From the IMG/VR virus record IMGVR_UViG_3300042922_000286, positions 64,001 to 124,689 of that record: a stretch of 60,689 nucleotides of DNA; one strand, written 5' to 3'. Shown here one piece after another: positions 1-60,689 of this stretch (within the stretch, counting starts at the first letter, position 1; each line of letters opens with the position of its first letter). This stretch comes from a virus. Lineage: Duplodnaviria > Heunggongvirae > Uroviricota > Caudoviricetes. The translations under genes were made by a program, and so were the position numbers. Below the pieces are notes generated by a model. That model did not search any database. It was not told the origin of the DNA and saw only the letters and a program-made list of their open reading frames with translations.

Positions 1-3000
1 CTTTATCATCGGGGCAACTAAGCGGTAGTCGGCGGAAGTAGTAGCTCTACCTGCAAGCTCACGCATACGCGGCAGGTACGTGTTGTCCAAGTAATCATTC
101 AGGTTGTTGTGATCTTCCTGTGCCATGGTGGAACCACGGAAGCGATTCTTGGTACGTTCAACCGTAATCATTGCCGAACGGGTAAGGGCGTCCTCGTACA
201 TGAAGTCTTTCGGTAACCTTGCATTGCCACGAACAGCAAGAGGCATACGGTCACCGAAGAGAAATCCTTGATCCCCATACTGCCCACCATTTGACGATTC
301 CTCGCCTGTAGCGCCCCGCGCCGCTCTGCGGGAGCCGCGGCCACCGCGTACTGTCCCTGCGGGTGGAGTGTACCCGAGGCTTTGATGAACAACGTCAATG
401 TCCCGAATGCCTTGGAAGATAAGACGGAACTGAGCGTCAAGCTCTCTACGGAGCTTCGCGACAACCTCTTCCATAACACGGTTCATATCACCAGTAATAC
501 TTTGCAACAGGCTGTCACCATGAATGGGGTTAAAGTGGATGTTCTGCCCGTCAATAGCGCTGCGAATACCCGTGATCTGCGTGGTCAGGGCTTGCAGGAA
601 TCGATCATTCATGTGGGTCATTGTAGACTCAAGGGAAGCATTAAGGACGTTTCTTAACGCTTCATCACCCTCTTGTACAGGAACGGCTCTTTGGTACTCC
701 CGAAGTGTTCTGTAGTTCCCGCGGGTAGCTAGGATTCTACGAATGTGCTGCGGGAGGTCAGCAGTGTTGGCGCGGAAGGAACTTCCTAGCTCCTGCGATA
801 CCCGGTGAGCATCCTCGATCAATCGGTCGGTGTAGTTGGTCAGGAATCCGTTCGCCCCTAAGGTAAGGCCGCCCATAACCGAATTAAGATTGAACCGTCC
901 TTGCGCTTGCGCCGCGTTCATATTGTTGATTGCTATTGCAAGGTGTCCCACATATCTTGAAAGGTATCCCTGTACCGCGGTATTGATAGGGGAGACATCC
1001 GAGCTATTGACAATCCCTGTACTAGTGAGCGCTTCGGTTAGCGCCAAGATGTTCGCACGAATTGTTTCGGTCAATTGATTGACGTGATCTTGCAGAGGCT
1101 CAAGAACATGCTGTCTATAATTTATGTCAATCGCCCCTGCATCAGCAGGTAACCAAGAGTCAACAACGTCAGCGATCTTAGCGCCCGCCCGAGCGATTGC
1201 CCGGTTTACTGAATCGGTTAGGTCAAGGCTAATGACTCCTGCACCCGTCACGTTGGCATTTTCAACTGCCCGGCCAAGAGCAGCTTCAACATCCTGTTCC
1301 AGTTCCTTAGCAGACTCGAACCTGAGCGCAACGGAGGAAAATGCAGCCTGTACCGTTTGGGTCATTTGTGCCACGGCATTCTTCAAGGTGTCCTTCATGC
1401 TGTCCTGAATGACCTTTTTCTCCGCGGTAGTAAACGACTTGAAGTTCTTGTCACTAAGGCCATTCGTGAAGGCTTCGAGAACATCCGTGGATTTCTTGAT
1501 CGTGAAGTCTACGAGCTTCTTCGATTGCGCGTACATGACCTCATCAATATCGTCGAGTTCATTCTTGTTTAGAGCTCTACCTTGCTGGCTATTGAGCGTG
1601 TCTACGACATTCGCGATATGGTTAGACAGGTAGTTCTTTACTCCTTGAGCGACTTCATCGAGCTTTTCGTCAGGGATATCGGCAGCCCCGCCCGTCAACG
1701 CATTCAGCTTCGCAATGAGTGCAGAGGCATCCACTCTAACAGGCCGGGAAGCGAGGCTTGGGACTTCCGCTGCGTACTTCTTGATAAGTGCTGTAACCGC
1801 GCCTTGCAGGTCAGTGAAGATATCCGTTTGCAGCTTCAAGATATCTTCCATCAAATTTTTGGCAAACAATTGGGTGTTTTGTTCGATGCGGCTCTTTGTT
1901 TGCTCCGTATGAATCCCGATCTGCTGTGCAATTCGAGAAGCGTCGTCGGCAGTAAGGAAAGCACCGCCCGAAATCTCAGAAGCAACCTGCCGTACTGCTT
2001 CGAGGGTTGACTGCTCGATGCGCTGACTGACTTCTCCCATACCTTTTTGCATAATAGTTTTGCCATTAATTACGGCGGGAGAGTAACCCAAGTCCTTATA
2101 CAGTTGGAGTAGGGAGTCATCAATGGTATCTTTGATGTATTTTTGCACCATATCAGCAGCGGTTTTGAGCCATTCCGCATACTGATTGTAAACAGGGCTA
2201 TCCTTCGTAACCGAGACGCTGGCCGTGATGTCCTTTATCAAGGCTCCGATTTTGCCTGTCACCGAATCTCGGAGTGTGCGGATCATCCTGTCGAGTTCGG
2301 ACACCTTTTTACCTTGGGAGCCTTTATCCTGCACATCGATGTTGTTCAGCGCCGACGCCACCACGGAAACCTCGTCGTACAGGTTAGTCATGGTGTCTCT
2401 GAACTTGCCAAGGTTCAATCTGTAGTCAGATAGCTGCTTGAACTTTGGATCGTCAGCGAGGGATGCAAATAATTCATCCACTTTCTTTATTTCTTTGCTT
2501 ACTTTGGTAATGACATTAGCTAGGCCCATAGCCTTTATCGACAGCATACCGTCAACATTCTCAACCTTAATAGCATCAGGGTTGGATAGGGTTTCAACGA
2601 CCTTATCCCCGATTTTCTTTAAGATGTTTCTATATGCCGCACCGTCGATGGTCAGCTTAATAGGCGATCTTACTTCCTTACCGTTCTCGTCCATAGTGAA
2701 CGCTTCCGATGCTATGGAAATGTTCTTCTCGATCTGCTCGTTCAGCTTCGTGTTGAAAGCCTTTCGGAAGTTATCCATGGCCTTGGCATTGAAATAGAAC
2801 TTGAACTCCAAGTTATTCAGACCGAGCTTGGCGTGATCTTTAAGAGCTTCCTCAAGCTTGGTTTGAATTTTAGAATTGATCTCCTTGAACAGTTCTGTCG
2901 GCATCGTGACTTTGAACGGTTGCGTGTTGAATGTGTGGTCGAAGTGAATGCTGCTCTTAACCAAAGCTTCATTGATCTGATCTGTAAGCTGCTCCTTAAA

Positions 3001-3225
3001 GTAATCGTACTTAATAAGACCCTTCTTACCTTCAAGGGTACCTATCAGCTTATCCACATCTTCTTTGAACGCTTTAAGATTCAAGCCGCCCTCGATCTTA
3101 CCCATAGCTGTAGACATAGCTTCCAAGTACGAAGCAAGGCTTTGGGCACCCTTTACCGCGTCCGTAAATGTAAGTTTAATTTCAGTTTCTAAGCTGCGCT
3201 TTTCACCCATCGATTCAGTGGTCAT
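1..3225 (-). CDS. Tape measure protein, N-terminal part (runs off the left edge, >1075 aa; absent from the ORF track)
   Basis: ATG at 3225 (alternative 3237) after GGAAGGAG. The frame reads MTTESMGEKRSLETEIKLTFTDAVKG... and is stop-free in the 5' and left-edge segments I translated by hand. Helical, A/K/E-rich, directly downstream of the tail tube and two chaperone genes. Confidence 0.75.
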   Translation of the reverse strand, partial: MTTESMGEKRSLETEIKLTFTDAVKGAQSLASYLEAMSTAMGKIEGGLNLKAFKEDVDKLIGTLEGKKGLIKYDYFKEQLTDQINEALVKSSIHFDHTFNTQPFKVTMPTELFKEINSKIQTKLEEALKDHAKLGLNNLEFKFYFNAKAMDNFRKAFNTKLNEQIEKNISIASEAFTMDENGKEVRSPIKLTIDGAAYRNILKKIGDKVVETLSNPDAIKVENVDGMLSIKAMGLANVITKVSKEIKKVDELFASLADDPKFKQLSDYRLNLGKFRDTMTNLYDEVSVVASALNNIDVQDKGSQGKKVSELDRMIRTLRDSVTGKIGALIKDITASVSVTKDSPVYNQYAEWLKTAADMVQKYIKDTIDDSLLQLYKDLGYSPAVINGKTIMQKGMGEVSQRIEQSTLEAVRQVASEISGGAFLTADDASRIAQQIGIHTEQTKSRIEQNTQLFAKNLMEDILKLQTDIFTDLQGAVTALIKKYAAEVPSLASRPVRVDASALIAKLNALTGGAADIPDEKLDEVAQGVKNYLSNHIANVVDTLNSQQGRALNKNELDDIDEVMYAQSKKLVDFTIKKSTDVLEAFTNGLSDKNFKSFTTAEKKVIQDSMKDTLKNAVAQMTQTVQAAFSSVALRFESAKELEQDVEAALGRAVENANVTGAGVISLDLTDSVNRAIARAGAKIADVVDSWLPADAGAIDINYRQHVLEPLQDHVNQLTETIRANILALTEALTSTGIVNSSDVSPINTAVQGYLSRYVGHLAIAINNMNAAQAQGRFNLNSVMGGLTLGANGFLTNYTDRLIEDAHRVSQELGSSFRANTADLPQHIRRILATRGNYRTLREYQRAVPVQEGDEALRNVLNASLESTMTHMNDRFLQALTTQITGIRSAIDGQNIHFNPIHGDSLLQSITGDMNRVMEEVVAKLRRELDAQFRLIFQGIRDIDVVHQSLGYTPPAGTVRGGRGSRRAARGATGEESSNGGQYGDQGFLFGDRMPLAVRGNARLPKDFMYEDALTRSAMITVERTKNRFRGSTMAQEDHNNLNDYLDNTYLPRMRELAGRATTSADYRLVAPMIK

Positions 3226-3304
3226 CCTGTATGTCATCTCCTTCCACGAAGAGAAAATCCCGTTACTACCTAATCACTAGAATAGGCAGAACGGGATAAC
3301 TGGC

Positions 3305-3580
3305 TTACATGCCACCGCCCAATATACGAGCTAGTTGGGCAATGTCTTCTTCGGTTGCTTCTTGGTAGTCACTATCAGGGGAGTCTAGGGCGCTATTTTT
3401 CGATCCGCCCTCAGCGGCTCCCTCACTTACACCGAACATCGCTTTCAGCGGCGCTTGCGTCATCTCTACCTCAAACTTGATGAACTGATTAGTTTTCTTT
3501 ATCAGGTCTTCGACCTGCGGTAGGGTATATTCGGCAATTTCCCACTGGTTCAAATTGCAATGTTTGTGGAGGGAGAACAT
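3305..3580 (-). CDS. Tail assembly chaperone, C-terminal (gpT-like) portion
   Basis: 91-aa ORF between the first chaperone and the TMP; in frame with the -1 frameshift product of 3655..4077. Confidence 0.7.
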   Translation of the reverse strand: MFSLHKHCNLNQWEIAEYTLPQVEDLIKKTNQFIKFEVEMTQAPLKAMFGVSEGAAEGGSKNSALDSPDSDYQEATEEDIAQLARILGGGM

Positions 3581-3654
3581 TATGTCGCCCCAATCAAGGG
3601 GTTCATTCGTTTTCGCATCTCGAACCCCGGTGGATTCCCCCTCTCCACTAGGTT

Positions 3655-4077
3655 CTACTTTTTTAGGTTGTTGGCCTCGATGATATAGTCAAGGATTTCA
3701 CGTACGTGCGAGAAGTCGCAGTACTCATCCAAATATTCGCGTGTAATTTCAGGGTAACTATAGAGTGCGATTTGGAGCGCCTCATAAAAGTTATCGACCC
3801 GCTGTTTGTCAGCCTCTTCGTTACCTGTTTCAATGAAGTTGATAATCAGGGAGTCCAAACTGATGTTACCGAGCAGTTTCATGAGCCTTCTGCCCTGCCC
3901 GAGCTTGGATGGTTTCATCATGTACTCCTTACCGTCGAGTAAGGTGATCTTCTTACCTGTTGGGAACCACACGTCCTCAGACTTTGCAGTAACCGCCTCC
4001 GCTTTAATGCGGGCAATCGCTTCGTCGTTCATACCTTGTGCGTGTACCTTTTCCAGTTCTTCTTTGGTCATAGACAT
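3655..4077 (-). CDS. Tail assembly chaperone (gpG-like)
   Basis: Acidic ~140-aa ORF between tail tube and TMP that ends in a slippery heptamer. SD AGGGGGAA favours ATG 4077 over TTG 4083. Confidence 0.75.
   Translation of the reverse strand: MSMTKEELEKVHAQGMNDEAIARIKAEAVTAKSEDVWFPTGKKITLLDGKEYMMKPSKLGQGRRLMKLLGNISLDSLIINFIETGNEEADKQRVDNFYEALQIALYSYPEITREYLDEYCDFSHVREILDYIIEANNLKK
3658..3664 (-). other. Programmed -1 ribosomal frameshift slippery site A AAA AAG
   Basis: CTA AAA AAG TAG ends the chaperone. The -1 frame is open (VEPSGEGESTGVRDAKTNEPLDWGDI) into the ATG at 3580. A hairpin GGGGTTCG...TGAACCCC follows. Confidence 0.85.
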
Positions 4078-4114
4078 ATTCAATTCCCCCTAAGAATTAA
4101 TACCCCCTATAGGT

Positions 4115-4184
4115 AAAAAACACTGGCAAGGCAAGTTAGGTTGAGCAGGGGGAACCCAACCTTCCGAGCTACCTTGCCAGTGTT
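4115..4184 (-). terminator. Long hairpin plus T6 tract after the tail tube gene (terminator/attenuator)
   Basis: Perfect 13-bp inverted repeat AACACTGGCAAGG (4119-4131)/CCTTGCCAGTGTT (4172-4184) followed by TTTTTT on the minus strand. Confidence 0.7.
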
Positions 4185-4195
4185 GGAACAAAGAA

Positions 4196-5236
4196 TTACA
4201 CGCGCTTGAGGCTAGTGTAACGCTTGATGCTACCGAGCTTCTTGTCGGCCCGCTCAGGATCAATCACTTTCAGAGCGATAGTGGAAGCAGAAGCGGAAGC
4301 ACGTTGAGCGTCGATGCTGAACTGACCTTGTGCGATACAAGAATACAGTTCCGTTTCGATACCCGCGTAATCGCCGTTCTTCTGCAAGAAGGAGCCGTGG
4401 TGGATGACGTGAACCGGGAACGGTACTTCGTCGGTGATAAGGTCGATAACGTCTACGCCGACTTCCGTGCGTTGGTAATTGAACACTACGTCAGCGTTAA
4501 CCGCGGACGGATTCAGTACAATGCCGTTCGTTGCCGAAGACGGAAGGATTACAGCGTCACCTACGTCTTTTGCACTCGACACGCCGGGCGTGACTGTGAG
4601 TACATTTCCAACGATGTTGGAGATAGTAACCGTTTCACCGTCAACCGTGATTTCGTCACCAGTCGTCAGCCCTGCTGCACTTGTTACAGTGATGGACGTG
4701 GCGTCCTGAGCAGCCGCCGCGCTCAGAGTCGTTTGCGTACCGAACAAGGACTCGATGTAGAAATCCTCAGCCGTAGGAGCAGTTGATGCGCTAAACGGCT
4801 TCTTGGTCAGCAGTTTGTTGCTGTCTTTCAGACGAACCGCAAAGTTTCCGTCTCCGAACAGGCTGTCTCCGAACTCAACGGGAACCTTAGCTACGCTAAC
4901 ACTCGATCCGATAGTACCTCCAACCGCGACAGCTTGTTCACCAAGCACCCACAAGCTAGTGCTGACTTGCTCTTGGATGTTGGAACCTTGCATCAGGCGC
5001 AGACCTTCGAGATCGAACTTAGCATCGGTCGCAGAAACCTCAACGCTCTTGGAACGGATGAGGGTGTCGATTGCGAACAGGCCGTCACCACCGAAGATGT
5101 CATCAATTTCTACATTGAAGTCGATACGCAGGTTTTGCAAGGTACCGAGCGTGATAACTTCAATACCTTTACCATCAGCGCTGACTTTTTTAGCCATCAT
5201 GGTTCCTACGCCTTTGATAATCATTTTCTTAGCCAT
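4196..5236 (-). CDS. Major tail (tube) protein with an inserted beta-rich domain
   Basis: 346 aa. MIIKGVGTMM...ITLGTLQNLRIDFNVEIDDIFGGDG is tube-like; position precedes the chaperones; strong SD AAGGAGTGA. Confidence 0.75.
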   Translation of the reverse strand: MAKKMIIKGVGTMMAKKVSADGKGIEVITLGTLQNLRIDFNVEIDDIFGGDGLFAIDTLIRSKSVEVSATDAKFDLEGLRLMQGSNIQEQVSTSLWVLGEQAVAVGGTIGSSVSVAKVPVEFGDSLFGDGNFAVRLKDSNKLLTKKPFSASTAPTAEDFYIESLFGTQTTLSAAAAQDATSITVTSAAGLTTGDEITVDGETVTISNIVGNVLTVTPGVSSAKDVGDAVILPSSATNGIVLNPSAVNADVVFNYQRTEVGVDVIDLITDEVPFPVHVIHHGSFLQKNGDYAGIETELYSCIAQGQFSIDAQRASASASTIALKVIDPERADKKLGSIKRYTSLKRV

Positions 5237-5307
5237 TTCGGTATCACTCCTTATATAAAATATTTGGGATAAGGCTATCTCTTAGGATAGACACTATCGC
5301 ATTTTTA

Positions 5308-5745
5308 CTACTTCTCTAGCGCTACGCTCATACTGATTACGACAGTGAAGCAGTACGTGTTAGCTAGGTCAGTTGTGCTTTCGTGCGCAGTTACTAACTC
5401 CGCTTGAAAGCTCTCGATGCCCGCGAACGGATGAATCTCTCCATTGAAGATATCAGTCAATCGGTCCGACACATCTTGGGCAAGCTGAACGTCATCGTTG
5501 GTATAGATGTCGAACACGAATGGCGTGGTGTATACGAAACTATTTCTACCTTCACGTCTACCGGGGGTCGCATAGAAGGCGATCATCGGAATGTTGTCAG
5601 TCACATCCTGTGGGTTAGCACGTTTCTGGATATGCCTCGATTTCGTGAGTGCATTTGCCGTTTCTCCTATACCTAAGTAGTCTAGGATGATTGCGTCATT
5701 TGCTAACACCTTATAGATGCCATTGTATAAATCGGTTATGACCAT
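5308..5745 (-). CDS. Tail terminator/completion-like protein
   Basis: 145 aa, position between neck gene and tail tube; DLYNGIYKVLANDAIILDYLG N-terminus and alternating beta pattern. Confidence 0.55.
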   Translation of the reverse strand: MVITDLYNGIYKVLANDAIILDYLGIGETANALTKSRHIQKRANPQDVTDNIPMIAFYATPGRREGRNSFVYTTPFVFDIYTNDDVQLAQDVSDRLTDIFNGEIHPFAGIESFQAELVTAHESTTDLANTYCFTVVISMSVALEK

Positions 5746-5758
5746 GGATCGCGCCCCC

Positions 5759-6529
5759 TTAACTAATATCGATTACAGGTTTGACATGGAGGTAATCGCG
5801 AGGATCGACACTGAACACCGCGGCCTTTATATCATCAAAATAATTCTCCTTAATTGATAAAAAGGCGTTGCGGTACCAGTGGTATGCCTTTGTTTCATAC
5901 CCCGGGGACTTGATAGGCAAGCCTCCCACCTTAGAGTTGGATACGCGCTGCACTCCTGCCATATCAATCCACTCTGTTGTGTCGATATTACCGGCTTTTC
6001 GACTGTACGCTCCGACCGCAACCGCTTTACCGTTGGACGTTCTGGTGTGCGCGGATACGGCTTTCTTATATCCGCGGGTAACAATAGGCGCCCCGGGTCT
6101 AGGTGCGCCCCTGAACTTGTTCCAGTCTCCGAGCTTGTAGAGGGGGCTGTCCATGTCCTCCTGAGTGCCTGTGCCATACTCGTAATACCAACCAATATGC
6201 GAGTCCTCGAAGTCATTCTTCATTGCGCTGACGGCCATCTGGATTACTCCATTAGCCATATCGATCAACCCGCGTTCAGGGACAATTGAACGGAGCAGGG
6301 AAACAGCACGTTCGTAGTCTGTGACGGGATTGTCGAACCCTCGATCTTTGGTAAAGGCAGGAGCTTGGCTAAAATGCATCTGCTCCACATTTCTTTGCAA
6401 TAAATCGACTAGCTCATCCCTCAACTTGAATGCTACCTCGCGCAGCTCCGTATGAAGGTCTTTAATATATTCTTTGGCGTCGAAATACAGCCAGTACTTG
6501 TCGGTATTCTTTTTCCTACCCCGCGGCAT
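5759..6529 (-). CDS. Neck/tail-completion protein (HK97 gp10-like)
   Basis: 256 aa, contains IGWYYEYGTG motif, located in the head-tail module. Confidence 0.5.
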   Translation of the reverse strand: MPRGRKKNTDKYWLYFDAKEYIKDLHTELREVAFKLRDELVDLLQRNVEQMHFSQAPAFTKDRGFDNPVTDYERAVSLLRSIVPERGLIDMANGVIQMAVSAMKNDFEDSHIGWYYEYGTGTQEDMDSPLYKLGDWNKFRGAPRPGAPIVTRGYKKAVSAHTRTSNGKAVAVGAYSRKAGNIDTTEWIDMAGVQRVSNSKVGGLPIKSPGYETKAYHWYRNAFLSIKENYFDDIKAAVFSVDPRDYLHVKPVIDIS

Positions 6530-6535
6530 ATATCA

Positions 6536-7147
6536 TCACTTCCTTGTCTCACTGCAAACCTGAATGACAACTACTCCCTCGTACGATAGGTAGTCCGTTG
6601 CTACTACCTTCAATGGAACAGACCTGCCATTCATAATTACAGTAATTTTGTCGAGAAGCGTTATATCAACGGATGGGCAATAGATACGATACTCTGCATC
6701 TGAGTGTAAGCCCGGGTCGTACTGCCTCAGTTCAGCAGTCAGTGTCTCGATGAACGACTGTAGATCGGAAGCCTTAACGACCGGGGTTTTCGTACGATTA
6801 CCATTCTCGTCTGCGGTTTCCTCGACCCCGCTGACTGTAACACGCGCATTACAAACGTACATGTGCGTTACAATCGCGGCCAGTTGCCCTTGTATAACTT
6901 CTTTCATAGCTGCTACTATAATGCAGTCCTCACCGCTTGTAGGAACGTTTACTATGCTCCCGCCGCCGACCGTAACGGAGGGTAGAAACTGTCCCTTTCT
7001 GTTGGATTCTAAGGTAACCGCGCTACTGTTCGCAGTTCGGCTACCTCGACCAATGAGCGCATTTGTGTCTGTAACAGTACCGTCAATAGCAGTAACCGTA
7101 ACAGGGACGCCTTCAGATACGATGAGTGCCTGTTTAATCTCAATCAT
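6536..7147 (-). CDS. Head closure/adaptor-like protein
   Basis: 203 aa beta-rich protein immediately after the connector gene; 4-bp overlap with it. Confidence 0.45.
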   Translation of the reverse strand: MIEIKQALIVSEGVPVTVTAIDGTVTDTNALIGRGSRTANSSAVTLESNRKGQFLPSVTVGGGSIVNVPTSGEDCIIVAAMKEVIQGQLAAIVTHMYVCNARVTVSGVEETADENGNRTKTPVVKASDLQSFIETLTAELRQYDPGLHSDAEYRIYCPSVDITLLDKITVIMNGRSVPLKVVATDYLSYEGVVVIQVCSETRK

Positions 7148-7575
7148 TCGGCAGCAGTCTGGAAGTTGGCTCTAGCGCCAAGTGCGTAATCTTCTACGCC
7201 AGTTACCGGGACGGTCTGTATCTGGCTTAGGCTTGCTTCCATATCGGCAATGAACGACGCTGCGAGGTCGCTCCAATTCATCTTGTCCTTCTTCCACTTA
7301 ACGTCGATAGTAGTGACCTCGATATTTACCCGCCGCGCCATGGAAGGACAGAGCAGGTAGCAGATGTAGGCAATGACTGCGTTCTCTAAGGAGATGCTGT
7401 CGAGTTCGTCGGTTATACTTGCATAATCAGGTACTCGCTTCAATACGATTGCTTCCGCGTATTGCGAGATATACCTGTTATTGATGTCACTATCTGGCAG
7501 TTCACCAGCGTTCGCGCCTAACCTAGCACGAACGGCCACCTCAAACCCTGCTTGCAGGAATGGCACGTTAATCAC
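7144..7575 (-). CDS. Head-tail connector (gp6/gp15-like)
   Basis: 143 aa, helical (EVAVRARLG...LPDSDI...AVIAYICYLL); second gene after the MCP. Confidence 0.55.
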   Translation of the reverse strand: MINVPFLQAGFEVAVRARLGANAGELPDSDINNRYISQYAEAIVLKRVPDYASITDELDSISLENAVIAYICYLLCPSMARRVNIEVTTIDVKWKKDKMNWSDLAASFIADMEASLSQIQTVPVTGVEDYALGARANFQTAAE

Positions 7576-7583
7576 CCGCTCTC

Positions 7584-7988
7584 TTACTTGAAGATAGAAA
7601 CGCGGAACGTAGGACGGCTTGCCGAGCTAACGAACAGCTTACTTACGCCACTGAACTCTTTGGATGCCCCGATAGCTATCAGAGCATTGGAACTGTAGGA
7701 AATGGCGTTAGCATCAACATACAGATCGCCGCCCCCGAGATTTTCAACTACAACCTTAGCAGTGCCAGCGGGTACGTCCAGAATGCGCTTCTCGTAAATA
7801 GACAGTTTAACGTCATACGTCAGAGCAACTTCCGATTTCGGAGTCTCCACGACAGGCGCAGGTGCTTCCTGTACTGCAACAGGAGACTCATCCTGAACCT
7901 TTTGAAGTTCGACTTCACACGGCTCGATAGTGTCTGTTACAGCAGCAACAACTTCCTCACTTACTGGCTTTTTGGCGCGTTTAGCCAT
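7584..7988 (-). CDS. Hypothetical virion-associated protein (P/E/V-rich N-terminus, small beta domain)
   Basis: 134 aa, SD AAGGAGGT, directly after the MCP. Confidence 0.5.
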   Translation of the reverse strand: MAKRAKKPVSEEVVAAVTDTIEPCEVELQKVQDESPVAVQEAPAPVVETPKSEVALTYDVKLSIYEKRILDVPAGTAKVVVENLGGGDLYVDANAISYSSNALIAIGASKEFSGVSKLFVSSASRPTFRVSIFK

Positions 7989-8016
7989 ATAACCTACCTC
8001 CTTAGGGTAATATCTT

Positions 8017-8054
8017 AAAAAAGGCGTAGCAGGTTGTTAAACCCCTACGCCTTT
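8017..8054 (-). terminator. Intrinsic terminator after the major capsid gene
   Basis: 10-bp inverted repeat AAAGGCGTAG/CTACGCCTTT followed by a T-run on the minus strand. Confidence 0.75.
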
Positions 8055-8074
8055 ATCTGATGATAGATTTATGA

Positions 8075-9049
8075 TTACTCTCCGAGCGGAACAACAGCGT
8101 CTTGGAACAGAACGCCAGCTACGTCAGAAATCATCTTGTGAGCGTACCAACGCTCGGCTTCTACGATGGTTGCACGGCGGGGAGTTTCGTACCACTTACG
8201 TACTTGAACAGCGCCGTTGCCATCCTTGTTCCACATGAAGGAGTAGCCGATGGATACCATTTTCTTGCCCGGGGACGGAGCGATGTAACACAGGACTGCG
8301 CTGTTACCCCAAATGTAGTTGAGGTCGTCGCGTTGACCTGCTACCGCTTGGCCCGGGTTGGTTACCGTCGATTTCAGAGCGGAACCAACGAGGATTTTGT
8401 TGACGCCGAAAGCAGCGGCCAGCAAATCCATGTTGATGATACCGCGCTGTACGTACTTAACGATCTCGATCAGCTTCGGATGAAGGATCAAGCGGTTAAG
8501 GACTGTTTCAGACATAACCAAGGTGTTCGGACGCAAACCTGCGAGGCGGTGCATCCGTTGTTTAGCTGCCGCAATATCGCCAACAGGATCGGAAGTTGGG
8601 TCAGACCACTTCAACGGGTTGGAAGCTGCGCCCATGTTATACACGAGGTCGGAATGGTAGTTGGCAGCGTCCAAGATCATGTTAGCCGCGTCAACTTCCT
8701 TGTTCAGCAAGATACCTTCCGTAACGAGTTCAGTACCTTCGGACTCAAGATTGAAGTCCTCGTCGGCATTTTGCTTTTCTTCGTCAGCAATGGCATGACG
8801 GAGAGCATGGCCGTCCGTGAAGTACGTATCATGGCTGAAATCCCATCCGATTTCGTTAGCCTCAGTCCCCGGTGCGCGGAGGTCGTCGTGTTGACGGAAG
8901 CGCTCCATGCCGTAGACGTTGTATCGGTCGGATTGTTTACCAACAGTTACAGGCTTGAAGATTTGATCGGCAATGTACTGCTCATTCTTGTAGCCGATAG
9001 AGATTTGCGTCAGTGTCTTATCGATGTGAAGTTTCTGTACAGATGGCAT
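8075..9049 (-). CDS. Major capsid protein (HK97 fold, lambda gpE-like type)
   Basis: 324 aa. HIDKTLTQISIGYKNEQYIADQIFKPVTV, KWSDPTSDPVGDI, RPNTLVM and FGVNKILVG match this MCP type; follows the cement gene. Confidence 0.88.
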   Translation of the reverse strand: MPSVQKLHIDKTLTQISIGYKNEQYIADQIFKPVTVGKQSDRYNVYGMERFRQHDDLRAPGTEANEIGWDFSHDTYFTDGHALRHAIADEEKQNADEDFNLESEGTELVTEGILLNKEVDAANMILDAANYHSDLVYNMGAASNPLKWSDPTSDPVGDIAAAKQRMHRLAGLRPNTLVMSETVLNRLILHPKLIEIVKYVQRGIINMDLLAAAFGVNKILVGSALKSTVTNPGQAVAGQRDDLNYIWGNSAVLCYIAPSPGKKMVSIGYSFMWNKDGNGAVQVRKWYETPRRATIVEAERWYAHKMISDVAGVLFQDAVVPLGE

Positions 9050-9080
9050 CTATTTTCACCTCTCCTTTGTGTGTTCTAAA

Positions 9081-9554
9081 TTACGGAGTGACAACCGTGT
9101 AAGTATGCAGATCGATATGGTACGGAATAACATCCCCCGCCACGCCGTCTTTCTCTGCATATCCAATCACGTTGTACACGCCGGCTGCGCTAGGCATTAC
9201 AACTGCTTTACCGCCAGCCTTAGCAGTCAAACGCTGGCCTGCGGTGACCGTACCTGCAAGCTCAACCGAGCCGATACGATCAAGCTGAACAGCGATGTGC
9301 TTACCTGCTTGACCCGAGGAACCTGCGACTGTGAGAGAACCATTGCCTCCACGGAGAGGGTCTTGTAAACGTTCGTCATTGCAGACAACACCTTTGATAA
9401 GCACGTTATCGGCAGTAGGCAGTCTAACCTCACCTTCACCTGCGAGTTCTACCAGACGGTACCGAGGAATCTCGTTTACGTTGGAGTTGTCAGGGTTTTG
9501 GTTAGACGCGGCAATCTTATAAGCCATTTGGAATCCAGTAACTTGACCTGCCAT
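9081..9554 (-). CDS. Capsid cement/decoration protein (DUF2190-like)
   Basis: 157 aa, G/A/V-rich (VELAGTVTAGQRLTAKAGGKAV...VIGYAEKDGVAGDVIP), between scaffold and MCP. Confidence 0.7.
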   Translation of the reverse strand: MAGQVTGFQMAYKIAASNQNPDNSNVNEIPRYRLVELAGEGEVRLPTADNVLIKGVVCNDERLQDPLRGGNGSLTVAGSSGQAGKHIAVQLDRIGSVELAGTVTAGQRLTAKAGGKAVVMPSAAGVYNVIGYAEKDGVAGDVIPYHIDLHTYTVVTP

Positions 9555-9557
9555 TGA

Positions 9558-11003
9558 TTACTCACTCCCTTTTTCCGAGTATTTTTTCATCATCAGTTTG
9601 GTAGCCTCACCGATGTTGACGTTATGCTCCTTCGCATACTCAGCAGCTTTGTCAGCTACGAAGTTGCGGAATTCTACTTCGTCAGCAAAGTCTTCTTTAG
9701 ATTGAGGATCGGCGCTGCCCCGGCGAATCGAAGTACCATTAGGAGCGGAGAAACGAGCACCTGCAAACTTCTCCTGAACCTCGTTCTCGAAGCCCTCTTT
9801 AGCACCTTTGATCTCATCAATCGAAAGAGTATCGAGGAATTTGGTGAAGAGTTCAGCGTTGAATGCATTACCTTGTGCGCGGACACCTGCTTCGATAGTC
9901 GCGCTAATCAGGTCTTGACGGTAGGTTTCAGCCAGCCCCGCCTTCTCCGTCAACTGCTCATTAGCCGTAGTAAGCTCGCTGATAGTCTCATCCTTTTGGG
10001 ACAGTTGAGCTTCCAGATCAGTCACCTTCGTATTAGCAGTAGACAATTCCTGATCCTTAGTAGCCAGTTCAGCTTCTTTAGCAGACAATTGTTCCTGTAC
10101 GCCCGAGAAGGCTTGAAGTGCAGTAGTAAGTTCCTCAGGAGTTCCTGCCTTCACACCGAACTGTCCGAGAACCTCCAAGACTTTTTGCAATTCCATTTCC
10201 TGCTCACTCCTTTTTCTCAATTCTTGCGAACCGTTGGTTCGGTCGTCGGTATCAGTGAACAATACTGAACCGTCTTTGGTGTAGTATTGATAGATGGTTG
10301 CTTGAAGAGGTATGTCCTTGAAGTCCTCTACTAGATGTAGTTTAGTACCGTTATCAGAATCGCTAACACCATTGGCAGAAAAATCACTCTTGGTGATAGT
10401 TGCTCTGTTACATGCACCTGCGTACACTAGTGAGTTCTCTAGCAACTCCCCTTGCCCGTCCTTACCTACGATGACGTAGCACGTCTCGGCTTTGTCCTCA
10501 CCGTCACGACTTACCACATACTTCTCGCCCGGGTAGTGGCTGCAACTTCTCCAATCTCGAATATCGTTATTACAGATGGAGCACTCCCAACTGTGGGCAT
10601 TGAATCCGATAGACGTGTCGAAGATAGTACCTGCATCTATGCCCTTAGCAAGGTCATCTGTGGTCATGCCTCCCTGAGTATTACGCCCTAAGTCGATGTA
10701 GAACTTACCGTTAAGCGACACCATAGCATCGCCGCTATCGTTGGCCTCGTAAGACATTTCAGCGTCGAAAGAACGCCCAACAGGTAACGTGCGGCTGTTA
10801 TGGTTCATCAGCAAACCTACACCACGTTGAGTATCTTGTTGAAACTTAGTCAACAAGTTCGGGTGAAGCTTGGACGAATACGCCGTAACTTGGTTGTCGA
10901 TCATAAGGTTCTTGAAAACGTAACAGTTATCCTCAGTCAGAGCTACCTGCGTAAATCGATTGATCTTTGTTAATTCATCCTGTGTCGGTCTTGGCACGGT
11001 CAC
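9558..11003 (-). CDS. Prohead protease/scaffold fusion
   Basis: 481 aa. N-terminal protease-like region (LLMNHNSRTLPVGRSF, DTSIGF, ENSLVYAGA) and a C-terminal coiled-coil scaffold. Confidence 0.75.
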   Translation of the reverse strand: MTVPRPTQDELTKINRFTQVALTEDNCYVFKNLMIDNQVTAYSSKLHPNLLTKFQQDTQRGVGLLMNHNSRTLPVGRSFDAEMSYEANDSGDAMVSLNGKFYIDLGRNTQGGMTTDDLAKGIDAGTIFDTSIGFNAHSWECSICNNDIRDWRSCSHYPGEKYVVSRDGEDKAETCYVIVGKDGQGELLENSLVYAGACNRATITKSDFSANGVSDSDNGTKLHLVEDFKDIPLQATIYQYYTKDGSVLFTDTDDRTNGSQELRKRSEQEMELQKVLEVLGQFGVKAGTPEELTTALQAFSGVQEQLSAKEAELATKDQELSTANTKVTDLEAQLSQKDETISELTTANEQLTEKAGLAETYRQDLISATIEAGVRAQGNAFNAELFTKFLDTLSIDEIKGAKEGFENEVQEKFAGARFSAPNGTSIRRGSADPQSKEDFADEVEFRNFVADKAAEYAKEHNVNIGEATKLMMKKYSEKGSE

Positions 11004-11080
11004 ACCTCCCTTAATCCGATGCTTTGTTTAGGATAGACAGTAACGCACGAAATACCTCTACTCCGTGCGCTATCTTACGT

Positions 11081-12526
11081 TTATCCACCGCTAGGTCTGG
11101 TAGCCCCCTGAGGCGTCCCGCCTTCGGAGGTCTTCGCGCTACCTTTCAACATCTCCATATTAGGTTCGGCTACGGACGGAGTACCAACTGCCTCGATTGA
11201 AGCCATGTCCTGATCTATCCAGCCTTGGTCGCGCTTGTATGCAATGTTCTGCAATTTGATCTGATTGAACTGCTCTTGTTCGAGTTCCGTTCTGATCTCG
11301 ATAGGCTCAAACTCAAACTGCACAATGCCCTGCTTGCCATTCATGTTCAGCATGATGGTGAGCGCACGACTGATAATCCGCGACACAACATCCTGCACGG
11401 CTTTAACGCCCGCCATGTACAGCTTGATCTCCAGCTTGGCAAAGGACTCTGTGTTACCCGAAGACCTTCTGCCCATGATTGTGGAGAGGGTCTTCAACCC
11501 TGCCATAATTTGATTGTCAATAACGGTCATCAGAGCCTCAGGATCGATCAGCGATCCGCCGCCGCTGCCGCCGCCGACAGTACCCATCTCGATAGAGTCA
11601 AAGTGAACGAACGTATCGTCAGGCTGCAACCCGTTGTACATCTCGATAACCTCTTGCAGCTTCGCCTTCAACCATGTAGCTTTCTTCTCTTCGTTGTTGC
11701 GGATATTGATAGGCACCCGGTTAAGCAGGACTTCCTCAAGGATTTTAATATCGAACCTCGGGTAGCCTTGGTTGTGAACGACAGCCTTGATGTCCTGCAA
11801 TACCTGAAGCTGAAACAAAATCATCTGCACCGCGTTGGTGAACGGGGAGCGCCCGTAAGGATCATCAATGCGGTCATCCAACGCTTCGTAAATGAATGTC
11901 GGAATATCCAAGCTGATCTTGTCCGTATCCTGATAGGGCACATAGCGATCTTGCTCGAACCTGAACGTAATTGTTGCAGGGTCAATAGGTGCTAGGAAGG
12001 CTACACCAGTAAGCGACGAAGCCAGCACCAACTCTAGCGAACCTGCACCCCGGGTCAGTACCGACAGCATGAGTTGATTAATGACCTTCTTGAGGGAGCG
12101 AGAGGACTCGAAGCGATTAATGTTGGGCAGTTCCAGCATTTGAAGGAACTGGTCAATTAGTTTTTTGCTTGCTGCGTCCTCTTTATCAGAGCCGACTTTC
12201 ATTACCTTGTACTTGAAGTCACAATTTCCGATCCGCAGGAAGTTCCACAAAGCGAACCCAAGGTCAGGGTGAGCATCCGACAAGATATCGATCAAACTGT
12301 CGAGGGAGGCTGATTGTAGCGAAGCCTCGTCCAGCATTAACTCCGACTGTGCTCTACGAGGCAGGTTACCGCCAGCACCGCCGCCGCCCATGGCGAACCG
12401 CGGAATAGTGGTACGGCTACCGCCAAAGTCAGGTACATCAGGGGCTTGGGCCGTGGCAGCGGCAAGCCGAGTAGGCTGCTGTTTCTTGCGCTTTCGGAAC
12501 GAGAAGAAATCTCTAATACTAGCCAA
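11081..12526 (-). CDS. Portal protein
   Basis: 481 aa. LTRGAGSLELVL...APIDPATITF, DDPYGRSP and NQGYPRFDI are portal-like; position between terminase and protease. Confidence 0.8.
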   Translation of the reverse strand: MASIRDFFSFRKRKKQQPTRLAAATAQAPDVPDFGGSRTTIPRFAMGGGGAGGNLPRRAQSELMLDEASLQSASLDSLIDILSDAHPDLGFALWNFLRIGNCDFKYKVMKVGSDKEDAASKKLIDQFLQMLELPNINRFESSRSLKKVINQLMLSVLTRGAGSLELVLASSLTGVAFLAPIDPATITFRFEQDRYVPYQDTDKISLDIPTFIYEALDDRIDDPYGRSPFTNAVQMILFQLQVLQDIKAVVHNQGYPRFDIKILEEVLLNRVPINIRNNEEKKATWLKAKLQEVIEMYNGLQPDDTFVHFDSIEMGTVGGGSGGGSLIDPEALMTVIDNQIMAGLKTLSTIMGRRSSGNTESFAKLEIKLYMAGVKAVQDVVSRIISRALTIMLNMNGKQGIVQFEFEPIEIRTELEQEQFNQIKLQNIAYKRDQGWIDQDMASIEAVGTPSVAEPNMEMLKGSAKTSEGGTPQGATRPSGG

Positions 12527-12539
12527 TGGTTACCCCTCC

Positions 12540-13316
12540 TTAATCGATAATGTCGTCGATACGATGGAATATTTGTTTACGCGAATCCGCGAATATCTGC
12601 ACAGCACCGAACCCTATACTGTTCATTGCAAAGCCTTTTTGCTCTCCGTAGCCGCCATCGCCAACCGCGGTTCCTGTGTTAACGAACATCTGATGAATCT
12701 CGGCCAGCTCGTCGGAGTGCGGTTGCGGCACCATAACCTTGCGGTTGAATGACAGCAACTTGTGCGTGTGACCCATGAAGTACAGGTGTGCTATGCAACG
12801 TTCGCGCATACCGAGCAACCCGTTGATTACACTGCTCTCCTTGGTGCCCCCAGTTGACCCATGCCAAGCGTAAGCAGAGTAGGTAAGATTTGACCCAAGG
12901 TTGTAGTTTACAACGCCTGAGAATTGACCGTAGGCATCGTAGCGGTCTATACGGTGACAGAACTCTTGGACAATCTCGAACGAGGTGTCGCGGATTATCC
13001 TTTCTTCGTGATTACCTTCAACAACCAAATCAATGAGGTCTGCGTACGGCTTGAACTGCTCCACAGCGACTTCAAACTGCCGCTGAGTGGGATAAGACTC
13101 TTCGTATACCGAACGTCCCACAGAGGTCTTTGTGGCCACCTCCATGAGATCGCCCATGAGGACTACTCGGCAACGGTTACGGTTCTTACCTACGAAGCGG
13201 AGAGCGCGTTCAAGGTAGTGCGGGTTATAATGCTTATTGCCGTAGTGAATATCACCTAGCGGAACGATGTACATTGATTTATGGTCACCTTTGTAACCTG
13301 ATAGGAATTGTTTCAC
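12540..13316 (-). CDS. Calcineurin-like metallophosphoesterase
   Basis: Motifs GDIHYG, MGDLME, EGNHE, WHG, MGHTH. Confidence 0.85.
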   Translation of the reverse strand: MKQFLSGYKGDHKSMYIVPLGDIHYGNKHYNPHYLERALRFVGKNRNRCRVVLMGDLMEVATKTSVGRSVYEESYPTQRQFEVAVEQFKPYADLIDLVVEGNHEERIIRDTSFEIVQEFCHRIDRYDAYGQFSGVVNYNLGSNLTYSAYAWHGSTGGTKESSVINGLLGMRERCIAHLYFMGHTHKLLSFNRKVMVPQPHSDELAEIHQMFVNTGTAVGDGGYGEQKGFAMNSIGFGAVQIFADSRKQIFHRIDDIID

Positions 13317-13376
13317 GCGGATATTACCTCCCCTTTGTGCGTATACTTGCGACTCTCTCTAGGTTAGACCGAAACT

Positions 13377-13400
13377 AAAAAAGCCGCCCGAAGGCGACTC
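13377..13400 (-). terminator. Intrinsic terminator downstream of terL
   Basis: GAGTCGCC-TTCG-GGCGGCTT then TTTT on the minus strand. Confidence 0.75.
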
Positions 13401-13476
13401 ATAGTTGCCAACGAAGTTGGCGACAGTTAAGTTTATAAAGCTTAAGTTCTAATTCTTAAAGATTATATAATTCTTA

Positions 13477-13586
13477 GGGGTCATTTTTTGACCCTTCGTA
13501 GGTTCATTTTTTGACCCTCGCAGTGTCACTTTTTGACCCTACGCAGGTTCATTTTTTGACCCTTCGTAGGTTCATTATCTGACCCT
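13477..13586. repeat. Five tandem 22-23-bp iteron-like direct repeats
   Basis: Units start at 13481, 13504, 13526, 13549 and 13572; consensus TCATTTTTTGACCCTTCGTAGGT. An AT-rich stretch (13425-13476) is adjacent. Confidence 0.9.
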
Positions 13587-15326
13587 CATTACTCCACCTG
13601 TCTTTAGTTTGATGGAAGTTCCTCGTTGGGCACCTGCTAGAAGTGGCATGGAGAAGTGGGTAGGCGGTATAACCTCGTCCATAGTACATATCCACACAGC
13701 CCCAGCGCGGGCATCAGAAAAGTCCTTAGCCTTATCGGGGTCGTGGTCGATCTTATTGCCGTTGATAACCTTAAGGTACTTAAGTTCCTCATTAGCGTTC
13801 TTCCGATGACCGTCCTCATTCAACGTATGGTCAAGAAGCTCGATGCTATCCGTATAGATATAACCCTTGAAGTTCGTGTAGATTTGGACTTGGAACGGGT
13901 TCGAGAAGTTCTTGTCCTCCGCTTCCACGCCCATCGATATTAACCTTTGTACAACTTCTGCGGAGTTAAATTTATCGAACAACGCCTTCTTCACGTAGAC
14001 CTGAGAACAGATTTGCTCCAATATCTCGGCCACGTTCAGTAAGTCAACTGGGAGCCTGTCCTTTTTGGATGGCCTCCACTCCAAGATCAAATCCTCGACA
14101 GGCTTGTTTACCCATTTGGCCACTTCCTGACCGTTCTCATATATTAGCATCTCTGTAGGCTCGGCATGGTACAGGGTGATAACGTAGCTGTCGGTATTAA
14201 CACCGCCGTCGCCGCCAAGGTAGTAGGTAAATTGCGGGTCGAGTTGTAGATTGAATAATTCCAAGCCTATGAAATACCGCTGCTCTCCGCTTTGCAGGGT
14301 GCGTGTGGTGACCTTGTTTTGGATAATTAGGTTCGGACATTGCGACTGTTTACCGAGCTGGACTACGCCCATAATCTTTTCAGGGAACTGGAACAGACCT
14401 TCGGCCACCGCGGGCGGGATACACTCGTACTTAATCTGCGAACCTTCGGGGTCACGTTCATAGTCCTTATTAAGAGACTCTCGCTTGATCTTAGGGTTAA
14501 CTTCCCAAGACGCTCCTTTGGTGGCCCAAACTTTCGGGTCTTTCTGAACTATCGCCTCTCTGTACTTCCGCATCATGAAGTCCTCTGAGTGGCGAGGGAA
14601 CGAGATAAAGATCAGGAGCATACGTTCATTGTACCGAGATACCGCGGACGAACGGAGCGTAGAGTAGATATCCTCAGCCGCCTCGTACTCAAATCCCCCA
14701 ATCTCGTCAAAGATTACGACAAATGGGTTGAATCCCTCAAAAGAATCACCCTCGGAGTGAGCACTATGCGCGGTAATATTCTTGTAAAAACGTATCTGAT
14801 TCTTTGTAAGTTGGAACTCCTTCGGAGAGGTAGGGGCGCCATTAACCCGCTCAAACCACTTGCAGTTCATAATACGAGCTTTCAGCTTCTTAAAGAATAC
14901 ATTATTCGCTTGGTAGGCATTGATCGCTACGTTGATAAGGTCAATTGGTTCGTCCTGACCGAATCCCGCGAACTCCTGAGGGTTCGTGAGGCAACACAGC
15001 AGGTAGCAGACGTAGGCAAGAATCCCCGAGGCAAGGAAGTCCTTACCCGACCCTTTACCAAACATTACAACCATTTCCTCGACCTCTTGCAGGTCAACGG
15101 GGCAGTTATGCTTCTCACCAGTCAACTTCCACCAAATAACATCGTTTACCGCGTTGATAAGTTCTGTCTGCTTCCCGGGATATGGTGTCTCCTTGAGGTA
15201 TTCTACGAAGAAGGTCAGCAGGTCTACGGGGGTTTCCCTCCACAGACCTACGCTGGCCGTCTTACTTGCTGCCATATTCAAGAATGATTCAAATAGATTC
15301 TCTAACTTACTAGCCATCAAAACCAC
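13575..15326 (-). CDS. terL: Terminase large subunit
   Basis: Walker A MFGKGSGKD, Walker B VVIFDE, RNase H-like YLGGDG and C-terminal KIDH...KDFSDA. Confidence 0.92.
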   Translation of the reverse strand: MVLMASKLENLFESFLNMAASKTASVGLWRETPVDLLTFFVEYLKETPYPGKQTELINAVNDVIWWKLTGEKHNCPVDLQEVEEMVVMFGKGSGKDFLASGILAYVCYLLCCLTNPQEFAGFGQDEPIDLINVAINAYQANNVFFKKLKARIMNCKWFERVNGAPTSPKEFQLTKNQIRFYKNITAHSAHSEGDSFEGFNPFVVIFDEIGGFEYEAAEDIYSTLRSSAVSRYNERMLLIFISFPRHSEDFMMRKYREAIVQKDPKVWATKGASWEVNPKIKRESLNKDYERDPEGSQIKYECIPPAVAEGLFQFPEKIMGVVQLGKQSQCPNLIIQNKVTTRTLQSGEQRYFIGLELFNLQLDPQFTYYLGGDGGVNTDSYVITLYHAEPTEMLIYENGQEVAKWVNKPVEDLILEWRPSKKDRLPVDLLNVAEILEQICSQVYVKKALFDKFNSAEVVQRLISMGVEAEDKNFSNPFQVQIYTNFKGYIYTDSIELLDHTLNEDGHRKNANEELKYLKVINGNKIDHDPDKAKDFSDARAGAVWICTMDEVIPPTHFSMPLLAGAQRGTSIKLKTGGVMRVR

Positions 15327-15513
15327 CGCCTAGCTGATCGGGAATATCAATTCCCTCTTCATCGATATATTGCTCGGTCACTGTTTGCACAACGCCCCTG
15401 TTCTGTAATAGTTGCAGAGCCTTAACAAGCGGCAACGAATGCCCTTCCATAACCAATTTCCCGTCGATATACAAAGCCTCCCAATCAGGGAGGGACAAGA
15501 GATGAATATTCAT
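15310..15513 (-). CDS. Hypothetical protein (67 aa)
   Basis: Overlaps both neighbours in the operon; DWEALYIDGKLVMEGHSL. Confidence 0.6.
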   Translation of the reverse strand: MNIHLLSLPDWEALYIDGKLVMEGHSLPLVKALQLLQNRGVVQTVTEQYIDEEGIDIPDQLGGGFDG

Positions 15514-16112
15514 TTCTTGTCACCTTCTTTGTTCCCTCCGCCGATCAGGTCAGCGAACCACTGCGTACCTTTGGCGGCGCGGAGACGCTCTGCAATTGTC
15601 GGGATTTTTTCAGGGCATTCATCACTCAGAGTCTCAATAACGACTTCCATGAACTTACGCACGTTGTCGTAGTCGTTAATCTCCCGTTGAATATCACCCA
15701 TATGCTTCAACATCTCACGCATCTCGGAGATGAGAGCCTTCCATGCGTAAGCATTGATTGGCTTATTCTTCTGCACCCAATCCTCTTCCATAGCGTTAAT
15801 GATGGCCTTCGTCTTCTCGTACATGGTCTTTACCTCGAAGATAACGTCCATTTGAGAATTGACCACCTCAACCATACGACGCTTCGAGTTGGACACGATT
15901 TCCTTGGTCACCGCGGGAACGGTGTCAAGAAAGCGCATCACGACAAATTTATCGATAGGATCGGCGGCGGGAACCTTGCCAGAGGCGTTCATCTCGTCCG
16001 CAATTTTCTGATAGGATAGGTTCTGCTGCCTGAGCGCAATAACGTCCTGCTCGATCTTGTATTTCACTATTTTCGATACTTGTACGATTCCCCCATTACT
16101 CATTTGTCCCAC
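15510..16112 (-). CDS. Putative terminase small subunit
   Basis: 200 aa (probable start ATG 16103). N-terminal HTH-like segment (IALRQQNLSYQKIADEMN), helical C-terminus, upstream of terL. Confidence 0.55.
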   Translation of the reverse strand: MGQMSNGGIVQVSKIVKYKIEQDVIALRQQNLSYQKIADEMNASGKVPAADPIDKFVVMRFLDTVPAVTKEIVSNSKRRMVEVVNSQMDVIFEVKTMYEKTKAIINAMEEDWVQKNKPINAYAWKALISEMREMLKHMGDIQREINDYDNVRKFMEVVIETLSDECPEKIPTIAERLRAAKGTQWFADLIGGGNKEGDKK

Positions 16113-16117
16113 TCTCC

Positions 16118-16438
16118 TTATTTGCCATCTTCGTCGTTATTCAACGACTCGACGTAATCATCAATTATCTTCGCGGCAAACGCTTGAATCTTTTCGTCAT
16201 CAGCAGTGTAGAGACCGCACCTCTTGATGTTAAACTCCACTTCAACATCCACCCGCCACTTATCCAAGGCTGCTTCTTCAATAGAGAGCAAGGCATCTCT
16301 GGTACTTTTGAACCTGACGCATTTGTGCTCAAACCGGCAGGTGTCACACAGGTGCTCAATCGTTACATCGATGTTATGGATTTGCATTCCAACCACCTCG
16401 TCTCTCACGGTTCCTATCAAATAGGTTAGACCGATCAC
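16118..16438 (-). CDS. Hypothetical protein (106 aa, Cys cluster)
   Basis: First gene of the leftward operon; HLCDTCRFEHKC. Confidence 0.6.
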   Translation of the reverse strand: MIGLTYLIGTVRDEVVGMQIHNIDVTIEHLCDTCRFEHKCVRFKSTRDALLSIEEAALDKWRVDVEVEFNIKRCGLYTADDEKIQAFAAKIIDDYVESLNNDEDGK

Positions 16439-16509
16439 TTAACTGGCGCACCATTGTTGCGTATAGGTAATTAGAAGGACACCGTTGAAAAATTTTTTAT
16501 TACAGAAAG

Positions 16510-16526
16510 TATAGGTACTACCTATA
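16510..16526. promoter_or_regulatory. Palindromic operator-like site TATAGGTA-C-TACCTATA
   Basis: Perfect 8-1-8 palindrome in the divergent intergenic gap; related sites at 22523, 25599, 31395 and 57684. Confidence 0.65.
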
Positions 16527-16544
16527 TAGAATGGGATGGTGTGT

Positions 16545-16709
16545 ATGGCGCATCAGTGGAGACGGGGTAACCAAAAAGGTCAAATTAACCGCAAGTCGCT
16601 AAAGCAAGTAGAGCGGCAGAGTGAAATAAACAAAAGGCTGACTGATCTCATGGAAGAAACAAGACGAAAGCGAGAGGGGGATCAGTATGAGAGTGAGGTT
16701 CGGTATTGA
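16545..16709 (+). CDS. Hypothetical basic protein (54 aa; not in the ORF track)
   Basis: MAHQWRRGNQKGQINRKSLKQVERQSEINKRLTDLMEETRRKREGDQYESEVRY*, overlaps the next gene. Confidence 0.5.
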   Translation: MAHQWRRGNQKGQINRKSLKQVERQSEINKRLTDLMEETRRKREGDQYESEVRY

Positions 16710-17049
16710 GCCGCAGATACGGTTCGGGTTCGGTATGACGGAGGACGGGTTCGAAGCAGACTATCTATTCTTCCGTTTTTCAGTTAAGAAACGGAATTAC
16801 TCGTGGGAAACAACGGAGCCGCGGCGGGTTGTCATTGCAGGGAGTTATCAAGAGTTCTTGGGGTGGTGCATCAGGTCGGGCCATAGTCCAAAGATGTTCA
16901 ATCTGATAGAGAACTCGCAGCAGTTGGTTGGGTTGAAGGGTAGACAGGTTGACGTGTATTACATAGGAACGTTCGCGCAAAACCCCATCTGTATGGATGT
17001 TGCATGGAACGAAATCGAATTTAGAAGGGAGATTTACTGCTATGAATAA
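16687..17049 (+). CDS. Hypothetical protein (120 aa)
   Basis: SD GAGGGGG; coupled with its neighbours. Confidence 0.6.
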   Translation: MRVRFGIEPQIRFGFGMTEDGFEADYLFFRFSVKKRNYSWETTEPRRVVIAGSYQEFLGWCIRSGHSPKMFNLIENSQQLVGLKGRQVDVYYIGTFAQNPICMDVAWNEIEFRREIYCYE

Positions 17050-17431
17050 AAACAAATTTAACAAGCTCCGCATGAATCACACCGAGGGCTTTGTAGTGTT
17101 CGAGATCACCTGCGAGAGGAGTGGCTCCGTAGAACATAGACTCCCATTCTATGGTATGGAAGAGTTGTATGTAATACTAAATGCTGTATTCAAGCGGCAG
17201 CATCGCTTAGTAATGGCCGACGTGTACAGCAGTTACGATGTGGACGAAATCATTCTCAGAGGCATCGAGATAGTAGGGTCGGATGCTACGGGGAACTCGA
17301 TTAAAGCGTGTGTCATGGATGAAGAGGGCGCTTACGCATATGCCGAACTCGATGAGAGCAAGGTCGATCAGGCCAATGTGGAACGGCTGAATAGGCTGCG
17401 GGAGCACTTGCGCGAAGGATTACGTATCTAA
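17042..17431 (+). CDS. Hypothetical protein (129 aa)
   Basis: ATG 17042 after AAGGGAG; overlaps the upstream stop. Confidence 0.6.
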   Translation: MNKNKFNKLRMNHTEGFVVFEITCERSGSVEHRLPFYGMEELYVILNAVFKRQHRLVMADVYSSYDVDEIILRGIEIVGSDATGNSIKACVMDEEGAYAYAELDESKVDQANVERLNRLREHLREGLRI

Positions 17432-17491
17432 TCCTTCGCCAGTACACCCGCTGCGGATTAGGGCTGGATACAACAAAAAGGTGGTGAGTAC

Positions 17492-18202
17492 ATGAGGACT
17501 TTAGTAATATCGGACATCCACGGATATTTTGATCAGTTTAATGCTCTACTTACAAAGGTCGGGTACGATGTCAACCAAGACCAACTGATCCTTCTCGGTG
17601 ATTACGTTGACCGCGGATCGAATAGTAAATCTGTAGTCGAACAGGTCATGCAGTTGCATTCCCGAGGGGCCGTTGTACTACTTGGGAATCACGACCAAAT
17701 GTTCCTCGACGCAATCTTTCGTGGAGAACACATGATGTGGCTCAGTAACGGCGGACAGGGTACGTTTTTTAGCTACTGTGGGAATGATTGGTTTGGTGAA
17801 GATAATGTTACAAATGAACGTTACTATGAGGGGGTAGAGTTCATAAAAAAGAACTTTGCTCATCACCTTGAGTTCCTTTCGTCTCTACCATACTTCTATG
17901 AAGACAATAAACACGTCTTTGTCCACGCGGGACTGGACCCGGACGCTTCAACAAACTGGCGCGAACAAGGACGGGACAACTTCCTTTGGATTCGCGAAAA
18001 GTTCTTGTTCCGAGAAACTGGGATTAATAAGCAGCTAGTGTTCGGGCACACGCCTACAGTGAATATGCAGCCCGGCAACCCGGGACTGTGGTGGCAGTCG
18101 GATAAAGTAGGTATCGACGGCGGTATGTGCTTCGGGCATCAACTCAACTGCCTTGAGATTACCAACGGTAAATACTACGAGCACAGCTACAAGGGGGTAT
18201 AA
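17492..18202 (+). CDS. Ser/Thr protein phosphatase family metallophosphoesterase (lambda NinI/PrpA-like)
   Basis: SDIHG, LGDYVDRG, LGNHD, VHAG, FGHTP, IDGG. Confidence 0.9.
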   Translation: MRTLVISDIHGYFDQFNALLTKVGYDVNQDQLILLGDYVDRGSNSKSVVEQVMQLHSRGAVVLLGNHDQMFLDAIFRGEHMMWLSNGGQGTFFSYCGNDWFGEDNVTNERYYEGVEFIKKNFAHHLEFLSSLPYFYEDNKHVFVHAGLDPDASTNWREQGRDNFLWIREKFLFRETGINKQLVFGHTPTVNMQPGNPGLWWQSDKVGIDGGMCFGHQLNCLEITNGKYYEHSYKGV

Positions 18203-18286
18203 CCTTGTCACATTACCCTCCACGGTCCCTCTTGTCGAGGATAAAAAATCCTGAAATCCGAACAAAACATTTTTTTCTTAGAAATA

Positions 18287-18314
18287 TAAACTTTATGTAG
18301 AATCCTTCCGATAT
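18287..18314 (+). promoter_or_regulatory. SigmaD (FliA)-type promoter
   Basis: TAAA-N16-TCCGATAT versus the B. subtilis sigmaD consensus TAAA-N16-GCCGATAT; 33 nt upstream of csrA. Confidence 0.8.
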
Positions 18315-18346
18315 ATCCTTTGTAACCATCAGGGAGGATGATACAA

Positions 18347-18508
18347 ATGGCGCTAGTGCTAGGAAGAAGACCGGGAGAAAGCATTATTATCAATGGCAAC
18401 ATCAAAATCACCGTCGTGAAGACGGAGGATCAAATGCTTCGACTAAGAATCGACGCGCCGAAGGATGTTTCAATTGTTCGGGAGGAAGTAATTCAGAAAG
18501 AGCATTGA
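18347..18508 (+). CDS. csrA: Carbon storage regulator CsrA, short 53-aa form (not in the ORF track)
   Basis: MALVLGRRPGESIIINGNIKITVVKTEDQMLRLRIDAPKDVSIVREEVIQKEH*; SD AGGGAGG; hallmark LVLxRR.GE.I.I and IDAPK.V.I.REE. Confidence 0.92.
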   Translation: MALVLGRRPGESIIINGNIKITVVKTEDQMLRLRIDAPKDVSIVREEVIQKEH

Positions 18509-18527
18509 TTGATTGATTGATTGATTC
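18504..18527. repeat. Tetranucleotide repeat (ATTG)5-ATTC
   Basis: Directly visible; overlaps the csrA stop codon. Confidence 0.9.
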
Positions 18528-18529
18528 AA

Positions 18530-18570
18530 AGGGACGGGCACGGAAGCCGGTTCTACCACTACATGGAGGT
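18530..18570 (+). promoter_or_regulatory. Putative CsrA-binding sites in the flagellin leader
   Basis: Three ANGGA motifs: AGGGA 18530, ACGGA 18540, and ATGGA 18563 overlapping the SD GGAGG. Confidence 0.55.
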
Positions 18571-18577
18571 AAAAAAC

Positions 18578-20542
18578 ATGAGAATCGCACATAACATCGC
18601 GGCATTGAATACGCACCGTCAATTGACGGGTAACACCCTTGGGGCAAGCAAATCCCTTGAAAAACTATCTTCTGGTTTCCGTATCAACCGCGCGGGCGAT
18701 GACGCCGCAGGTCTTGCAATCTCTGAAAAAATGCGGGCACAAATTCGCGGCCTTGATCAAGCTCAACGTAATGCTCAAGATGGTATCTCGATGATTCAAA
18801 CGGCCGAGGGAGCATTGACGGAATCACATTCCATTCTGCAACGTATGCGTGAACTTGCAGCTCAGTCGGCAAATGACACAAATGTTGGTATTGATCGTTC
18901 GGAAATTCAAAAGGAAATTAATCAGCTCTCGTCTGAATTGAATCGTATAGGTAACACGACTGAGTTCAATACTCAAAAGCTCCTGAACGGCAGTGGAGAA
19001 GAAATCTTATCGAAACTTAACACGATCAATCGTGGCGGTGCGGTAGGGGATACAGCGGCATTCGCTGAGGTTATTGGCAGCACCGCTGAGGTAAAAGGGA
19101 TTAACACCCTCACTGTTGCAGGCCTTACAGAAGGGGCAGTTGTACAGATTGGCGATCAAACCTTCACCGCTGTAGCCGGTCCCGCTGATGCATCCCTTGG
19201 GCAGTTCTCTATTGATACTAGTGATAACGCAACTGCGGCAAGTTTAGCAGCGGCTATAAATGCAAATGAATCTTTGAACGGCAGATTTGAAAACGCAGCA
19301 GTCGCGACAAATGTTATCACATTAACTGAGAGAACAGGCGAAGCGGTCGGGTCGGCTCTAACTGCGTCAGTAGTCGGCACAGGTACGGTTACGGCAGCAG
19401 AAACGACTGCAAGCGTTAAGGAAGTTCAAGGTAAATACACCTTTAATTTGGATAAAGCATTTGAAGTTGCAGGTCAAACTCTTACGATCAATGGCGTTGC
19501 ATTGACTGCTGTTTCCGCTAATGCTGCGGCCAACCAGTTCGAAATTAACTCTGATCGCGAAAAGCAAGCACTTGCTATTGCTAAAGCAATCAATGCCAAT
19601 ACCGATGTAGGACTCGGTGCTCGGTTCGAAGCAACTGTAAAAGGAACAACCATTACATTAACTGAGCGAGTTGGTAAGTCAACCGGAACTGACATCACAG
19701 CAGCAAATGTCGTTGACAGCGCCCCTGCCGCTAGTGCAGGACAGTATACGTCCGAGTTCACTACCCTGATCTCCGCAGGCGGTAAGTTCACTATCGATGG
19801 AGTCGATATACAAGTAACCTCCGACCCGAGCGATGCAGGTCTTAGCGCTGGAACTGCTGTTCTGGCGGGCAATAGCTTGAAACAGCAAGCTGATAACCTT
19901 GCGGCGGCCATCAATGCAAACGGACTCCTTAACAGCAAATATACGGCATCAACTACTGGTGATAAGTTAAATTTGACCCAAAATACAGGAAAAGAGTCAC
20001 TGGTTGCACCAGAGGTAACTGCAAATAAAAGTGCTAAAAGCGTATTTGAAGCTTCTTTCCAGATCGGCGCAAATACAGGACAATCCATGACTATTGAAAT
20101 CGAGGACATGAGAGCGTCAGCCCTTAGCCTGACGGGAACCAAGGCGGGAGAAAGCGTTACTGCCAAGAACGGTGAAACCGCATCTTATGTTCAAGCTGCC
20201 AATGTTACTAATGGTTCGTCTAAAACAAATGTCGAATTTGCTCTTGATGTATCCACTTTCGACAAAGCATCAGCAGCGGTTAGTGTAATTAATGACGCGA
20301 TTGAAAAAGTCTCGACACAACGTTCCCAATTGGGTGCATTCCAAAACCGTTTGGAGCATACGATCAACAACTTGGGCGCGTCTTCAGAGAACCTGACGGC
20401 CGCTGAATCTCGTATTCGCGACGTTGATATGGCGAAAGAAATGATGGACTTCACCAAGAACAACATCCTTTCCCAAGCAGCTCAAGCGATGCTGGCCCAA
20501 GCGAACCAACAACCACAAGGCGTACTGCAATTGCTCCGATAA
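18578..20542 (+). CDS. hag: Flagellin (654 aa)
   Basis: N-terminal [16 protein letters not shown]...[32 protein letters not shown]; C-terminal [18 protein letters not shown]...[14 protein letters not shown]...[14 protein letters not shown]; SD GGAGGT. Confidence 0.98.
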
Positions 20543-20557
20543 TCGTAATAACGAATT

Positions 20558-20583
20558 GCCCTCTATTAGGAGGGCTTTTTGTT
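20558..20583 (+). terminator. Intrinsic terminator after flagellin
   Basis: GCCCTC-N6-GAGGGC followed by TTTTTGTTT. Confidence 0.85.
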
Positions 20584-20616
20584 TGCATTTTGATGAAAAA
20601 CAAACGTTTTTCGCCC

Positions 20617-20696
20617 AAAAAGTGTCCAAAAATGCTTAAAAAGTGACCAAAATACGTGAAAAATCAGGGTTTTGGGACATTTTTAAGCGCTTTTGG
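20617..20696. repeat. Direct and inverted A-tract-flanked boxes
   Basis: AAAAAGTGTCCAAAAA (20617), AAAAAGTGACCAAAA (20638) and inverted TTTTGGGACATTTTT (20670). Confidence 0.6.
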
Positions 20697-20731
20697 CTGT
20701 TATTTATGCAGGTTTGAGGGATAAAGTAACG

Positions 20732-20756
20732 AAAAACCCCCTCAAATGAGGGGGCT
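20732..20756 (-). terminator. Terminator for the leftward genes
   Basis: CCCCCTC-N4-GAGGGGG hairpin followed by a T-run on the minus strand. Confidence 0.75.
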
Positions 20757-20768
20757 TACTTATACTAT

Positions 20769-21074
20769 TTATTCGTCGGATGAGCCACTACCACCGTTCC
20801 CGATCGTTGAGGGTGAAGAAGACATTGCGCCACCGTTACCATTACGGCGACGGCCCGTCTGTTGTGGCTGCTCAGAAGACGAAGGGGGCACAGTTTCTTC
20901 TGCTGTGGACGACTTCGTACCTACGAGCAAATCCATAAGTAGCGATACACGGCCAGCAGCGAACCCTTCTTCGAAGGTTGTTCCTTCCCCGGCCACTTTG
21001 GATAGCCTCGCTTGCTCTCCTGCGATCAGCTTCATAACATCGGCGCGTTGATTTTTGGTCAGTTGCAACACCAT
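20769..21074 (-). CDS. Hypothetical protein with a G/S-rich disordered tail
   Basis: Probable start near ATG 21074 after AAAGGAG; FEEGFAAGR motif. Confidence 0.5.
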   Translation of the reverse strand: MVLQLTKNQRADVMKLIAGEQARLSKVAGEGTTFEEGFAAGRVSLLMDLLVGTKSSTAEETVPPSSSEQPQQTGRRRNGNGGAMSSSPSTIGNGGSGSSDE

Positions 21075-21225
21075 TCGCTCCTTTGGGGACAATCTCCCCA
21101 TATATTTGTATACCCTCATAAGAGAGGAATAACCGGTACTCACGTTCCTCAGGAGTTTCAGTTATGATGTCAACTGTACCTATCTGCCTACATACCTCTC
21201 GTATATCCAGAACGACCTTGCTCAC
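20872..21225 (-). CDS. Hypothetical protein (overlaps the downstream gene by ~200 bp)
   Basis: GTG 21225 after AGGGGTGG; the N-terminal 50 aa look globular, the overlapping C-terminus is doubtful. Confidence 0.35.
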   Translation of the reverse strand: MSKVVLDIREVCRQIGTVDIITETPEEREYRLFLSYEGIQIYGEIVPKGANGVATDQKSTRRCYEADRRRASEAIQSGRGRNNLRRRVRCWPCIATYGFARRYEVVHSRRNCAPFVF

Positions 21226-21248
21226 CCAACCCACCCCTGACTATGTTC

Positions 21249-21437
21249 TCAGTCGTCGGAGTCTTGCTCTAAGCGGGAGCGCTTGTAGTCCATGCTGTCA
21301 TCGAAGTCACTGTTAGTATAGTCCATCGTGTGCTTTGCTTTGCGGTTCTGCATGGCAAGGCGTTGTTTGCGGACATCCTTCATCGACTTCCGATAATCAT
21401 CTGCGCTCTTTTGCTGTTGCTGTCTGTACCAAGACAT
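21249..21437 (-). CDS. Hypothetical charged protein (62 aa)
   Basis: SD GGAGAGGTG, ATG 21437. Confidence 0.55.
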   Translation of the reverse strand: MSWYRQQQQKSADDYRKSMKDVRKQRLAMQNRKAKHTMDYTNSDFDDSMDYKRSRLEQDSDD

Positions 21438-21552
21438 TCTTATCACCTCTCCTTTACTTCTCTATACGAAGTAAGTGAGTGGTTGTTGATATGTCTTTCG
21501 GACTGATAGTACCTATCTTAATTGAAATTGGAGGATACTGTCAACACCTTTA

Positions 21553-22503
21553 TTATACCGACCTCAGGTTCCCGTTAGACTCCATTTGGAACGAAGGTCG
21601 TATTAACCTTTCGCTCTCTTTCATCGCCATCTCTCTAGCAGTATTGATGACTCCTAGCAGTGAAGTATAGCCAACTTTGACCTCTTCATACTCCCGGTTG
21701 AGCGCTACAAGATCGCGTCGTCCTTTGTCGATATCGCTCGACTTTTTGTTCGAAAGTTCCTGTATCTTTATCGTGACGTTCATCATAAGTTCGAACAGTT
21801 CAGTCTCGGACATGATGTCAAGTTGTGCCTTCGTAATCGGAGACAATGCAACTTTGATGTACGGTTCCTCTATGAGTTCGGCACGTTTGATGAGTGCAGG
21901 AGCAGTCCCCGCAGGTATCTCATCATCCTCGTCTTTCATAACATGGACACCCGCACGTTGCAATACGACCTCGCCCGCGGTATATTTCTTGGCCGTTTCC
22001 GTTTCTGCTGCGGTAGTATCTTCATTATTTGATGGTTCGCCTGTCGGTGCGCCTGTTGGTGCGTCAGTGTGCTTCGAAACAGCAGACTCGTCCGAAAGTA
22101 TAGTATCATCTTCTGGATGTTTCGAAGATGTATCAGGTTCGTCTGTATGTGTATCTGGCTGCATACCTGACTGCTCTACTTTGGTTGTTTCTAGCTGCTC
22201 CCCTTTAGGTGTACCTGGCTGCTCCGAAGAAACAGCAGGTTTGCCCTTAGGTTTAGCTGGCTGCTTCGTAGGAACCTTTGCAGGAGCCTTGGCGGGGCCA
22301 ACGTCCCCGTTCTTGAATTTTTCTGATAGCTCCGAGTACCATCTATTCTTAACGCTACTGACCGATCTATCAAGTTTCTCTGCTGCGATTTGAAAAACTG
22401 ATTTGAGTGGCACACCATTATCCTGTGCATCTTTCACCTCCTGCAACAGTACATTGTCCTCAACGTCTTCCCACGCAACCATGACGCCAGAGTTCCCTGC
22501 CAT
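21553..22503 (-). CDS. RsfA/YlbO(GerR)-family Myb-like sporulation transcription regulator with an expanded disordered linker
   Basis: N-terminal WEDVEDNVLL...AAEKLDRSVSSVKNRWY; C-terminal LLGVINTAREMA...FQMESNGNLRSV, resembling the family tail FQMDxNGNL as I recall it. Confidence 0.72.
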   Translation of the reverse strand: MAGNSGVMVAWEDVEDNVLLQEVKDAQDNGVPLKSVFQIAAEKLDRSVSSVKNRWYSELSEKFKNGDVGPAKAPAKVPTKQPAKPKGKPAVSSEQPGTPKGEQLETTKVEQSGMQPDTHTDEPDTSSKHPEDDTILSDESAVSKHTDAPTGAPTGEPSNNEDTTAAETETAKKYTAGEVVLQRAGVHVMKDEDDEIPAGTAPALIKRAELIEEPYIKVALSPITKAQLDIMSETELFELMMNVTIKIQELSNKKSSDIDKGRRDLVALNREYEEVKVGYTSLLGVINTAREMAMKESERLIRPSFQMESNGNLRSV

Positions 22504-22522
22504 TGGCTACCCCTCCCACTAT

Positions 22523-22578
22523 TATAGGTACTACCTTGCTTTATGTTCATTATGAGACATGCCGATCAGACAAGTCAA
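22523..22578 (-). promoter_or_regulatory. SigmaA-like promoter (TTGACT-18-CATAAT) with a downstream operator copy (22523-22537)
   Basis: -35 at 22578-22573, -10 at 22554-22549; TATAGGTACTACCTT lies between the predicted TSS and the RBS. Confidence 0.5.
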
Positions 22579-22650
22579 GTTATACTTGAGATACACCATC
22601 AGACGCGCACCAAAGTTTCTCAAATTTTTCCTCCCGCCCGATCCGAGGAC

Positions 22651-22691
22651 AAAAAGAAAGACGCACCCGATCTCTCACCATCGGATGCATC
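22651..22691 (-). terminator. Minus-strand intrinsic terminator in the non-coding region
   Basis: GATGCATCCGAT/ATCGGGTGCGTC stem followed by TTTCTTTTT. Confidence 0.6.
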
Positions 22692-22875
22692 TCTGCGAAA
22701 AAATTGAGTAATGAAACCTTGACAATGAATGATGACAATCAGGTGACCAAGCCTGACTGCTCCTTCATCTTACACCTATATTATACGAAGGATCAATGGA
22801 AATGTTGACCTCCATTACCAGTACCGACCCCGCCGCGTAAACGTGTTTCTTCTATTATAATAGGTGAATGTTTCG

Positions 22876-22917
22876 CCCCATTTCCCCAATGCCCAACTTC
22901 CCAATTCCCAATTACCC
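22876..22917 (-). repeat. Six C-tract units (G-quadruplex motif on the minus strand)
   Basis: CCCCATTT CCCCAATG CCCAACTT CCCAATT CCCAATTA CCC; minus strand has six G3-4 tracts with 4-5-nt loops. Confidence 0.8.
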
Positions 22918-23159
22918 ATTCCTTATTTATAAACGCGCCAATTCTCATAGGTTATACCGCCCCGCAACGACTTTCCCCAAAAATTTCCCGTAGGTGTCAT
23001 ATAGCTCGGGACCGCGCACGACGAAGCCGCGAAAATGCTAGGCATAGGGGAGGGTATGACATTTTCACGTTTGAAAAAATAAAAAAGAAAAATTAATGTT
23101 GCTATTTAAAGCGGCACTATGCCTATGTTAATCCCGTCAGAACGTGCTGTTGGTTCTGA

Positions 23160-23480
23160 CCCGGCGGGAACGTCGGAAGCTTCATCCATAACCCAAGCGT
23201 GTAACATGACGCTTGTACGCTCACAAACAAAGCCCGCTTGCGGGATGGAAAGAGTGGGCGGCGCTCCTTGACAATAACATAGCGCGGAAACACGGAACGC
23301 GGAAGCGCACACGTAGTAAGGGATAGTCATGCCCATGCAGAACGCTTGTATGGTTCATGGCGTGTACTTGGGGCGAGTAGCGGAACGCGGAAAGTGGGGA
23401 AGCCAAGCGGATAACAGTCTGATTCGAGCGGGCAAGGTATGCGGCAAAAACACTATACCTATACCCATTGGAGGATGATT
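23160..23480 (+). ncRNA. Candidate GGA-rich RNA or long 5' leader
   Basis: 14 GGA trinucleotides in ~310 nt, including a duplicated CGGAACGCGGAA (23293, 23381); no credible plus-strand gene; A-rich UP-like tract upstream. Confidence 0.3.
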
Positions 23481-23484
23481 TATA

Positions 23485-23904
23485 ATGGCCAAAAAACTCG
23501 AAAATGTACTCGTAAATGTGAAAGGCAATGCCCTGAACCTGAAAATTGATATGACTGCCTACGCAGAACGTGCCTTGACCGACGCAATACGGACGGGCGA
23601 GAATAACGACGGTTCGTACCGTGTAGCAGGCGGCGGTTCGCAATACATCAATATTGAAGGCATGGAAGGCGTCATGGTCAAGCTAGACGTTATCGTCTCA
23701 CATAAGAAATATCAGGCGATTCTAGAGAACGAACGCGCCAAAGCTACAGCTTTGCAAGCAATGGCCGAGATAGAACAGCTTAGAAAGGCGGCTGTAGGCA
23801 CGGACGCGGAAAAACTGACCGTATTGAACGGGATTGATCCCGCCGTGTTCGCACAAGCCCTTGCACTAGCACAAACGTTGCAGGCACAAGCCGCGGCGAA
23901 GTAA
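23485..23904 (+). CDS. Hypothetical protein (139 aa, Ala-rich helical C-terminus)
   Basis: SD GGAGG; the clearest gene in the 22.5-24.8 kb interval. Confidence 0.75.
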   Translation: MAKKLENVLVNVKGNALNLKIDMTAYAERALTDAIRTGENNDGSYRVAGGGSQYINIEGMEGVMVKLDVIVSHKKYQAILENERAKATALQAMAEIEQLRKAAVGTDAEKLTVLNGIDPAVFAQALALAQTLQAQAAAK

Positions 23905-23929
23905 TACACGAACAAACCTCATTTATAAT

Positions 23930-24720
23930 CAACATAGCTTGCCCGTTCGAATCAGAATGTTATCCGTCCGCTCATAATGGGTATTATGCGCGGTGAGTGT
24001 GTGCCTCTCTATATAGAGAGACAGACACAACCACGCTAGGAGTCTGTCTCCTGATACCTGATGCGCGGGACTATTGAAACGGGATACGTGTACGCAATAC
24101 GGGATAGGTCTGCCGTCAGAACACTACCAGTCTAGCAGGAGGGCGTTCGCCACCTGCTACAGTCTACGCTAGTAGTGTGCCAAGTCCATACACCATACGT
24201 CTGTCCGTGTGACATATGCAAGCTTTCTTTGTCATGCGCTGAAACGGTCTATGCGGGTTGGATACTAGCACATGAACGCTACATCAACGCGATAGGTGCG
24301 CCTATATCTAGTACAGCATAGCATAATGCAACGTGTCCGCCCGTCCTAGTCCTACCATCAGTCTATCTAATGCCCATTTGCGGTAAACCTCGGGTCAATG
24401 GCGCTACACACAACGTTCGTCCGCTGAAAGCGAGATAGCGAAGCCTAGCGATAGGTGTATATTTTATACGCTACAGGTGTGTACTTTTGTACACAACGAG
24501 ACTGTGCCACGCGGTACGTGGAGTATGTCACGCTACCAGTCTGCCCACACAAGGCGAGTGTATATCCCATGGGACTGCCATGCTCTACGCTCTATAATTG
24601 TGTGCTAAGGCTCTATGTCTGACTGACTCCCTATATAGTGCTGTATGTCTCTCTCTATATCCTAGTGTGTGCTATCTCTCTATATGTATGTATGTAATAC
24701 TCTATATGCAATCATGAGGT
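23930..24720. ncRNA. Candidate large structured non-coding element
   Basis: ~800 nt with no ORF of 60 aa or more until its right edge; several hairpins, a 16-bp perfect palindrome at 24005, repeated CTCTCTATAT. Confidence 0.3.
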
Positions 24721-24804
24721 GTACGGGATTGTTCTGCCCGCCCGCCTCCTGCTTGCGATAGGTATATGCGGTCGCTCGGTTCACGTAATTGGTGCAGTAC
24801 GAAT

Positions 24805-25220
24805 AAAAACGCGAGAGGTGTGTCCATATGCATGTATCTGAAATCAATCTGACGGAAAACAATATCCGTGCGCTCTTTAAAAAAGTAGATAGCTACCAAT
24901 CCCACGTACGAATTGCACGTGAAGTGGGCCTTATTATCAGCGTTATGAAACAATGCGGGAAGCCTGTGTTGCCTCTTATCAATGTATTTAATGAATGTAA
25001 TATACATGCGGGTACTCTATATAGGTGGACTATGCCTAAAGGTACTCGTAAACGCAAGCGGGCTTGATCTCCGCCCGCCGTCCGTCGAAAAACGCGAGAA
25101 GTCTGTCTACTGCATCAATTAGGTGAACTGAGCGCCCGCCCGATTTATTACGGAACGGGCTATTTGTGTTGGGGTCAGAAGTCAGGGTATAGCCGATTAC
25201 CCTAAAAACGCGAGAGGTCT
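24805..25220 (+). repeat. Three copies of AAAAACGCGAGA(G/A)GT(G/C)TG
   Basis: At 24805, 25088 and 25204, interspersed with CCCGCC copies. Confidence 0.85.
24828..25067 (+). CDS. Hypothetical protein (79 aa)
   Basis: SD GAGAGGT supplied by the repeat at 24805. Confidence 0.5.
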   Translation: MHVSEINLTENNIRALFKKVDSYQSHVRIAREVGLIISVMKQCGKPVLPLINVFNECNIHAGTLYRWTMPKGTRKRKRA

Positions 25221-25307
25221 GCCTATATAAAGTATACCCTTTGGGTGTACCTTGACTCATACCCCAAACCCCCGCCCGCGATCTCTCTATATAGGAGTGT
25301 GTTTGCT

Positions 25308-25520
25308 GTGACTGTACATACGCTATTCACCCGCCCCGCGTCCTTTGACGAATTTATAGCGGAAGCTGAAATGCGCGAGACGACTAAGCATTTAATGCGC
25401 CAAATTCGGCACGATAGAGGACGCAAGGAATACGCGAGGATTAGGTCTATGTATTACAACTTAAATACGTCTGCACATGGTTCGTTTGTGGAAAGGCTGG
25501 AGGGCACGCTCAACGTGTGA
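25308..25520 (+). CDS. Hypothetical protein (~70 aa)
   Basis: SD AGGAG; start uncertain (25299 or 25308). Confidence 0.45.
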   Translation: MTVHTLFTRPASFDEFIAEAEMRETTKHLMRQIRHDRGRKEYARIRSMYYNLNTSAHGSFVERLEGTLNV

Positions 25521-25586
25521 AATGGGGCGATTACCCCATGCCTTGAAAGCCTGATTTGTTGCATGGTGTAGCGGCACAATTAGGCT

Positions 25587-25615
25587 TTGAATGTATGCGG
25601 TAATACCTATATATT
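25587..25615 (+). promoter_or_regulatory. SigmaA-like early promoter TTGAAT-17-TATATT with an operator half-site in the spacer
   Basis: GGTAATACCTATA lies between -35 and -10; precedes the long rightward gene block. Confidence 0.6.
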
Positions 25616-25679
25616 ATACCTATAGGCTATATAGGTCACGTTATGTAGTTTTAAGACTTTTGGGACAGGAAGGTGCGCC

Positions 25680-25955
25680 GTGTCATTAAAATCCCACATG
25701 GAATTTAATTTTTTGGGTATCGCATTTGTAGCCGATGACATACCTAAGAAGAAAGCGGAAAAGGTCTATGCACTAATGGAAGATATCATCGAGAAATATA
25801 AAGAAAAGGCGCAAGAAGAATTTGACGCACACCTAGAGAAGATGAATCTGGAAAGCGCTATGGGTGTGGTTATTCCCAAGGAGGTGCGCCATGTACGAAG
25901 CTCTCGTAAACGCAATAACGGAAGCGCGGAAGAGTATTCGAGCAAATATACGTGA
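25680..25955 (+). CDS. Hypothetical protein (91 aa)
   Basis: SD AGGAAGGT. Confidence 0.6.
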   Translation: MSLKSHMEFNFLGIAFVADDIPKKKAEKVYALMEDIIEKYKEKAQEEFDAHLEKMNLESAMGVVIPKEVRHVRSSRKRNNGSAEEYSSKYT

Positions 25956-26088
25956 GCCGTTGGCCAAAGCTGACATTACACATGCAGGGTGGGGTACGGT
26001 GTGCCACCTACTTCACTTGCTAGAGTGTGACGTGGAAGAGGCTAGAAAGATTGCACAGTACAAGGCTACAGGGAAGGTGCAGGAATGA
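25891..26088 (+). CDS. Hypothetical protein (65 aa)
   Basis: SD AAGGAGGT before ATG 25891. Confidence 0.6.
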   Translation: MYEALVNAITEARKSIRANIREPLAKADITHAGWGTVCHLLHLLECDVEEARKIAQYKATGKVQE

Positions 26089-26621
26089 AGGATCAATTGC
26101 ATACGTTCAGAGGCGGTGTAACTACGTTTACGAACACGGTTACTCCCGTAGTTAACAAAGTGATGTTTAACAAACCGCGTAACGGGTTGTGGACTAGTAC
26201 GTATAGTGAGAGTGTAGGCAGCAGGTGGATGGATTGGTGTATAGGCGAGAGCTTCTCCGTCCCTGAAAATGGTGTGTGGAAAGGTGTTATATTAACGCCC
26301 GCCGCGGACGCTAAAGTACTCGTTATTGACAGCGCGCAAGACCTTACAGAAGTGCTGTCGTGGGCATCTATTGTTTACCCTGAGTTTAGTGTATTTGGGT
26401 CGTTTATTGACTTCGAAAAGGTCTCCACAAAGTACGATGCGATCAACCTTACACACGAAGGGCAGCAGCGAACTCGATTTGTTGATTTTGGGAATATGTA
26501 CGGGTGGGACTGCGAGTCTACTATCTGGTTCAGGTGGAAGTTTGACAGTGTTCGCCCTGTTACGCTGACCACGGAGGGTTACGAGGTCAAGCAAATCGAG
26601 TACGGGGAGGTTACACTGTGA
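26085..26621 (+). CDS. Hypothetical protein, possible ADP-ribosyltransferase-like fold
   Basis: HTFRG...NKPRNGLWTST...VLVIDS...YDAINLT...GWDCEST pattern. Confidence 0.4.
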   Translation: MKDQLHTFRGGVTTFTNTVTPVVNKVMFNKPRNGLWTSTYSESVGSRWMDWCIGESFSVPENGVWKGVILTPAADAKVLVIDSAQDLTEVLSWASIVYPEFSVFGSFIDFEKVSTKYDAINLTHEGQQRTRFVDFGNMYGWDCESTIWFRWKFDSVRPVTLTTEGYEVKQIEYGEVTL

Positions 26622-26986
26622 ATAGTAATAAAAATATGTCCAATGCTGAATTGTTGGAAAAGCTTGAAAGTTTAGCGGAAAACAAAGAAACCGCACCAAA
26701 TTCGCAAGCTCATGATGAGTATTGCGAAGAAATTGCCGATGTTAAGCGCGAAGTACTATCGCGCATGGAGGGAAGTACGGGCGTTTCGGCGGGGGCTAAG
26801 TTTGAGTATGGCTACCTTTACCGCAACCAGCGTTATAAGTGGACGTTATCTAGGGTAAGTGAACTTAAATCAGATAACGAGTTAGATGCTTTAACGGAAC
26901 TGGACGCCTTAAATGAATTGGGCGCACAAGGTTGGGAACTGGCTGCACTCACGGGAGCTACACTCGTCATGAAACGTCATAAATAA
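26618..26986 (+). CDS. Protein with a C-terminal DUF4177-like segment
   Basis: FEYGYL...LNELGAQGWELAA. Confidence 0.55.
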   Translation: MNSNKNMSNAELLEKLESLAENKETAPNSQAHDEYCEEIADVKREVLSRMEGSTGVSAGAKFEYGYLYRNQRYKWTLSRVSELKSDNELDALTELDALNELGAQGWELAALTGATLVMKRHK

Positions 26987-27018
26987 AGTGTGAGTTCGAT
27001 TGAGAGTGAGGGAGTGTA

Positions 27019-27255
27019 TTGAAGGATAAAATAAAATATTTTGGGATAGAAGCATTGCCTATCCATAAGGAGATATGCGGATATTTGATTGACAATGATA
27101 TAACCTTTCATTGTTATAATGGCGGTTTGAAGATGATTCAAATTGAAAAAGTTCAGCCATTAGCGAAAGGTGATTTTATCGGGGCTATTGCAGACATATT
27201 TAATCTCGTTGAAAATCGCAGGGGCAAGGATACAATTTACTACAAGTCTAAATAA
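27019..27255 (+). CDS. Hypothetical protein (78 aa)
   Basis: SD GAGGGAG, TTG start. Confidence 0.55.
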   Translation: MKDKIKYFGIEALPIHKEICGYLIDNDITFHCYNGGLKMIQIEKVQPLAKGDFIGAIADIFNLVENRRGKDTIYYKSK

Positions 27256-27277
27256 AATATGACTTCAATTTACCCTG

Positions 27278-27306
27278 AGTCTCTTTAACTAGAGGCTCTT
27301 TTTTTG
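27278..27306 (+). terminator. Intrinsic terminator
   Basis: GAGTCTCT-N6-AGAGGCTC followed by a T-run. Confidence 0.7.
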
Positions 27307-27374
27307 TTTGTAACCCCATCTAAACCATGGTTTGTTTAGTGCGTATAGAAAAAACAAGGAGGTACGTGGATAAA

Positions 27375-27827
27375 ATGGTCAAGAAGGTTTTGGATAAAAC
27401 TTGGGGTTATGCTGTTGGTATTATTTCAGTTGTTCTTATGAACACCTCCCAGTGGGAGTGGGGTATTGCTCTTTACATTACGCTTTTGTCTTTTATATTT
27501 GGCTTGCACAATCGTTTATTATTCAAAATTACGTGGCTAACACGCAAACCCCGCCGCCTTTTGCATTGGTGGTTTGGCCGTAAGTGGTATTGGGCATACC
27601 GCGGCGGCATTGTAAAAGTTGTCATTCGTGAACGTGATCACCCTACGCTGTGGTCTGCCATGGAGTACCGCAAATGGTCTGACGGCAAGCGTGGGTTTAA
27701 TTATTTTAGCGCCTCCCGTGATTCATTTCACCGCACCAAGGATGAAGCTATCAAGGCACTAGTTACTCTGCGCGATTATGAAGCAAATGCTATACGTACA
27801 TTCCACGAAGGGAGGTGCAAGCGTTGA
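27375..27827 (+). CDS. Hypothetical membrane protein
   Basis: Two N-terminal hydrophobic segments; SD AAGGAGGT. Confidence 0.55.
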   Translation: MVKKVLDKTWGYAVGIISVVLMNTSQWEWGIALYITLLSFIFGLHNRLLFKITWLTRKPRRLLHWWFGRKWYWAYRGGIVKVVIRERDHPTLWSAMEYRKWSDGKRGFNYFSASRDSFHRTKDEAIKALVTLRDYEANAIRTFHEGRCKR

Positions 27828-28150
27828 GAAATCAAGAGCTTGTGGTTGAGTTCATACGTGGCGCTACTGAGGGTATAAACCATAGTCGTACTCTTGGTAT
27901 TTATGGTGATGAATTGGTGCATTACGAAACTGTGATCGCCCGCCGCGTCAGTAACGGTATTATGGTGTCTGAGCGTTACTACTCACCTACCACCAACCGT
28001 ATTACCCAATGTATCAGACTGGAGTACATTGGTGTTATTTATTGGGTACCGCATGTGCGGCTCAACGATAGTGAATACCGTAAGCTTGATTATGGAGCCA
28101 AGCTTGATTATGACCCTAACAAGGGTGTTGACCCTATATTCAGACTCTAG
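27824..28150 (+). CDS. Hypothetical protein (~108 aa)
   Basis: SD GGGAGGT, TTG start, coupled with the upstream stop. Confidence 0.55.
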   Translation: MRNQELVVEFIRGATEGINHSRTLGIYGDELVHYETVIARRVSNGIMVSERYYSPTTNRITQCIRLEYIGVIYWVPHVRLNDSEYRKLDYGAKLDYDPNKGVDPIFRL

Positions 28151-28161
28151 GAGGCACGAAA

Positions 28162-28572
28162 ATGGACAAAGTAGCGGTATTAAAGGGCATTGGCGCTAAC
28201 GAGATAGTCATTATTGGCATGGTATTCCCCACATTGGAGGCTGGCGAAGCTTACATGGATGCGGCATTCAAGCCATATGAAGGTAAAATGATCGCAACGT
28301 TCCAGTATGTTAATAAAGAGCGTGTCTCGGTGGAAGTTCCTTTGTTCGCTAAGAAACACGGAGAGAGGGACGGGTCCCGATTCATTAGATACTCTTATCA
28401 GGATGACAACATCATGAAAGATGGGCGCGACGAGGAAACTGGAACGGACAACGGTGGCAGCTTCGCAGAGAACTTCTTCACCAGTTATTACGACGGGTGC
28501 GGTGGCTGCTACACCCTTGTACTTGAAGAAGTACCGTTTGGTAAGCCTTTGGTTCCGTTCAATCTTGACTAG
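28162..28572 (+). CDS. Hypothetical protein (136 aa)
   Basis: SD AGGAGG. Confidence 0.65.
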   Translation: MDKVAVLKGIGANEIVIIGMVFPTLEAGEAYMDAAFKPYEGKMIATFQYVNKERVSVEVPLFAKKHGERDGSRFIRYSYQDDNIMKDGRDEETGTDNGGSFAENFFTSYYDGCGGCYTLVLEEVPFGKPLVPFNLD

Positions 28573-28588
28573 AGAGGGGCACATATGA

Positions 28589-28795
28589 ATGTCAGGATTT
28601 TGGGATAGTCGCAAAGGCATGAAGGATTTCGCAATAGTTAGTATCGACACCAAAAAGGTATTAAAGCATGTATCCATATTTCATGTAAGAACCACCATAC
28701 GTAGGTACTCCGCTTTAGGCATCGATAGTGAGGAGCAAGTATATTACCCTTGCTGTAACCGCTTGGTTGATTGCTCGTGCGGTCAGTATCAGTAA
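28589..28795 (+). CDS. Hypothetical protein (68 aa)
   Basis: ORF track; SD AGAGGGG nearby. Confidence 0.35.
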   Translation: MSGFWDSRKGMKDFAIVSIDTKKVLKHVSIFHVRTTIRRYSALGIDSEEQVYYPCCNRLVDCSCGQYQ

Positions 28796-29103
28796 GTTAT
28801 ATCTTATCTTTGGGTGAGCCGCCCTGCGCGGCTCTAAAAGTAATGCGGCTAATGACAGTCCCAAGCCTGTACAAAACGCAGAGGGTACCTGATTCAGGAA
28901 GGAAGATTAACATAGAAGAAAATTTGGTAGGTAAGTTCGTGGAAGTGGTTGAGGATTCACTTACAAATAACAAGCCCATGATGACGTGGGATGAGTTCTA
29001 TGACCTGTGCGAGGTTCCTGCATCTGATCGCACAGACATCGGCACCGCCGCCATCCTCAACCAAGCAACCCCCGTGCTGCGTGAGAAGGGATACAACGTG
29101 TAA
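28771..29103 (+). CDS. Hypothetical protein, start uncertain
   Basis: Co-oriented ORF with no clear SD at the annotated start. Confidence 0.3.
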   Translation: MLVRSVSVSYILSLGEPPCAALKVMRLMTVPSLYKTQRVPDSGRKINIEENLVGKFVEVVEDSLTNNKPMMTWDEFYDLCEVPASDRTDIGTAAILNQATPVLREKGYNV

Positions 29104-29170
29104 TGACTGCTGTGTTGTATGTATTGGACTCATCCAAATCGGTCAGCAGCTAACAAAAGGAGGTGAGTCA

Positions 29171-29341
29171 GTGGAGTTTAGACACGAAAATGGAAGAATC
29201 TACGGCAAGCTTTCTAACAGCGGAGAGTGGGCAGATATTACGGATAGCCTATTACCTGCTGTCAATGACTACCTTGATTACCGATTTGAATTAATAACAG
29301 GCGTCCGCCCAAATAAAAAGGAGAATCGTACAAGTGAATAA
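29171..29341 (+). CDS. Hypothetical protein (56 aa)
   Basis: SD AGGAGGTG before GTG 29171. Confidence 0.55.
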   Translation: MEFRHENGRIYGKLSNSGEWADITDSLLPAVNDYLDYRFELITGVRPNKKENRTSE

Positions 29342-30137
29342 CGCGAATAAGAATATGCTTGCTCACATCACAGACCTTGTAAACGAAGGCAATCTTATTT
29401 TTGCATGTAACCACAGAACGAGTCAAAAATACTATCTCGAACGTGGCAAGAATGATTTTCTGGCACATGTTGAAGTAGGACTGCGCTATCATGACCGCTA
29501 CAGTAAATATGTGTTTGAAGACTGCTACTGCTTTGAGTGCGGTAAGACGGTACGTTACCGCCTCGAAGACAATAAGCTTGTTCCCAACAAGGAAGAGTGC
29601 TTTCGTCAATCTGAAGTTGTGGTAGATATTAACGTGCCATCTGGTAATTTGATATTCGCGGACTGGTTGAAGTATGGAAGGGAAGTCCTTGAGTATTTGG
29701 ATGACGACGGCGAAAGTATCAACTGTACCAAAGGTATTGTGCAGCGTATAGATAGATATGCTACTGAAAATGTTCTTCATGTGTTCGTCGGTAACACCTG
29801 CCCGAGCATCTATATGAAGGACGGTGTGCTATCCGTAGGTAATAACGCCTATGACGAGGACGACAATGAAATACCGCTTGTTCCCGGCGGCAATAACATA
29901 GGGTCAGTATGTACTGACCTGTGGTGGGTCACTGCTATTGACCGTTCGATCTATGAGTCTATGTTGGCCGCCGCTTACGGTGAGGATGAAGTAGAGAACA
30001 AGATTGCCGAGGTCATCAAGGATGCAGATGTTGTCACCAAAGTCGAACCCGGCATGTATAGGTGTCGCTATAACACGAAGTCTAGCGATGATGGTGAGAG
30101 TAGGCTATATGTCACAATGGAAAGGCTGGTGCATTAA
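29334..30137 (+). CDS. Hypothetical protein (267 aa)
   Basis: SD AAGGAG; contains CFEC and HVFVGNTCP. Confidence 0.7.
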   Translation: MNNANKNMLAHITDLVNEGNLIFACNHRTSQKYYLERGKNDFLAHVEVGLRYHDRYSKYVFEDCYCFECGKTVRYRLEDNKLVPNKEECFRQSEVVVDINVPSGNLIFADWLKYGREVLEYLDDDGESINCTKGIVQRIDRYATENVLHVFVGNTCPSIYMKDGVLSVGNNAYDEDDNEIPLVPGGNNIGSVCTDLWWVTAIDRSIYESMLAAAYGEDEVENKIAEVIKDADVVTKVEPGMYRCRYNTKSSDDGESRLYVTMERLVH

Positions 30138-30386
30138 ATGGCGCAGTGGGGTAATGAACAATCCAGAGTATTGAAAGGACTTGACCTCATCAATCACCAC
30201 ATCGAAGAGGTCGAGGAAGAGTTGACTCCACTCAAGGTCGAAGCGATTCAACTGCTCGGCAAGGGCAGAAAGCCAATCACGGCCAAGATATTGGCGGCGA
30301 AAGCTACCCACTTGGGTATGTATCACGATTTCCTTGTACAGTTGCGCGAGGAATATATCAGGGAAAGAGAGGAGGCGGCGCGGTGA
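30138..30386 (+). CDS. Hypothetical helical protein (82 aa)
   Basis: Abuts the upstream stop. Confidence 0.55.
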   Translation: MAQWGNEQSRVLKGLDLINHHIEEVEEELTPLKVEAIQLLGKGRKPITAKILAAKATHLGMYHDFLVQLREEYIREREEAAR

Positions 30387-30664
30387 TTAAACAAGTCAAC
30401 GCTTTCGATACCGGGATTTTGAAGAAGGGCAAGGGCATCGTGGTTACTGAGAAAGCCAAGAGCGCGAAGCCCTTGGTATACCATGCACTCATCCTTGAAT
30501 GTAAGCTGCTTGCTCTGGAAGTGGCGTATGTACAAGACAGCGTTGTGGATACAAGAATTATCAAACCCAACGATGTAGCCGATGGGGAGGTCAAATTGCA
30601 GTTGATGATTCCTTACAAGGAACATGCTCCTGCTGTTAACGCTACGGAGGTGTCCGCGAAATGA
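30383..30664 (+). CDS. Hypothetical protein (93 aa)
   Basis: SD GGAGG, 4-bp overlap. Confidence 0.55.
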   Translation: MIKQVNAFDTGILKKGKGIVVTEKAKSAKPLVYHALILECKLLALEVAYVQDSVVDTRIIKPNDVADGEVKLQLMIPYKEHAPAVNATEVSAK

Positions 30665-31014
30665 CAGCCGCAGATATGGCCTTTTACAGGTGCAAGCCTT
30701 TGTCCTGCACGATTGGTTCATACCCTTTTATCAGCGCTGTTGTTCCTAAGTCATTCAAGCTGAAAACCAACGAGAATCTCAAACATGTCATGGTCATCCT
30801 CAATTTCGAAGGACTCAAGGCGGTCGTAATTGGATGCAGAGATCAAGTAGTCCAATACATACGCGACAGATATGAAGAGGACGTGTACGAAGTGTCCAAC
30901 AGTATTGAGCAAGCCACCGGGTTTGTTACTAAGCATGAATTGCTTAGGTACTACGGTAGCCGGTTCGACGGCGTACGTGCCAATTATTTTAATCTGTATG
31001 ACGGAGGATATTAA
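30661..31014 (+). CDS. Hypothetical protein (117 aa)
   Basis: SD GGAGGT, 4-bp overlap. Confidence 0.55.
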   Translation: MTAADMAFYRCKPLSCTIGSYPFISAVVPKSFKLKTNENLKHVMVILNFEGLKAVVIGCRDQVVQYIRDRYEEDVYEVSNSIEQATGFVTKHELLRYYGSRFDGVRANYFNLYDGGY

Positions 31015-31015
31015 G

Positions 31016-31387
31016 ATGCACCATCTGACAGTTGAATGGGCGACCTTCTTTGGGGAGGTCGCCGCCAACGGCCTCTCGATTAATGGTACTGTGCAGTACG
31101 GTTCTCGGTTTTGCTGTTTGGCGTTTGGCGAGGTCGGAAAGTCCATCATCATGGTAGTGGGTACGCCATCGAGTGTGACAACGTACATTAACGCACACGA
31201 TCACGCAACGCTTGTCTATGGACAGCCAGAGGTACATTGCAAAGGGTTTATTTACGCCTATGAATTGGCGGACCATATGGATTCGTACCGTTGGGAATAC
31301 GACAAGACCTCAATCGGCGTGGTTAACTTGCTGACTAACAAAAACTACATGGTGAGGGAAAAAAGAAAATCTGAGATCGCGGTCTAA
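31016..31387 (+). CDS. Hypothetical protein (123 aa)
   Basis: SD GGAGG before ATG 31016. Confidence 0.55.
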   Translation: MHHLTVEWATFFGEVAANGLSINGTVQYGSRFCCLAFGEVGKSIIMVVGTPSSVTTYINAHDHATLVYGQPEVHCKGFIYAYELADHMDSYRWEYDKTSIGVVNLLTNKNYMVREKRKSEIAV

Positions 31388-31394
31388 ACAATGG

Positions 31395-31417
31395 TATAGG
31401 TACCACGTATATAGAAT
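31395..31417 (+). promoter_or_regulatory. Operator/promoter copy TATAGGTACCACGTATATAGAAT
   Basis: Near-identical to 16510-16532; lies upstream of the GGCT-amidoligase block. Confidence 0.55.
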
Positions 31418-31444
31418 GTGAAGGACGAAATAGGAGGCGGCACC

Positions 31445-31618
31445 ATGTTGGATAACATTACAGGTACTTGGTGGTTTAATACGATCGGCTTGGTCCTTTT
31501 CATATTTGCCATCGGTGTCCCCTTAAAGTACTTGATCTTCGGTTACACAGAAGTTGAATACGTGACGGAGATCGAAGTTCTTGTAGAAAGAAAGGTTGGT
31601 GTAGCTAATGCCTCGTAA
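31445..31618 (+). CDS. Small membrane protein (57 aa)
   Basis: SD AGGAGG; one hydrophobic helix. Confidence 0.55.
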   Translation: MLDNITGTWWFNTIGLVLFIFAIGVPLKYLIFGYTEVEYVTEIEVLVERKVGVANAS

Positions 31619-32081
31619 GAGAGCAAAACTCAACTCTCGGCGGGTGCCTCGGTCCTACTATCAGGACGAGGACTTTCAGGAATACTTGCCAGCCTTCGTG
31701 TACGGGACGTTACGGGTAGGCTTCGGCAACTATCGTTCGCTGCTACAAGGAAATGTGGATCAGATCGTCCCCGGTTCTGTTCGCGGAATCATACATGCAG
31801 TAATGGGTAACAGAGGCTTCCCTTGCCTATTCGATGAGGAAGGTACTGTAAAGGGCGAATTGATGTATATAAAGCGCGATCGCTACATAGAGGTTATGTT
31901 CGATCTGGACATGTTGGAAGGCAATGGCTTTATGTACCAACGACGCAAAACAACGGTAACAACCGAAAACGGCGAATCTGTTACTGCTTGGGCTTATTAC
32001 TGGATGGGCAGCAAGAGACAGATAGGACTGTTCATTCGAAGCGGCGACTGGAAAGCACATGTCATTGCACAGCAAGGGTAA
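31608..32081 (+). CDS. Gamma-glutamylcyclotransferase (AIG2-like) family protein
   Basis: FVYGTLR.G..N, VKGEL, LDMLEG...YQR, AWAY. Confidence 0.88.
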   Translation: MPRKRAKLNSRRVPRSYYQDEDFQEYLPAFVYGTLRVGFGNYRSLLQGNVDQIVPGSVRGIIHAVMGNRGFPCLFDEEGTVKGELMYIKRDRYIEVMFDLDMLEGNGFMYQRRKTTVTTENGESVTAWAYYWMGSKRQIGLFIRSGDWKAHVIAQQG

Positions 32082-32191
32082 TGACAAATACTGAAAAAGT
32101 TTGAGATCTGCTTACAGCCTATCGTTTGTGAGGATAGGTTGTTGGGAGTACTCAAACTCCAACAATACCATCGAGTAGGAGTTGATAGGAA

Positions 32192-33493
32192 ATGCCCGCA
32201 ATAACAAACTCTGTTGTGGGGGTAGTGACCTGCACTTGCGGCGTAGAAGTCGATAGGTCACATACGCTTATTGTACGGCGGGAAAGTAGGGAAAGTCATG
32301 TGTGCTTTACATGCTTACTGCACGACTACGTACCCTGCTCTTGTGGTTCTATGGTAGTGCGTTCGGAAGCCGTTATACATGACGGTGAATCGTACTGCCC
32401 TGAATGCTCCCGTAACCACTTCTTTCTTAGTATTCATGACCGACGCCAACGTTATCATCGTTCGCGGCTGGTTGAGGACAGCTATGGTAATTTCTTACTA
32501 TCCTCCTTGCTTGAAGGCGATCCGCCCGAATATGTTCGGTGCGAGGCATCTGGTCACTTTGTACCACATGTGGATGCTGTATTCAGAGAAAACAAGTACT
32601 ACCATCCAAGTCATGTACCGGTACGCCATAAGGTTCACCGCTACAGTCACAAGCCTGAACCTATCTTCCACGGCAGCAAACATGATCATTTGAAGATCGG
32701 CTTGGAGTTGGAGATCGAGCGCGGTGGGTACGATAACAGGGTGTGTGATAAGATACTAGAAATTGTACACCCTGAGGGTGTGATTGACGCCGATTCAATC
32801 ATGTATGGTAAGACGGACTCATCTATTAACAATGGCTTTGAGATTGTTACCCATCCTTGCACGTTCGCCTTTCACATGCAAAATATCCCTTGGGGTGCAT
32901 TACTTCAAAAGGCAGAGGAGCTAAGTTTCAATCCCAACCCAACCAGTTGTGGCCTTCACCTCCACTTGTCTCGCAGGTATTGGGGACAGTCAGAGACACG
33001 GCAAGATGTTGGTATCATGAAACTCCTATTCTTGGTTGAGCGCTATTGGGACAAACTTTTGAAATTCTCCCGCCGCACTCAAGAGCAGGTAGATCGATGG
33101 GCAAGCCGATACGGTATGCGGAACACTCCAAAGGAGATTCTGGACTATGCCAAGAGCGGGCAAGGCAGGTACAAGGCGGTCAACTTGGAAAATCCACATA
33201 CGGTCGAATTGAGACTGTTCCGTGGTACTCTTGACCCTAAAGTACTGCGGGCAACTATCCAGTTGTGCTTTGTCCTTGCTCAGGTGAGTAAGGGAACCAC
33301 GGTGGAGGGCATAGTGGCACTTACTTGGAATGACCTGTGTGAAAAATTTCACGATCACAGCGAATTGTGGGATTACCTTGGGGATCTTGGTCTTCAACGG
33401 GAGTTGAGCCGGGAAGAACAAAGGGTAGCGGACGATCAATACTTGGTATCCCAAATCGTTAACTCAGTAATTCCTGCCCCTGCCTACTTCTAG
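32192..33493 (+). CDS. Amidoligase (glutamine-synthetase-like COOH-NH2 ligase) with N-terminal Zn-ribbons, paralog 1
   Basis: IGLELEIE, DSSINNGFEIVTHP, CGLHLHLS, RYKAVNL, VELRLFRGTL. Confidence 0.82.
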   Translation: MPAITNSVVGVVTCTCGVEVDRSHTLIVRRESRESHVCFTCLLHDYVPCSCGSMVVRSEAVIHDGESYCPECSRNHFFLSIHDRRQRYHRSRLVEDSYGNFLLSSLLEGDPPEYVRCEASGHFVPHVDAVFRENKYYHPSHVPVRHKVHRYSHKPEPIFHGSKHDHLKIGLELEIERGGYDNRVCDKILEIVHPEGVIDADSIMYGKTDSSINNGFEIVTHPCTFAFHMQNIPWGALLQKAEELSFNPNPTSCGLHLHLSRRYWGQSETRQDVGIMKLLFLVERYWDKLLKFSRRTQEQVDRWASRYGMRNTPKEILDYAKSGQGRYKAVNLENPHTVELRLFRGTLDPKVLRATIQLCFVLAQVSKGTTVEGIVALTWNDLCEKFHDHSELWDYLGDLGLQRELSREEQRVADDQYLVSQIVNSVIPAPAYF

Positions 33494-33614
33494 TAGAGTC
33501 GAGCAGAGCAGAGCTAAGAGAGAAATGTTAGAGCTGTCATAGAGGCACATCCATCCTTGGGTGAGCTTATTCGGAATGCCAAAAAAATGCCTATGAGCAA
33601 AGGAGACATATCAA

Positions 33615-34817
33615 ATGTGCGGATTATACGGAGTTATTCAATACGGTAAAGGTAATGCAAGCAAGGTCGCCAACGTGAAGGTACTGGTAGAGAAGTTGGC
33701 ACATGGGGCGGCTGTTCGGGGTACTCACGCTACGGGTATCGCCTACGTAAATACCAAGAAGGACATGGTTATCGACAAGGCACCTGAGGCGTCTTACCGA
33801 TTCAACGGTTACAACAAGATTCCTGCTGCCTCCCGTACGATTATGGGTCACACCCGCCACACTACGCAAGGCTCCGAGAAGAAAAATTACAACAACCATC
33901 CGTTCCTTGGCTTGGCGGGCAACAAACCGTTCGCCTTCGCCCATAACGGGGTGCTCGATAACGATAATGAACTTCAACGGACATGGAACCTGCCTGAAAC
34001 GAAGATCGAAACTGACTCCTTCGTAGGGGTGCAGTTGATCGAGAAGCAAGGCAAGCTGAACATGGAGTCGGTTAAATGGATGGCCGAGCAAGTTGAAGGC
34101 ATGTTCTGCTTCACCATCGTTGACCACAAGCAGCAGTTATGGGTTATCAAGAACGACTCGCCTATGAACATTGTTCATTTGAAGAGTATGGAAATGTACG
34201 TGTACGCTTCGACGGCGGACATTCTCCACGAAGCGCTGCTTGGTTTCACGCCGACACGCTCCTTAGTACTAGACATCCTGCGTGGTAGAAAACAAGCTGC
34301 CGACGAAATCGAGTACATCGAGCCTGTGGCGGGCGACATCCTGCTCTTTAAGCAAGACGGGACAATTGAGAAGGAGCGCTTCTCTCCGCAAGAGCGTTTC
34401 AGCAAGTACCAAAATCGCTGGCTGAAACAGCAAGCGAATGGCGGCGCGACAACAGTATCGAGCTTCGATTCTGACGACTGGTACTACAGTACCTCGGGAA
34501 ACTACAGTCGGGGGCATGGAACATATGGGACTAGATATAGTACCACCACATCCATTGCCTCCGTGACGACGCAGAACCGGGTTGCTGCTTTGACTGACGG
34601 CAGCACCAAGGAGGGGCAGAAAAGTAATAACGCCTCTTGGTACGGCGACTATCTCAAGGGATATGCACACTCCCTCGGTCACGCTGATGAAATCATTGAC
34701 CAACTTCGTGAAAAGGGCGCTCAGTTCGACGAAATAGAGGATGCTCTGTATATGAACGATCTCGAAACCCTCTGCACGACCTTTGAAGTACCTATGACGA
34801 ACACTATCGTGTTATAG
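33615..34817 (+). CDS. Class II (Ntn) glutamine amidotransferase with a low-complexity C-terminal extension
   Basis: MCG N-terminal Cys, RGTHATG, GHTRHTT, NNHPF, AHNGVL, TDS. Confidence 0.9.
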   Translation: MCGLYGVIQYGKGNASKVANVKVLVEKLAHGAAVRGTHATGIAYVNTKKDMVIDKAPEASYRFNGYNKIPAASRTIMGHTRHTTQGSEKKNYNNHPFLGLAGNKPFAFAHNGVLDNDNELQRTWNLPETKIETDSFVGVQLIEKQGKLNMESVKWMAEQVEGMFCFTIVDHKQQLWVIKNDSPMNIVHLKSMEMYVYASTADILHEALLGFTPTRSLVLDILRGRKQAADEIEYIEPVAGDILLFKQDGTIEKERFSPQERFSKYQNRWLKQQANGGATTVSSFDSDDWYYSTSGNYSRGHGTYGTRYSTTTSIASVTTQNRVAALTDGSTKEGQKSNNASWYGDYLKGYAHSLGHADEIIDQLREKGAQFDEIEDALYMNDLETLCTTFEVPMTNTIVL

Positions 34818-34901
34818 GTTGCTAGGGTGTCTGACCTTAACGGGTCAGGCACTCCCATGGAGCCTATAACTCCGCTAATACCTTTGAGTAGGAGGCTGGC
34901 T

Positions 34902-36266
34902 ATGTGCCAAGAAAACGAACAACTTGACCTTGCTTCGGACGAAGAAGAGGTGGAGATGGTCGTGTGCGAAAGTTGCGGTGAAGACGTACCTGAAGAAGAC
35001 GCCAACGAGTGCGAGGGTGCTCACTACTGCGATTCCTGCCACGACGAAGTGACCGAAGAATGTGTAGGGTGCGATACTCTTTTCATTCGCGACAACATGC
35101 GTGCAGTGAATAATGACCATTTCTGTACATCCTGTCACGACGCTACCGTTGTTGAGTGCGAACAATGTGGCTGCGAACGTCATGAAAATGAGATGACCGT
35201 GGCAAGTAACGATGCGTATTTCTGCTCCACCTGCGCTAATCGGTGTGTGGTGGAATGTGATCGCTGTCATAACGATTTCCACGTAGATGACGTGCAAACC
35301 GATACTTCGAACAACACTATATGCAATACATGCTTTGAAAGGCACTGCTATCGTCGGTGCGCGGACTGCAATACCATATTACGTCCCCTCGATCAGAATT
35401 ATAGGGAACATACCGATGCCCACTACTGCGATGAATGTGACCCGGGCGAGCCCGCCATTATTTTGGATTACAGTCACAAGCCTTCACCTATCTTCCATAC
35501 CTTCGAGAACGACAGCGACCATGATCTGTTCCTTGGTGTGGAGATCGAAATGGACGGGGCAGGGTGCAACGTAGAGAACGCGGAGAAGCTTTACGAGATT
35601 GCTAACAAGCGCCAAGGCGAACACGATCACATCTACATCAAGCAAGACGGGTCGATTTGCCACGGATTCGAGGTAGTCTCCCATCCTTGCACTCTTCAAT
35701 ATCATATGGAGTGTTTCGCTTGGAAGGATGTACTGCGCGAGGCGGTTCAGATGGGGTACCGTTCCCATCAAGTTGATACTTGTGGTCTGCACGTCCACGT
35801 ATCACGCCAATTCTTCGGCAGTCCTGATGACGGTACGCAAGACTTGAATGTTATGAAGTTCTTATATTTCATCGAGAAGTTTTGGGAACAAATCAAGAAG
35901 TTTTCCCGCCGCACCAACGATCAAATAAGTTCTTGGGCCAATCGTTACGGGTTACGTGACGGTGAAACACCAGAGCAGCTACTCAACAAAGCGAAGAACG
36001 ATCGGGCGCGATACCGGGCAGTTAACCTCACGGTATCCAAGACTGTTGAAGTTCGCATCTTCCGCGGCACATTGAAGTACAACACCTTCATAGCAACCAT
36101 TCAATTTGTTGCCCTGCTTGCTAGATTTAGTAAGCAATGCGCGGTTGATGACGTTATGGCGGTCACATGGGAACAGTTGGTTGCCGCGGGTTCGGAGTTC
36201 ACTGAGCTTCAAACATACCTGCAAGAGCGCGGATTAGGAGGGTTGGCAAATGGCAACGAGGGTTAA
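34902..36266 (+). CDS. Amidoligase with five tandem paired-CxxC repeats, paralog 2
   Basis: SD AGGAGG before ATG 34902; ten CxxC; LGVEIEMD, DGSICHGFEVVSHP, CGLHVHVS, RYRAVNL, VEVRIFRGTL. Confidence 0.82.
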   Translation: MCQENEQLDLASDEEEVEMVVCESCGEDVPEEDANECEGAHYCDSCHDEVTEECVGCDTLFIRDNMRAVNNDHFCTSCHDATVVECEQCGCERHENEMTVASNDAYFCSTCANRCVVECDRCHNDFHVDDVQTDTSNNTICNTCFERHCYRRCADCNTILRPLDQNYREHTDAHYCDECDPGEPAIILDYSHKPSPIFHTFENDSDHDLFLGVEIEMDGAGCNVENAEKLYEIANKRQGEHDHIYIKQDGSICHGFEVVSHPCTLQYHMECFAWKDVLREAVQMGYRSHQVDTCGLHVHVSRQFFGSPDDGTQDLNVMKFLYFIEKFWEQIKKFSRRTNDQISSWANRYGLRDGETPEQLLNKAKNDRARYRAVNLTVSKTVEVRIFRGTLKYNTFIATIQFVALLARFSKQCAVDDVMAVTWEQLVAAGSEFTELQTYLQERGLGGLANGNEG

Positions 36267-36621
36267 CATGAGGAACGTAATTATTGACAATATCCTATGT
36301 CTTAACAAGTGGAAAGTCGTTGACGATTATTGGTTCCGAACGGAGGATAAGTCACTCATTCAGTCTGTTGCTGGCAGAATGCACGAAACGGACTTCACAA
36401 TATGCAAAGGTACTGTATTCCACGCTCGCAAGAACTTCAAAATCTCTTTACCAGACTATTACTATGATCGGGGAGAGGAAGCCCTACTGCTAGGCGATGT
36501 TGCGCGGGTGTCTCTAAAGAACGTCTGTCAAGCAAGGGTGTTTGTAACACAAAGTGAATGGGTCATGTTTAACCTGTACTTCGGTAATAACGTGTCGGTG
36601 TCAATGATATTCGAACCATAA
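36250..36621 (+). CDS. Hypothetical protein (123 aa)
   Basis: SD GGAGGG. Confidence 0.55.
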   Translation: MATRVNMRNVIIDNILCLNKWKVVDDYWFRTEDKSLIQSVAGRMHETDFTICKGTVFHARKNFKISLPDYYYDRGEEALLLGDVARVSLKNVCQARVFVTQSEWVMFNLYFGNNVSVSMIFEP

Positions 36622-36634
36622 GGAGTGGGTGCGT

Positions 36635-37063
36635 GTGAGCAAGGTTGAAATACTGACGACGCAAGAGACGGAGGAATCGATTTCACTTGGCTGGATCGTT
36701 GAAAACTTGGGTTTTGATATCCAGCCCACAGCTAGGGTTGAGCAATTTAATGGTACAGATATTGTGTATTCTTTACATGCTCCCGATGAGGCCATGGAGG
36801 TGATTTACACGCTTCACGAAATGGCTTTTGAATACGGGGGAGCTGTTACAGGGTTCTTCTTTCACCCACTCAAACGATTCGAATGCGATGTGAATCATAT
36901 TGATTTCTTACAGCATAACACTATCGAATTCATGAGGGATCAAGTAATAGTTTGTCTCAACCTTATGGAAAGTTGCCACTTCTACATAAGTAGTGACGGC
37001 ACTGTACGTGTTGAAGTCAAATATAGGGACTCCCTGTACGTGGTAATGGATTGGCAGGTATAG
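36635..37063 (+). CDS. Hypothetical protein (~142 aa)
   Basis: SD AAGGAG. Confidence 0.55.
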   Translation: MSKVEILTTQETEESISLGWIVENLGFDIQPTARVEQFNGTDIVYSLHAPDEAMEVIYTLHEMAFEYGGAVTGFFFHPLKRFECDVNHIDFLQHNTIEFMRDQVIVCLNLMESCHFYISSDGTVRVEVKYRDSLYVVMDWQV

Positions 37064-37096
37064 TACGTCAAAATTTAATCTTACGAGGTGACTACG

Positions 37097-37453
37097 ATGC
37101 AAGAATTAGCAATCAAATGGCTGGATGCTCAGGTAAGTACCGTAAACGCAACTATATCCCAACTTGGGCAGTACAAGGAGCGCAATGGCCTGAGCAAGAT
37201 CAGTAATCTTCCTATTACAAACATTTTGATGTTCCCGCGCACCCGCACCGAACGCCGCTTTATTGTGCCTTTCATGGAGAAGGAAGATGGGACACCTTAC
37301 TATCTGACGCCGCAGGAGGCGCAGGACTTCGTGGAAATTGTCCTTTCCAAGCTGAATGAGACTTACACGACGCAAGGTGAGTTTTCGATTCGACGTAATC
37401 AGGAGTTCGCTATTTTTATCAAATTTACGGAGCGCCCCCATGGAGGTGACTAA
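37097..37453 (+). CDS. Hypothetical protein (118 aa)
   Basis: SD GAGGTG. Confidence 0.55.
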   Translation: MQELAIKWLDAQVSTVNATISQLGQYKERNGLSKISNLPITNILMFPRTRTERRFIVPFMEKEDGTPYYLTPQEAQDFVEIVLSKLNETYTTQGEFSIRRNQEFAIFIKFTERPHGGD

Positions 37454-37456
37454 GGT

Positions 37457-38071
37457 ATGTCAATAGTACCCGGTTTAAGAGTTCGAGTCCGCACCGATCT
37501 TCGTTATGGGGAAACCAACCATGAGGGGGTCCCTTATGGGGTGAATGTCGCGGACGAAATGATTACCGATTTTGCGGGCAGGTACGTTACTGTTGTATCG
37601 CGGCTGGAGAGGGAATCACAGGGTCAGCAGTTATTTCGCATCAAAGAAGACCGTGGTGTATATACGTGGTCAACGCTCATGGTCGATGACGGTACTGCCC
37701 CTCCCGCCTTAATAATAAGTGAACCGCCAAGAGTCAGTCCTGACTTTCTTGAGAAAGTGTACAGGGACACGAATGTTGTACCTATACAACAGGCATATTT
37801 TGATGAAGTAGGCGGACGTCAAGGGGCTGACGGTCTGTCAGCAATCATGCTTGCGTTCGGGTTCACTAAAGACGACAGGCATGAAACATTTACAAAAATG
37901 TTCTGGACTCAGAATTATATTGAAGGCTTTATTAGTGGTTGGGATTCCCCGCCGCCAAGCGAAGAAGAAGCCGAAGAACGTATGGAGGGAAGAACGCCTG
38001 ACTACAAATCAGGGTATTACGATGCATGGAAGTCCATCGAGCACCTGAGACAGGTCGGGCTTCTCCAATAG
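37457..38071 (+). CDS. Hypothetical protein, tandem paralog A (SH3/KOW-like N-terminal domain)
   Basis: Shares LRYGE, FAGR, RIxxDRGxYxW, PDF and GF.xG.D features with the next two genes. Confidence 0.65.
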   Translation: MSIVPGLRVRVRTDLRYGETNHEGVPYGVNVADEMITDFAGRYVTVVSRLERESQGQQLFRIKEDRGVYTWSTLMVDDGTAPPALIISEPPRVSPDFLEKVYRDTNVVPIQQAYFDEVGGRQGADGLSAIMLAFGFTKDDRHETFTKMFWTQNYIEGFISGWDSPPPSEEEAEERMEGRTPDYKSGYYDAWKSIEHLRQVGLLQ

Positions 38072-38083
38072 GGGTGATTTACA

Positions 38084-38731
38084 ATGAGGTCTGAAATGAA
38101 ACATATGCCTATCAATCCTATCTTTCAGGTAGGGGATGTTGCGGTAATGTCCTCCAAGCTGCGGTATGGTGAGATGTATGGCGAAGTGATCTGTACGACT
38201 AGCTTATTTACCCGATTCGCGGGTAGAGAGATAAGAATTAAAGAAGTAAGGAAAGGGATGTTTGACGAATTTGTGTATTATGTAGCCAAGCTACCTCCCG
38301 CCGCTGTAGGCGATGTAGTGCGAGAAGCCCTTATTGCAGAATCAATGCTTTTAGGTACACGTAAGAAGGTTTTTCAGAACAGAATAGAACCTGATTTCGT
38401 TATTAAATGCTACGAGCAGTTAGGTTTATATAGCGTTTGTTCTGGTCAATTCTTCAGTTCAGCCGGGGCTGCTGATCCGTTGGGTGCCATCTACTTAGCT
38501 TTTGGCGGCGAAGATCGGAATGCCGAGTCTGTGAAGTCAACTCTCGTTAAGCTGTACGATAAGGACTACCTGCGCGGATTTACTGTCGGATTCGACAGAC
38601 GTGGGTCTAATTACGCACCGACTGGGTACTATTGGGACGGTCACAGTGATGGCTCTGCTGTTCGTTACGCTATTGAATCATGGGCCGCTAGAAGGGCACC
38701 GCGTCCGCGCGTACTAGGTCAAGGAGGGTAG
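38084..38731 (+). CDS. Hypothetical protein, tandem paralog B
   Basis: VGDVAV, LRYGE, FAGR, EPDFVIKCY, LGAIYLAFG, YLRGFTVGFD. Confidence 0.65.
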   Translation: MRSEMKHMPINPIFQVGDVAVMSSKLRYGEMYGEVICTTSLFTRFAGREIRIKEVRKGMFDEFVYYVAKLPPAAVGDVVREALIAESMLLGTRKKVFQNRIEPDFVIKCYEQLGLYSVCSGQFFSSAGAADPLGAIYLAFGGEDRNAESVKSTLVKLYDKDYLRGFTVGFDRRGSNYAPTGYYWDGHSDGSAVRYAIESWAARRAPRPRVLGQGG

Positions 38732-38737
38732 AGGGCA

Positions 38738-39355
38738 ATGTACAATATAGGCGACTGTGTGGTAATCGACCTTAACTTAGGAGTACAACAGAGGTCGGAG
38801 ATTCGTCAATACAATCACTTCTATGATTCAGATATGCAGCTTTACCGTGGGTTAACGGCGACCATTCAAGACAGAATGGTGCTGCCAAACAATACTTACT
38901 ACCGGATTGATGTTGACCGTGGGGAGTACAAATGGACGGCAGAGAGCTTTACCCCCGCCCGCTTGCAGCACCCGCCTGTCGCGCACAGTACTCTTCGACT
39001 TACTATTGATGAGGTCGTCTTGTACATCGAGCGCACAGGTCTTGTTCCTGTGATTACTTATGATCCTTATGTTTTTATAGACAATGATAAAGTAGGAGCA
39101 AACCTTGTGGGACTGGTTGATTGCGCGGCCATGGGCGGTGACCCTCATCGTTTTTTCCAAGAGCACTATGACCCGAGGCGAAGTTTGCATCTTTTCTATT
39201 CTTCCTACTACGTTATTGGCTTAAACGAAGGATTTCAGGAAGACAGAGGAACCTACCGGGGCAACGAGGAAAGGAATTTAGGAAGGCAAGACGGTTCTGC
39301 CATACGGCGGCACCTTATCAATACAAACCTTATGGAAAGAAGGGATTGGTTCTAA
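38738..39355 (+). CDS. Hypothetical protein, tandem paralog C
   Basis: IGDCVVI, YRIDVDRGEYKW, GRQDGSAIR. Confidence 0.65.
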   Translation: MYNIGDCVVIDLNLGVQQRSEIRQYNHFYDSDMQLYRGLTATIQDRMVLPNNTYYRIDVDRGEYKWTAESFTPARLQHPPVAHSTLRLTIDEVVLYIERTGLVPVITYDPYVFIDNDKVGANLVGLVDCAAMGGDPHRFFQEHYDPRRSLHLFYSSYYVIGLNEGFQEDRGTYRGNEERNLGRQDGSAIRRHLINTNLMERRDWF

Positions 39356-39627
39356 TGCCTAGAGAAATTCGTAATGAGATCAAGCGTGACATGGCCAACA
39401 AGCTCCTGATGCGCGTAATGAACAACTTGGATTCCATCCTTAATTCCGACATTGCGGCCAAGTCTGAGTATCAAGGCATCAATGATTATGGCCTGATGAA
39501 GGCAGCATTCGCGGTTACAGTACGTGAACCTGACTTCATGCCGCGACACAGCGCTACACAGCAGTTTGTTGACGAGTTGTTGGCCACTAGAACTGCCGCG
39601 GAACTCGAACATGCAGTGGAGGAATAA
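39355..39627 (+). CDS. Hypothetical protein (90 aa)
   Basis: Start overlaps the upstream stop. Confidence 0.55.
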   Translation: MPREIRNEIKRDMANKLLMRVMNNLDSILNSDIAAKSEYQGINDYGLMKAAFAVTVREPDFMPRHSATQQFVDELLATRTAAELEHAVEE

Positions 39628-39683
39628 CACCAAACCAAGCCTGTCGCCCTTGCGGCGGGCTTGGTAACCAATGGAGGTAGGTT

Positions 39684-40670
39684 ATGAAAGTCACGATCAC
39701 CAAGACCGAACTGAACAAGTGGCAACTCAGCACATATAAGACAGTGAAGGTGGTTGACGCGGTTTTTGTAACAGGGGCTTGGCTCACCGAGATTCGCAAT
39801 AAGGTAGTAAAATGGATCGTCCCCGACCATACCCATGTTAACGAAATCAATGGTGCCTGCGCTTTGCCCGCCATCGAGCAGCTAGACACTCATTTCGATG
39901 GGGACGTATTAAATTCTGAGATCGCAGGTTATCCTGTCCTTTTTACAGAAAACGGTGTATTTACATCAAAAGGAGGCATATCGCAAATGGGCAGCAGCTT
40001 CGAATCAGCTATGGCGGCGAAAGGTATAACTAAGGAAGACTTAACATCAAGAGCCTCCGACGCCCCTGCAATCGCATCTACATCAGTTACACAAGTGGTC
40101 AACGACTCTAAGTCTCTGGTACAATCAAATACAAAGAAGCAAATGCAGTCATTGCAGGAGTTCTATTTCGAGAAGTACGGGGAGCCTAAAAACGATATTG
40201 AGGCTGTCCGACTGCTCGGGACGGCATACAAGGAATTGATCGGCAACCTTTCATCGGACACTCAAGAAGGCATCGCTGAATATTACCGAATTATAGCGAA
40301 CCGGGGTCTGCCTGCTTTTCACTGGATGGTTGAATCTTTTCATGTGGTATCCAAAAAGGCGGGGGACAAGAAGACGTTTAACTATGTGGTTGGTATGCTG
40401 CGGTCATGGTTGAAGAATGGCTTTGGGCACATCCCCTCCACCGAGGAAGACGATGTAGTGCGCTTCATGCAAGAGGTCATTGGCTGCGAACTATCCGTCG
40501 AAGCCCGCCAAGTCGTACAGACCCTCTTAGGATTGTATGGGGCAACGAAAACATCCTTCATGCTCAATGGTTTGAAAGACGTGGACTATTCCTATTTCAT
40601 GGCACTATCGCTGAGAGACTTATTAGCTAATAAGTTCGGTGAGATTAACCCTTTGGCAAAGGCTGAATAA
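39684..40670 (+). CDS. Protein with a DnaD/DnaB_2-like domain
   Basis: TFNYVVGMLRSWLKNG matches the YxxxIxxxW DnaD signature; SD GGAGGT. Confidence 0.55.
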   Translation: MKVTITKTELNKWQLSTYKTVKVVDAVFVTGAWLTEIRNKVVKWIVPDHTHVNEINGACALPAIEQLDTHFDGDVLNSEIAGYPVLFTENGVFTSKGGISQMGSSFESAMAAKGITKEDLTSRASDAPAIASTSVTQVVNDSKSLVQSNTKKQMQSLQEFYFEKYGEPKNDIEAVRLLGTAYKELIGNLSSDTQEGIAEYYRIIANRGLPAFHWMVESFHVVSKKAGDKKTFNYVVGMLRSWLKNGFGHIPSTEEDDVVRFMQEVIGCELSVEARQVVQTLLGLYGATKTSFMLNGLKDVDYSYFMALSLRDLLANKFGEINPLAKAE

Positions 40671-40704
40671 AGTGTTGAGTTTCATTTAGAACGGAGAGAT
40701 AAAA

Positions 40705-41103
40705 ATGGATGACAAACTTATTCAAAAGCTAGAAGGAATGATTGAAGCCGAAAAAGCTGTCGATACTGGTCATCACACATCCTATGACGATCATGGAAAC
40801 TATTATGAGGAAGGGTGGAAACAGGGTAGGCTTGAAGTCCTCCAAGAACTTTTCGATCATTTGAGTTCAGATGTTGTATCTACTGTAAAACAACAACTAC
40901 TGGATGCAGGAATGAAAGAGGATGAATTTAATACACAGACTGCCGACTTGCATGTGCCAGTTACACCTATTTCAGAAAAATGGCTTAAAACGTACAAACA
41001 CAAAGATTATGTTAATTACTATTGGTCTAATGTAGATAGACGCGGGTGGTACAAAATACCATTTGCTAATATGGGCGATTATATAAAAAGTAAGTTTCAA
41101 TAA
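40705..41103 (+). CDS. Hypothetical protein (132 aa)
   Basis: SD GGAGAG. Confidence 0.6.
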   Translation: MDDKLIQKLEGMIEAEKAVDTGHHTSYDDHGNYYEEGWKQGRLEVLQELFDHLSSDVVSTVKQQLLDAGMKEDEFNTQTADLHVPVTPISEKWLKTYKHKDYVNYYWSNVDRRGWYKIPFANMGDYIKSKFQ

Positions 41104-41130
41104 AATATGACATCAATTTAGAGTGGAGGT

Positions 41131-41457
41131 ATGGCAATGGACATAAACGAGTTAGGGAAACTGATGATTGAACATGGTTTAGTGATACGAGCAATACCGC
41201 ATGAAAAAACTGCGATATATGAAGCGTACCACAAAGACAAGTACCCTGACGGCGTTGTGTGCTATATGGAAAGTTTTAAGCGCAACATGCTTAAAGTTAC
41301 TACCAAGAACAGTCAGGGCGGCAAGTTTATTATCGAAAAAGTAAGCAGTCAGGGTTCGATGATAAGATGGGGCAAAGGTACTGTTTTCTATGGCACCATT
41401 GAGGAAGCTGTTGAGTCTATTATCAATAGAAAGGAGCGCGGCCATGAGAATCACTGA
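41131..41457 (+). CDS. Hypothetical protein (108 aa)
   Basis: SD GGAGG. Confidence 0.6.
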   Translation: MAMDINELGKLMIEHGLVIRAIPHEKTAIYEAYHKDKYPDGVVCYMESFKRNMLKVTTKNSQGGKFIIEKVSSQGSMIRWGKGTVFYGTIEEAVESIINRKERGHENH

Positions 41458-41644
41458 GTATACGCAACCGGGAGCTACCCGGTACGAGGTAGTGCTTTTA
41501 TTTTTTGGCAGGGACTCAGTGACCTACCCGTTCCAGCAGCCGCCGTCCGATGAACTGGTCAAGGAATTGGTTAAGAGCCAGTACGCGAAGGGCGCTCAAG
41601 TCGTTAAATACGAAGAAAGCACGAAATACTACAGCGAATATTAG
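41444..41644 (+). CDS. Hypothetical protein (66 aa)
   Basis: SD AAGGAG before ATG 41444. Confidence 0.55.
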   Translation: MRITEYTQPGATRYEVVLLFFGRDSVTYPFQQPPSDELVKELVKSQYAKGAQVVKYEESTKYYSEY

Positions 41645-41658
41645 GAAGGGGTATCCAA

Positions 41659-42072
41659 ATGACCGACATATCAGCAAGAAGGGTTGAGCTTGAACAAAAA
41701 TTAAAAGAAGCTGAACTCGAATACCGAAAGGCTGAGAACGTCAGGAATAACACGAAGCATCAGCTAGAGAGACTGCAAAGGGAGTGCAAGCATGAGAACG
41801 CTGTAATACAGCATGGGTGGCAGGGAGGCGGTATCTATTACTGTAACTGTTCTTGCCCCGATTGTGGCAGAAGGGGTAGCAGGTATATCCCGCAATACCA
41901 CATGCACATGAACAACGAATGGTACAAAAACCCACAGCACCGTATAACCCTAGAACAGGCTGTTGAGATCGGCAGGAAAATAGGCGATAGGTTATTCGAC
42001 AGTCAGTACTGGTGGGGCGAAGTAGAGGATTACGATAAACTCACCAAAGATACAAGCAAAGGGTGGGTATGA
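41659..42072 (+). CDS. Hypothetical protein with a coiled coil and Zn-ribbon
   Basis: CKHE...CNCSCPDCG. Confidence 0.6.
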   Translation: MTDISARRVELEQKLKEAELEYRKAENVRNNTKHQLERLQRECKHENAVIQHGWQGGGIYYCNCSCPDCGRRGSRYIPQYHMHMNNEWYKNPQHRITLEQAVEIGRKIGDRLFDSQYWWGEVEDYDKLTKDTSKGWV

Positions 42073-42578
42073 ATATGAAATTCGCAATCAAAATTCTAGA
42101 ACGCAAGAAGGAAGAGTATGAAACGCTGCTTGATATCATTACCAACCGACTCAACGCGGGCAATAAGGTACTTCGAAATCAATCTGAGGTAAACACGGCT
42201 AAGAAAGCAAAAGCACATTATGAAGAGTGCCTTGCCGAACTCGACGCGGCAATTAAACTATTAGGGGATGACGGTATGAGTTATAGACCAGTAAGTAATG
42301 CTGAACGGGAAAAGAAAATTGCAGAGATACGGGAACGTCTCGAAACTGAATTTTACGTTTTTATCGATAGGGGACAGTACGGTAACGATTACTTGGAACT
42401 ACGAGAAGCGCAGGAGGATGTCTCCTTCCTCCAATCCGAACTCGATCGGCTCCAATCCATACAGCAGGAAAGGGATAAGCTGATCGAGGCTGCAATCAGT
42501 GACATACGTACTCCGATGGCGTATAAAAGGCTTTGCCAAACGCTGAAGGAAATCGGAGCAGGGGAGGATAAATTGTGA
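42069..42578 (+). CDS. Hypothetical coiled-coil protein
   Basis: 4-bp overlaps on both sides. Confidence 0.55.
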   Translation: MNMKFAIKILERKKEEYETLLDIITNRLNAGNKVLRNQSEVNTAKKAKAHYEECLAELDAAIKLLGDDGMSYRPVSNAEREKKIAEIRERLETEFYVFIDRGQYGNDYLELREAQEDVSFLQSELDRLQSIQQERDKLIEAAISDIRTPMAYKRLCQTLKEIGAGEDKL

Positions 42579-43321
42579 AAGTAATCGAATATACTACCCG
42601 CCGCGAGATTCATACGGTACCTATTGTAGGGGACTATGTTGCTTATAAAGAACTAGTATACGTGGATGGTAATAAGACCGCCGAGCGTGAAGGGGTTACA
42701 GCAGCCTTTATTATTGAGGGCATCGCAGGCACAGAAGGTATAACTGCTATTAACACAATTCTTAGCAGTGTCAACAAAGAGATTAAAGGAAGATATGTAC
42801 TTTTCCGACACGGAGCGCGTGAGGTAGTTGCCCGATATCCGTATGGGTGGGAGGAATTATCCAAAGGTATATCCGAGCTTCGTGTTGATAAACCTTATAC
42901 CTATGTTACGGAAAATGGTATGCATGACGTGGAAATGCTCTGTTACTGTAGCTACGACGGCAACCTGTATGACATGGCAAAGGTTGTTCAGCCCCGGGCG
43001 TACCACTTCACCCACATCGACGGTCAGATGAATAATCAATGCTACGATCTTGGAGAGGTCGTCCGTGTTTTAGAGAAACGGGACGACATTATTTGGCATG
43101 ACGGACGCCGCTCTTTTGAGAAGTGGGGCCAAGAAGATTCCAAGATACAGCGTATACCTCTCTACAACGCCGATGAAGATCGGACTCACTGTCTTGATTT
43201 CATCTGGTGTCCGAAGGAAGAAGATTTCGCCAAGGTGCGGGAGGACATAATAAAGGACTCCCTCATTCGCTACGCTGCAATAGCCAAGAAAGTGTTCGGA
43301 CTGACAAAGAAGACTGAATAA
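42575..43321 (+). CDS. Hypothetical protein (248 aa)
   Basis: SD GGGGAGG, GTG start. Confidence 0.6.
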   Translation: MKVIEYTTRREIHTVPIVGDYVAYKELVYVDGNKTAEREGVTAAFIIEGIAGTEGITAINTILSSVNKEIKGRYVLFRHGAREVVARYPYGWEELSKGISELRVDKPYTYVTENGMHDVEMLCYCSYDGNLYDMAKVVQPRAYHFTHIDGQMNNQCYDLGEVVRVLEKRDDIIWHDGRRSFEKWGQEDSKIQRIPLYNADEDRTHCLDFIWCPKEEDFAKVREDIIKDSLIRYAAIAKKVFGLTKKTE

Positions 43322-43333
43322 CGGAGGTTTATT

Positions 43334-43474
43334 ATGACTACGTGGGTAAGAATTGTATTCAAAGATGGCGGCCAGGCTCGAACAGGTATCCGTACTCTGT
43401 CCGATGTTGAAGTGTACTTAAGCAAAATTGGGTTTACGATGCAACAGGTTCGTACAATTCATTTCGAGGGGTGA
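43334..43474 (+). CDS. Hypothetical protein (46 aa; not in the ORF track)
   Basis: SD GGAGG; MTTWVRIVFKDGGQARTGIRTLSDVEVYLSKIGFTMQQVRTIHFEG*. Confidence 0.55.
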   Translation: MTTWVRIVFKDGGQARTGIRTLSDVEVYLSKIGFTMQQVRTIHFEG

Positions 43475-43481
43475 TGTTCTA

Positions 43482-43778
43482 ATGGAAGCTGACAAGCAAA
43501 TTATTAAGGATTTTGAACATAACGGCAAGCGTGTGGAGGTTAAAGTATCCTATAATAGAGGGGATTGGGGCGGCAAGCGCGGGTATTACGTAGGTGTTCA
43601 ACCGTATGAGGTGGAAGAACATCCGGGGTACAAAACTCGCGTAACGATAGGTTTTTCGGGAGTGAAAATATGTCTACTGGAAGTTGCACGGAAGTCCGCG
43701 AAGAGACTGCAAGAAGCCGTGGAAATGGTTAACGATGAAATGATCGAATCCATGCTTGCTCAATGCAAATTCAATTAA
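43482..43778 (+). CDS. Hypothetical protein (98 aa)
   Basis: SD GAGGGGTG before ATG 43482. Confidence 0.6.
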   Translation: MEADKQIIKDFEHNGKRVEVKVSYNRGDWGGKRGYYVGVQPYEVEEHPGYKTRVTIGFSGVKICLLEVARKSAKRLQEAVEMVNDEMIESMLAQCKFN

Positions 43779-43793
43779 GGAGAGTGGGACAAA

Positions 43794-43988
43794 ATGCCGA
43801 AATTTTTAGTAGAGCAGTACGAATTATATGTGACGTCGTACAAAGTGGAAGCTGATACCGAAGAAGAGGCGAAAGAGCTTTTTCTTAAACACGGATCATC
43901 TAACTTTGAGCTATATGTTGAAGAGTACGTGGAACCTGTTCAACATAACGGAAATTCGATTAGAAACGTTGTTAAATTAGGTAAATAG
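43794..43988 (+). CDS. Hypothetical protein (64 aa)
   Basis: SD AAGGAG. Confidence 0.6.
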   Translation: MPKFLVEQYELYVTSYKVEADTEEEAKELFLKHGSSNFELYVEEYVEPVQHNGNSIRNVVKLGK

Positions 43989-44021
43989 CTGCTAGGGCAT
44001 CTAACTTTGGTTGGGTGCCTT

Positions 44022-44519
44022 ATGGAGCCTATTTACTCCAATACTATAGAAGGAAGGGATCGCATGAAGTGGACACCAGAAATGCCACAAGAGCAGGTGG
44101 ATGAACTTCAAGCCGCCCGCGACAAGGGTTTTGGCGAATGGGTTAACGAAACACGGTCTGGTAGCCCGATAATCAACGAGATGAAATTCAATAGAGGGTT
44201 CGCTTACCTTCACCCGTTTCTAGTCTGTAATGTAGGTCAGTTCGAGTTATCGATTCACGACGATCGCAAGCATGTTCATCTCGCCTACATTGGAGTTAAC
44301 GAGGACTTGCGGCAGCAAGGGTATGGTACCGAAATGATGAATATTCTACTGTCCGCTGCTGACCAGTATGGGTACACAGTTGACCTCGATATTACACCAA
44401 AATTCAGGGTCGGCTGGCGGGTACTGAACGCCTTCTACAAGAAGTTCGGATTCGCTCCCGTTAAAGGCCGCGGCAAGGACTACAGAAGACGCGAACCTAA
44501 CAAACCACAGGAGGAATAG
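44022..44519 (+). CDS. GNAT-family acetyltransferase
   Basis: AcCoA-binding motif VNEDLRQQGYGTEMM and C-terminal AFYKKFGF; start uncertain. Confidence 0.8.
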   Translation: MEPIYSNTIEGRDRMKWTPEMPQEQVDELQAARDKGFGEWVNETRSGSPIINEMKFNRGFAYLHPFLVCNVGQFELSIHDDRKHVHLAYIGVNEDLRQQGYGTEMMNILLSAADQYGYTVDLDITPKFRVGWRVLNAFYKKFGFAPVKGRGKDYRRREPNKPQEE

Positions 44520-44521
44520 GT

Positions 44522-45166
44522 ATGGACGTTAAAGCGAAGGTTGTTACTTATCAAGGTATGACTGCCATGGTTAACCCGAAGAATCCCGGGTTCAACAATT
44601 ATACCAAAAGAAACAACAAGTACATTGAGGTACACGCCATCATTAGCGATGGTACAAAAGCTTGGCGGGAGAAGTTTAAAGTATCCTTCCTATCTAAGGC
44701 TGAGGAACAGATCAAGGAAGTCATCCAGTTCTTCAATGACACCCGCCGCCTCGAACCCCCTATAGAAAAAGAACGGTTCTTCGTGGAAATGTACATAGAG
44801 GATGAGGAAGTAGCAAGGTACGAGGATGACAAGGGTATGTCGGGATGGCTTGATCCTGACGGAGTGTTTCACCCTTGCGGATTCGGGCAGCATGTGGACT
44901 ACGCTCTAGAAATCATAAATAAAGACGCGGATTTCTTTACCCCGGTTCATAGCGATGAGATGGAGGATTTGGCTCAAAACAGTCACATCCCTATGTCAGT
45001 AGTAGGACAATCCACAGGATCATTTGTCAGCATTCTTGGACAAATCACGCCGCCGCAAGTGGATTGGTTTAATCGCTTCTTCTTTAAACTCTGCCCACGG
45101 ACACAGCGACAAAAAGTAATTAGCGCGGCAGAGAAGCAAGGCATCAAACTCAAATACGAATGGTGA
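44522..45166 (+). CDS. Hypothetical protein (214 aa)
   Basis: SD GGAGG; contains GWLDPDGVFHPCGFGQH. Confidence 0.6.
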   Translation: MDVKAKVVTYQGMTAMVNPKNPGFNNYTKRNNKYIEVHAIISDGTKAWREKFKVSFLSKAEEQIKEVIQFFNDTRRLEPPIEKERFFVEMYIEDEEVARYEDDKGMSGWLDPDGVFHPCGFGQHVDYALEIINKDADFFTPVHSDEMEDLAQNSHIPMSVVGQSTGSFVSILGQITPPQVDWFNRFFFKLCPRTQRQKVISAAEKQGIKLKYEW

Positions 45167-45179
45167 GGGGGAATCATAC

Positions 45180-45911
45180 ATGAGTAAGAATATTTGGCTT
45201 TCACCTACGGCTAAGACAGTAGCAATAGCTAATGGTAACACTTACAGGGCGGCGCTCTACATTTTCGAATTGGATCGGGAACTGTTCAATAAAAAGGCAA
45301 AAGCTTCCGTTGAGAGAGGGGAAGTGATAGGGTTCGAGAGCTTCCTTTTGGAAAAGGGGTACGCTTTATTCACCGATAACGAAACAGTCCTCCCTGCTTC
45401 CCTAACTAATGCTCAAATTGTTTATGTGCAAGCAGGGATACATGGGTTCAGCAAGGAACAGCAGAACGTACTTATCGGAAAAGGGTACATAACCGCGGAG
45501 CAGGTGTCCGACAGGTCCGTTAGGTATTATAGCAATATTCTTAACAGTATCGCTGCAAAGTACGAACAGTTGATATCTGATACACACGGTAATACACATG
45601 ACTTTAATCGCGACCACTCCAACATTGAGTACGCTATTAACCGACTGAATGTGGGATGTGCCATGGAGAAAGGGGAGGAACGGGACAAGCTTATCAAAAG
45701 CAGCATTTCGCACTTGAGGGCGCTACTGCCACAGTTCCAGTTATTTGCAGAAGGGGAAATCGAACCGATTCGCGTCCATGAGCGTCTCGTTAAGATGAAC
45801 CAATTGGAGAAAGAAGGTAAGCTGCGAGGCTATATGAAAGCGAAGCGTGACAACATGTTGCGTATCCTCGGAATGGAGGCGCCCAATGAAGTCAACGTGG
45901 GTGATTATTGA
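45180..45911 (+). CDS. Hypothetical protein (243 aa)
   Basis: SD GAGGGGG. Confidence 0.6.
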   Translation: MSKNIWLSPTAKTVAIANGNTYRAALYIFELDRELFNKKAKASVERGEVIGFESFLLEKGYALFTDNETVLPASLTNAQIVYVQAGIHGFSKEQQNVLIGKGYITAEQVSDRSVRYYSNILNSIAAKYEQLISDTHGNTHDFNRDHSNIEYAINRLNVGCAMEKGEERDKLIKSSISHLRALLPQFQLFAEGEIEPIRVHERLVKMNQLEKEGKLRGYMKAKRDNMLRILGMEAPNEVNVGDY

Positions 45912-46155
45912 TAACGAACGGGGGCTTCACGCTACCCCCGCCTGTATGTTGGCACAAACAGCCATGCAGTTCAAATCCCGCATTGCTATCACATTTAATG
46001 ACCGTGTTATAAATGGCAAGTCACTTGTCCATGTGGTATCTCTCGGGGCAAAGAAAGGCGACAAGCTTGGGTTTTCTGTACATGGTGATGACGAAGAAAA
46101 AGCCCTCGCCGCCCTTGTCGATCTAATCAAGGTGAGAAATTTCGATGGGGAGTAG
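45886..46155 (+). CDS. HPr-family phosphocarrier protein (89 aa)
   Basis: GLHATPA with His15, INGKSL with Ser46, SLGAKKGD and GDDEEKAL; SD GGAGG. Confidence 0.88.
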   Translation: MKSTWVIIDNERGLHATPACMLAQTAMQFKSRIAITFNDRVINGKSLVHVVSLGAKKGDKLGFSVHGDDEEKALAALVDLIKVRNFDGE

Positions 46156-46226
46156 GGCGGTAGGTAATAATAGTAAAAATAAAACCGTTGAGATTAGCTG
46201 AGACGAGCCGAGGGTAGGTGATACTT

Positions 46227-46388
46227 ATGGTAAGAATCTTACTGAGAAAGTTGCAGAGTAAAGAGGACAAGTGGGTAGAATGTCGGTGTCCTGTCTGCAA
46301 TACTCTTCTGTTCGAGAGAAGTGAAAGATTTAAGAAGAACTCGGTCAGAATGAAGTGTCGGAAATGTAAGTCCATGCTGACTCTGTGA
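46227..46388 (+). CDS. Mu Com-like zinc-ribbon protein (53 aa; not in the ORF track)
   Basis: ECRCPVCNTLLF...MKCRKCKSML. Confidence 0.6.
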   Translation: MVRILLRKLQSKEDKWVECRCPVCNTLLFERSERFKKNSVRMKCRKCKSMLTL

Positions 46389-46408
46389 CTGACCCCTGTA
46401 ACTTTTTG

Positions 46409-46438
46409 TTGACAGCCAAAAAAGCTAGGTGATATCAT
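46409..46438 (+). promoter_or_regulatory. SigmaA promoter TTGACA-18-TATCAT with extended -10 TG
   Basis: Near-consensus elements in an intergenic gap. Confidence 0.7.
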
Positions 46439-46532
46439 GTGATTTGAGGATTGACTGTTATCCAACCTAGATGAGGTGCTCATTCATGTAGCGGTTAACT
46501 CCTACACTAGTCATAGCAGAGGAAGATGCCGA

Positions 46533-46799
46533 ATGAGATACTCACCAAAACAAATAGAGGCTGTCACAAAAGAATTACAGAACAGGTTCGTAGCAGGTGA
46601 GGTCAAAAACTACGAGATCGTAGTCACTCTGATCGCTATGAGTGAGGCAGGTAGAATTTCTCAAACTGACATCAAGGACATGCTGTACAACGTGTTCTTT
46701 GGTAACCCAAAAGGTATTACTCGGGCGCTTGAGGTCGCCAAAGATATTATCGACAAAGACCTGATTGATACCATTGTGAAGGAAGTAAATCATGGCTAA
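46533..46799 (+). CDS. Hypothetical protein (88 aa)
   Basis: SD AGAGG before ATG 46533. Confidence 0.55.
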   Translation: MRYSPKQIEAVTKELQNRFVAGEVKNYEIVVTLIAMSEAGRISQTDIKDMLYNVFFGNPKGITRALEVAKDIIDKDLIDTIVKEVNHG

Positions 46800-46807
46800 A
46801 ACACCCG

Positions 46808-46840
46808 ACCCGCCCCGCCTAACCGGGGGCGGGTAATTTT
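46808..46840 (+). terminator. GC-rich hairpin, possible terminator
   Basis: ACCCGCCCC/GGGGCGGGT followed by AATTTTG. Confidence 0.5.
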
Positions 46841-46916
46841 GTAAATTGGGGCAAGGCGCATGTCGAGGTGTCCCATTTATCTGAGAAAACCTGAGGACCA
46901 AAGGGGAGGAACACAA

Positions 46917-47159
46917 ATGAGCGCAGAGAATCTGAAAGCACACCACAACAAGCTTACATTACAAATGAAGGACGCTATTAGGCAGGCCCAAGAAGCAAGC
47001 AGCCTGATTAGCCGCCACCTTAACGACCCCGACATCTACGATCTCAACAATGTTGAGTCGCTTATTACCGCCCTGCAACGGCACGTCAGCGATATACGGG
47101 CGAAACAGAACTTCATATTCGGGATCGAGTTGGCCCGCGGGGAATTGAAGGAGGAATGA
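46917..47159 (+). CDS. Hypothetical helical protein (80 aa)
   Basis: SD GGGAGG. Confidence 0.55.
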   Translation: MSAENLKAHHNKLTLQMKDAIRQAQEASSLISRHLNDPDIYDLNNVESLITALQRHVSDIRAKQNFIFGIELARGELKEE

Positions 47160-47947
47160 CCATGAACACTGAGGGGAGAGGTATGAACCACACTGTTCAA
47201 TATCTTCTCAAGTACGTTAAAAATGGTGTTGTGGCCACTAGTACTCTCAAGCAAATGAATATGCCTCTATTTAAGCTGCTGGAAGCCAATTTCGACAACC
47301 TGTCCCAAACTCTTAGAATAGACTATGGGGTGCTCGTCCTTCGAGACGATCTCCCCGTCCTTCGCGAGGACAACCAAGTAGCTTTGTGGCTCAGACATCA
47401 TTACGGGAAGGATTTTAAGCTCCGCGCCACCGACAAGGATACCTACAATATGATCTATTACAGGGCTAGAAAGCAGGACTTGACGGTCAATCAATATTTA
47501 GAATCACTAGGATTCAAACCGACAGACGATCATGACTTTATTCACCTGATCGACAAGCAGAAGTACTCTGTGCGAGAGGTATCTGCTATGACCGGGGTCC
47601 CGAAGTCCACTGTTCATCGGAAATATAAACAACAAAAAGAAGAGGAAGAAGAAAGGAGCAGCGCGGTGTTGGTTAGTAAGTTTAGCTGTGGTGAACTGCT
47701 TATCGAAGTCATCACAAATAAAGACACAAAGCGCAGGTTCATTGCTATCTTTGAGGGGACTGAGGAACTCTGTTCAAAGTCAGATCACCTGAAACTATTA
47801 TCGCACCGCCAACATGCGGCAGAGATGCTTCGGTACTTTATGACAAGTGACGAGCTTACACCTGAACAACGTCAACGGCTGTCCGATCTTGCTGAATACA
47901 CGGGCAAGAGGTTTGAAGCCCAATTCATAATGGAGGAATTGAAATGA
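47156..47947 (+). CDS. Putative DNA-binding protein with an internal HTH
   Basis: YSVREVSAMTGVPKSTVHRKY is HTH-like. Confidence 0.55.
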   Translation: MTMNTEGRGMNHTVQYLLKYVKNGVVATSTLKQMNMPLFKLLEANFDNLSQTLRIDYGVLVLRDDLPVLREDNQVALWLRHHYGKDFKLRATDKDTYNMIYYRARKQDLTVNQYLESLGFKPTDDHDFIHLIDKQKYSVREVSAMTGVPKSTVHRKYKQQKEEEEERSSAVLVSKFSCGELLIEVITNKDTKRRFIAIFEGTEELCSKSDHLKLLSHRQHAAEMLRYFMTSDELTPEQRQRLSDLAEYTGKRFEAQFIMEELK

Positions 47948-48501
47948 CACAGGACTTTACTGTAGTTGAGGTAGGTAAGCCGTACACTATGTTCAACATC
48001 GGTAATCTAAGGGGCGTTGATTCAGGAATGGTTTTTGAAGCCCTGCCCGAAAACTCAGGTTACGCCATAAATATTTACTTGTCCAATCTCACAGAGTTAG
48101 AAGCAGCCTTAATTAGTGAAGCACCTATCTCTGTTAGGGTATTGCGTGATACTCCATCCCTGATCATGCCTACTGTTCGAATAGGTAACAGCCCCTTGTT
48201 GTTCGAGGTAGTCTTCGATCCCACCCTCTATCCAGATAAAAGAGCAATGCAGTTGGTGCTTGACAATAATAGGATACAGATAGTGGGTGTCGATAGTAAT
48301 ACCAACATAGTTAAGGCTTTACGATTGGTTTCTATGCCTAACCGTTTGCGAGAAATGCTCATGTCAGCGTGGAGTAAAGCCCTAGATGAGGAAGGATTCT
48401 CTACTAAGTTTGCTCGATGGTCTGCGGACTTGGCCAGTAGGTACTCGCTCATCGATCTGTGGGAACGATCCGTGTATGTTGGTAAATTAGGGGAACGCTA
48501 A
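47944..48501 (+). CDS. Hypothetical protein (185 aa)
   Basis: SD GGAGG, 4-bp overlap. Confidence 0.6.
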   Translation: MTQDFTVVEVGKPYTMFNIGNLRGVDSGMVFEALPENSGYAINIYLSNLTELEAALISEAPISVRVLRDTPSLIMPTVRIGNSPLLFEVVFDPTLYPDKRAMQLVLDNNRIQIVGVDSNTNIVKALRLVSMPNRLREMLMSAWSKALDEEGFSTKFARWSADLASRYSLIDLWERSVYVGKLGER

Positions 48502-48549
48502 TTAAACTTATTTAGCCCGCCTCCGTATAGCTAAACTAGAGGTGATGAT

Positions 48550-50388
48550 ATGATTACTGCGGAGCGCATAAGCGGTAAGGACGGCAGAGAATGGATCAAG
48601 GCATCATTCAAACGCAATGACCTAATCGACGAGCAAATGCAGACAATTAATGGGGCGCTGCGATCCACCGTAGCGAGTAATGAGTGGGCGATTCCTTATT
48701 GGAGTCGCCCTGAGTTTGAACGTAAGTTAGGTGACTTTCTGATCGTTTGGAAGGATGAACCTGTCACTGGAAATGGGGGAATTAGCGAAGATTCCATTCC
48801 CGACAATCCTATAGTGCCCGGGTACGATGTGTTCTATGACGGTGACGGTAAGATCACCGACTCGACGGGGTTCAAGACGTCTCCATGGGGGGAGTTCCAA
48901 GTCAAAGGGTTCAACCTCATGGTTAGTAGGGACTTCCTGATTCTAGCCGATGATGCAGGTTTGGGCAAGTCATGGCAGGTCGCCACAGCTATGGAGGCCA
49001 GAGCAAAGCTTGGTACTGTTAAGCGTGGTGTAATTGTATGCAAAGCGTCCTTGCTTTATAACTGGCGGGATGAAATTCATATGCATACTCACCAGAAGGC
49101 CATTATTATTCAAGGCACCCGCGACCAACGGTATCAGCGTTATGCTGAGCTGATGAACAGCGATGACTGGATGTTTCTAGTGATTTCCTACGAGACTTTC
49201 AGGACGGACGTTGCTAATCTAAACCTGCTCGATAACAGGAAGCAGTTAGACTTTTGTGTACTTGATGAAGCACACAAGATCAAGAATTGGCGCTCCAAGT
49301 TGGGCATGAGCATCCATGCCATCCCTAGTTTCAAGTGCCGATATGTTCTTACTGCCACGCCTCTTCCCAATAGTCCGTTGGAAGCGTACAACTACCTACG
49401 GTTTGGCAGAGCAATGAACATGAATGGCTTCGATTTTGAAGCCGAATACGCAGTCTTTGGTGGGTATGGTGGTAAAGAGGTTGTTGGGTACCAGAATATA
49501 CGCGAACTGAAATCTATCATCCAGACCAATATGCTACGTCGCCGTAAGGTAGATAAGCTTAAAGACTTGCCACCCGTAACCTTCAAGACTATCCCGGTGG
49601 ATATGACCGCGGTACAAGCCAAGATGTATAAGGCGGTAAGGGACGAGATACGTGAAGAGTTGGCTTATACCGATGTTACACGTATCCCCAATGCTCTAGC
49701 GAAGCTGCTCAGGCTTCAACAGGTTACTGATTCACTGGACATCATCGGTGCCCCGCCCTCATCCAAAAACAGCGCCAAGCTCGATGTGCTTGACGAAATG
49801 TTGGAGGAATTGATTGAGGCGGCAGGGGAAAAGGTTATTATATTTTCCCGGTTCCGTACCATGGTCGAGATTATGGAGGAAAGGTTCGCCAAGTACAACC
49901 CTGCTGTTATTCACGGTGATGTGGACTCGCAGGGTAAGTCTGAGCGCTCCGCAATTGCCGCCCTACGCAAGGAAGGCCACAAGGTAGATACAATGACTGA
50001 GAAGGAGTTAAGAAAGCTCCTAGAGGCGTATATGGCCTCTGAGAGGCAGAAGGAAGTTTATCGATTCCAGAGGGATGATAGCTGTAAGGTATTCCTCGGG
50101 TGTGCTCCTGCTTGTAGGGAAGGGTTAACCCTTACTGCCGCCACCCACGTTATCTTCCTCGACTGTGAGTGGAGTCCTGCATACGTTGAGCAAGCATACT
50201 CCCGGGCGCACCGAATCGGGCAGAAGAACAACGTCACTGTATATTACTTGGTATGTGTAGGTACCATTGACGAGAAAGTGCAGAAGATACTTGCGTCAAA
50301 AGAAGGAATGGCGTTGGAAATGATCGACAACGGTATTGACGTTCCTGCACAAAGAGCAAGGGAAGTTATATTCGAAATGGTCAGCTAG
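48550..50388 (+). CDS. SNF2-family (SF2) helicase/translocase
   Basis: LADDAGLGKS, LDEAH, LTATP, KVIIFS, EGLTLT, QAYSRAHRIGQ. Confidence 0.92.
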   Translation: MITAERISGKDGREWIKASFKRNDLIDEQMQTINGALRSTVASNEWAIPYWSRPEFERKLGDFLIVWKDEPVTGNGGISEDSIPDNPIVPGYDVFYDGDGKITDSTGFKTSPWGEFQVKGFNLMVSRDFLILADDAGLGKSWQVATAMEARAKLGTVKRGVIVCKASLLYNWRDEIHMHTHQKAIIIQGTRDQRYQRYAELMNSDDWMFLVISYETFRTDVANLNLLDNRKQLDFCVLDEAHKIKNWRSKLGMSIHAIPSFKCRYVLTATPLPNSPLEAYNYLRFGRAMNMNGFDFEAEYAVFGGYGGKEVVGYQNIRELKSIIQTNMLRRRKVDKLKDLPPVTFKTIPVDMTAVQAKMYKAVRDEIREELAYTDVTRIPNALAKLLRLQQVTDSLDIIGAPPSSKNSAKLDVLDEMLEELIEAAGEKVIIFSRFRTMVEIMEERFAKYNPAVIHGDVDSQGKSERSAIAALRKEGHKVDTMTEKELRKLLEAYMASERQKEVYRFQRDDSCKVFLGCAPACREGLTLTAATHVIFLDCEWSPAYVEQAYSRAHRIGQKNNVTVYYLVCVGTIDEKVQKILASKEGMALEMIDNGIDVPAQRAREVIFEMVS

Positions 50389-50416
50389 TCCAGCAAATAA
50401 GGAGGATTGGTTTGGG

Positions 50417-50596
50417 ATGGGCAAGAAGGAAAATAAGTTCGCAGTAATATCCCAATTGTTCAGCTCGGGGGATTTGGATGTTTCATTCTTCCTGAGTAGA
50501 GCAGATGCGAAAGCCGAGTTCAAAAAAATACAGAAGAACGGCTCCCAAGCGTGGTTAGTCCGAATAGAGGAATACGGGGAAGGGGAGTCAGAATGA
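50417..50596 (+). CDS. Hypothetical protein (59 aa)
   Basis: SD AAGGAGG. Confidence 0.5.
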   Translation: MGKKENKFAVISQLFSSGDLDVSFFLSRADAKAEFKKIQKNGSQAWLVRIEEYGEGESE

Positions 50597-50790
50597 ACCT
50601 AGTTGATGCTTATGTTACAAAGGTTCTAAGTGAACCTGCGTTCAACGATGTGTATAAGGATGAGGGTATTACTTGGTGGCAGGTAAGTGTCGAGTACGAT
50701 AGTTATGGCTGGCTTAGTGAGACTCTCTTAACATTCAAGACAAAGAGTGAAGCAGAGGCAGTAAGTGTCGGCTACAAATTCCTTACTTAG
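50593..50790 (+). CDS. Hypothetical protein (65 aa)
   Basis: SD GGGGAG, 4-bp overlap. Confidence 0.55.
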   Translation: MNLVDAYVTKVLSEPAFNDVYKDEGITWWQVSVEYDSYGWLSETLLTFKTKSEAEAVSVGYKFLT

Positions 50791-50802
50791 GAGGTCATCA
50801 TA

Positions 50803-51108
50803 TTGACGACAACCGATACGATATTGGAGTACAAAGCGGCAAGGTTAGCTGCTTCCGCAATGCGGATAGTTAGGTTGGTGAACTTAGGGGCACCGCAACT
50901 TATTCTGGAAAACGAACACAATGTTCTCAAGGAACGAGTAGATCAGTTCTTTGACGGTAAGCTGCCCCTGATGAGTATTGACGAGATGCATAACATAATT
51001 AACCGTACGGACTATAAGATCATTGAAGGTGTACTTAAAACATACGCGTGGGAGTCCATCCTTGAGATGAAAGAAAAAATAGAGAAGGGACCAAACCGCT
51101 ATGACTAA
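50803..51108 (+). CDS. Hypothetical protein (101 aa)
   Basis: SD AGGAGGT, TTG start. Confidence 0.55.
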   Translation: MTTTDTILEYKAARLAASAMRIVRLVNLGAPQLILENEHNVLKERVDQFFDGKLPLMSIDEMHNIINRTDYKIIEGVLKTYAWESILEMKEKIEKGPNRYD

Positions 51109-51496
51109 TCGTGTGTATACTGAAACGTTAAATAATGCCCGACCTCCCGAATGGATGGACAGTTACACACCGCCCACCGAATTCATAACAAGGTGGATTA
51201 CAGATGATGGGCAAGTTCACGTCCACGCCATTCCCAACATTGACAGAATGTCCAAGTGGAGTGCTATTGATAAGATGCTCGAACTCATGCAGGATTCAAC
51301 TGTTATTGAGATTGGCACTTACCGGGTAGTGCTTGGCAGAGAGTTGCGAGGTAATCTGCATGAGATGTTCGAAGCTCGTATGCAGAGGATAGGGGTGCCC
51401 TTACCTCATTGGGTGGAGCAGCACTATAATGGTGTCGATGTGCTAGGTATCGTTAAAAAGAATGAACACAAAATGAAGGCGGTGTTTCTACCATGA
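51101..51496 (+). CDS. Hypothetical protein (131 aa)
   Basis: Overlaps the upstream stop. Confidence 0.55.
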   Translation: MTNRVYTETLNNARPPEWMDSYTPPTEFITRWITDDGQVHVHAIPNIDRMSKWSAIDKMLELMQDSTVIEIGTYRVVLGRELRGNLHEMFEARMQRIGVPLPHWVEQHYNGVDVLGIVKKNEHKMKAVFLP

Positions 51497-51753
51497 GAGG
51501 GGTACCTGTGGGCATGACTGTGCAGAAGGTTTCATTCGAAGCAGTAAAGTGTAACAACTGCGGCAGGATACACGAGAAGGACTCTGATACATACATCAAC
51601 TTCATTGGGAATGTGATAGTGGGTAGCGATGGTGGTGTAGTTGGTAATAGTGAGTGGGATAAGTTTGGGGTACCTCACCATATCTTTTGTCGGGAGAACA
51701 GGTTACTATGTCTCTCCACATTTGTATCGGGGGTGATTAAAGATGGATTATGA
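51493..51753 (+). CDS. Hypothetical Cys-containing protein (86 aa)
   Basis: KCNNCG...HIFC. Confidence 0.55.
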   Translation: MRGVPVGMTVQKVSFEAVKCNNCGRIHEKDSDTYINFIGNVIVGSDGGVVGNSEWDKFGVPHHIFCRENRLLCLSTFVSGVIKDGL

Positions 51754-51991
51754 GTGTCCGTTCTGCGGCAAGGTGCATACATCTGATCAATGGAATCGTA
51801 AAACAGCGATGCTCCACAATGCAGGGAAGTTGCCGATTCCTGCTCCGTTGCCTCTTTACCACAACGACGACGAGACATTCTTCCGTTGCCCTTCATGTGA
51901 GGCTCAAGTGTTCGGCCATGAATTGAGTAGAAAAGTGGACGGGGAGACTGACCCGGGAACCACGATTATTGTTGGGAGGATTAAACGATGA
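51743..51991 (+). CDS. Zn-ribbon protein (82 aa)
   Basis: CPFCG...CPSC. Confidence 0.6.
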   Translation: MDYECPFCGKVHTSDQWNRKTAMLHNAGKLPIPAPLPLYHNDDETFFRCPSCEAQVFGHELSRKVDGETDPGTTIIVGRIKR

Positions 51992-52593
51992 CTAAACCAT
52001 TGAACTACATTATTCTTGATCTTGAGGCAACGTGTTGGGCTATTGGGGGCTACGGGGCGTCTGATGAGAGGAAACCCATCTCCGAAGTCATCGAGATCGG
52101 GGCAGTCAAGGCACGACTTATTGATAATAAGTTCGAAGTGATGGATACATTCCAATCCTTCATCAAACCTAAGCTGAACCCTATTCTGTCGGACTTCTGC
52201 AAGGAGCTTACGACAATCAAGCAAGAGGATGTGGATGCCGCGTCCATATTCCCTGTTGTTATCGATGAGTTCAAGCGCTGGATTAGCGATGACGGGGAGT
52301 CAATGTACTTGCTAACCTCGTGGGGATTCTACGATGCCAAGCAGCTCAAGCTGGACTGCCTCCTCCATGACCTTGAGGTCGAATGGGTGAATCCGCACAT
52401 CTCATTGAAACATCAGTTCAACAGCGCAATGAATCTTACCTCACGTAAGCGTGTAGGTATGCCCGCCGCGTTACGTATTCTCGGCTTGGAACAGAAAGGG
52501 ACACATCACCGGGGGATAGACGACGCCCTAAACATCTTCGAGATATTCAAGGTCATGGCCCCAAACTTAAAAATTATGTTCAGCCACGTATAA
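51988..52593 (+). CDS. DEDDh 3'-5' exonuclease (ERI-1/KapD-like)
   Basis: ILDLEATC, EVIEIGAV, SDFCKELT, SWGFYD, HHRGIDDA. Confidence 0.9.
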   Translation: MTKPLNYIILDLEATCWAIGGYGASDERKPISEVIEIGAVKARLIDNKFEVMDTFQSFIKPKLNPILSDFCKELTTIKQEDVDAASIFPVVIDEFKRWISDDGESMYLLTSWGFYDAKQLKLDCLLHDLEVEWVNPHISLKHQFNSAMNLTSRKRVGMPAALRILGLEQKGTHHRGIDDALNIFEIFKVMAPNLKIMFSHV

Positions 52594-52735
52594 AAGCCAT
52601 AGGGGAGGGGCATACTGAGGCTATAAAATAAATCGAAGAAGCCTCCCCCTCCCCACTGTGCGCACCTCCTTTTTGGTGTAGTACACACTGGGTTATTTGC
52701 CCTTCCTGCGATTTTTGTGATACAATATTTTCAAA

Positions 52736-53050
52736 ATGAGCAGGAGGGACGTGTATAAAATGGGAAGTGACGCAGACATTGGGGAAAGTTATGAACGACA
52801 ATTACGCATAACATCCATGCATAATCGCACACTCTACTCCGAAATCGTCAAGATTTCTGAGCACATCGATTTCAGACACCCTCGCTTCATGCAAAAATCA
52901 AAACGTAACCGCTCGCTTGGTTCAGTACAGGCTTTCATCGTAGAGTTAGCCTTAACGGACCAAGTTTTTTTAGCTAAGCTGCGTAAATACATGATCCATG
53001 GGGGTCGCGGTTACAGCGGATTTATTGATTATATAAACAGATACGATTAA
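52736..53050 (+). CDS. Hypothetical protein (104 aa)
   Basis: Follows the sigmaA-like promoter TTGCCC-18-TACAAT (~52697-52726). Confidence 0.5.
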   Translation: MSRRDVYKMGSDADIGESYERQLRITSMHNRTLYSEIVKISEHIDFRHPRFMQKSKRNRSLGSVQAFIVELALTDQVFLAKLRKYMIHGGRGYSGFIDYINRYD

Positions 53051-53062
53051 GGAGGTCTGCTG

Positions 53063-53374
53063 ATGATTAAGGTTGTGATTGTTGAACCACGCAAGGAGCC
53101 TTATGAGAAGATGATTGATGGTGAACTGGAATCCATGCAGAAAATCGTGGGCGGCTACATAGAGTTTGTTCCGTTCTTTGGTGACCTCTGTATTTTTTGT
53201 AATGAGGAAGGAAAACTGACGGGTCTTCCTCCTAACCGCCCACTAAATAGCGACGTCATACTGGTTGGTACCTTCTTTGTATCCAAGTCTGACGCTGAAG
53301 GTGAAAGTATTAGCCTGACAGATGATGATGTTGCGTTCGTTAAGAAGTACTATGCGGGGGTGAGGATACTGTGA
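53063..53374 (+). CDS. DUF3846-like protein
   Basis: MQKIVGGYIE...CNEEGKL.GLPPNR. Confidence 0.75.
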   Translation: MIKVVIVEPRKEPYEKMIDGELESMQKIVGGYIEFVPFFGDLCIFCNEEGKLTGLPPNRPLNSDVILVGTFFVSKSDAEGESISLTDDDVAFVKKYYAGVRIL

Positions 53375-53880
53375 CACTAACTCATAAGGAAAGGGTCGCC
53401 AAGATGGTTATGGAAGAAGGATTCACCCCCGCCCTCCACTCCATCTTGCAGGAAGCAAACCCTAAGGAGTATGAGAAGTGGCAAGGCAACGCTTGTAGGC
53501 AAGCTGCCATCCTATCTATCCCGATGTTGCGGGAGCTTCTCCCTAACTATACATGGGCGGCATGGGACGGATGGTTTGACGACATCGTTCATGGAAAGAA
53601 CGTTCACTATAACCACGCTTGGGTGTACGGTCGTGATAAAGAGACAGGACGCAAGCTGTTGGTCGATCTTGCCCGACAACACCATGAGCGGTTGTTCGTT
53701 TTGGTAGACTCCAACAGGTACCCTAAGGATCACCCTGAGTACGTCAATATGAAAGAAGTCCGCAGGGAACGGCTCGACATTGATAACAATCTCAGGGATA
53801 TTGAGTACTACACTAAGTTGAAAGGGTACCAACTGCTACAGCTAGTAAGGGAAAGAATGGCAAGGGAAATTTTGAAATAA
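53371..53880 (+). CDS. Hypothetical protein (169 aa)
   Basis: 4-bp overlap; GNAC...HAW is reminiscent of a papain-like fold. Confidence 0.55.
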   Translation: MTLTHKERVAKMVMEEGFTPALHSILQEANPKEYEKWQGNACRQAAILSIPMLRELLPNYTWAAWDGWFDDIVHGKNVHYNHAWVYGRDKETGRKLLVDLARQHHERLFVLVDSNRYPKDHPEYVNMKEVRRERLDIDNNLRDIEYYTKLKGYQLLQLVRERMAREILK

Positions 53881-53938
53881 GCCGCTAAACTCCTACCTTC
53901 CTTGCCCGTATAGGGTTAGTGAAGGAGATGATAAACAA

Positions 53939-54376
53939 ATGAGCCTGACTAACTTAGCAAGTGCGGTAAGCGGAAATAATGCGTTTGAGACGACCAATGT
54001 AGACGAAGCAGCATTGGTCAAAGAGTACTTCGAACGTAACGAGCGCAAGAAGGAAGACGAGAAGTGGTTGGAGAAGAACAAGACCAAGCTCAAAGCTATT
54101 CTTGCCCGCAACGAACGTGACAAAATGGACTTCGGGGATGTCCGAGTTTCTGTAGTCGTACCCGACACATCCAAGTTTGACATTGAGAAGATGTTTGACT
54201 ACTTCGTATCAGAGGGCTTGATCGACGCAGTAACCAAACAGGTTATTGACGAAGGTAAGGTCGCCGCTCTGATTGAGGAAGGCAAGGTTGACGTTGACGC
54301 TCTCAAGGAAGCAGCTTGGGTCGAGTCTACAGGGACTCCCCGCCTGACCGTAAGCAAGGCACGGAAAGGGGACTAG
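53939..54376 (+). CDS. Hypothetical protein (145 aa)
   Basis: SD AAGGAG. Confidence 0.6.
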   Translation: MSLTNLASAVSGNNAFETTNVDEAALVKEYFERNERKKEDEKWLEKNKTKLKAILARNERDKMDFGDVRVSVVVPDTSKFDIEKMFDYFVSEGLIDAVTKQVIDEGKVAALIEEGKVDVDALKEAAWVESTGTPRLTVSKARKGD

Positions 54377-54380
54377 GGGG

Positions 54381-54782
54381 ATGGAAGTAGGAGATGCAGT
54401 TTTCATATCCCCCTTGCTCTCACTTGCCTTCGCGGGCAGGTGGGGTACGGTAGCAGATATCGTACCGACTGACTTAGCCCCCTTCAAGGTGCAGCTTAGA
54501 GAGGACGGCAAGAAGTTCCAATTCAGTCGCATCGAGTTGGTGACCGAGCAGACATATTACGAATTCGTCTCGCAGCACAGTCACGCATTGTCTGCTGACA
54601 GGACGCTAGTGAAGATTAAGCTGCCGCGAAATATCCACCACATCGAAACTGATGGCGGGGTATACCCAATTCATCAACTACTTCCGATTACCCGTTGCCG
54701 AAGCTGTAATTGTGATACTACGGGCGTGTTGGCTGAGTTCTGCGAGGACTGTGAGTATCCACTACCTTCGGAGTTAAAATAA
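54381..54782 (+). CDS. Hypothetical protein with an SH3/KOW-like N-terminus and a C-terminal Zn-ribbon
   Basis: VGDAVFI...FAGRWGTV resembles the 37.5-39.4 kb paralogs; CRSC...CEDC. Confidence 0.55.
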   Translation: MEVGDAVFISPLLSLAFAGRWGTVADIVPTDLAPFKVQLREDGKKFQFSRIELVTEQTYYEFVSQHSHALSADRTLVKIKLPRNIHHIETDGGVYPIHQLLPITRCRSCNCDTTGVLAEFCEDCEYPLPSELK

Positions 54783-54802
54783 CTTCGGAAAGAGTGATCG
54801 CC

Positions 54803-55033
54803 ATGTCGCACGGAAAAGACATCGATTCAAAAGTTGCTGAATTGGTTCGTATGCACGACAAGGAACTGGTTGACTTAGCGTTGAAGTACCTCAAGACAGA
54901 CCTGAGTCAAATAAGCAACTCATTGGTTGAGAGCCTATGTAACAAATTCAAGCCGGGGGATGTACTGACTAGGGATCAGAAAACGATCATCGCGATCTAC
55001 GTAGCCTTTGAAGAACTCGCCCGCAATAAGTAA
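54803..55033 (+). CDS. Hypothetical protein (76 aa)
   Basis: Co-oriented small ORF. Confidence 0.5.
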   Translation: MSHGKDIDSKVAELVRMHDKELVDLALKYLKTDLSQISNSLVESLCNKFKPGDVLTRDQKTIIAIYVAFEELARNK

Positions 55034-55047
55034 GCATAGAGAAAGGG

Positions 55048-56166
55048 ATGGTGTCGATGAGTTGGCAGACAGAAGTAGCCGACTTCTGGGCGGAGGAAAA
55101 TCGTCTATTTGACGAGGTGGATAAGATCGAGTACTTCAAGGATGCTTCCGATAGAGTGCTTACCGACTGGATTAAGAACTACTACCATCCGTATGGTTGG
55201 GGAGGTACCCGCTCGGCTGAGATTGCTGAGAGCGTAGATCTAGCAGATCGGGACGCATTGATGCCTCTCTTCCAGTGGTCGTTCGACGGTTCCACAGGTT
55301 TAACCTCCAAGCAGAGAAACGCCGCCGCGAGAGTGATGGCTAGAATCTGCACGATGCGAAACATGGTCTTAGAGTACCCGGAAAGCCGTACTCAAGAAGC
55401 TGAACGTATCGCCCGAGAGCGTGAAGAACGTCAGCGCCGCCGCGATGCTTGGAGTGACTTCTTTGAACCTGTTATGGGCGGCTCTGACCGTATCCGTGAG
55501 CAAGGTATGAACAGACCTGCTCGACGTGCGGCTAATGCGGCAATCCAAGGAGCTAACCCTTGTGCCGATATGTACTTCGATACGGAGAGCAGTAGTGTTG
55601 TCGAGACTGCCCGCCGCATGGGTATAGGTATTGATATGTCCCGAGTCGAAGAACATATAGCGTCCCTAAGACCCCACACTTATGCTGAACTGGATGCTAT
55701 GCTGACTAGGGATATGTTCACCATTATGGGCACACGTACTGGCCGCGTGAATGCTTCCCGCCCGAACACCGAGCTTGTTCGCCGCCATCGAAATTATATT
55801 CGTACACACGATGGGTACGAGTATCCTGCTGAAACCATACGCGTGACGAGAACGATGCTTGAAACCGTAGATGCTGTTGAGTACGTACTTCAATGCGGGA
55901 GTGGCCGGAACAGAAGGTATTACACAACGCGGATCGACCCTCTGACTGAGCAAGAGTTCCACCGTAACCGTAGCTCTCAGGACTTACATAATTTTCTGAT
56001 GAGGGAACTAGGTGCTGAGATCATTAGCCGCGGTGACTCAAGCGAAGAGATTAGCTTCATCATTCATAATGAATCAACACATGAACGTGTAGTACGTGAA
56101 AGACAGGAGCGCGGGCAACAACGAATGGGGTTCCCCACGTATCAACGTGAACATCAAAGGAGATGA
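55048..56166 (+). CDS. Hypothetical Arg-rich protein (372 aa)
   Basis: Long co-oriented ORF with no recognisable motif. Confidence 0.6.
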   Translation: MVSMSWQTEVADFWAEENRLFDEVDKIEYFKDASDRVLTDWIKNYYHPYGWGGTRSAEIAESVDLADRDALMPLFQWSFDGSTGLTSKQRNAAARVMARICTMRNMVLEYPESRTQEAERIAREREERQRRRDAWSDFFEPVMGGSDRIREQGMNRPARRAANAAIQGANPCADMYFDTESSSVVETARRMGIGIDMSRVEEHIASLRPHTYAELDAMLTRDMFTIMGTRTGRVNASRPNTELVRRHRNYIRTHDGYEYPAETIRVTRTMLETVDAVEYVLQCGSGRNRRYYTTRIDPLTEQEFHRNRSSQDLHNFLMRELGAEIISRGDSSEEISFIIHNESTHERVVRERQERGQQRMGFPTYQREHQRR

Positions 56167-56175
56167 TTGTACAAA

Positions 56176-56397
56176 ATGGCAAAAGTAACCGAAGTACGTG
56201 TTGATGTAACTTATACAAAATCCCTCCCGAATTATGAGAACGTAAAACCATCTGCGGGGCTGTCTATCCAGTTGGAGCCGGGAGATAACGCCAAAGACGT
56301 GTTCGCTAAGGCGTGGGATATGTGCGGCGCTGAAATAGCCTCTCAAATCGCCCTCTTCCAAGGGCAGCCGAAAGCTGGCGCCAAGAAAGGACTGTAA
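56176..56397 (+). CDS. Hypothetical protein (73 aa)
   Basis: SD AAGGAG; YTKSLPNYENVK. Confidence 0.6.
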   Translation: MAKVTEVRVDVTYTKSLPNYENVKPSAGLSIQLEPGDNAKDVFAKAWDMCGAEIASQIALFQGQPKAGAKKGL

Positions 56398-56404
56398 ATT
56401 CAAA

Positions 56405-56797
56405 ATGAACTACTACCATTATAAAAATGTTGCAGTAAGTGAGCTCATCGGTAAGATTATGGAATCCGTGACCTACAACAAGGAACGGGAAGAGATACTG
56501 TTTGTGACTACTGATGGTGATAAATACGTAATGTATCACGAACAGGACTGCTGCGAGTCCGTTCGCGTCGAAGAGGTCATTGGCGATCTGAACGATCTTG
56601 TGGGGAACCCTATCCTGATGGCTGAGGAAGTCTCACAGGACGTGAGAGATGGTCGCTACAAGGATAACTACGTGATCGACTCTGGTACGTGGACGTTCTA
56701 CAAATTCGCCACCATCAAAGGATACGTGACACTTAGATGGTTAGGCGAGTCCAACGGATACTACTCTGAACGCGTGGACTTCAAGAAAATAGCGTAA
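56405..56797 (+). CDS. Conserved hypothetical phage protein
   Basis: YHEQDCCESV...GDLNDLVG.PIL.AEEVS...TWTFYK.ATIKG...RW.GESNGYYSE, a pattern I recognise as a widespread phage family. Confidence 0.7.
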   Translation: MNYYHYKNVAVSELIGKIMESVTYNKEREEILFVTTDGDKYVMYHEQDCCESVRVEEVIGDLNDLVGNPILMAEEVSQDVRDGRYKDNYVIDSGTWTFYKFATIKGYVTLRWLGESNGYYSERVDFKKIA

Positions 56798-56804
56798 CGA
56801 AACC

Positions 56805-56828
56805 GGGGGAGCTTATGGCTCCCTCTTT
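56805..56828 (+). terminator. Intrinsic terminator
   Basis: GGGAGC-TTATG-GCTCCC followed by TCTTT. Confidence 0.55.
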
Positions 56829-56885
56829 CATTGCCCGAGGTTTTACCGCAAGGACGGATAGCAAAATAAACGGGAGGTAAGATCA

Positions 56886-57398
56886 ATGAAAACAAATCCA
56901 CATTACATCGCAGTTAGCAAGTATTACGGGGACCGTAGGGCTAGTCGCAGCGAAGTTCTTCTCATGAACCATATAGACGAGGGTGTGGCGATTCTAGACG
57001 CCATAGGAGCCAATTTGCGGGCGAAGGAAGCCTATTGCCTCCATCCTATCTATCAGGGTGAGGAACGCCCTTCTGACGTTACTGACGAGGCCGTACTAGA
57101 CTCCACGTCCATTCTTCTCGCTATCGAATACAAACGGGTGGCGAATGCGTATCTGTCTCAGCACTACGTCTCGGAGAACGATGCTATCGAACTTAGCTCC
57201 ATCGCTGAGGTCAACGCTATGCTGATCGCTGACAAGGTACAGAACCGTAAGGATTTTGAACTGTATCACAAAGGCACCCACCCTAAGAGCCGCATACTGG
57301 ACGGGTATTTCAAGAACTGGCTGCGTAAATTGGGCGTTTCCGAAGACGAATACCAGGCATTGCGGGCAGTTTGCGATCCGAGGCCGGTGGCCCACTGA
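56886..57398 (+). CDS. Hypothetical protein, possible HD-like fold
   Basis: NHIDEG...LHP...ADKVQN spacing; SD GGGAGGT. Confidence 0.5.
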   Translation: MKTNPHYIAVSKYYGDRRASRSEVLLMNHIDEGVAILDAIGANLRAKEAYCLHPIYQGEERPSDVTDEAVLDSTSILLAIEYKRVANAYLSQHYVSENDAIELSSIAEVNAMLIADKVQNRKDFELYHKGTHPKSRILDGYFKNWLRKLGVSEDEYQALRAVCDPRPVAH

Positions 57399-57429
57399 AC
57401 AAATCGTCCCACTATTCTTAAAATTTTTT

Positions 57430-57642
57430 TGTCTTAATATGTCATAACTATTCATAACACTTCACAACTATTAATAACATGTAATAAATGTTGTGACATC
57501 TTATTAACTTTTGTCCTAACTTGTCATAACATTTGTCTTAACTCGTCATAATTCTTGTGACACTGTAATAACACTTCATAATTCTTGAGACTTATTCACA
57601 ACATTTATGAAGTTGTATGAAGTTGTCAGAAGATGTCATAAC
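57430..57642. repeat. Centromere-like (parC) array of ~10-bp repeats
   Basis: TGTCATAAC exact at 57440, 57522 and 57634, plus many variants in 10-bp register (ATGTCATAAC TATTCATAAC ACTTCACAAC TATTAATAAC ATGTAATAAA) and inverted copies. Confidence 0.8.
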
Positions 57643-57649
57643 TTTTTTC

Positions 57650-57697
57650 TTGACGGGAGGCTACCCCGTGATGTATCATTCCTTATAGGTACTACCA
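57650..57697 (+). promoter_or_regulatory. par operon promoter TTGACG-18-TATCAT with an operator copy at 57684-57697
   Basis: Directly between the repeat array and parM. Confidence 0.6.
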
Positions 57698-57715
57698 CCA
57701 CAAGGGAGTGATACC

Positions 57716-58792
57716 ATGAAAGCCCCTATCATTTGGGCGATTGACGATGGGTACGGAGATAACAAAATGACTCCCGATGGGGGAGTTACAGAACTCATCA
57801 TGCCTTCGTTTGCTACAACATGGCGACCAAAAAAGAAGGCGGAGTTGCACGAAGGTGAAACGCTAGACCCTCTCAGCTACATAGCTATAGAGTTCGACGG
57901 CCAGAAGGTGATAGTAGGGCAAGGGGCCGTTGAACAGGACACCGGGGCTTACGCTACCCTTGGGTCTAATAAACATCTCAACAAGAACTTCCCCGCCATC
58001 CTAAAGACCTGCTTTGGGCTTATGGCGAAAAAAGAACGGGAGATAGTAGATTTACTTGTTATGGGGCTTCCTGTGGAGGCAGACGAGGAGCCTGATCGTC
58101 ATGAACTACTTAGGAAGTTGGTTGTAGGTTGGCATGAGTTCACAATGGAACTGGCAGATGGAAGCATTCTACGCCGGGAGATCAATATAAAGGATATCCT
58201 GATAAAGAAGCAGCCGTTCGCCTCTCTGTGTGATCTTATGCTGGACAAGCAAGGGGAGTTTGAAAGATTGGACATTGCTAAGGGGTTTAATGTGGTCGCG
58301 GACGTGGGCGCTCGTACATTCAACGTGTACGCCTTGAAAGACTTGCGGCCGATTAGTGACCTGTCCTTCAACACCTATGACGGCATGTTCGTCGCGTACT
58401 ACGATGTAGACACTACAATACGTCCGATTACAGGAATTGCAACACCTGACGCGAAGCTTCCTCACCTAATCAACGTGGACGGTGAAATTAATGGTGTGAG
58501 CTTGGAACCCTATAAAATCGAGGCGTATGATACCCTTGCAAATAAGTTGGTTAATATCCTCGAAGGTAAGTTGGTCAACTCTTGGGGCTTAGTGACTCGG
58601 GTAATCTGGACAGGCGGCGGTAGTGAATTAATAGCCGACAACATTCGTAAGTATATGCCGCGGAACAACCTCAGCTTCTTGACACGGTTTAGTACGGCGC
58701 GGGGGCTTTGGAAGATCGGCAAACGCCATATGATGAAGAAAATCAAAGCGGCTGCGCCTGAGATCGCGGCGACACAGGAGCCTACAGTGTGA
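57716..58792 (+). CDS. parM: ParM/StbA-family actin-like partition ATPase
   Basis: Phosphate-1 AIDDGYGDNK, MGLP, phosphate-2 ADVGARTFN, adenosine TGGGS, connect-2 ARG. Confidence 0.9.
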   Translation: MKAPIIWAIDDGYGDNKMTPDGGVTELIMPSFATTWRPKKKAELHEGETLDPLSYIAIEFDGQKVIVGQGAVEQDTGAYATLGSNKHLNKNFPAILKTCFGLMAKKEREIVDLLVMGLPVEADEEPDRHELLRKLVVGWHEFTMELADGSILRREINIKDILIKKQPFASLCDLMLDKQGEFERLDIAKGFNVVADVGARTFNVYALKDLRPISDLSFNTYDGMFVAYYDVDTTIRPITGIATPDAKLPHLINVDGEINGVSLEPYKIEAYDTLANKLVNILEGKLVNSWGLVTRVIWTGGGSELIADNIRKYMPRNNLSFLTRFSTARGLWKIGKRHMMKKIKAAAPEIAATQEPTV

Positions 58793-59049
58793 GTAAAGAT
58801 ACACGAATCCGTTGGACGATCTCCCTTAGGGATCGCGACTCAGTTCTTCTATCCTTTTTCGAGCCACTAGAGAAGGGCGACAGGTCAGCGATATGTCGAG
58901 AACTGATGCTAGACGGGTTGAAGTACCGTGAAATGGCGGCCACGGGGGCTGTACCAGCTCCCTTCCCTGCCGTCCCCAAGGTTACCCCTGCCCCACCACC
59001 GCCGAACGAAGTAGACACGCTCACAAAGCGCCTAGACGATCTCATTTAG
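58789..59049 (+). CDS. ParR-like centromere-binding adaptor (ribbon-helix-helix)
   Basis: 86 aa, 4-bp overlap with parM; RIRWTISL...DRSAICRELMLDGL; P-rich linker. Confidence 0.7.
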   Translation: MSKDTRIRWTISLRDRDSVLLSFFEPLEKGDRSAICRELMLDGLKYREMAATGAVPAPFPAVPKVTPAPPPPNEVDTLTKRLDDLI

Positions 59050-59757
59050 GGTCAAGAAACCCTTGCCCCTGATGCATATGTTTTCGTTGAAAAAAGTGGA
59101 CAAAAACCACTTTACAGGCGCTTTGATCCTGTTTCGAGAGAAGTTGAATACAAACTTTTCAACTGTGCTGCGAATGGCATCAACATGATAGATTCCAAGG
59201 ACATCTTTGACCCCCTCGTATAGCAATTTAACGATAAATTTAGGCAGCTTGTATTCGGTGCATACTTGTAGAAACTCTACGTCCTTGAATGTCGGCACAC
59301 CGTTGTTGTCCGCCGCCATCTGTTTTTCAACTGCTGCGTAATGCGGAAATTCAACTGTGTGCTTAATATTATTATCCTCATCATCATAGGTTTTAATATA
59401 AGTACTAGAATTATAGGGTGCATATTGTGCGCTTGGCGTAGCATCCTGTGCATCCTCTTTTTCATCTTCTATTGCATCCTGTGCATGTTCTCGGTACTCA
59501 TTTGTGGACTGTTTGCTTTCCCCGCCGACCTCCCGAAACCGGGCTTCCTTATCGACCAGCCCCCACTCTACTAACTCCTTCACTACGTAGATGGCTTTCC
59601 GTTTGCTCATGCCTCCCAACTCAGCGATTGTTTCGTAAGATGGAAATACGGAGCCGTACTCGTCCTTGTACGCGCGAATAACAACCATAACAATACGATG
59701 ATATGCCGACAGTTTTTCACGGCACGACTGTCCCATTTTTCTTATTAATTCCAACAT
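59032..59757 (-). CDS. Replication initiator-like protein (HTH_36-type N-terminal domain)
   Basis: FPSYETIAELGGMSKRKAIYVVKELVEWGLVDK...STNEY; SD GAGG before ATG 59757; internal repeats. Confidence 0.7.
   Translation of the reverse strand: MLELIRKMGQSCREKLSAYHRIVMVVIRAYKDEYGSVFPSYETIAELGGMSKRKAIYVVKELVEWGLVDKEARFREVGGESKQSTNEYREHAQDAIEDEKEDAQDATPSAQYAPYNSSTYIKTYDDEDNNIKHTVEFPHYAAVEKQMAADNNGVPTFKDVEFLQVCTEYKLPKFIVKLLYEGVKDVLGIYHVDAIRSTVEKFVFNFSRNRIKAPVKWFLSTFFNENICIRGKGFLTLNEIV
59420..59486. repeat. Three 13-bp repeats inside rep (putative origin iterons)
   Basis: GCATATTGTGCGC 59420, GCATCCTGTGCAT 59441 and 59474. Confidence 0.55.
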
Positions 59758-59847
59758 AAAAAGCCCTCTTTCTGCACCTCTTAAAGTCATCACTTAAGAG
59801 AGCGTAGGGGGCTTCCATTTTGAAAATAGGTGTGTTATAATCATTGC

Positions 59848-59966
59848 ATAACCTATCAATTTCAAATGGAAGCACCTAAACACTTTGGGTATCTGCCGAT
59901 TAGTTAAGTCGCCAAACTTAAGGGCTAATCGAGCAGATGGTGGTGATGGGGTGCTTTCGTTTTTTA
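59848..59966 (+). ncRNA. Putative countertranscript (antisense to the rep leader)
   Basis: Promoter TTCCAT-17-TATAAT (59813-59841), a long multi-segment hairpin 59864-59962, then a T-run. Confidence 0.5.
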
Positions 59967-59986
59967 ATTAGGTTTCATTTCCTTAA

Positions 59987-60016
59987 ACTCTAGCACATAA
60001 TATTTGAATTTGTCAA
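59987..60016 (-). promoter_or_regulatory. rep promoter TTGACA-18-TAGAGT
   Basis: Gives a ~220-nt structured leader ahead of rep. Confidence 0.55.
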
Positions 60017-60032
60017 TCTACTATGGTATAAC

Positions 60033-60061
60033 TTGTCTATTACTGTCGTTATTGATATACT
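60033..60061 (+). promoter_or_regulatory. Toxin mRNA promoter TTGTCT-17-TATACT with extended -10 TG
   Basis: A second tandem candidate TTGAAT-17-TATAAC lies at 60004-60032. Confidence 0.6.
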
Positions 60062-60125
60062 AAACACAACACGAAAATAGGCTAGTGGCGCGGTTGGCAG
60101 TCATCTCCGAAGGGAGGTGAGGCCA

Positions 60126-60212
60126 GTGGTTGAAGTAAAAGATGTATTCCTAATCGTATTCGCGTTTGGGAGCCTTCTCATCTCACTTCTCTCCTACTTA
60201 AAGAAAAAGTAG
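60126..60212 (+). CDS. Type I toxin-like hydrophobic peptide (28 aa, holin-like toxin type; not in the ORF track)
   Basis: MVEVKDVFLIVFAFGSLLISLLSYLKKK*; SD GGAGGTGA sequestered by TCATCTCC; 5'/3' UTR complementarity. Confidence 0.78.
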   Translation: MVEVKDVFLIVFAFGSLLISLLSYLKKK

Positions 60213-60355
60213 ACCGTGCCCACACCAAGGTAGCGGTCTACTTTTTCTGATCGATCACCTAATTCACTTAGCCAACCGCTCACGGCGGTAAATCGTGTTA
60301 CAACGGGCCACGGATGTTTCCCGCATCTGTTGGCTCGTTTGTTATTTATAGATTA
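60204..60355 (-). ncRNA. Putative antisense antitoxin RNA
   Basis: Convergent promoter TTGAAT-18-TAATCT (~60380-60350); perfect 13-bp inverted repeat AAAAAGTAGACCG/CGGTCTACTTTTT (60204-60246) can act as its terminator. Confidence 0.5.
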
Positions 60356-60452
60356 CCACAATGGAGGGCAAATATTCAAGTCGATCTAAACTAAGAGTAG
60401 TCCCGCACGTATGGGTAAAGTAGGAGGAACTACTCTTGGAGGTGGAAAGTGA

Positions 60453-60545
60453 ATGAACCTGTTTGATGACGTCCCGTGGTATCACAAGATATGGCTTATA
60501 CCATTCTTGGTTATCGGATTGTGGATATACGATAGGCGAAGATGA
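60453..60545 (+). CDS. Small membrane peptide (30 aa; not in the ORF track)
   Basis: SD GGAGGT; MNLFDDVPWYHKIWLIPFLVIGLWIYDRRR*. Confidence 0.55.
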   Translation: MNLFDDVPWYHKIWLIPFLVIGLWIYDRRR

Positions 60546-60551
60546 CAATGC

Positions 60552-60563
60552 GGGGGGGGGGGG
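60552..60563. repeat. G12 homopolymer
   Basis: Directly visible. Confidence 0.9.
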
Positions 60564-60565
60564 CA

Positions 60566-60606
60566 AAAGAAAGACGGATAGGGATTAATCCCCTCCGTCT
60601 TTTTTG
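60566..60606. terminator. Bidirectional terminator
   Basis: AAAGACGGA...TCCGTCTTT stem with A/T runs on both sides. Confidence 0.7.
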
Positions 60607-60689
60607 TCTTTATTCGGATTGTGCTTGGTGAAGAAGAACGCCGTGATTGACCCGAAAGCCCCGACCAGAGCTATCAAGATCATATTAAT
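60585..60689 (-). CDS. 3' end of a membrane protein entering from the right edge (holin-like)
   Basis: ...INMILIALVGAFGSITAFFFTKHNPNKDKKDGGD*: hydrophobic helix plus charged tail. Confidence 0.4.
   Translation of the reverse strand: MNMILIALVGAFGSITAFFFTKHNPNKDKKDGGD

Follow-up and report, generated by a model that had tools for sequence, protein, structure and literature searches.

A zinc-module amidoligase and class II amidotransferase gene pair in a Jenst-like phage of Bacillales, a slimmed-down variant of the phiEco32/LUZ24 amidoligase cassette

The phage amidoligase cassette and its variant

A phage amidoligase cassette is said to have been predicted computationally by Iyer, Abhiman, Burroughs and Aravind in 2009 (Mol Biosyst 5:1636). 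PMC5498523 describes this cassette of Iyer et al. 2009 in phiEco32, LUZ24, PaP3, tf, RIO-1 and PSA-HP1, and in LUZ24 the block holds an Amidoligase_2 gene followed by a class II amidotransferase gene (gp18, gp19) together with a GGACT-type cyclotransferase gene (gp22). The literature up to 2026 that we searched contains no experimentally shown function or product for the cassette, so that the original prediction was right in describing the amidoligase, class II GATase and GGCT neighborhood of phages and mobile elements as uncharacterized.

In this study, we analyzed a window of 60,689 nucleotides (positions 64,001 to 124,689 of IMG/VR record IMGVR_UViG_3300042922_000286) from the complete 124.7-kb (124,689-bp) genome of a large Jenst-like phage of spore-forming bacteria (Bacillales). 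Positions 31608-36266 of its plus strand carry four co-directional open reading frames in the order GGACT / Amidoligase_2 / class II GATase / Amidoligase_2 (Table 1), and alignments show that the catalytic residues are intact in all four proteins. The coordinates, adjacency, intact motifs and family assignments first made from the sequence were borne out by Pfam, PHROG and motif alignments. As in LUZ24, Amidoligase_2, class II amidotransferase and cyclotransferase genes stand together, and profiles built on the window proteins match LUZ24 gp19 (amidotransferase, E 2e-19) and gp22 (cyclotransferase, E 3e-14). Unlike the phiEco32/LUZ24 cassette, however, this one has neither a RimK-like ATP-grasp ligase nor a PF14395 ligase: no ATP-grasp gene was found in the 124,689-bp genome with PF08443 and PF13535 at E values up to 1 or with LUZ24 gp21 in tblastn—which confirms for the whole genome what had been noted for the cluster—and the phiEco32-type COOH-NH2 ligase PF14395 gave no match at E values up to 1. 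The window ligases also differ from their LUZ24 counterparts in belonging to phrog_16683, in bearing zinc-finger arrays and in matching neither gp16 nor gp18 significantly; a second ligase copy, a paralogue of the first, is present; and the carrier is a 125-kb Jenst-like phage of Bacillales rather than a podophage of Gram-negative bacteria. The cluster is a slimmed-down variant of the phiEco32/LUZ24 cassette, and its copy in the Jenst-like phage brings no new kind of system. Megablast with the cluster as query found zero matches among 50,697 phage records, and PADLOC defense-system models gave none for the four proteins and five neighbors.

Table 1. Features of the cluster and of the DNA just upstream (positions are those of the window)
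Feature	Coordinates	Strand	Evidence
25-nt partly palindromic element, candidate promoter/operator	31394..31418	+	ends TAGAAT; just upstream of cluster
Single-pass membrane protein ORF, 57 aa	31445..31618	+	ATG 31445; frame also open from GTG 31418
GGACT/AIG2-like gamma-glutamyl(amine) cyclotransferase, 157 aa	31608..32081	+	PF06094 E 4.5e-23; phrog_2520 E 5.8e-18
Ligase 1, zinc modules + Amidoligase_2 domain, 433 aa	32192..33493	+	PF12224 35.9 bits (cut-off 22 bits), E 9.6e-9; phrog_16683 E 6e-57
Class II (Ntn) glutamine amidotransferase, 400 aa	33615..34817	+	GATase_6/7/4 E 3.5e-11; starts M-C-G
Ligase 2, five LIM-like zinc modules + Amidoligase_2 domain, 479 aa	34827..36266	+	PF12224 41.1 bits (cut-off 22 bits), E 2.5e-10; phrog_16683 E 1.2e-76

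Two ligases and an amidotransferase

Both ligases are predicted to be ATP-dependent carboxylate-amine ligases of the glutamine-synthetase fold. Across 25 homologues, including both window copies, the ExE, HxH and R/ExR columns are invariant, with E239/E241, E282, H322/H324, R361/R362, E408 and R410 kept throughout and R413 nearly so. A sequence search found no solved structure for the catalytic domain. The AF2 model of ligase 2 (pLDDT 83.8), in which hairpin-helix units are repeated, has its best Foldseek matches, at probability 1.0, in YbdK/GCS2 (1TT4, 1R8G), glutamine synthetases, Dop/PafA and glutamate-cysteine ligase. PafA/Dop and YbdK/GCS2 are the closest solved folds to the catalytic domain, at 10-13% identity, but PafA, Dop and YbdK lack both a zinc-finger N terminus and an obligatory amidotransferase neighbor, and the cluster showed no gene resembling Pup. 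PafA is an example of the fold acting on protein-borne glutamate, and Dop of its ability to interconvert Gln and Glu at a protein terminus.

The N-terminal zinc region is the more elaborate in ligase 2, whose start is either GTG 34827 or ATG 34857: it has 10 CxxC pairs within residues 47-204 and matches LIM domains in the PDB at E values of about 1e-3. Ligase 1 has four CxxC/CxC pairs, its other zinc modules being degenerate. Of high-confidence modules, ligase 2 has five and ligase 1 has two. Pfam domains of the LIM or double-zinc-ribbon type are also borne by homologues of the ligases, of which more than 1,000 satisfied the E-value threshold.

The two proteins, which are 34% identical overall and fall into the same PHROG family, are recent paralogues. 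Ligase 1 falls into an orthologue clade with L006, L175, L176 and L177 (support 100/99), and in the tree the two ligase copies of one locus are usually each other's nearest kin, which indicates that the ligase has been duplicated repeatedly; this happened independently in at least six lineages, while the amidotransferase was not duplicated. The original prediction read the two divergent ligases as a sign of two steps or two targets. For paralogues of one subfamily two steps are unlikely, and the repeated paralogy is more readily reconciled with a pair of related targets, or with a hetero-oligomer, than with two distinct chemistries.

The amidotransferase consists of a glutaminase domain (residues 1-275), a disordered Ser/Thr-rich linker (276-339) and a small conserved helical C-terminal domain (340-390). 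Cys2, Arg81, Asn111-Gly112 and Asp134 do not vary among 26 sequences, and an M-C-[GAS] start is kept in 87 of 145 partner amidotransferases; more than 3,900 homologues satisfied the E-value threshold. The top 50 Foldseek matches of its AF2 model (pLDDT 80.9) are PurF and GlmS/GFAT, with no others, and the TM score against the isolated GlmS glutaminase domain 1XFF is 0.74. Its nearest NCBIfam models are likewise GlmS (E 7.7e-18) and PurF, and no gamma-glutamyl-hydrolase model of that collection matched at E below 0.01. In model and sequence, the protein is akin to those domains of PurF and GlmS that donate ammonia, and itself looks like an ammonia donor. A complex prediction for ligase 1 and the amidotransferase from separate alignments scored 0.02 against a mark of 0.32, in a run without controls, a value that speaks neither for binding nor against it.

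Conservation of the pair and of its neighbors

The amidotransferase gene lies immediately 3′ of the ligase gene in 73 of 74 intact bacterial genome loci and in 58 of 76 intact viral loci—the latter recovered by a profile-based search of viral contigs, the single-sequence search having come back empty—and the two genes often overlap or sit a few nucleotides apart. About a fifth of the intact viral loci have a ligase without a detectable adjoining amidotransferase. The same order recurs in LUZ24 (gp18 then gp19), in mycobacteriophage Marvin (gp105-106) and in loci L005, L007 and L013. In phages as in integrative or mobilizable elements, what is conserved as the functional unit is the ligase-then-amidotransferase pair, and the genes do co-occur in other genomes, the very point on which the original prediction had staked itself. 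The pair has been reported in Pseudomonas, Vibrio, Mycobacterium and OM43 phages as well as in archaea-assigned viruses (PMC10580990, PMC11706807, PMC5498523), a breadth that argues for a widely shared target. It is among the more widespread function-unknown gene pairs of phages and integrative elements. Fusions of the two proteins were seen neither among ligase homologues of 263-839 amino acids nor among the best 120 amidotransferase homologues of 220-700 amino acids or candidates of 701-2000 amino acids.

Among the closest known systems are the pairs of Clostridia integrative or mobilizable elements and of mycobacteriophage Marvin (gp105-gp106), which share the ligase subfamily at about 40% identity (over the catalytic domain and two to three zinc modules) and carry the same amidotransferase immediately 3′, including its small helical C-terminal domain. 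Unlike the window, these loci have a single ligase and no cyclotransferase. In Clostridia, the pair adjoins serine recombinases or integrases, a relaxase and other mobile-element genes, and the typical flanks (DUF960, DUF1643/DUF3846, serine recombinase/integrase, relaxase) are all missing from the Jenst-like phage; in phages, it lies among function-unknown genes or close to one end of the record. DUF960, which ends in an invariant -EEY and stands directly 5′ of the ligase in many Clostridia loci, was considered as a tag or substrate and set aside because it is absent from the Jenst-like phage genome and is described in published papers as a usual companion of SCC-type serine recombinases.

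The cyclotransferase is a rare accessory and not a core member of the system. Its PF06094 score is above the family cut-off, and its YGTL motif at residues 32-35 (Y32-G33-T-L35) and Glu84 align with five homologues that include LUZ24 gp22; both columns are kept in the six aligned sequences, with Asp replacing Glu in one. No solved structure was found for it by sequence search. A cyclotransferase gene is present in 2 of 160 surveyed loci (L016; L006 lies outside the survey), and also in L176 and L177, which leaves about 98% of the surveyed loci without one. The exact four-gene order is repeated in three syntenic relatives, and an unrelated 166-kb phage contig shows this set of four in unchanged order, though separated by spacers; in all, the cyclotransferase and the pair occur together in four related phage contigs, the window included, and in one unrelated contig. 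The idea of a "write plus erase" system gave the cyclotransferase equal weight with a pair that is nearly universal.

Neither of the two upstream features noted earlier, an operator copy and a small membrane protein, is shared by the relatives, although both exist. The 25-nt element has one other copy in the 124.7-kb genome (window positions 16509-16533) and is not found in related loci L006, L175-L177 or L016; it is therefore real, but only a two-copy, phage-specific element. A promoter and terminator scan inside the cluster gave nothing above chance. The 57-aa ORF has an AGGAGG ribosome-binding site 8 nt 5′ of its ATG and encodes one hydrophobic helix (mean Kyte-Doolittle value 2.3 over a 19-residue window); it shares 11 nt with the start of the cyclotransferase gene, to which it is probably coupled in translation, and Pfam and PHROG searches with it gave no match. 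L177 and L006 have no small hydrophobic ORF upstream of their cyclotransferase gene, and L176 has a hydrophobic 66-aa ORF directly 5′ of its own that shows no BLAST similarity to the 57-aa protein, from which we conclude that the latter is not a conserved member of the cluster.

Possible chemistry and target

The reading that we tentatively prefer, as a working proposal held at a little less than even odds, is that the pair forms a two-component glutamine-dependent carboxylate amidase-ligase, with zinc fingers aiming it at a macromolecule and the cyclotransferase as an optional helper. The ligase would use ATP to phosphorylate a carboxylate to an acyl phosphate, a step common, to our knowledge, to all ligases of the glutamine-synthetase fold, and the amidotransferase would split glutamine to supply ammonia, so that the carboxylate would be turned into a carboxamide; in the simplest case, a side chain or terminus of Glu type would become one of Gln type. 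Choice of the macromolecular target would fall to the zinc-finger arrays, in which the two ligases differ, each ligase probably having its own related target, and the cyclotransferase may clear side products of the gamma-glutamyl-amine kind, or conjugates made by the host, by releasing 5-oxoproline. The most likely role would be taking over the host, or a conflict with it or with rival elements once entry has occurred, and not general nitrogen metabolism. The targets named in the original prediction (host proteins, peptidoglycan or nucleotides) are guesses. A self-sufficient two-gene module fits an enzyme with its ammonia-donor subunit, whereas a writer adjoining its own eraser would run a futile cycle.

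Some observations point away from amidation. Every characterized glutamine-synthetase-fold ligase that we know of activates the gamma-carboxylate of glutamate, and such activation fits gamma-glutamylation of an amine equally well. Proteins that resemble class II amidotransferases but stand alone, EgtC for example, act as hydrolases and not as ammonia donors, and the ligase and amidotransferase are not seen fused in the homologues surveyed. The substrates of the cyclotransferase, gamma-glutamyl-amines, are not direct products of the amidation model, and the ligases of about a fifth of intact viral loci have no neighboring amidotransferase.

A rival reading is a gamma-glutamyl form of the write-and-erase idea of the original prediction, after Iyer et al. 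2009, in which the ligases join the gamma-carboxyl of free L-glutamate to amines, be they those of a protein, a peptide or a small molecule, and the amidotransferase, as an EgtC-like hydrolase, removes it together with the cyclotransferase, making a reversible tag or a transient protecting group. It draws on the structural neighbors of the ligase (glutamine synthetase, YbdK/glutamate-cysteine ligase, PafA/Dop), all of which use the glutamate gamma-carboxyl, on the amidotransferase residues that hold the free alpha-amino and alpha-carboxylate of a gamma-glutamyl group, and on the fact that GGACT-type enzymes cleave gamma-glutamyl-amines and that one accompanies the pair in the four related contigs and the unrelated one. 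We nevertheless consider it rather unlikely, as its minimal module would be a writer coupled tightly to its own eraser with no enzyme between them, the closest models and top 50 structures of the amidotransferase are PurF/GlmS and not hydrolases of the EgtC/YafJ type, and nearly all surveyed loci do without the cyclotransferase. Amidation of a carboxylated base, nucleotide or aminoacyl-tRNA, in a GatCAB-like conversion of Glu to Gln with zinc fingers binding DNA or RNA, would suit the recombinase and relaxase genes beside the pair in mobile elements, which commonly carry DNA-protecting functions. Nucleic acids are frequent ligands of zinc-ribbon arrays, and GatCAB chemistry (gamma-phosphoryl-Glu plus glutamine-derived ammonia) is within reach of a glutamine-synthetase-fold ligase and an amidotransferase, so that by analogy the capabilities would match. 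Yet the zinc modules are LIM-like, a type that usually binds proteins, and the surroundings of the cluster yielded no hypermodification gene, whether for base exchange, a hydroxymethylase or another such enzyme, which makes a nucleic-acid or nucleotide substrate very improbable.

The usual reading in the literature of the phiEco32/RIO-1/PSA-HP1 cassette is a change to peptidoglycan precursors for superinfection exclusion (PMC5498523, PMC10580990, PMC11318856), whereby stem-peptide carboxylates are amidated or extended, in a function like that of MurT/GatD or AsnB/LtsA, and rival phages or lysins lose recognition of the wall. It has a precedent in lipid II, where glutamine- and ATP-dependent amidation of D-iso-Glu by MurT/GatD is established (PMC3267633), and the chemistry proposed here would likewise combine an ATP-activated carboxylate with ammonia from a glutaminase encoded by the adjacent gene (PMC3267633). 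MurT, however, folds like the Mur ligases, and its partner GatD belongs to the class I (triad) glutaminases, as opposed to the glutamine-synthetase fold and class II Ntn glutaminase of the window, and we regard the likeness as an analogy and not as membership. The ligases have no signal peptides, and their cytoplasmic zinc-finger arrays suit recognition of proteins or nucleic acids; the pair occurs in hosts with very different walls, and PMC11706807 reports it from viruses whose assigned hosts are marine archaea without a wall; and the genome has no ATP-grasp ligase, the enzyme on which the peptide-building version centers. A wall target is accordingly improbable in our judgment. Support of host nitrogen or amino-acid metabolism by auxiliary genes, as proposed for Poriferisphaera phage ZRK32, scarcely comes into consideration. 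That phage carries amidoligase, GATase, ATP-grasp "glutathione synthase" and GGCT genes and is reported to stimulate growth (PMC10945688), an effect recorded for the phage as a whole; zinc-finger domains, repeated ligase duplication and a location in mobile elements are unlike housekeeping nitrogen enzymes, and no orthologues were seen in bacterial core genomes.

For the proposed amidase-ligase, the comparison sharpens the tests to be made, since the unit is the two-gene pair and not the larger cassette, and the zinc fingers are the likely specificity element. A bolder form of this proposal, possible but doubtful, is that the pair constitutes a new enzyme class: a glutamine-dependent amidotransferase of glutamine-synthetase fold that would convert specific carboxylates of a host protein or nucleic acid (e.g., Glu to Gln), with exchangeable arrays of zinc fingers to aim it. 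Phages and mobile elements would use it on entry against some widely conserved component of the host, which would be disarmed or rewired. If this holds, the repeated ligase duplications would be the record of an arms race in target recognition. Finding the target of the pair could reveal a new protein or nucleic-acid modification in phage-host conflict.

The four-gene cluster as a member of a known cassette

Our analysis shows that the cluster is real and intact, a reduced form, with the ligase duplicated, of a cassette known for years from computational work. This cassette, combining an amidoligase, a GATase-II, a GGCT, an ATP-grasp ligase and a second type of ligase, was reportedly described by Iyer et al. 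in 2009 on computational grounds. The original prediction had named the families of the four genes correctly: all score above the curated Pfam cut-offs (see the table), and PHROGs concurs, placing both ligases in phrog_16683, to which no function is assigned; the general phage "amidoligase" family, phrog_2443, matches them only weakly. Its claim of intact motifs also holds, with alignments recovering the conserved catalytic residues in ligases, amidotransferase and cyclotransferase. The ExE, HxH and Arg-rich columns of the ligases are invariant in 25 of 25 homologues, the YGTL motif and Glu84 of the cyclotransferase align with five homologues, and in the amidotransferase, which begins with M-C-G, residues C2, R81, N111-G112 and D134 are invariant across 26 diverse partner sequences. 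By analogy with the class II enzymes GlmS and PurF, we take these to be the nucleophile, the alpha-carboxylate binder, the oxyanion hole and the alpha-amino binder, respectively.

Coordinates of the cluster and of neighboring features
Feature	Position	Strand	Description
25-nt element, first copy	16509-16533		
Upstream gene	30872-31387		directly upstream of the cluster; no family matches
25-nt element, first copy	31394-31418		consensus GTATAGGTACNACNTATATAGAATG
57-aa ORF	ATG at 31445		one hydrophobic helix
Four-gene cluster	31608-36266	+	four ORFs
Cyclotransferase	31608-32081	+	Pfam GGACT
Ligase 1	32192-33493	+	Pfam Amidoligase_2
Amidotransferase	33615-34817	+	Pfam class II GATase (GATase_6/7/4)
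Ligase 2	34827-36266	+	Pfam Amidoligase_2
Tandem paralogous genes	37457-39355		three genes (204, 215 and 205 aa); no Pfam or PHROG match
Repeat array	57429-57646		four to six copies of ~22-24 nt, TTGTCnTAAnnnGTCATAAC-like; non-coding stretch

Each of the four genes is preceded by a plausible ribosome-binding site; the gaps between them are 110, 121 and 9 nt, the gene that follows overlaps ligase 2 by 17 nt, and a scan of the cluster found no terminator-like sites inside it. The upstream elements originally proposed, an operator copy and a small membrane protein, stand in part. The 25-nt element is real, its first copy containing a perfect 8-bp inverted repeat and both copies preceding a plus-strand gene block, but it occurs only twice in the 124.7-kb genome and has no counterpart in related phages. 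The small membrane protein corresponds to the 57-aa ORF, which is predicted from its sequence to be translationally coupled to the cyclotransferase gene but is not conserved in relatives. Homologues of the gene directly upstream (31 to 34% identity) lie at or beside the same position before the cyclotransferase in the related contigs L006, L176 and L177, and the tandem paralogous set downstream of the cluster is kept in L006 (L006:10530-11747).

Unlike the phiEco32/LUZ24 cassette, the window copy has neither an ATP-grasp ligase nor a PF14395 (phiEco32-type COOH-NH2) ligase anywhere in the genome. Profile comparisons identify its amidotransferase and cyclotransferase as clear homologues of LUZ24 gp19 and gp22, and its ligases have diverged too far from LUZ24 gp16 and gp18 to be picked up by BLAST or a profile. 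In Clostridium clostridioforme, prophage tables list two amidoligases with a cyclotransferase two ORFs away (PMC11318856). None of the papers retrieved, through 2026, describes an activity or product for the cassette, and defence-system models matched none of the four cluster proteins or five neighbors.

The AlphaFold2 model of ligase 2 (mean pLDDT, 83.8) comprises five zinc-knuckle hairpin-plus-helix repeats (residues 44 to 200) and a C-terminal alpha/beta domain of 270 residues, whose best Foldseek matches are YbdK/GCS2 (1TT4 and 1R8G), glutamine synthetases, Dop/PafA and glutamate-cysteine ligases (probability 1.0; identity 9 to 13%). Ligase 2 carries ten CxxC pairs, and ligase 1 carries four and a degenerate remainder. 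The family profile matches LIM domains of the PDB (E ~1e-3), and some homologues contain Pfam LIM or double-zinc-ribbon domains. Ligase homologues number more than 1,000 in a set of 5.8 billion proteins, with gut Clostridia as the main source. In the amidotransferase model (pLDDT, 80.9), a glutaminase domain (residues 1 to 275) is split from a small helical C-terminal domain (340 to 390) by a disordered Ser/Thr-rich linker (276 to 339), an insertion found in the window lineage alone. The helical domain matches no known family; it is common to all ligase-partner amidotransferases, with a GYxxxEIEExLY-like motif, and is a candidate docking element.

Ligase-amidotransferase pairing and ligase duplication

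To place the cluster in a broader context, we used a ligase profile to retrieve 80 loci from viruses and 80 from genomes, and screened the ORFs of each with iterated profiles built from the window amidotransferase, cyclotransferase and ligase. Where the contig does not end within the locus, the ligase is followed directly by the amidotransferase in 73 of 74 genomic and 58 of 76 viral cases (three further viral loci have one nearby), with a median of 2 nt from ligase stop to amidotransferase start; the same pairing is seen in LUZ24 (gp18 then gp19), Marvin (gp105-gp106) and other records. The cyclotransferase is rare: of the 160 loci surveyed a single one, L016, has it, as do L006, L176 and L177 outside the survey. 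The genes thus recur together in other genomes, as the original prediction entailed: L006, L176 and L177 reproduce exactly the series cyclotransferase, ligase, amidotransferase, ligase, their amidotransferases are 55 to 63% identical to that of the window, and L006 keeps synteny with the window for 14 kb or more. L016, from a 166-kb phage contig, matches this gene content and order but has spacers between the genes, and it has nothing else in common with the window.

In Clostridia, the pair lies within integrative or mobilisable elements, usually laid out as DUF960, ligase, amidotransferase, DUF1643 or DUF3846, and a serine recombinase/integrase, with relaxase genes nearby. Of the 160 loci surveyed, 69 (52 genomic) have DUF960 (~94 aa) directly 5′ of the ligase, as does L005 (e.g., L017:3641-3922 and L005:3416-3700). 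Among 53 distinct DUF960 sequences, 52 have a C-terminal -EY, in most cases -EEY. DUF960 could be a substrate or tag of the ligase, or could simply accompany the SCC-type serine recombinase; the window phage lacks it.

Over 397 aligned residues, the window ligases share 34% identity. In a maximum-likelihood tree of 49 catalytic domains, ligase 1 clusters with the first ligases of L006, L175, L176 and L177 (support, 100/99), a group that itself branches from within the second ligases of these phages (95/99). Within L016, L089, L071, L142 and L055/L061, both copies are each other's closest kin (starred support). The ligase was therefore duplicated in tandem on at least six independent occasions, with one amidotransferase kept. 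The zinc-finger regions diverge strongly between paralogues. Together, tree and zinc-finger divergence refine the proposal that two ligases mean two steps or two targets: two related targets (or a mixed oligomer) fit better, and two chemical steps fit worse. In the viral contig L089 (L089:2587-8564), the whole pair is doubled in tandem as ligase, amidotransferase, ligase, amidotransferase, the ligases being mutually closest.

Proposed chemistry

Beyond the observed domain identities, intact active sites and conserved gene order, we infer a mechanism in which the ligase would activate a carboxylate and the amidotransferase would hydrolyze glutamine, giving a two-component, glutamine-dependent amidation. 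We favor this reading because the smallest unit to be conserved pairs a carboxylate-activating ligase with a glutamine-hydrolyzing subunit, and because the amidotransferase most resembles the ammonia-donating domains of PurF and GlmS: its 50 top structural hits are all PurF or GlmS/GFAT, and its closest NCBIfam models are GlmS and PurF, at the domain level only. The main alternative is that the ligases add gamma-glutamyl groups, which the amidotransferase and cyclotransferase would remove. In its favor, every known enzyme of the ligase fold activates the gamma-carboxyl of glutamate, and a gamma-glutamyl-amine cyclotransferase is present, but a writer coupled to its own eraser would be futile, which again argues for amidation.

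The cassette of phiEco32, LUZ24, PaP3, tf, RIO-1, PSA-HP1 and others is routinely annotated as "peptidoglycan modification" or superinfection exclusion (PMC5498523, PMC10580990, PMC11318856). A role confined to peptidoglycan is made less likely by the zinc-finger arrays, which are cytoplasmic, and by the occurrence in hosts with very different envelopes, including those of viruses assigned to archaea (PMC11706807). As a find the cluster is ordinary; its value lies in steering experiments toward the two-gene core.

The phage genome

The window covers bases 64001 to 124689 of a 124,689-bp virus record that is rated 100% complete and contains tailed-phage structural genes. The portal protein is ~50% identical to those of Brevibacillus phages Jenst and SecTim467 and Bacillus phage EZ-2018a. 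When 50,697 phage records were searched by tblastn with ligase 2, neither Jenst nor its cultured kin were among the hits; the cluster is therefore accessory to the Jenst-like lineage. The ends of the genome record share a 135-base repeat (1-135 and 124555-124689 of G000:C1), which means that the assembly is circular or that the genome has a short terminal repeat, although IMG/VR lists it as linear. The repeat array downstream of the cluster could serve as an origin, as a partition site or as a set of binding sites.
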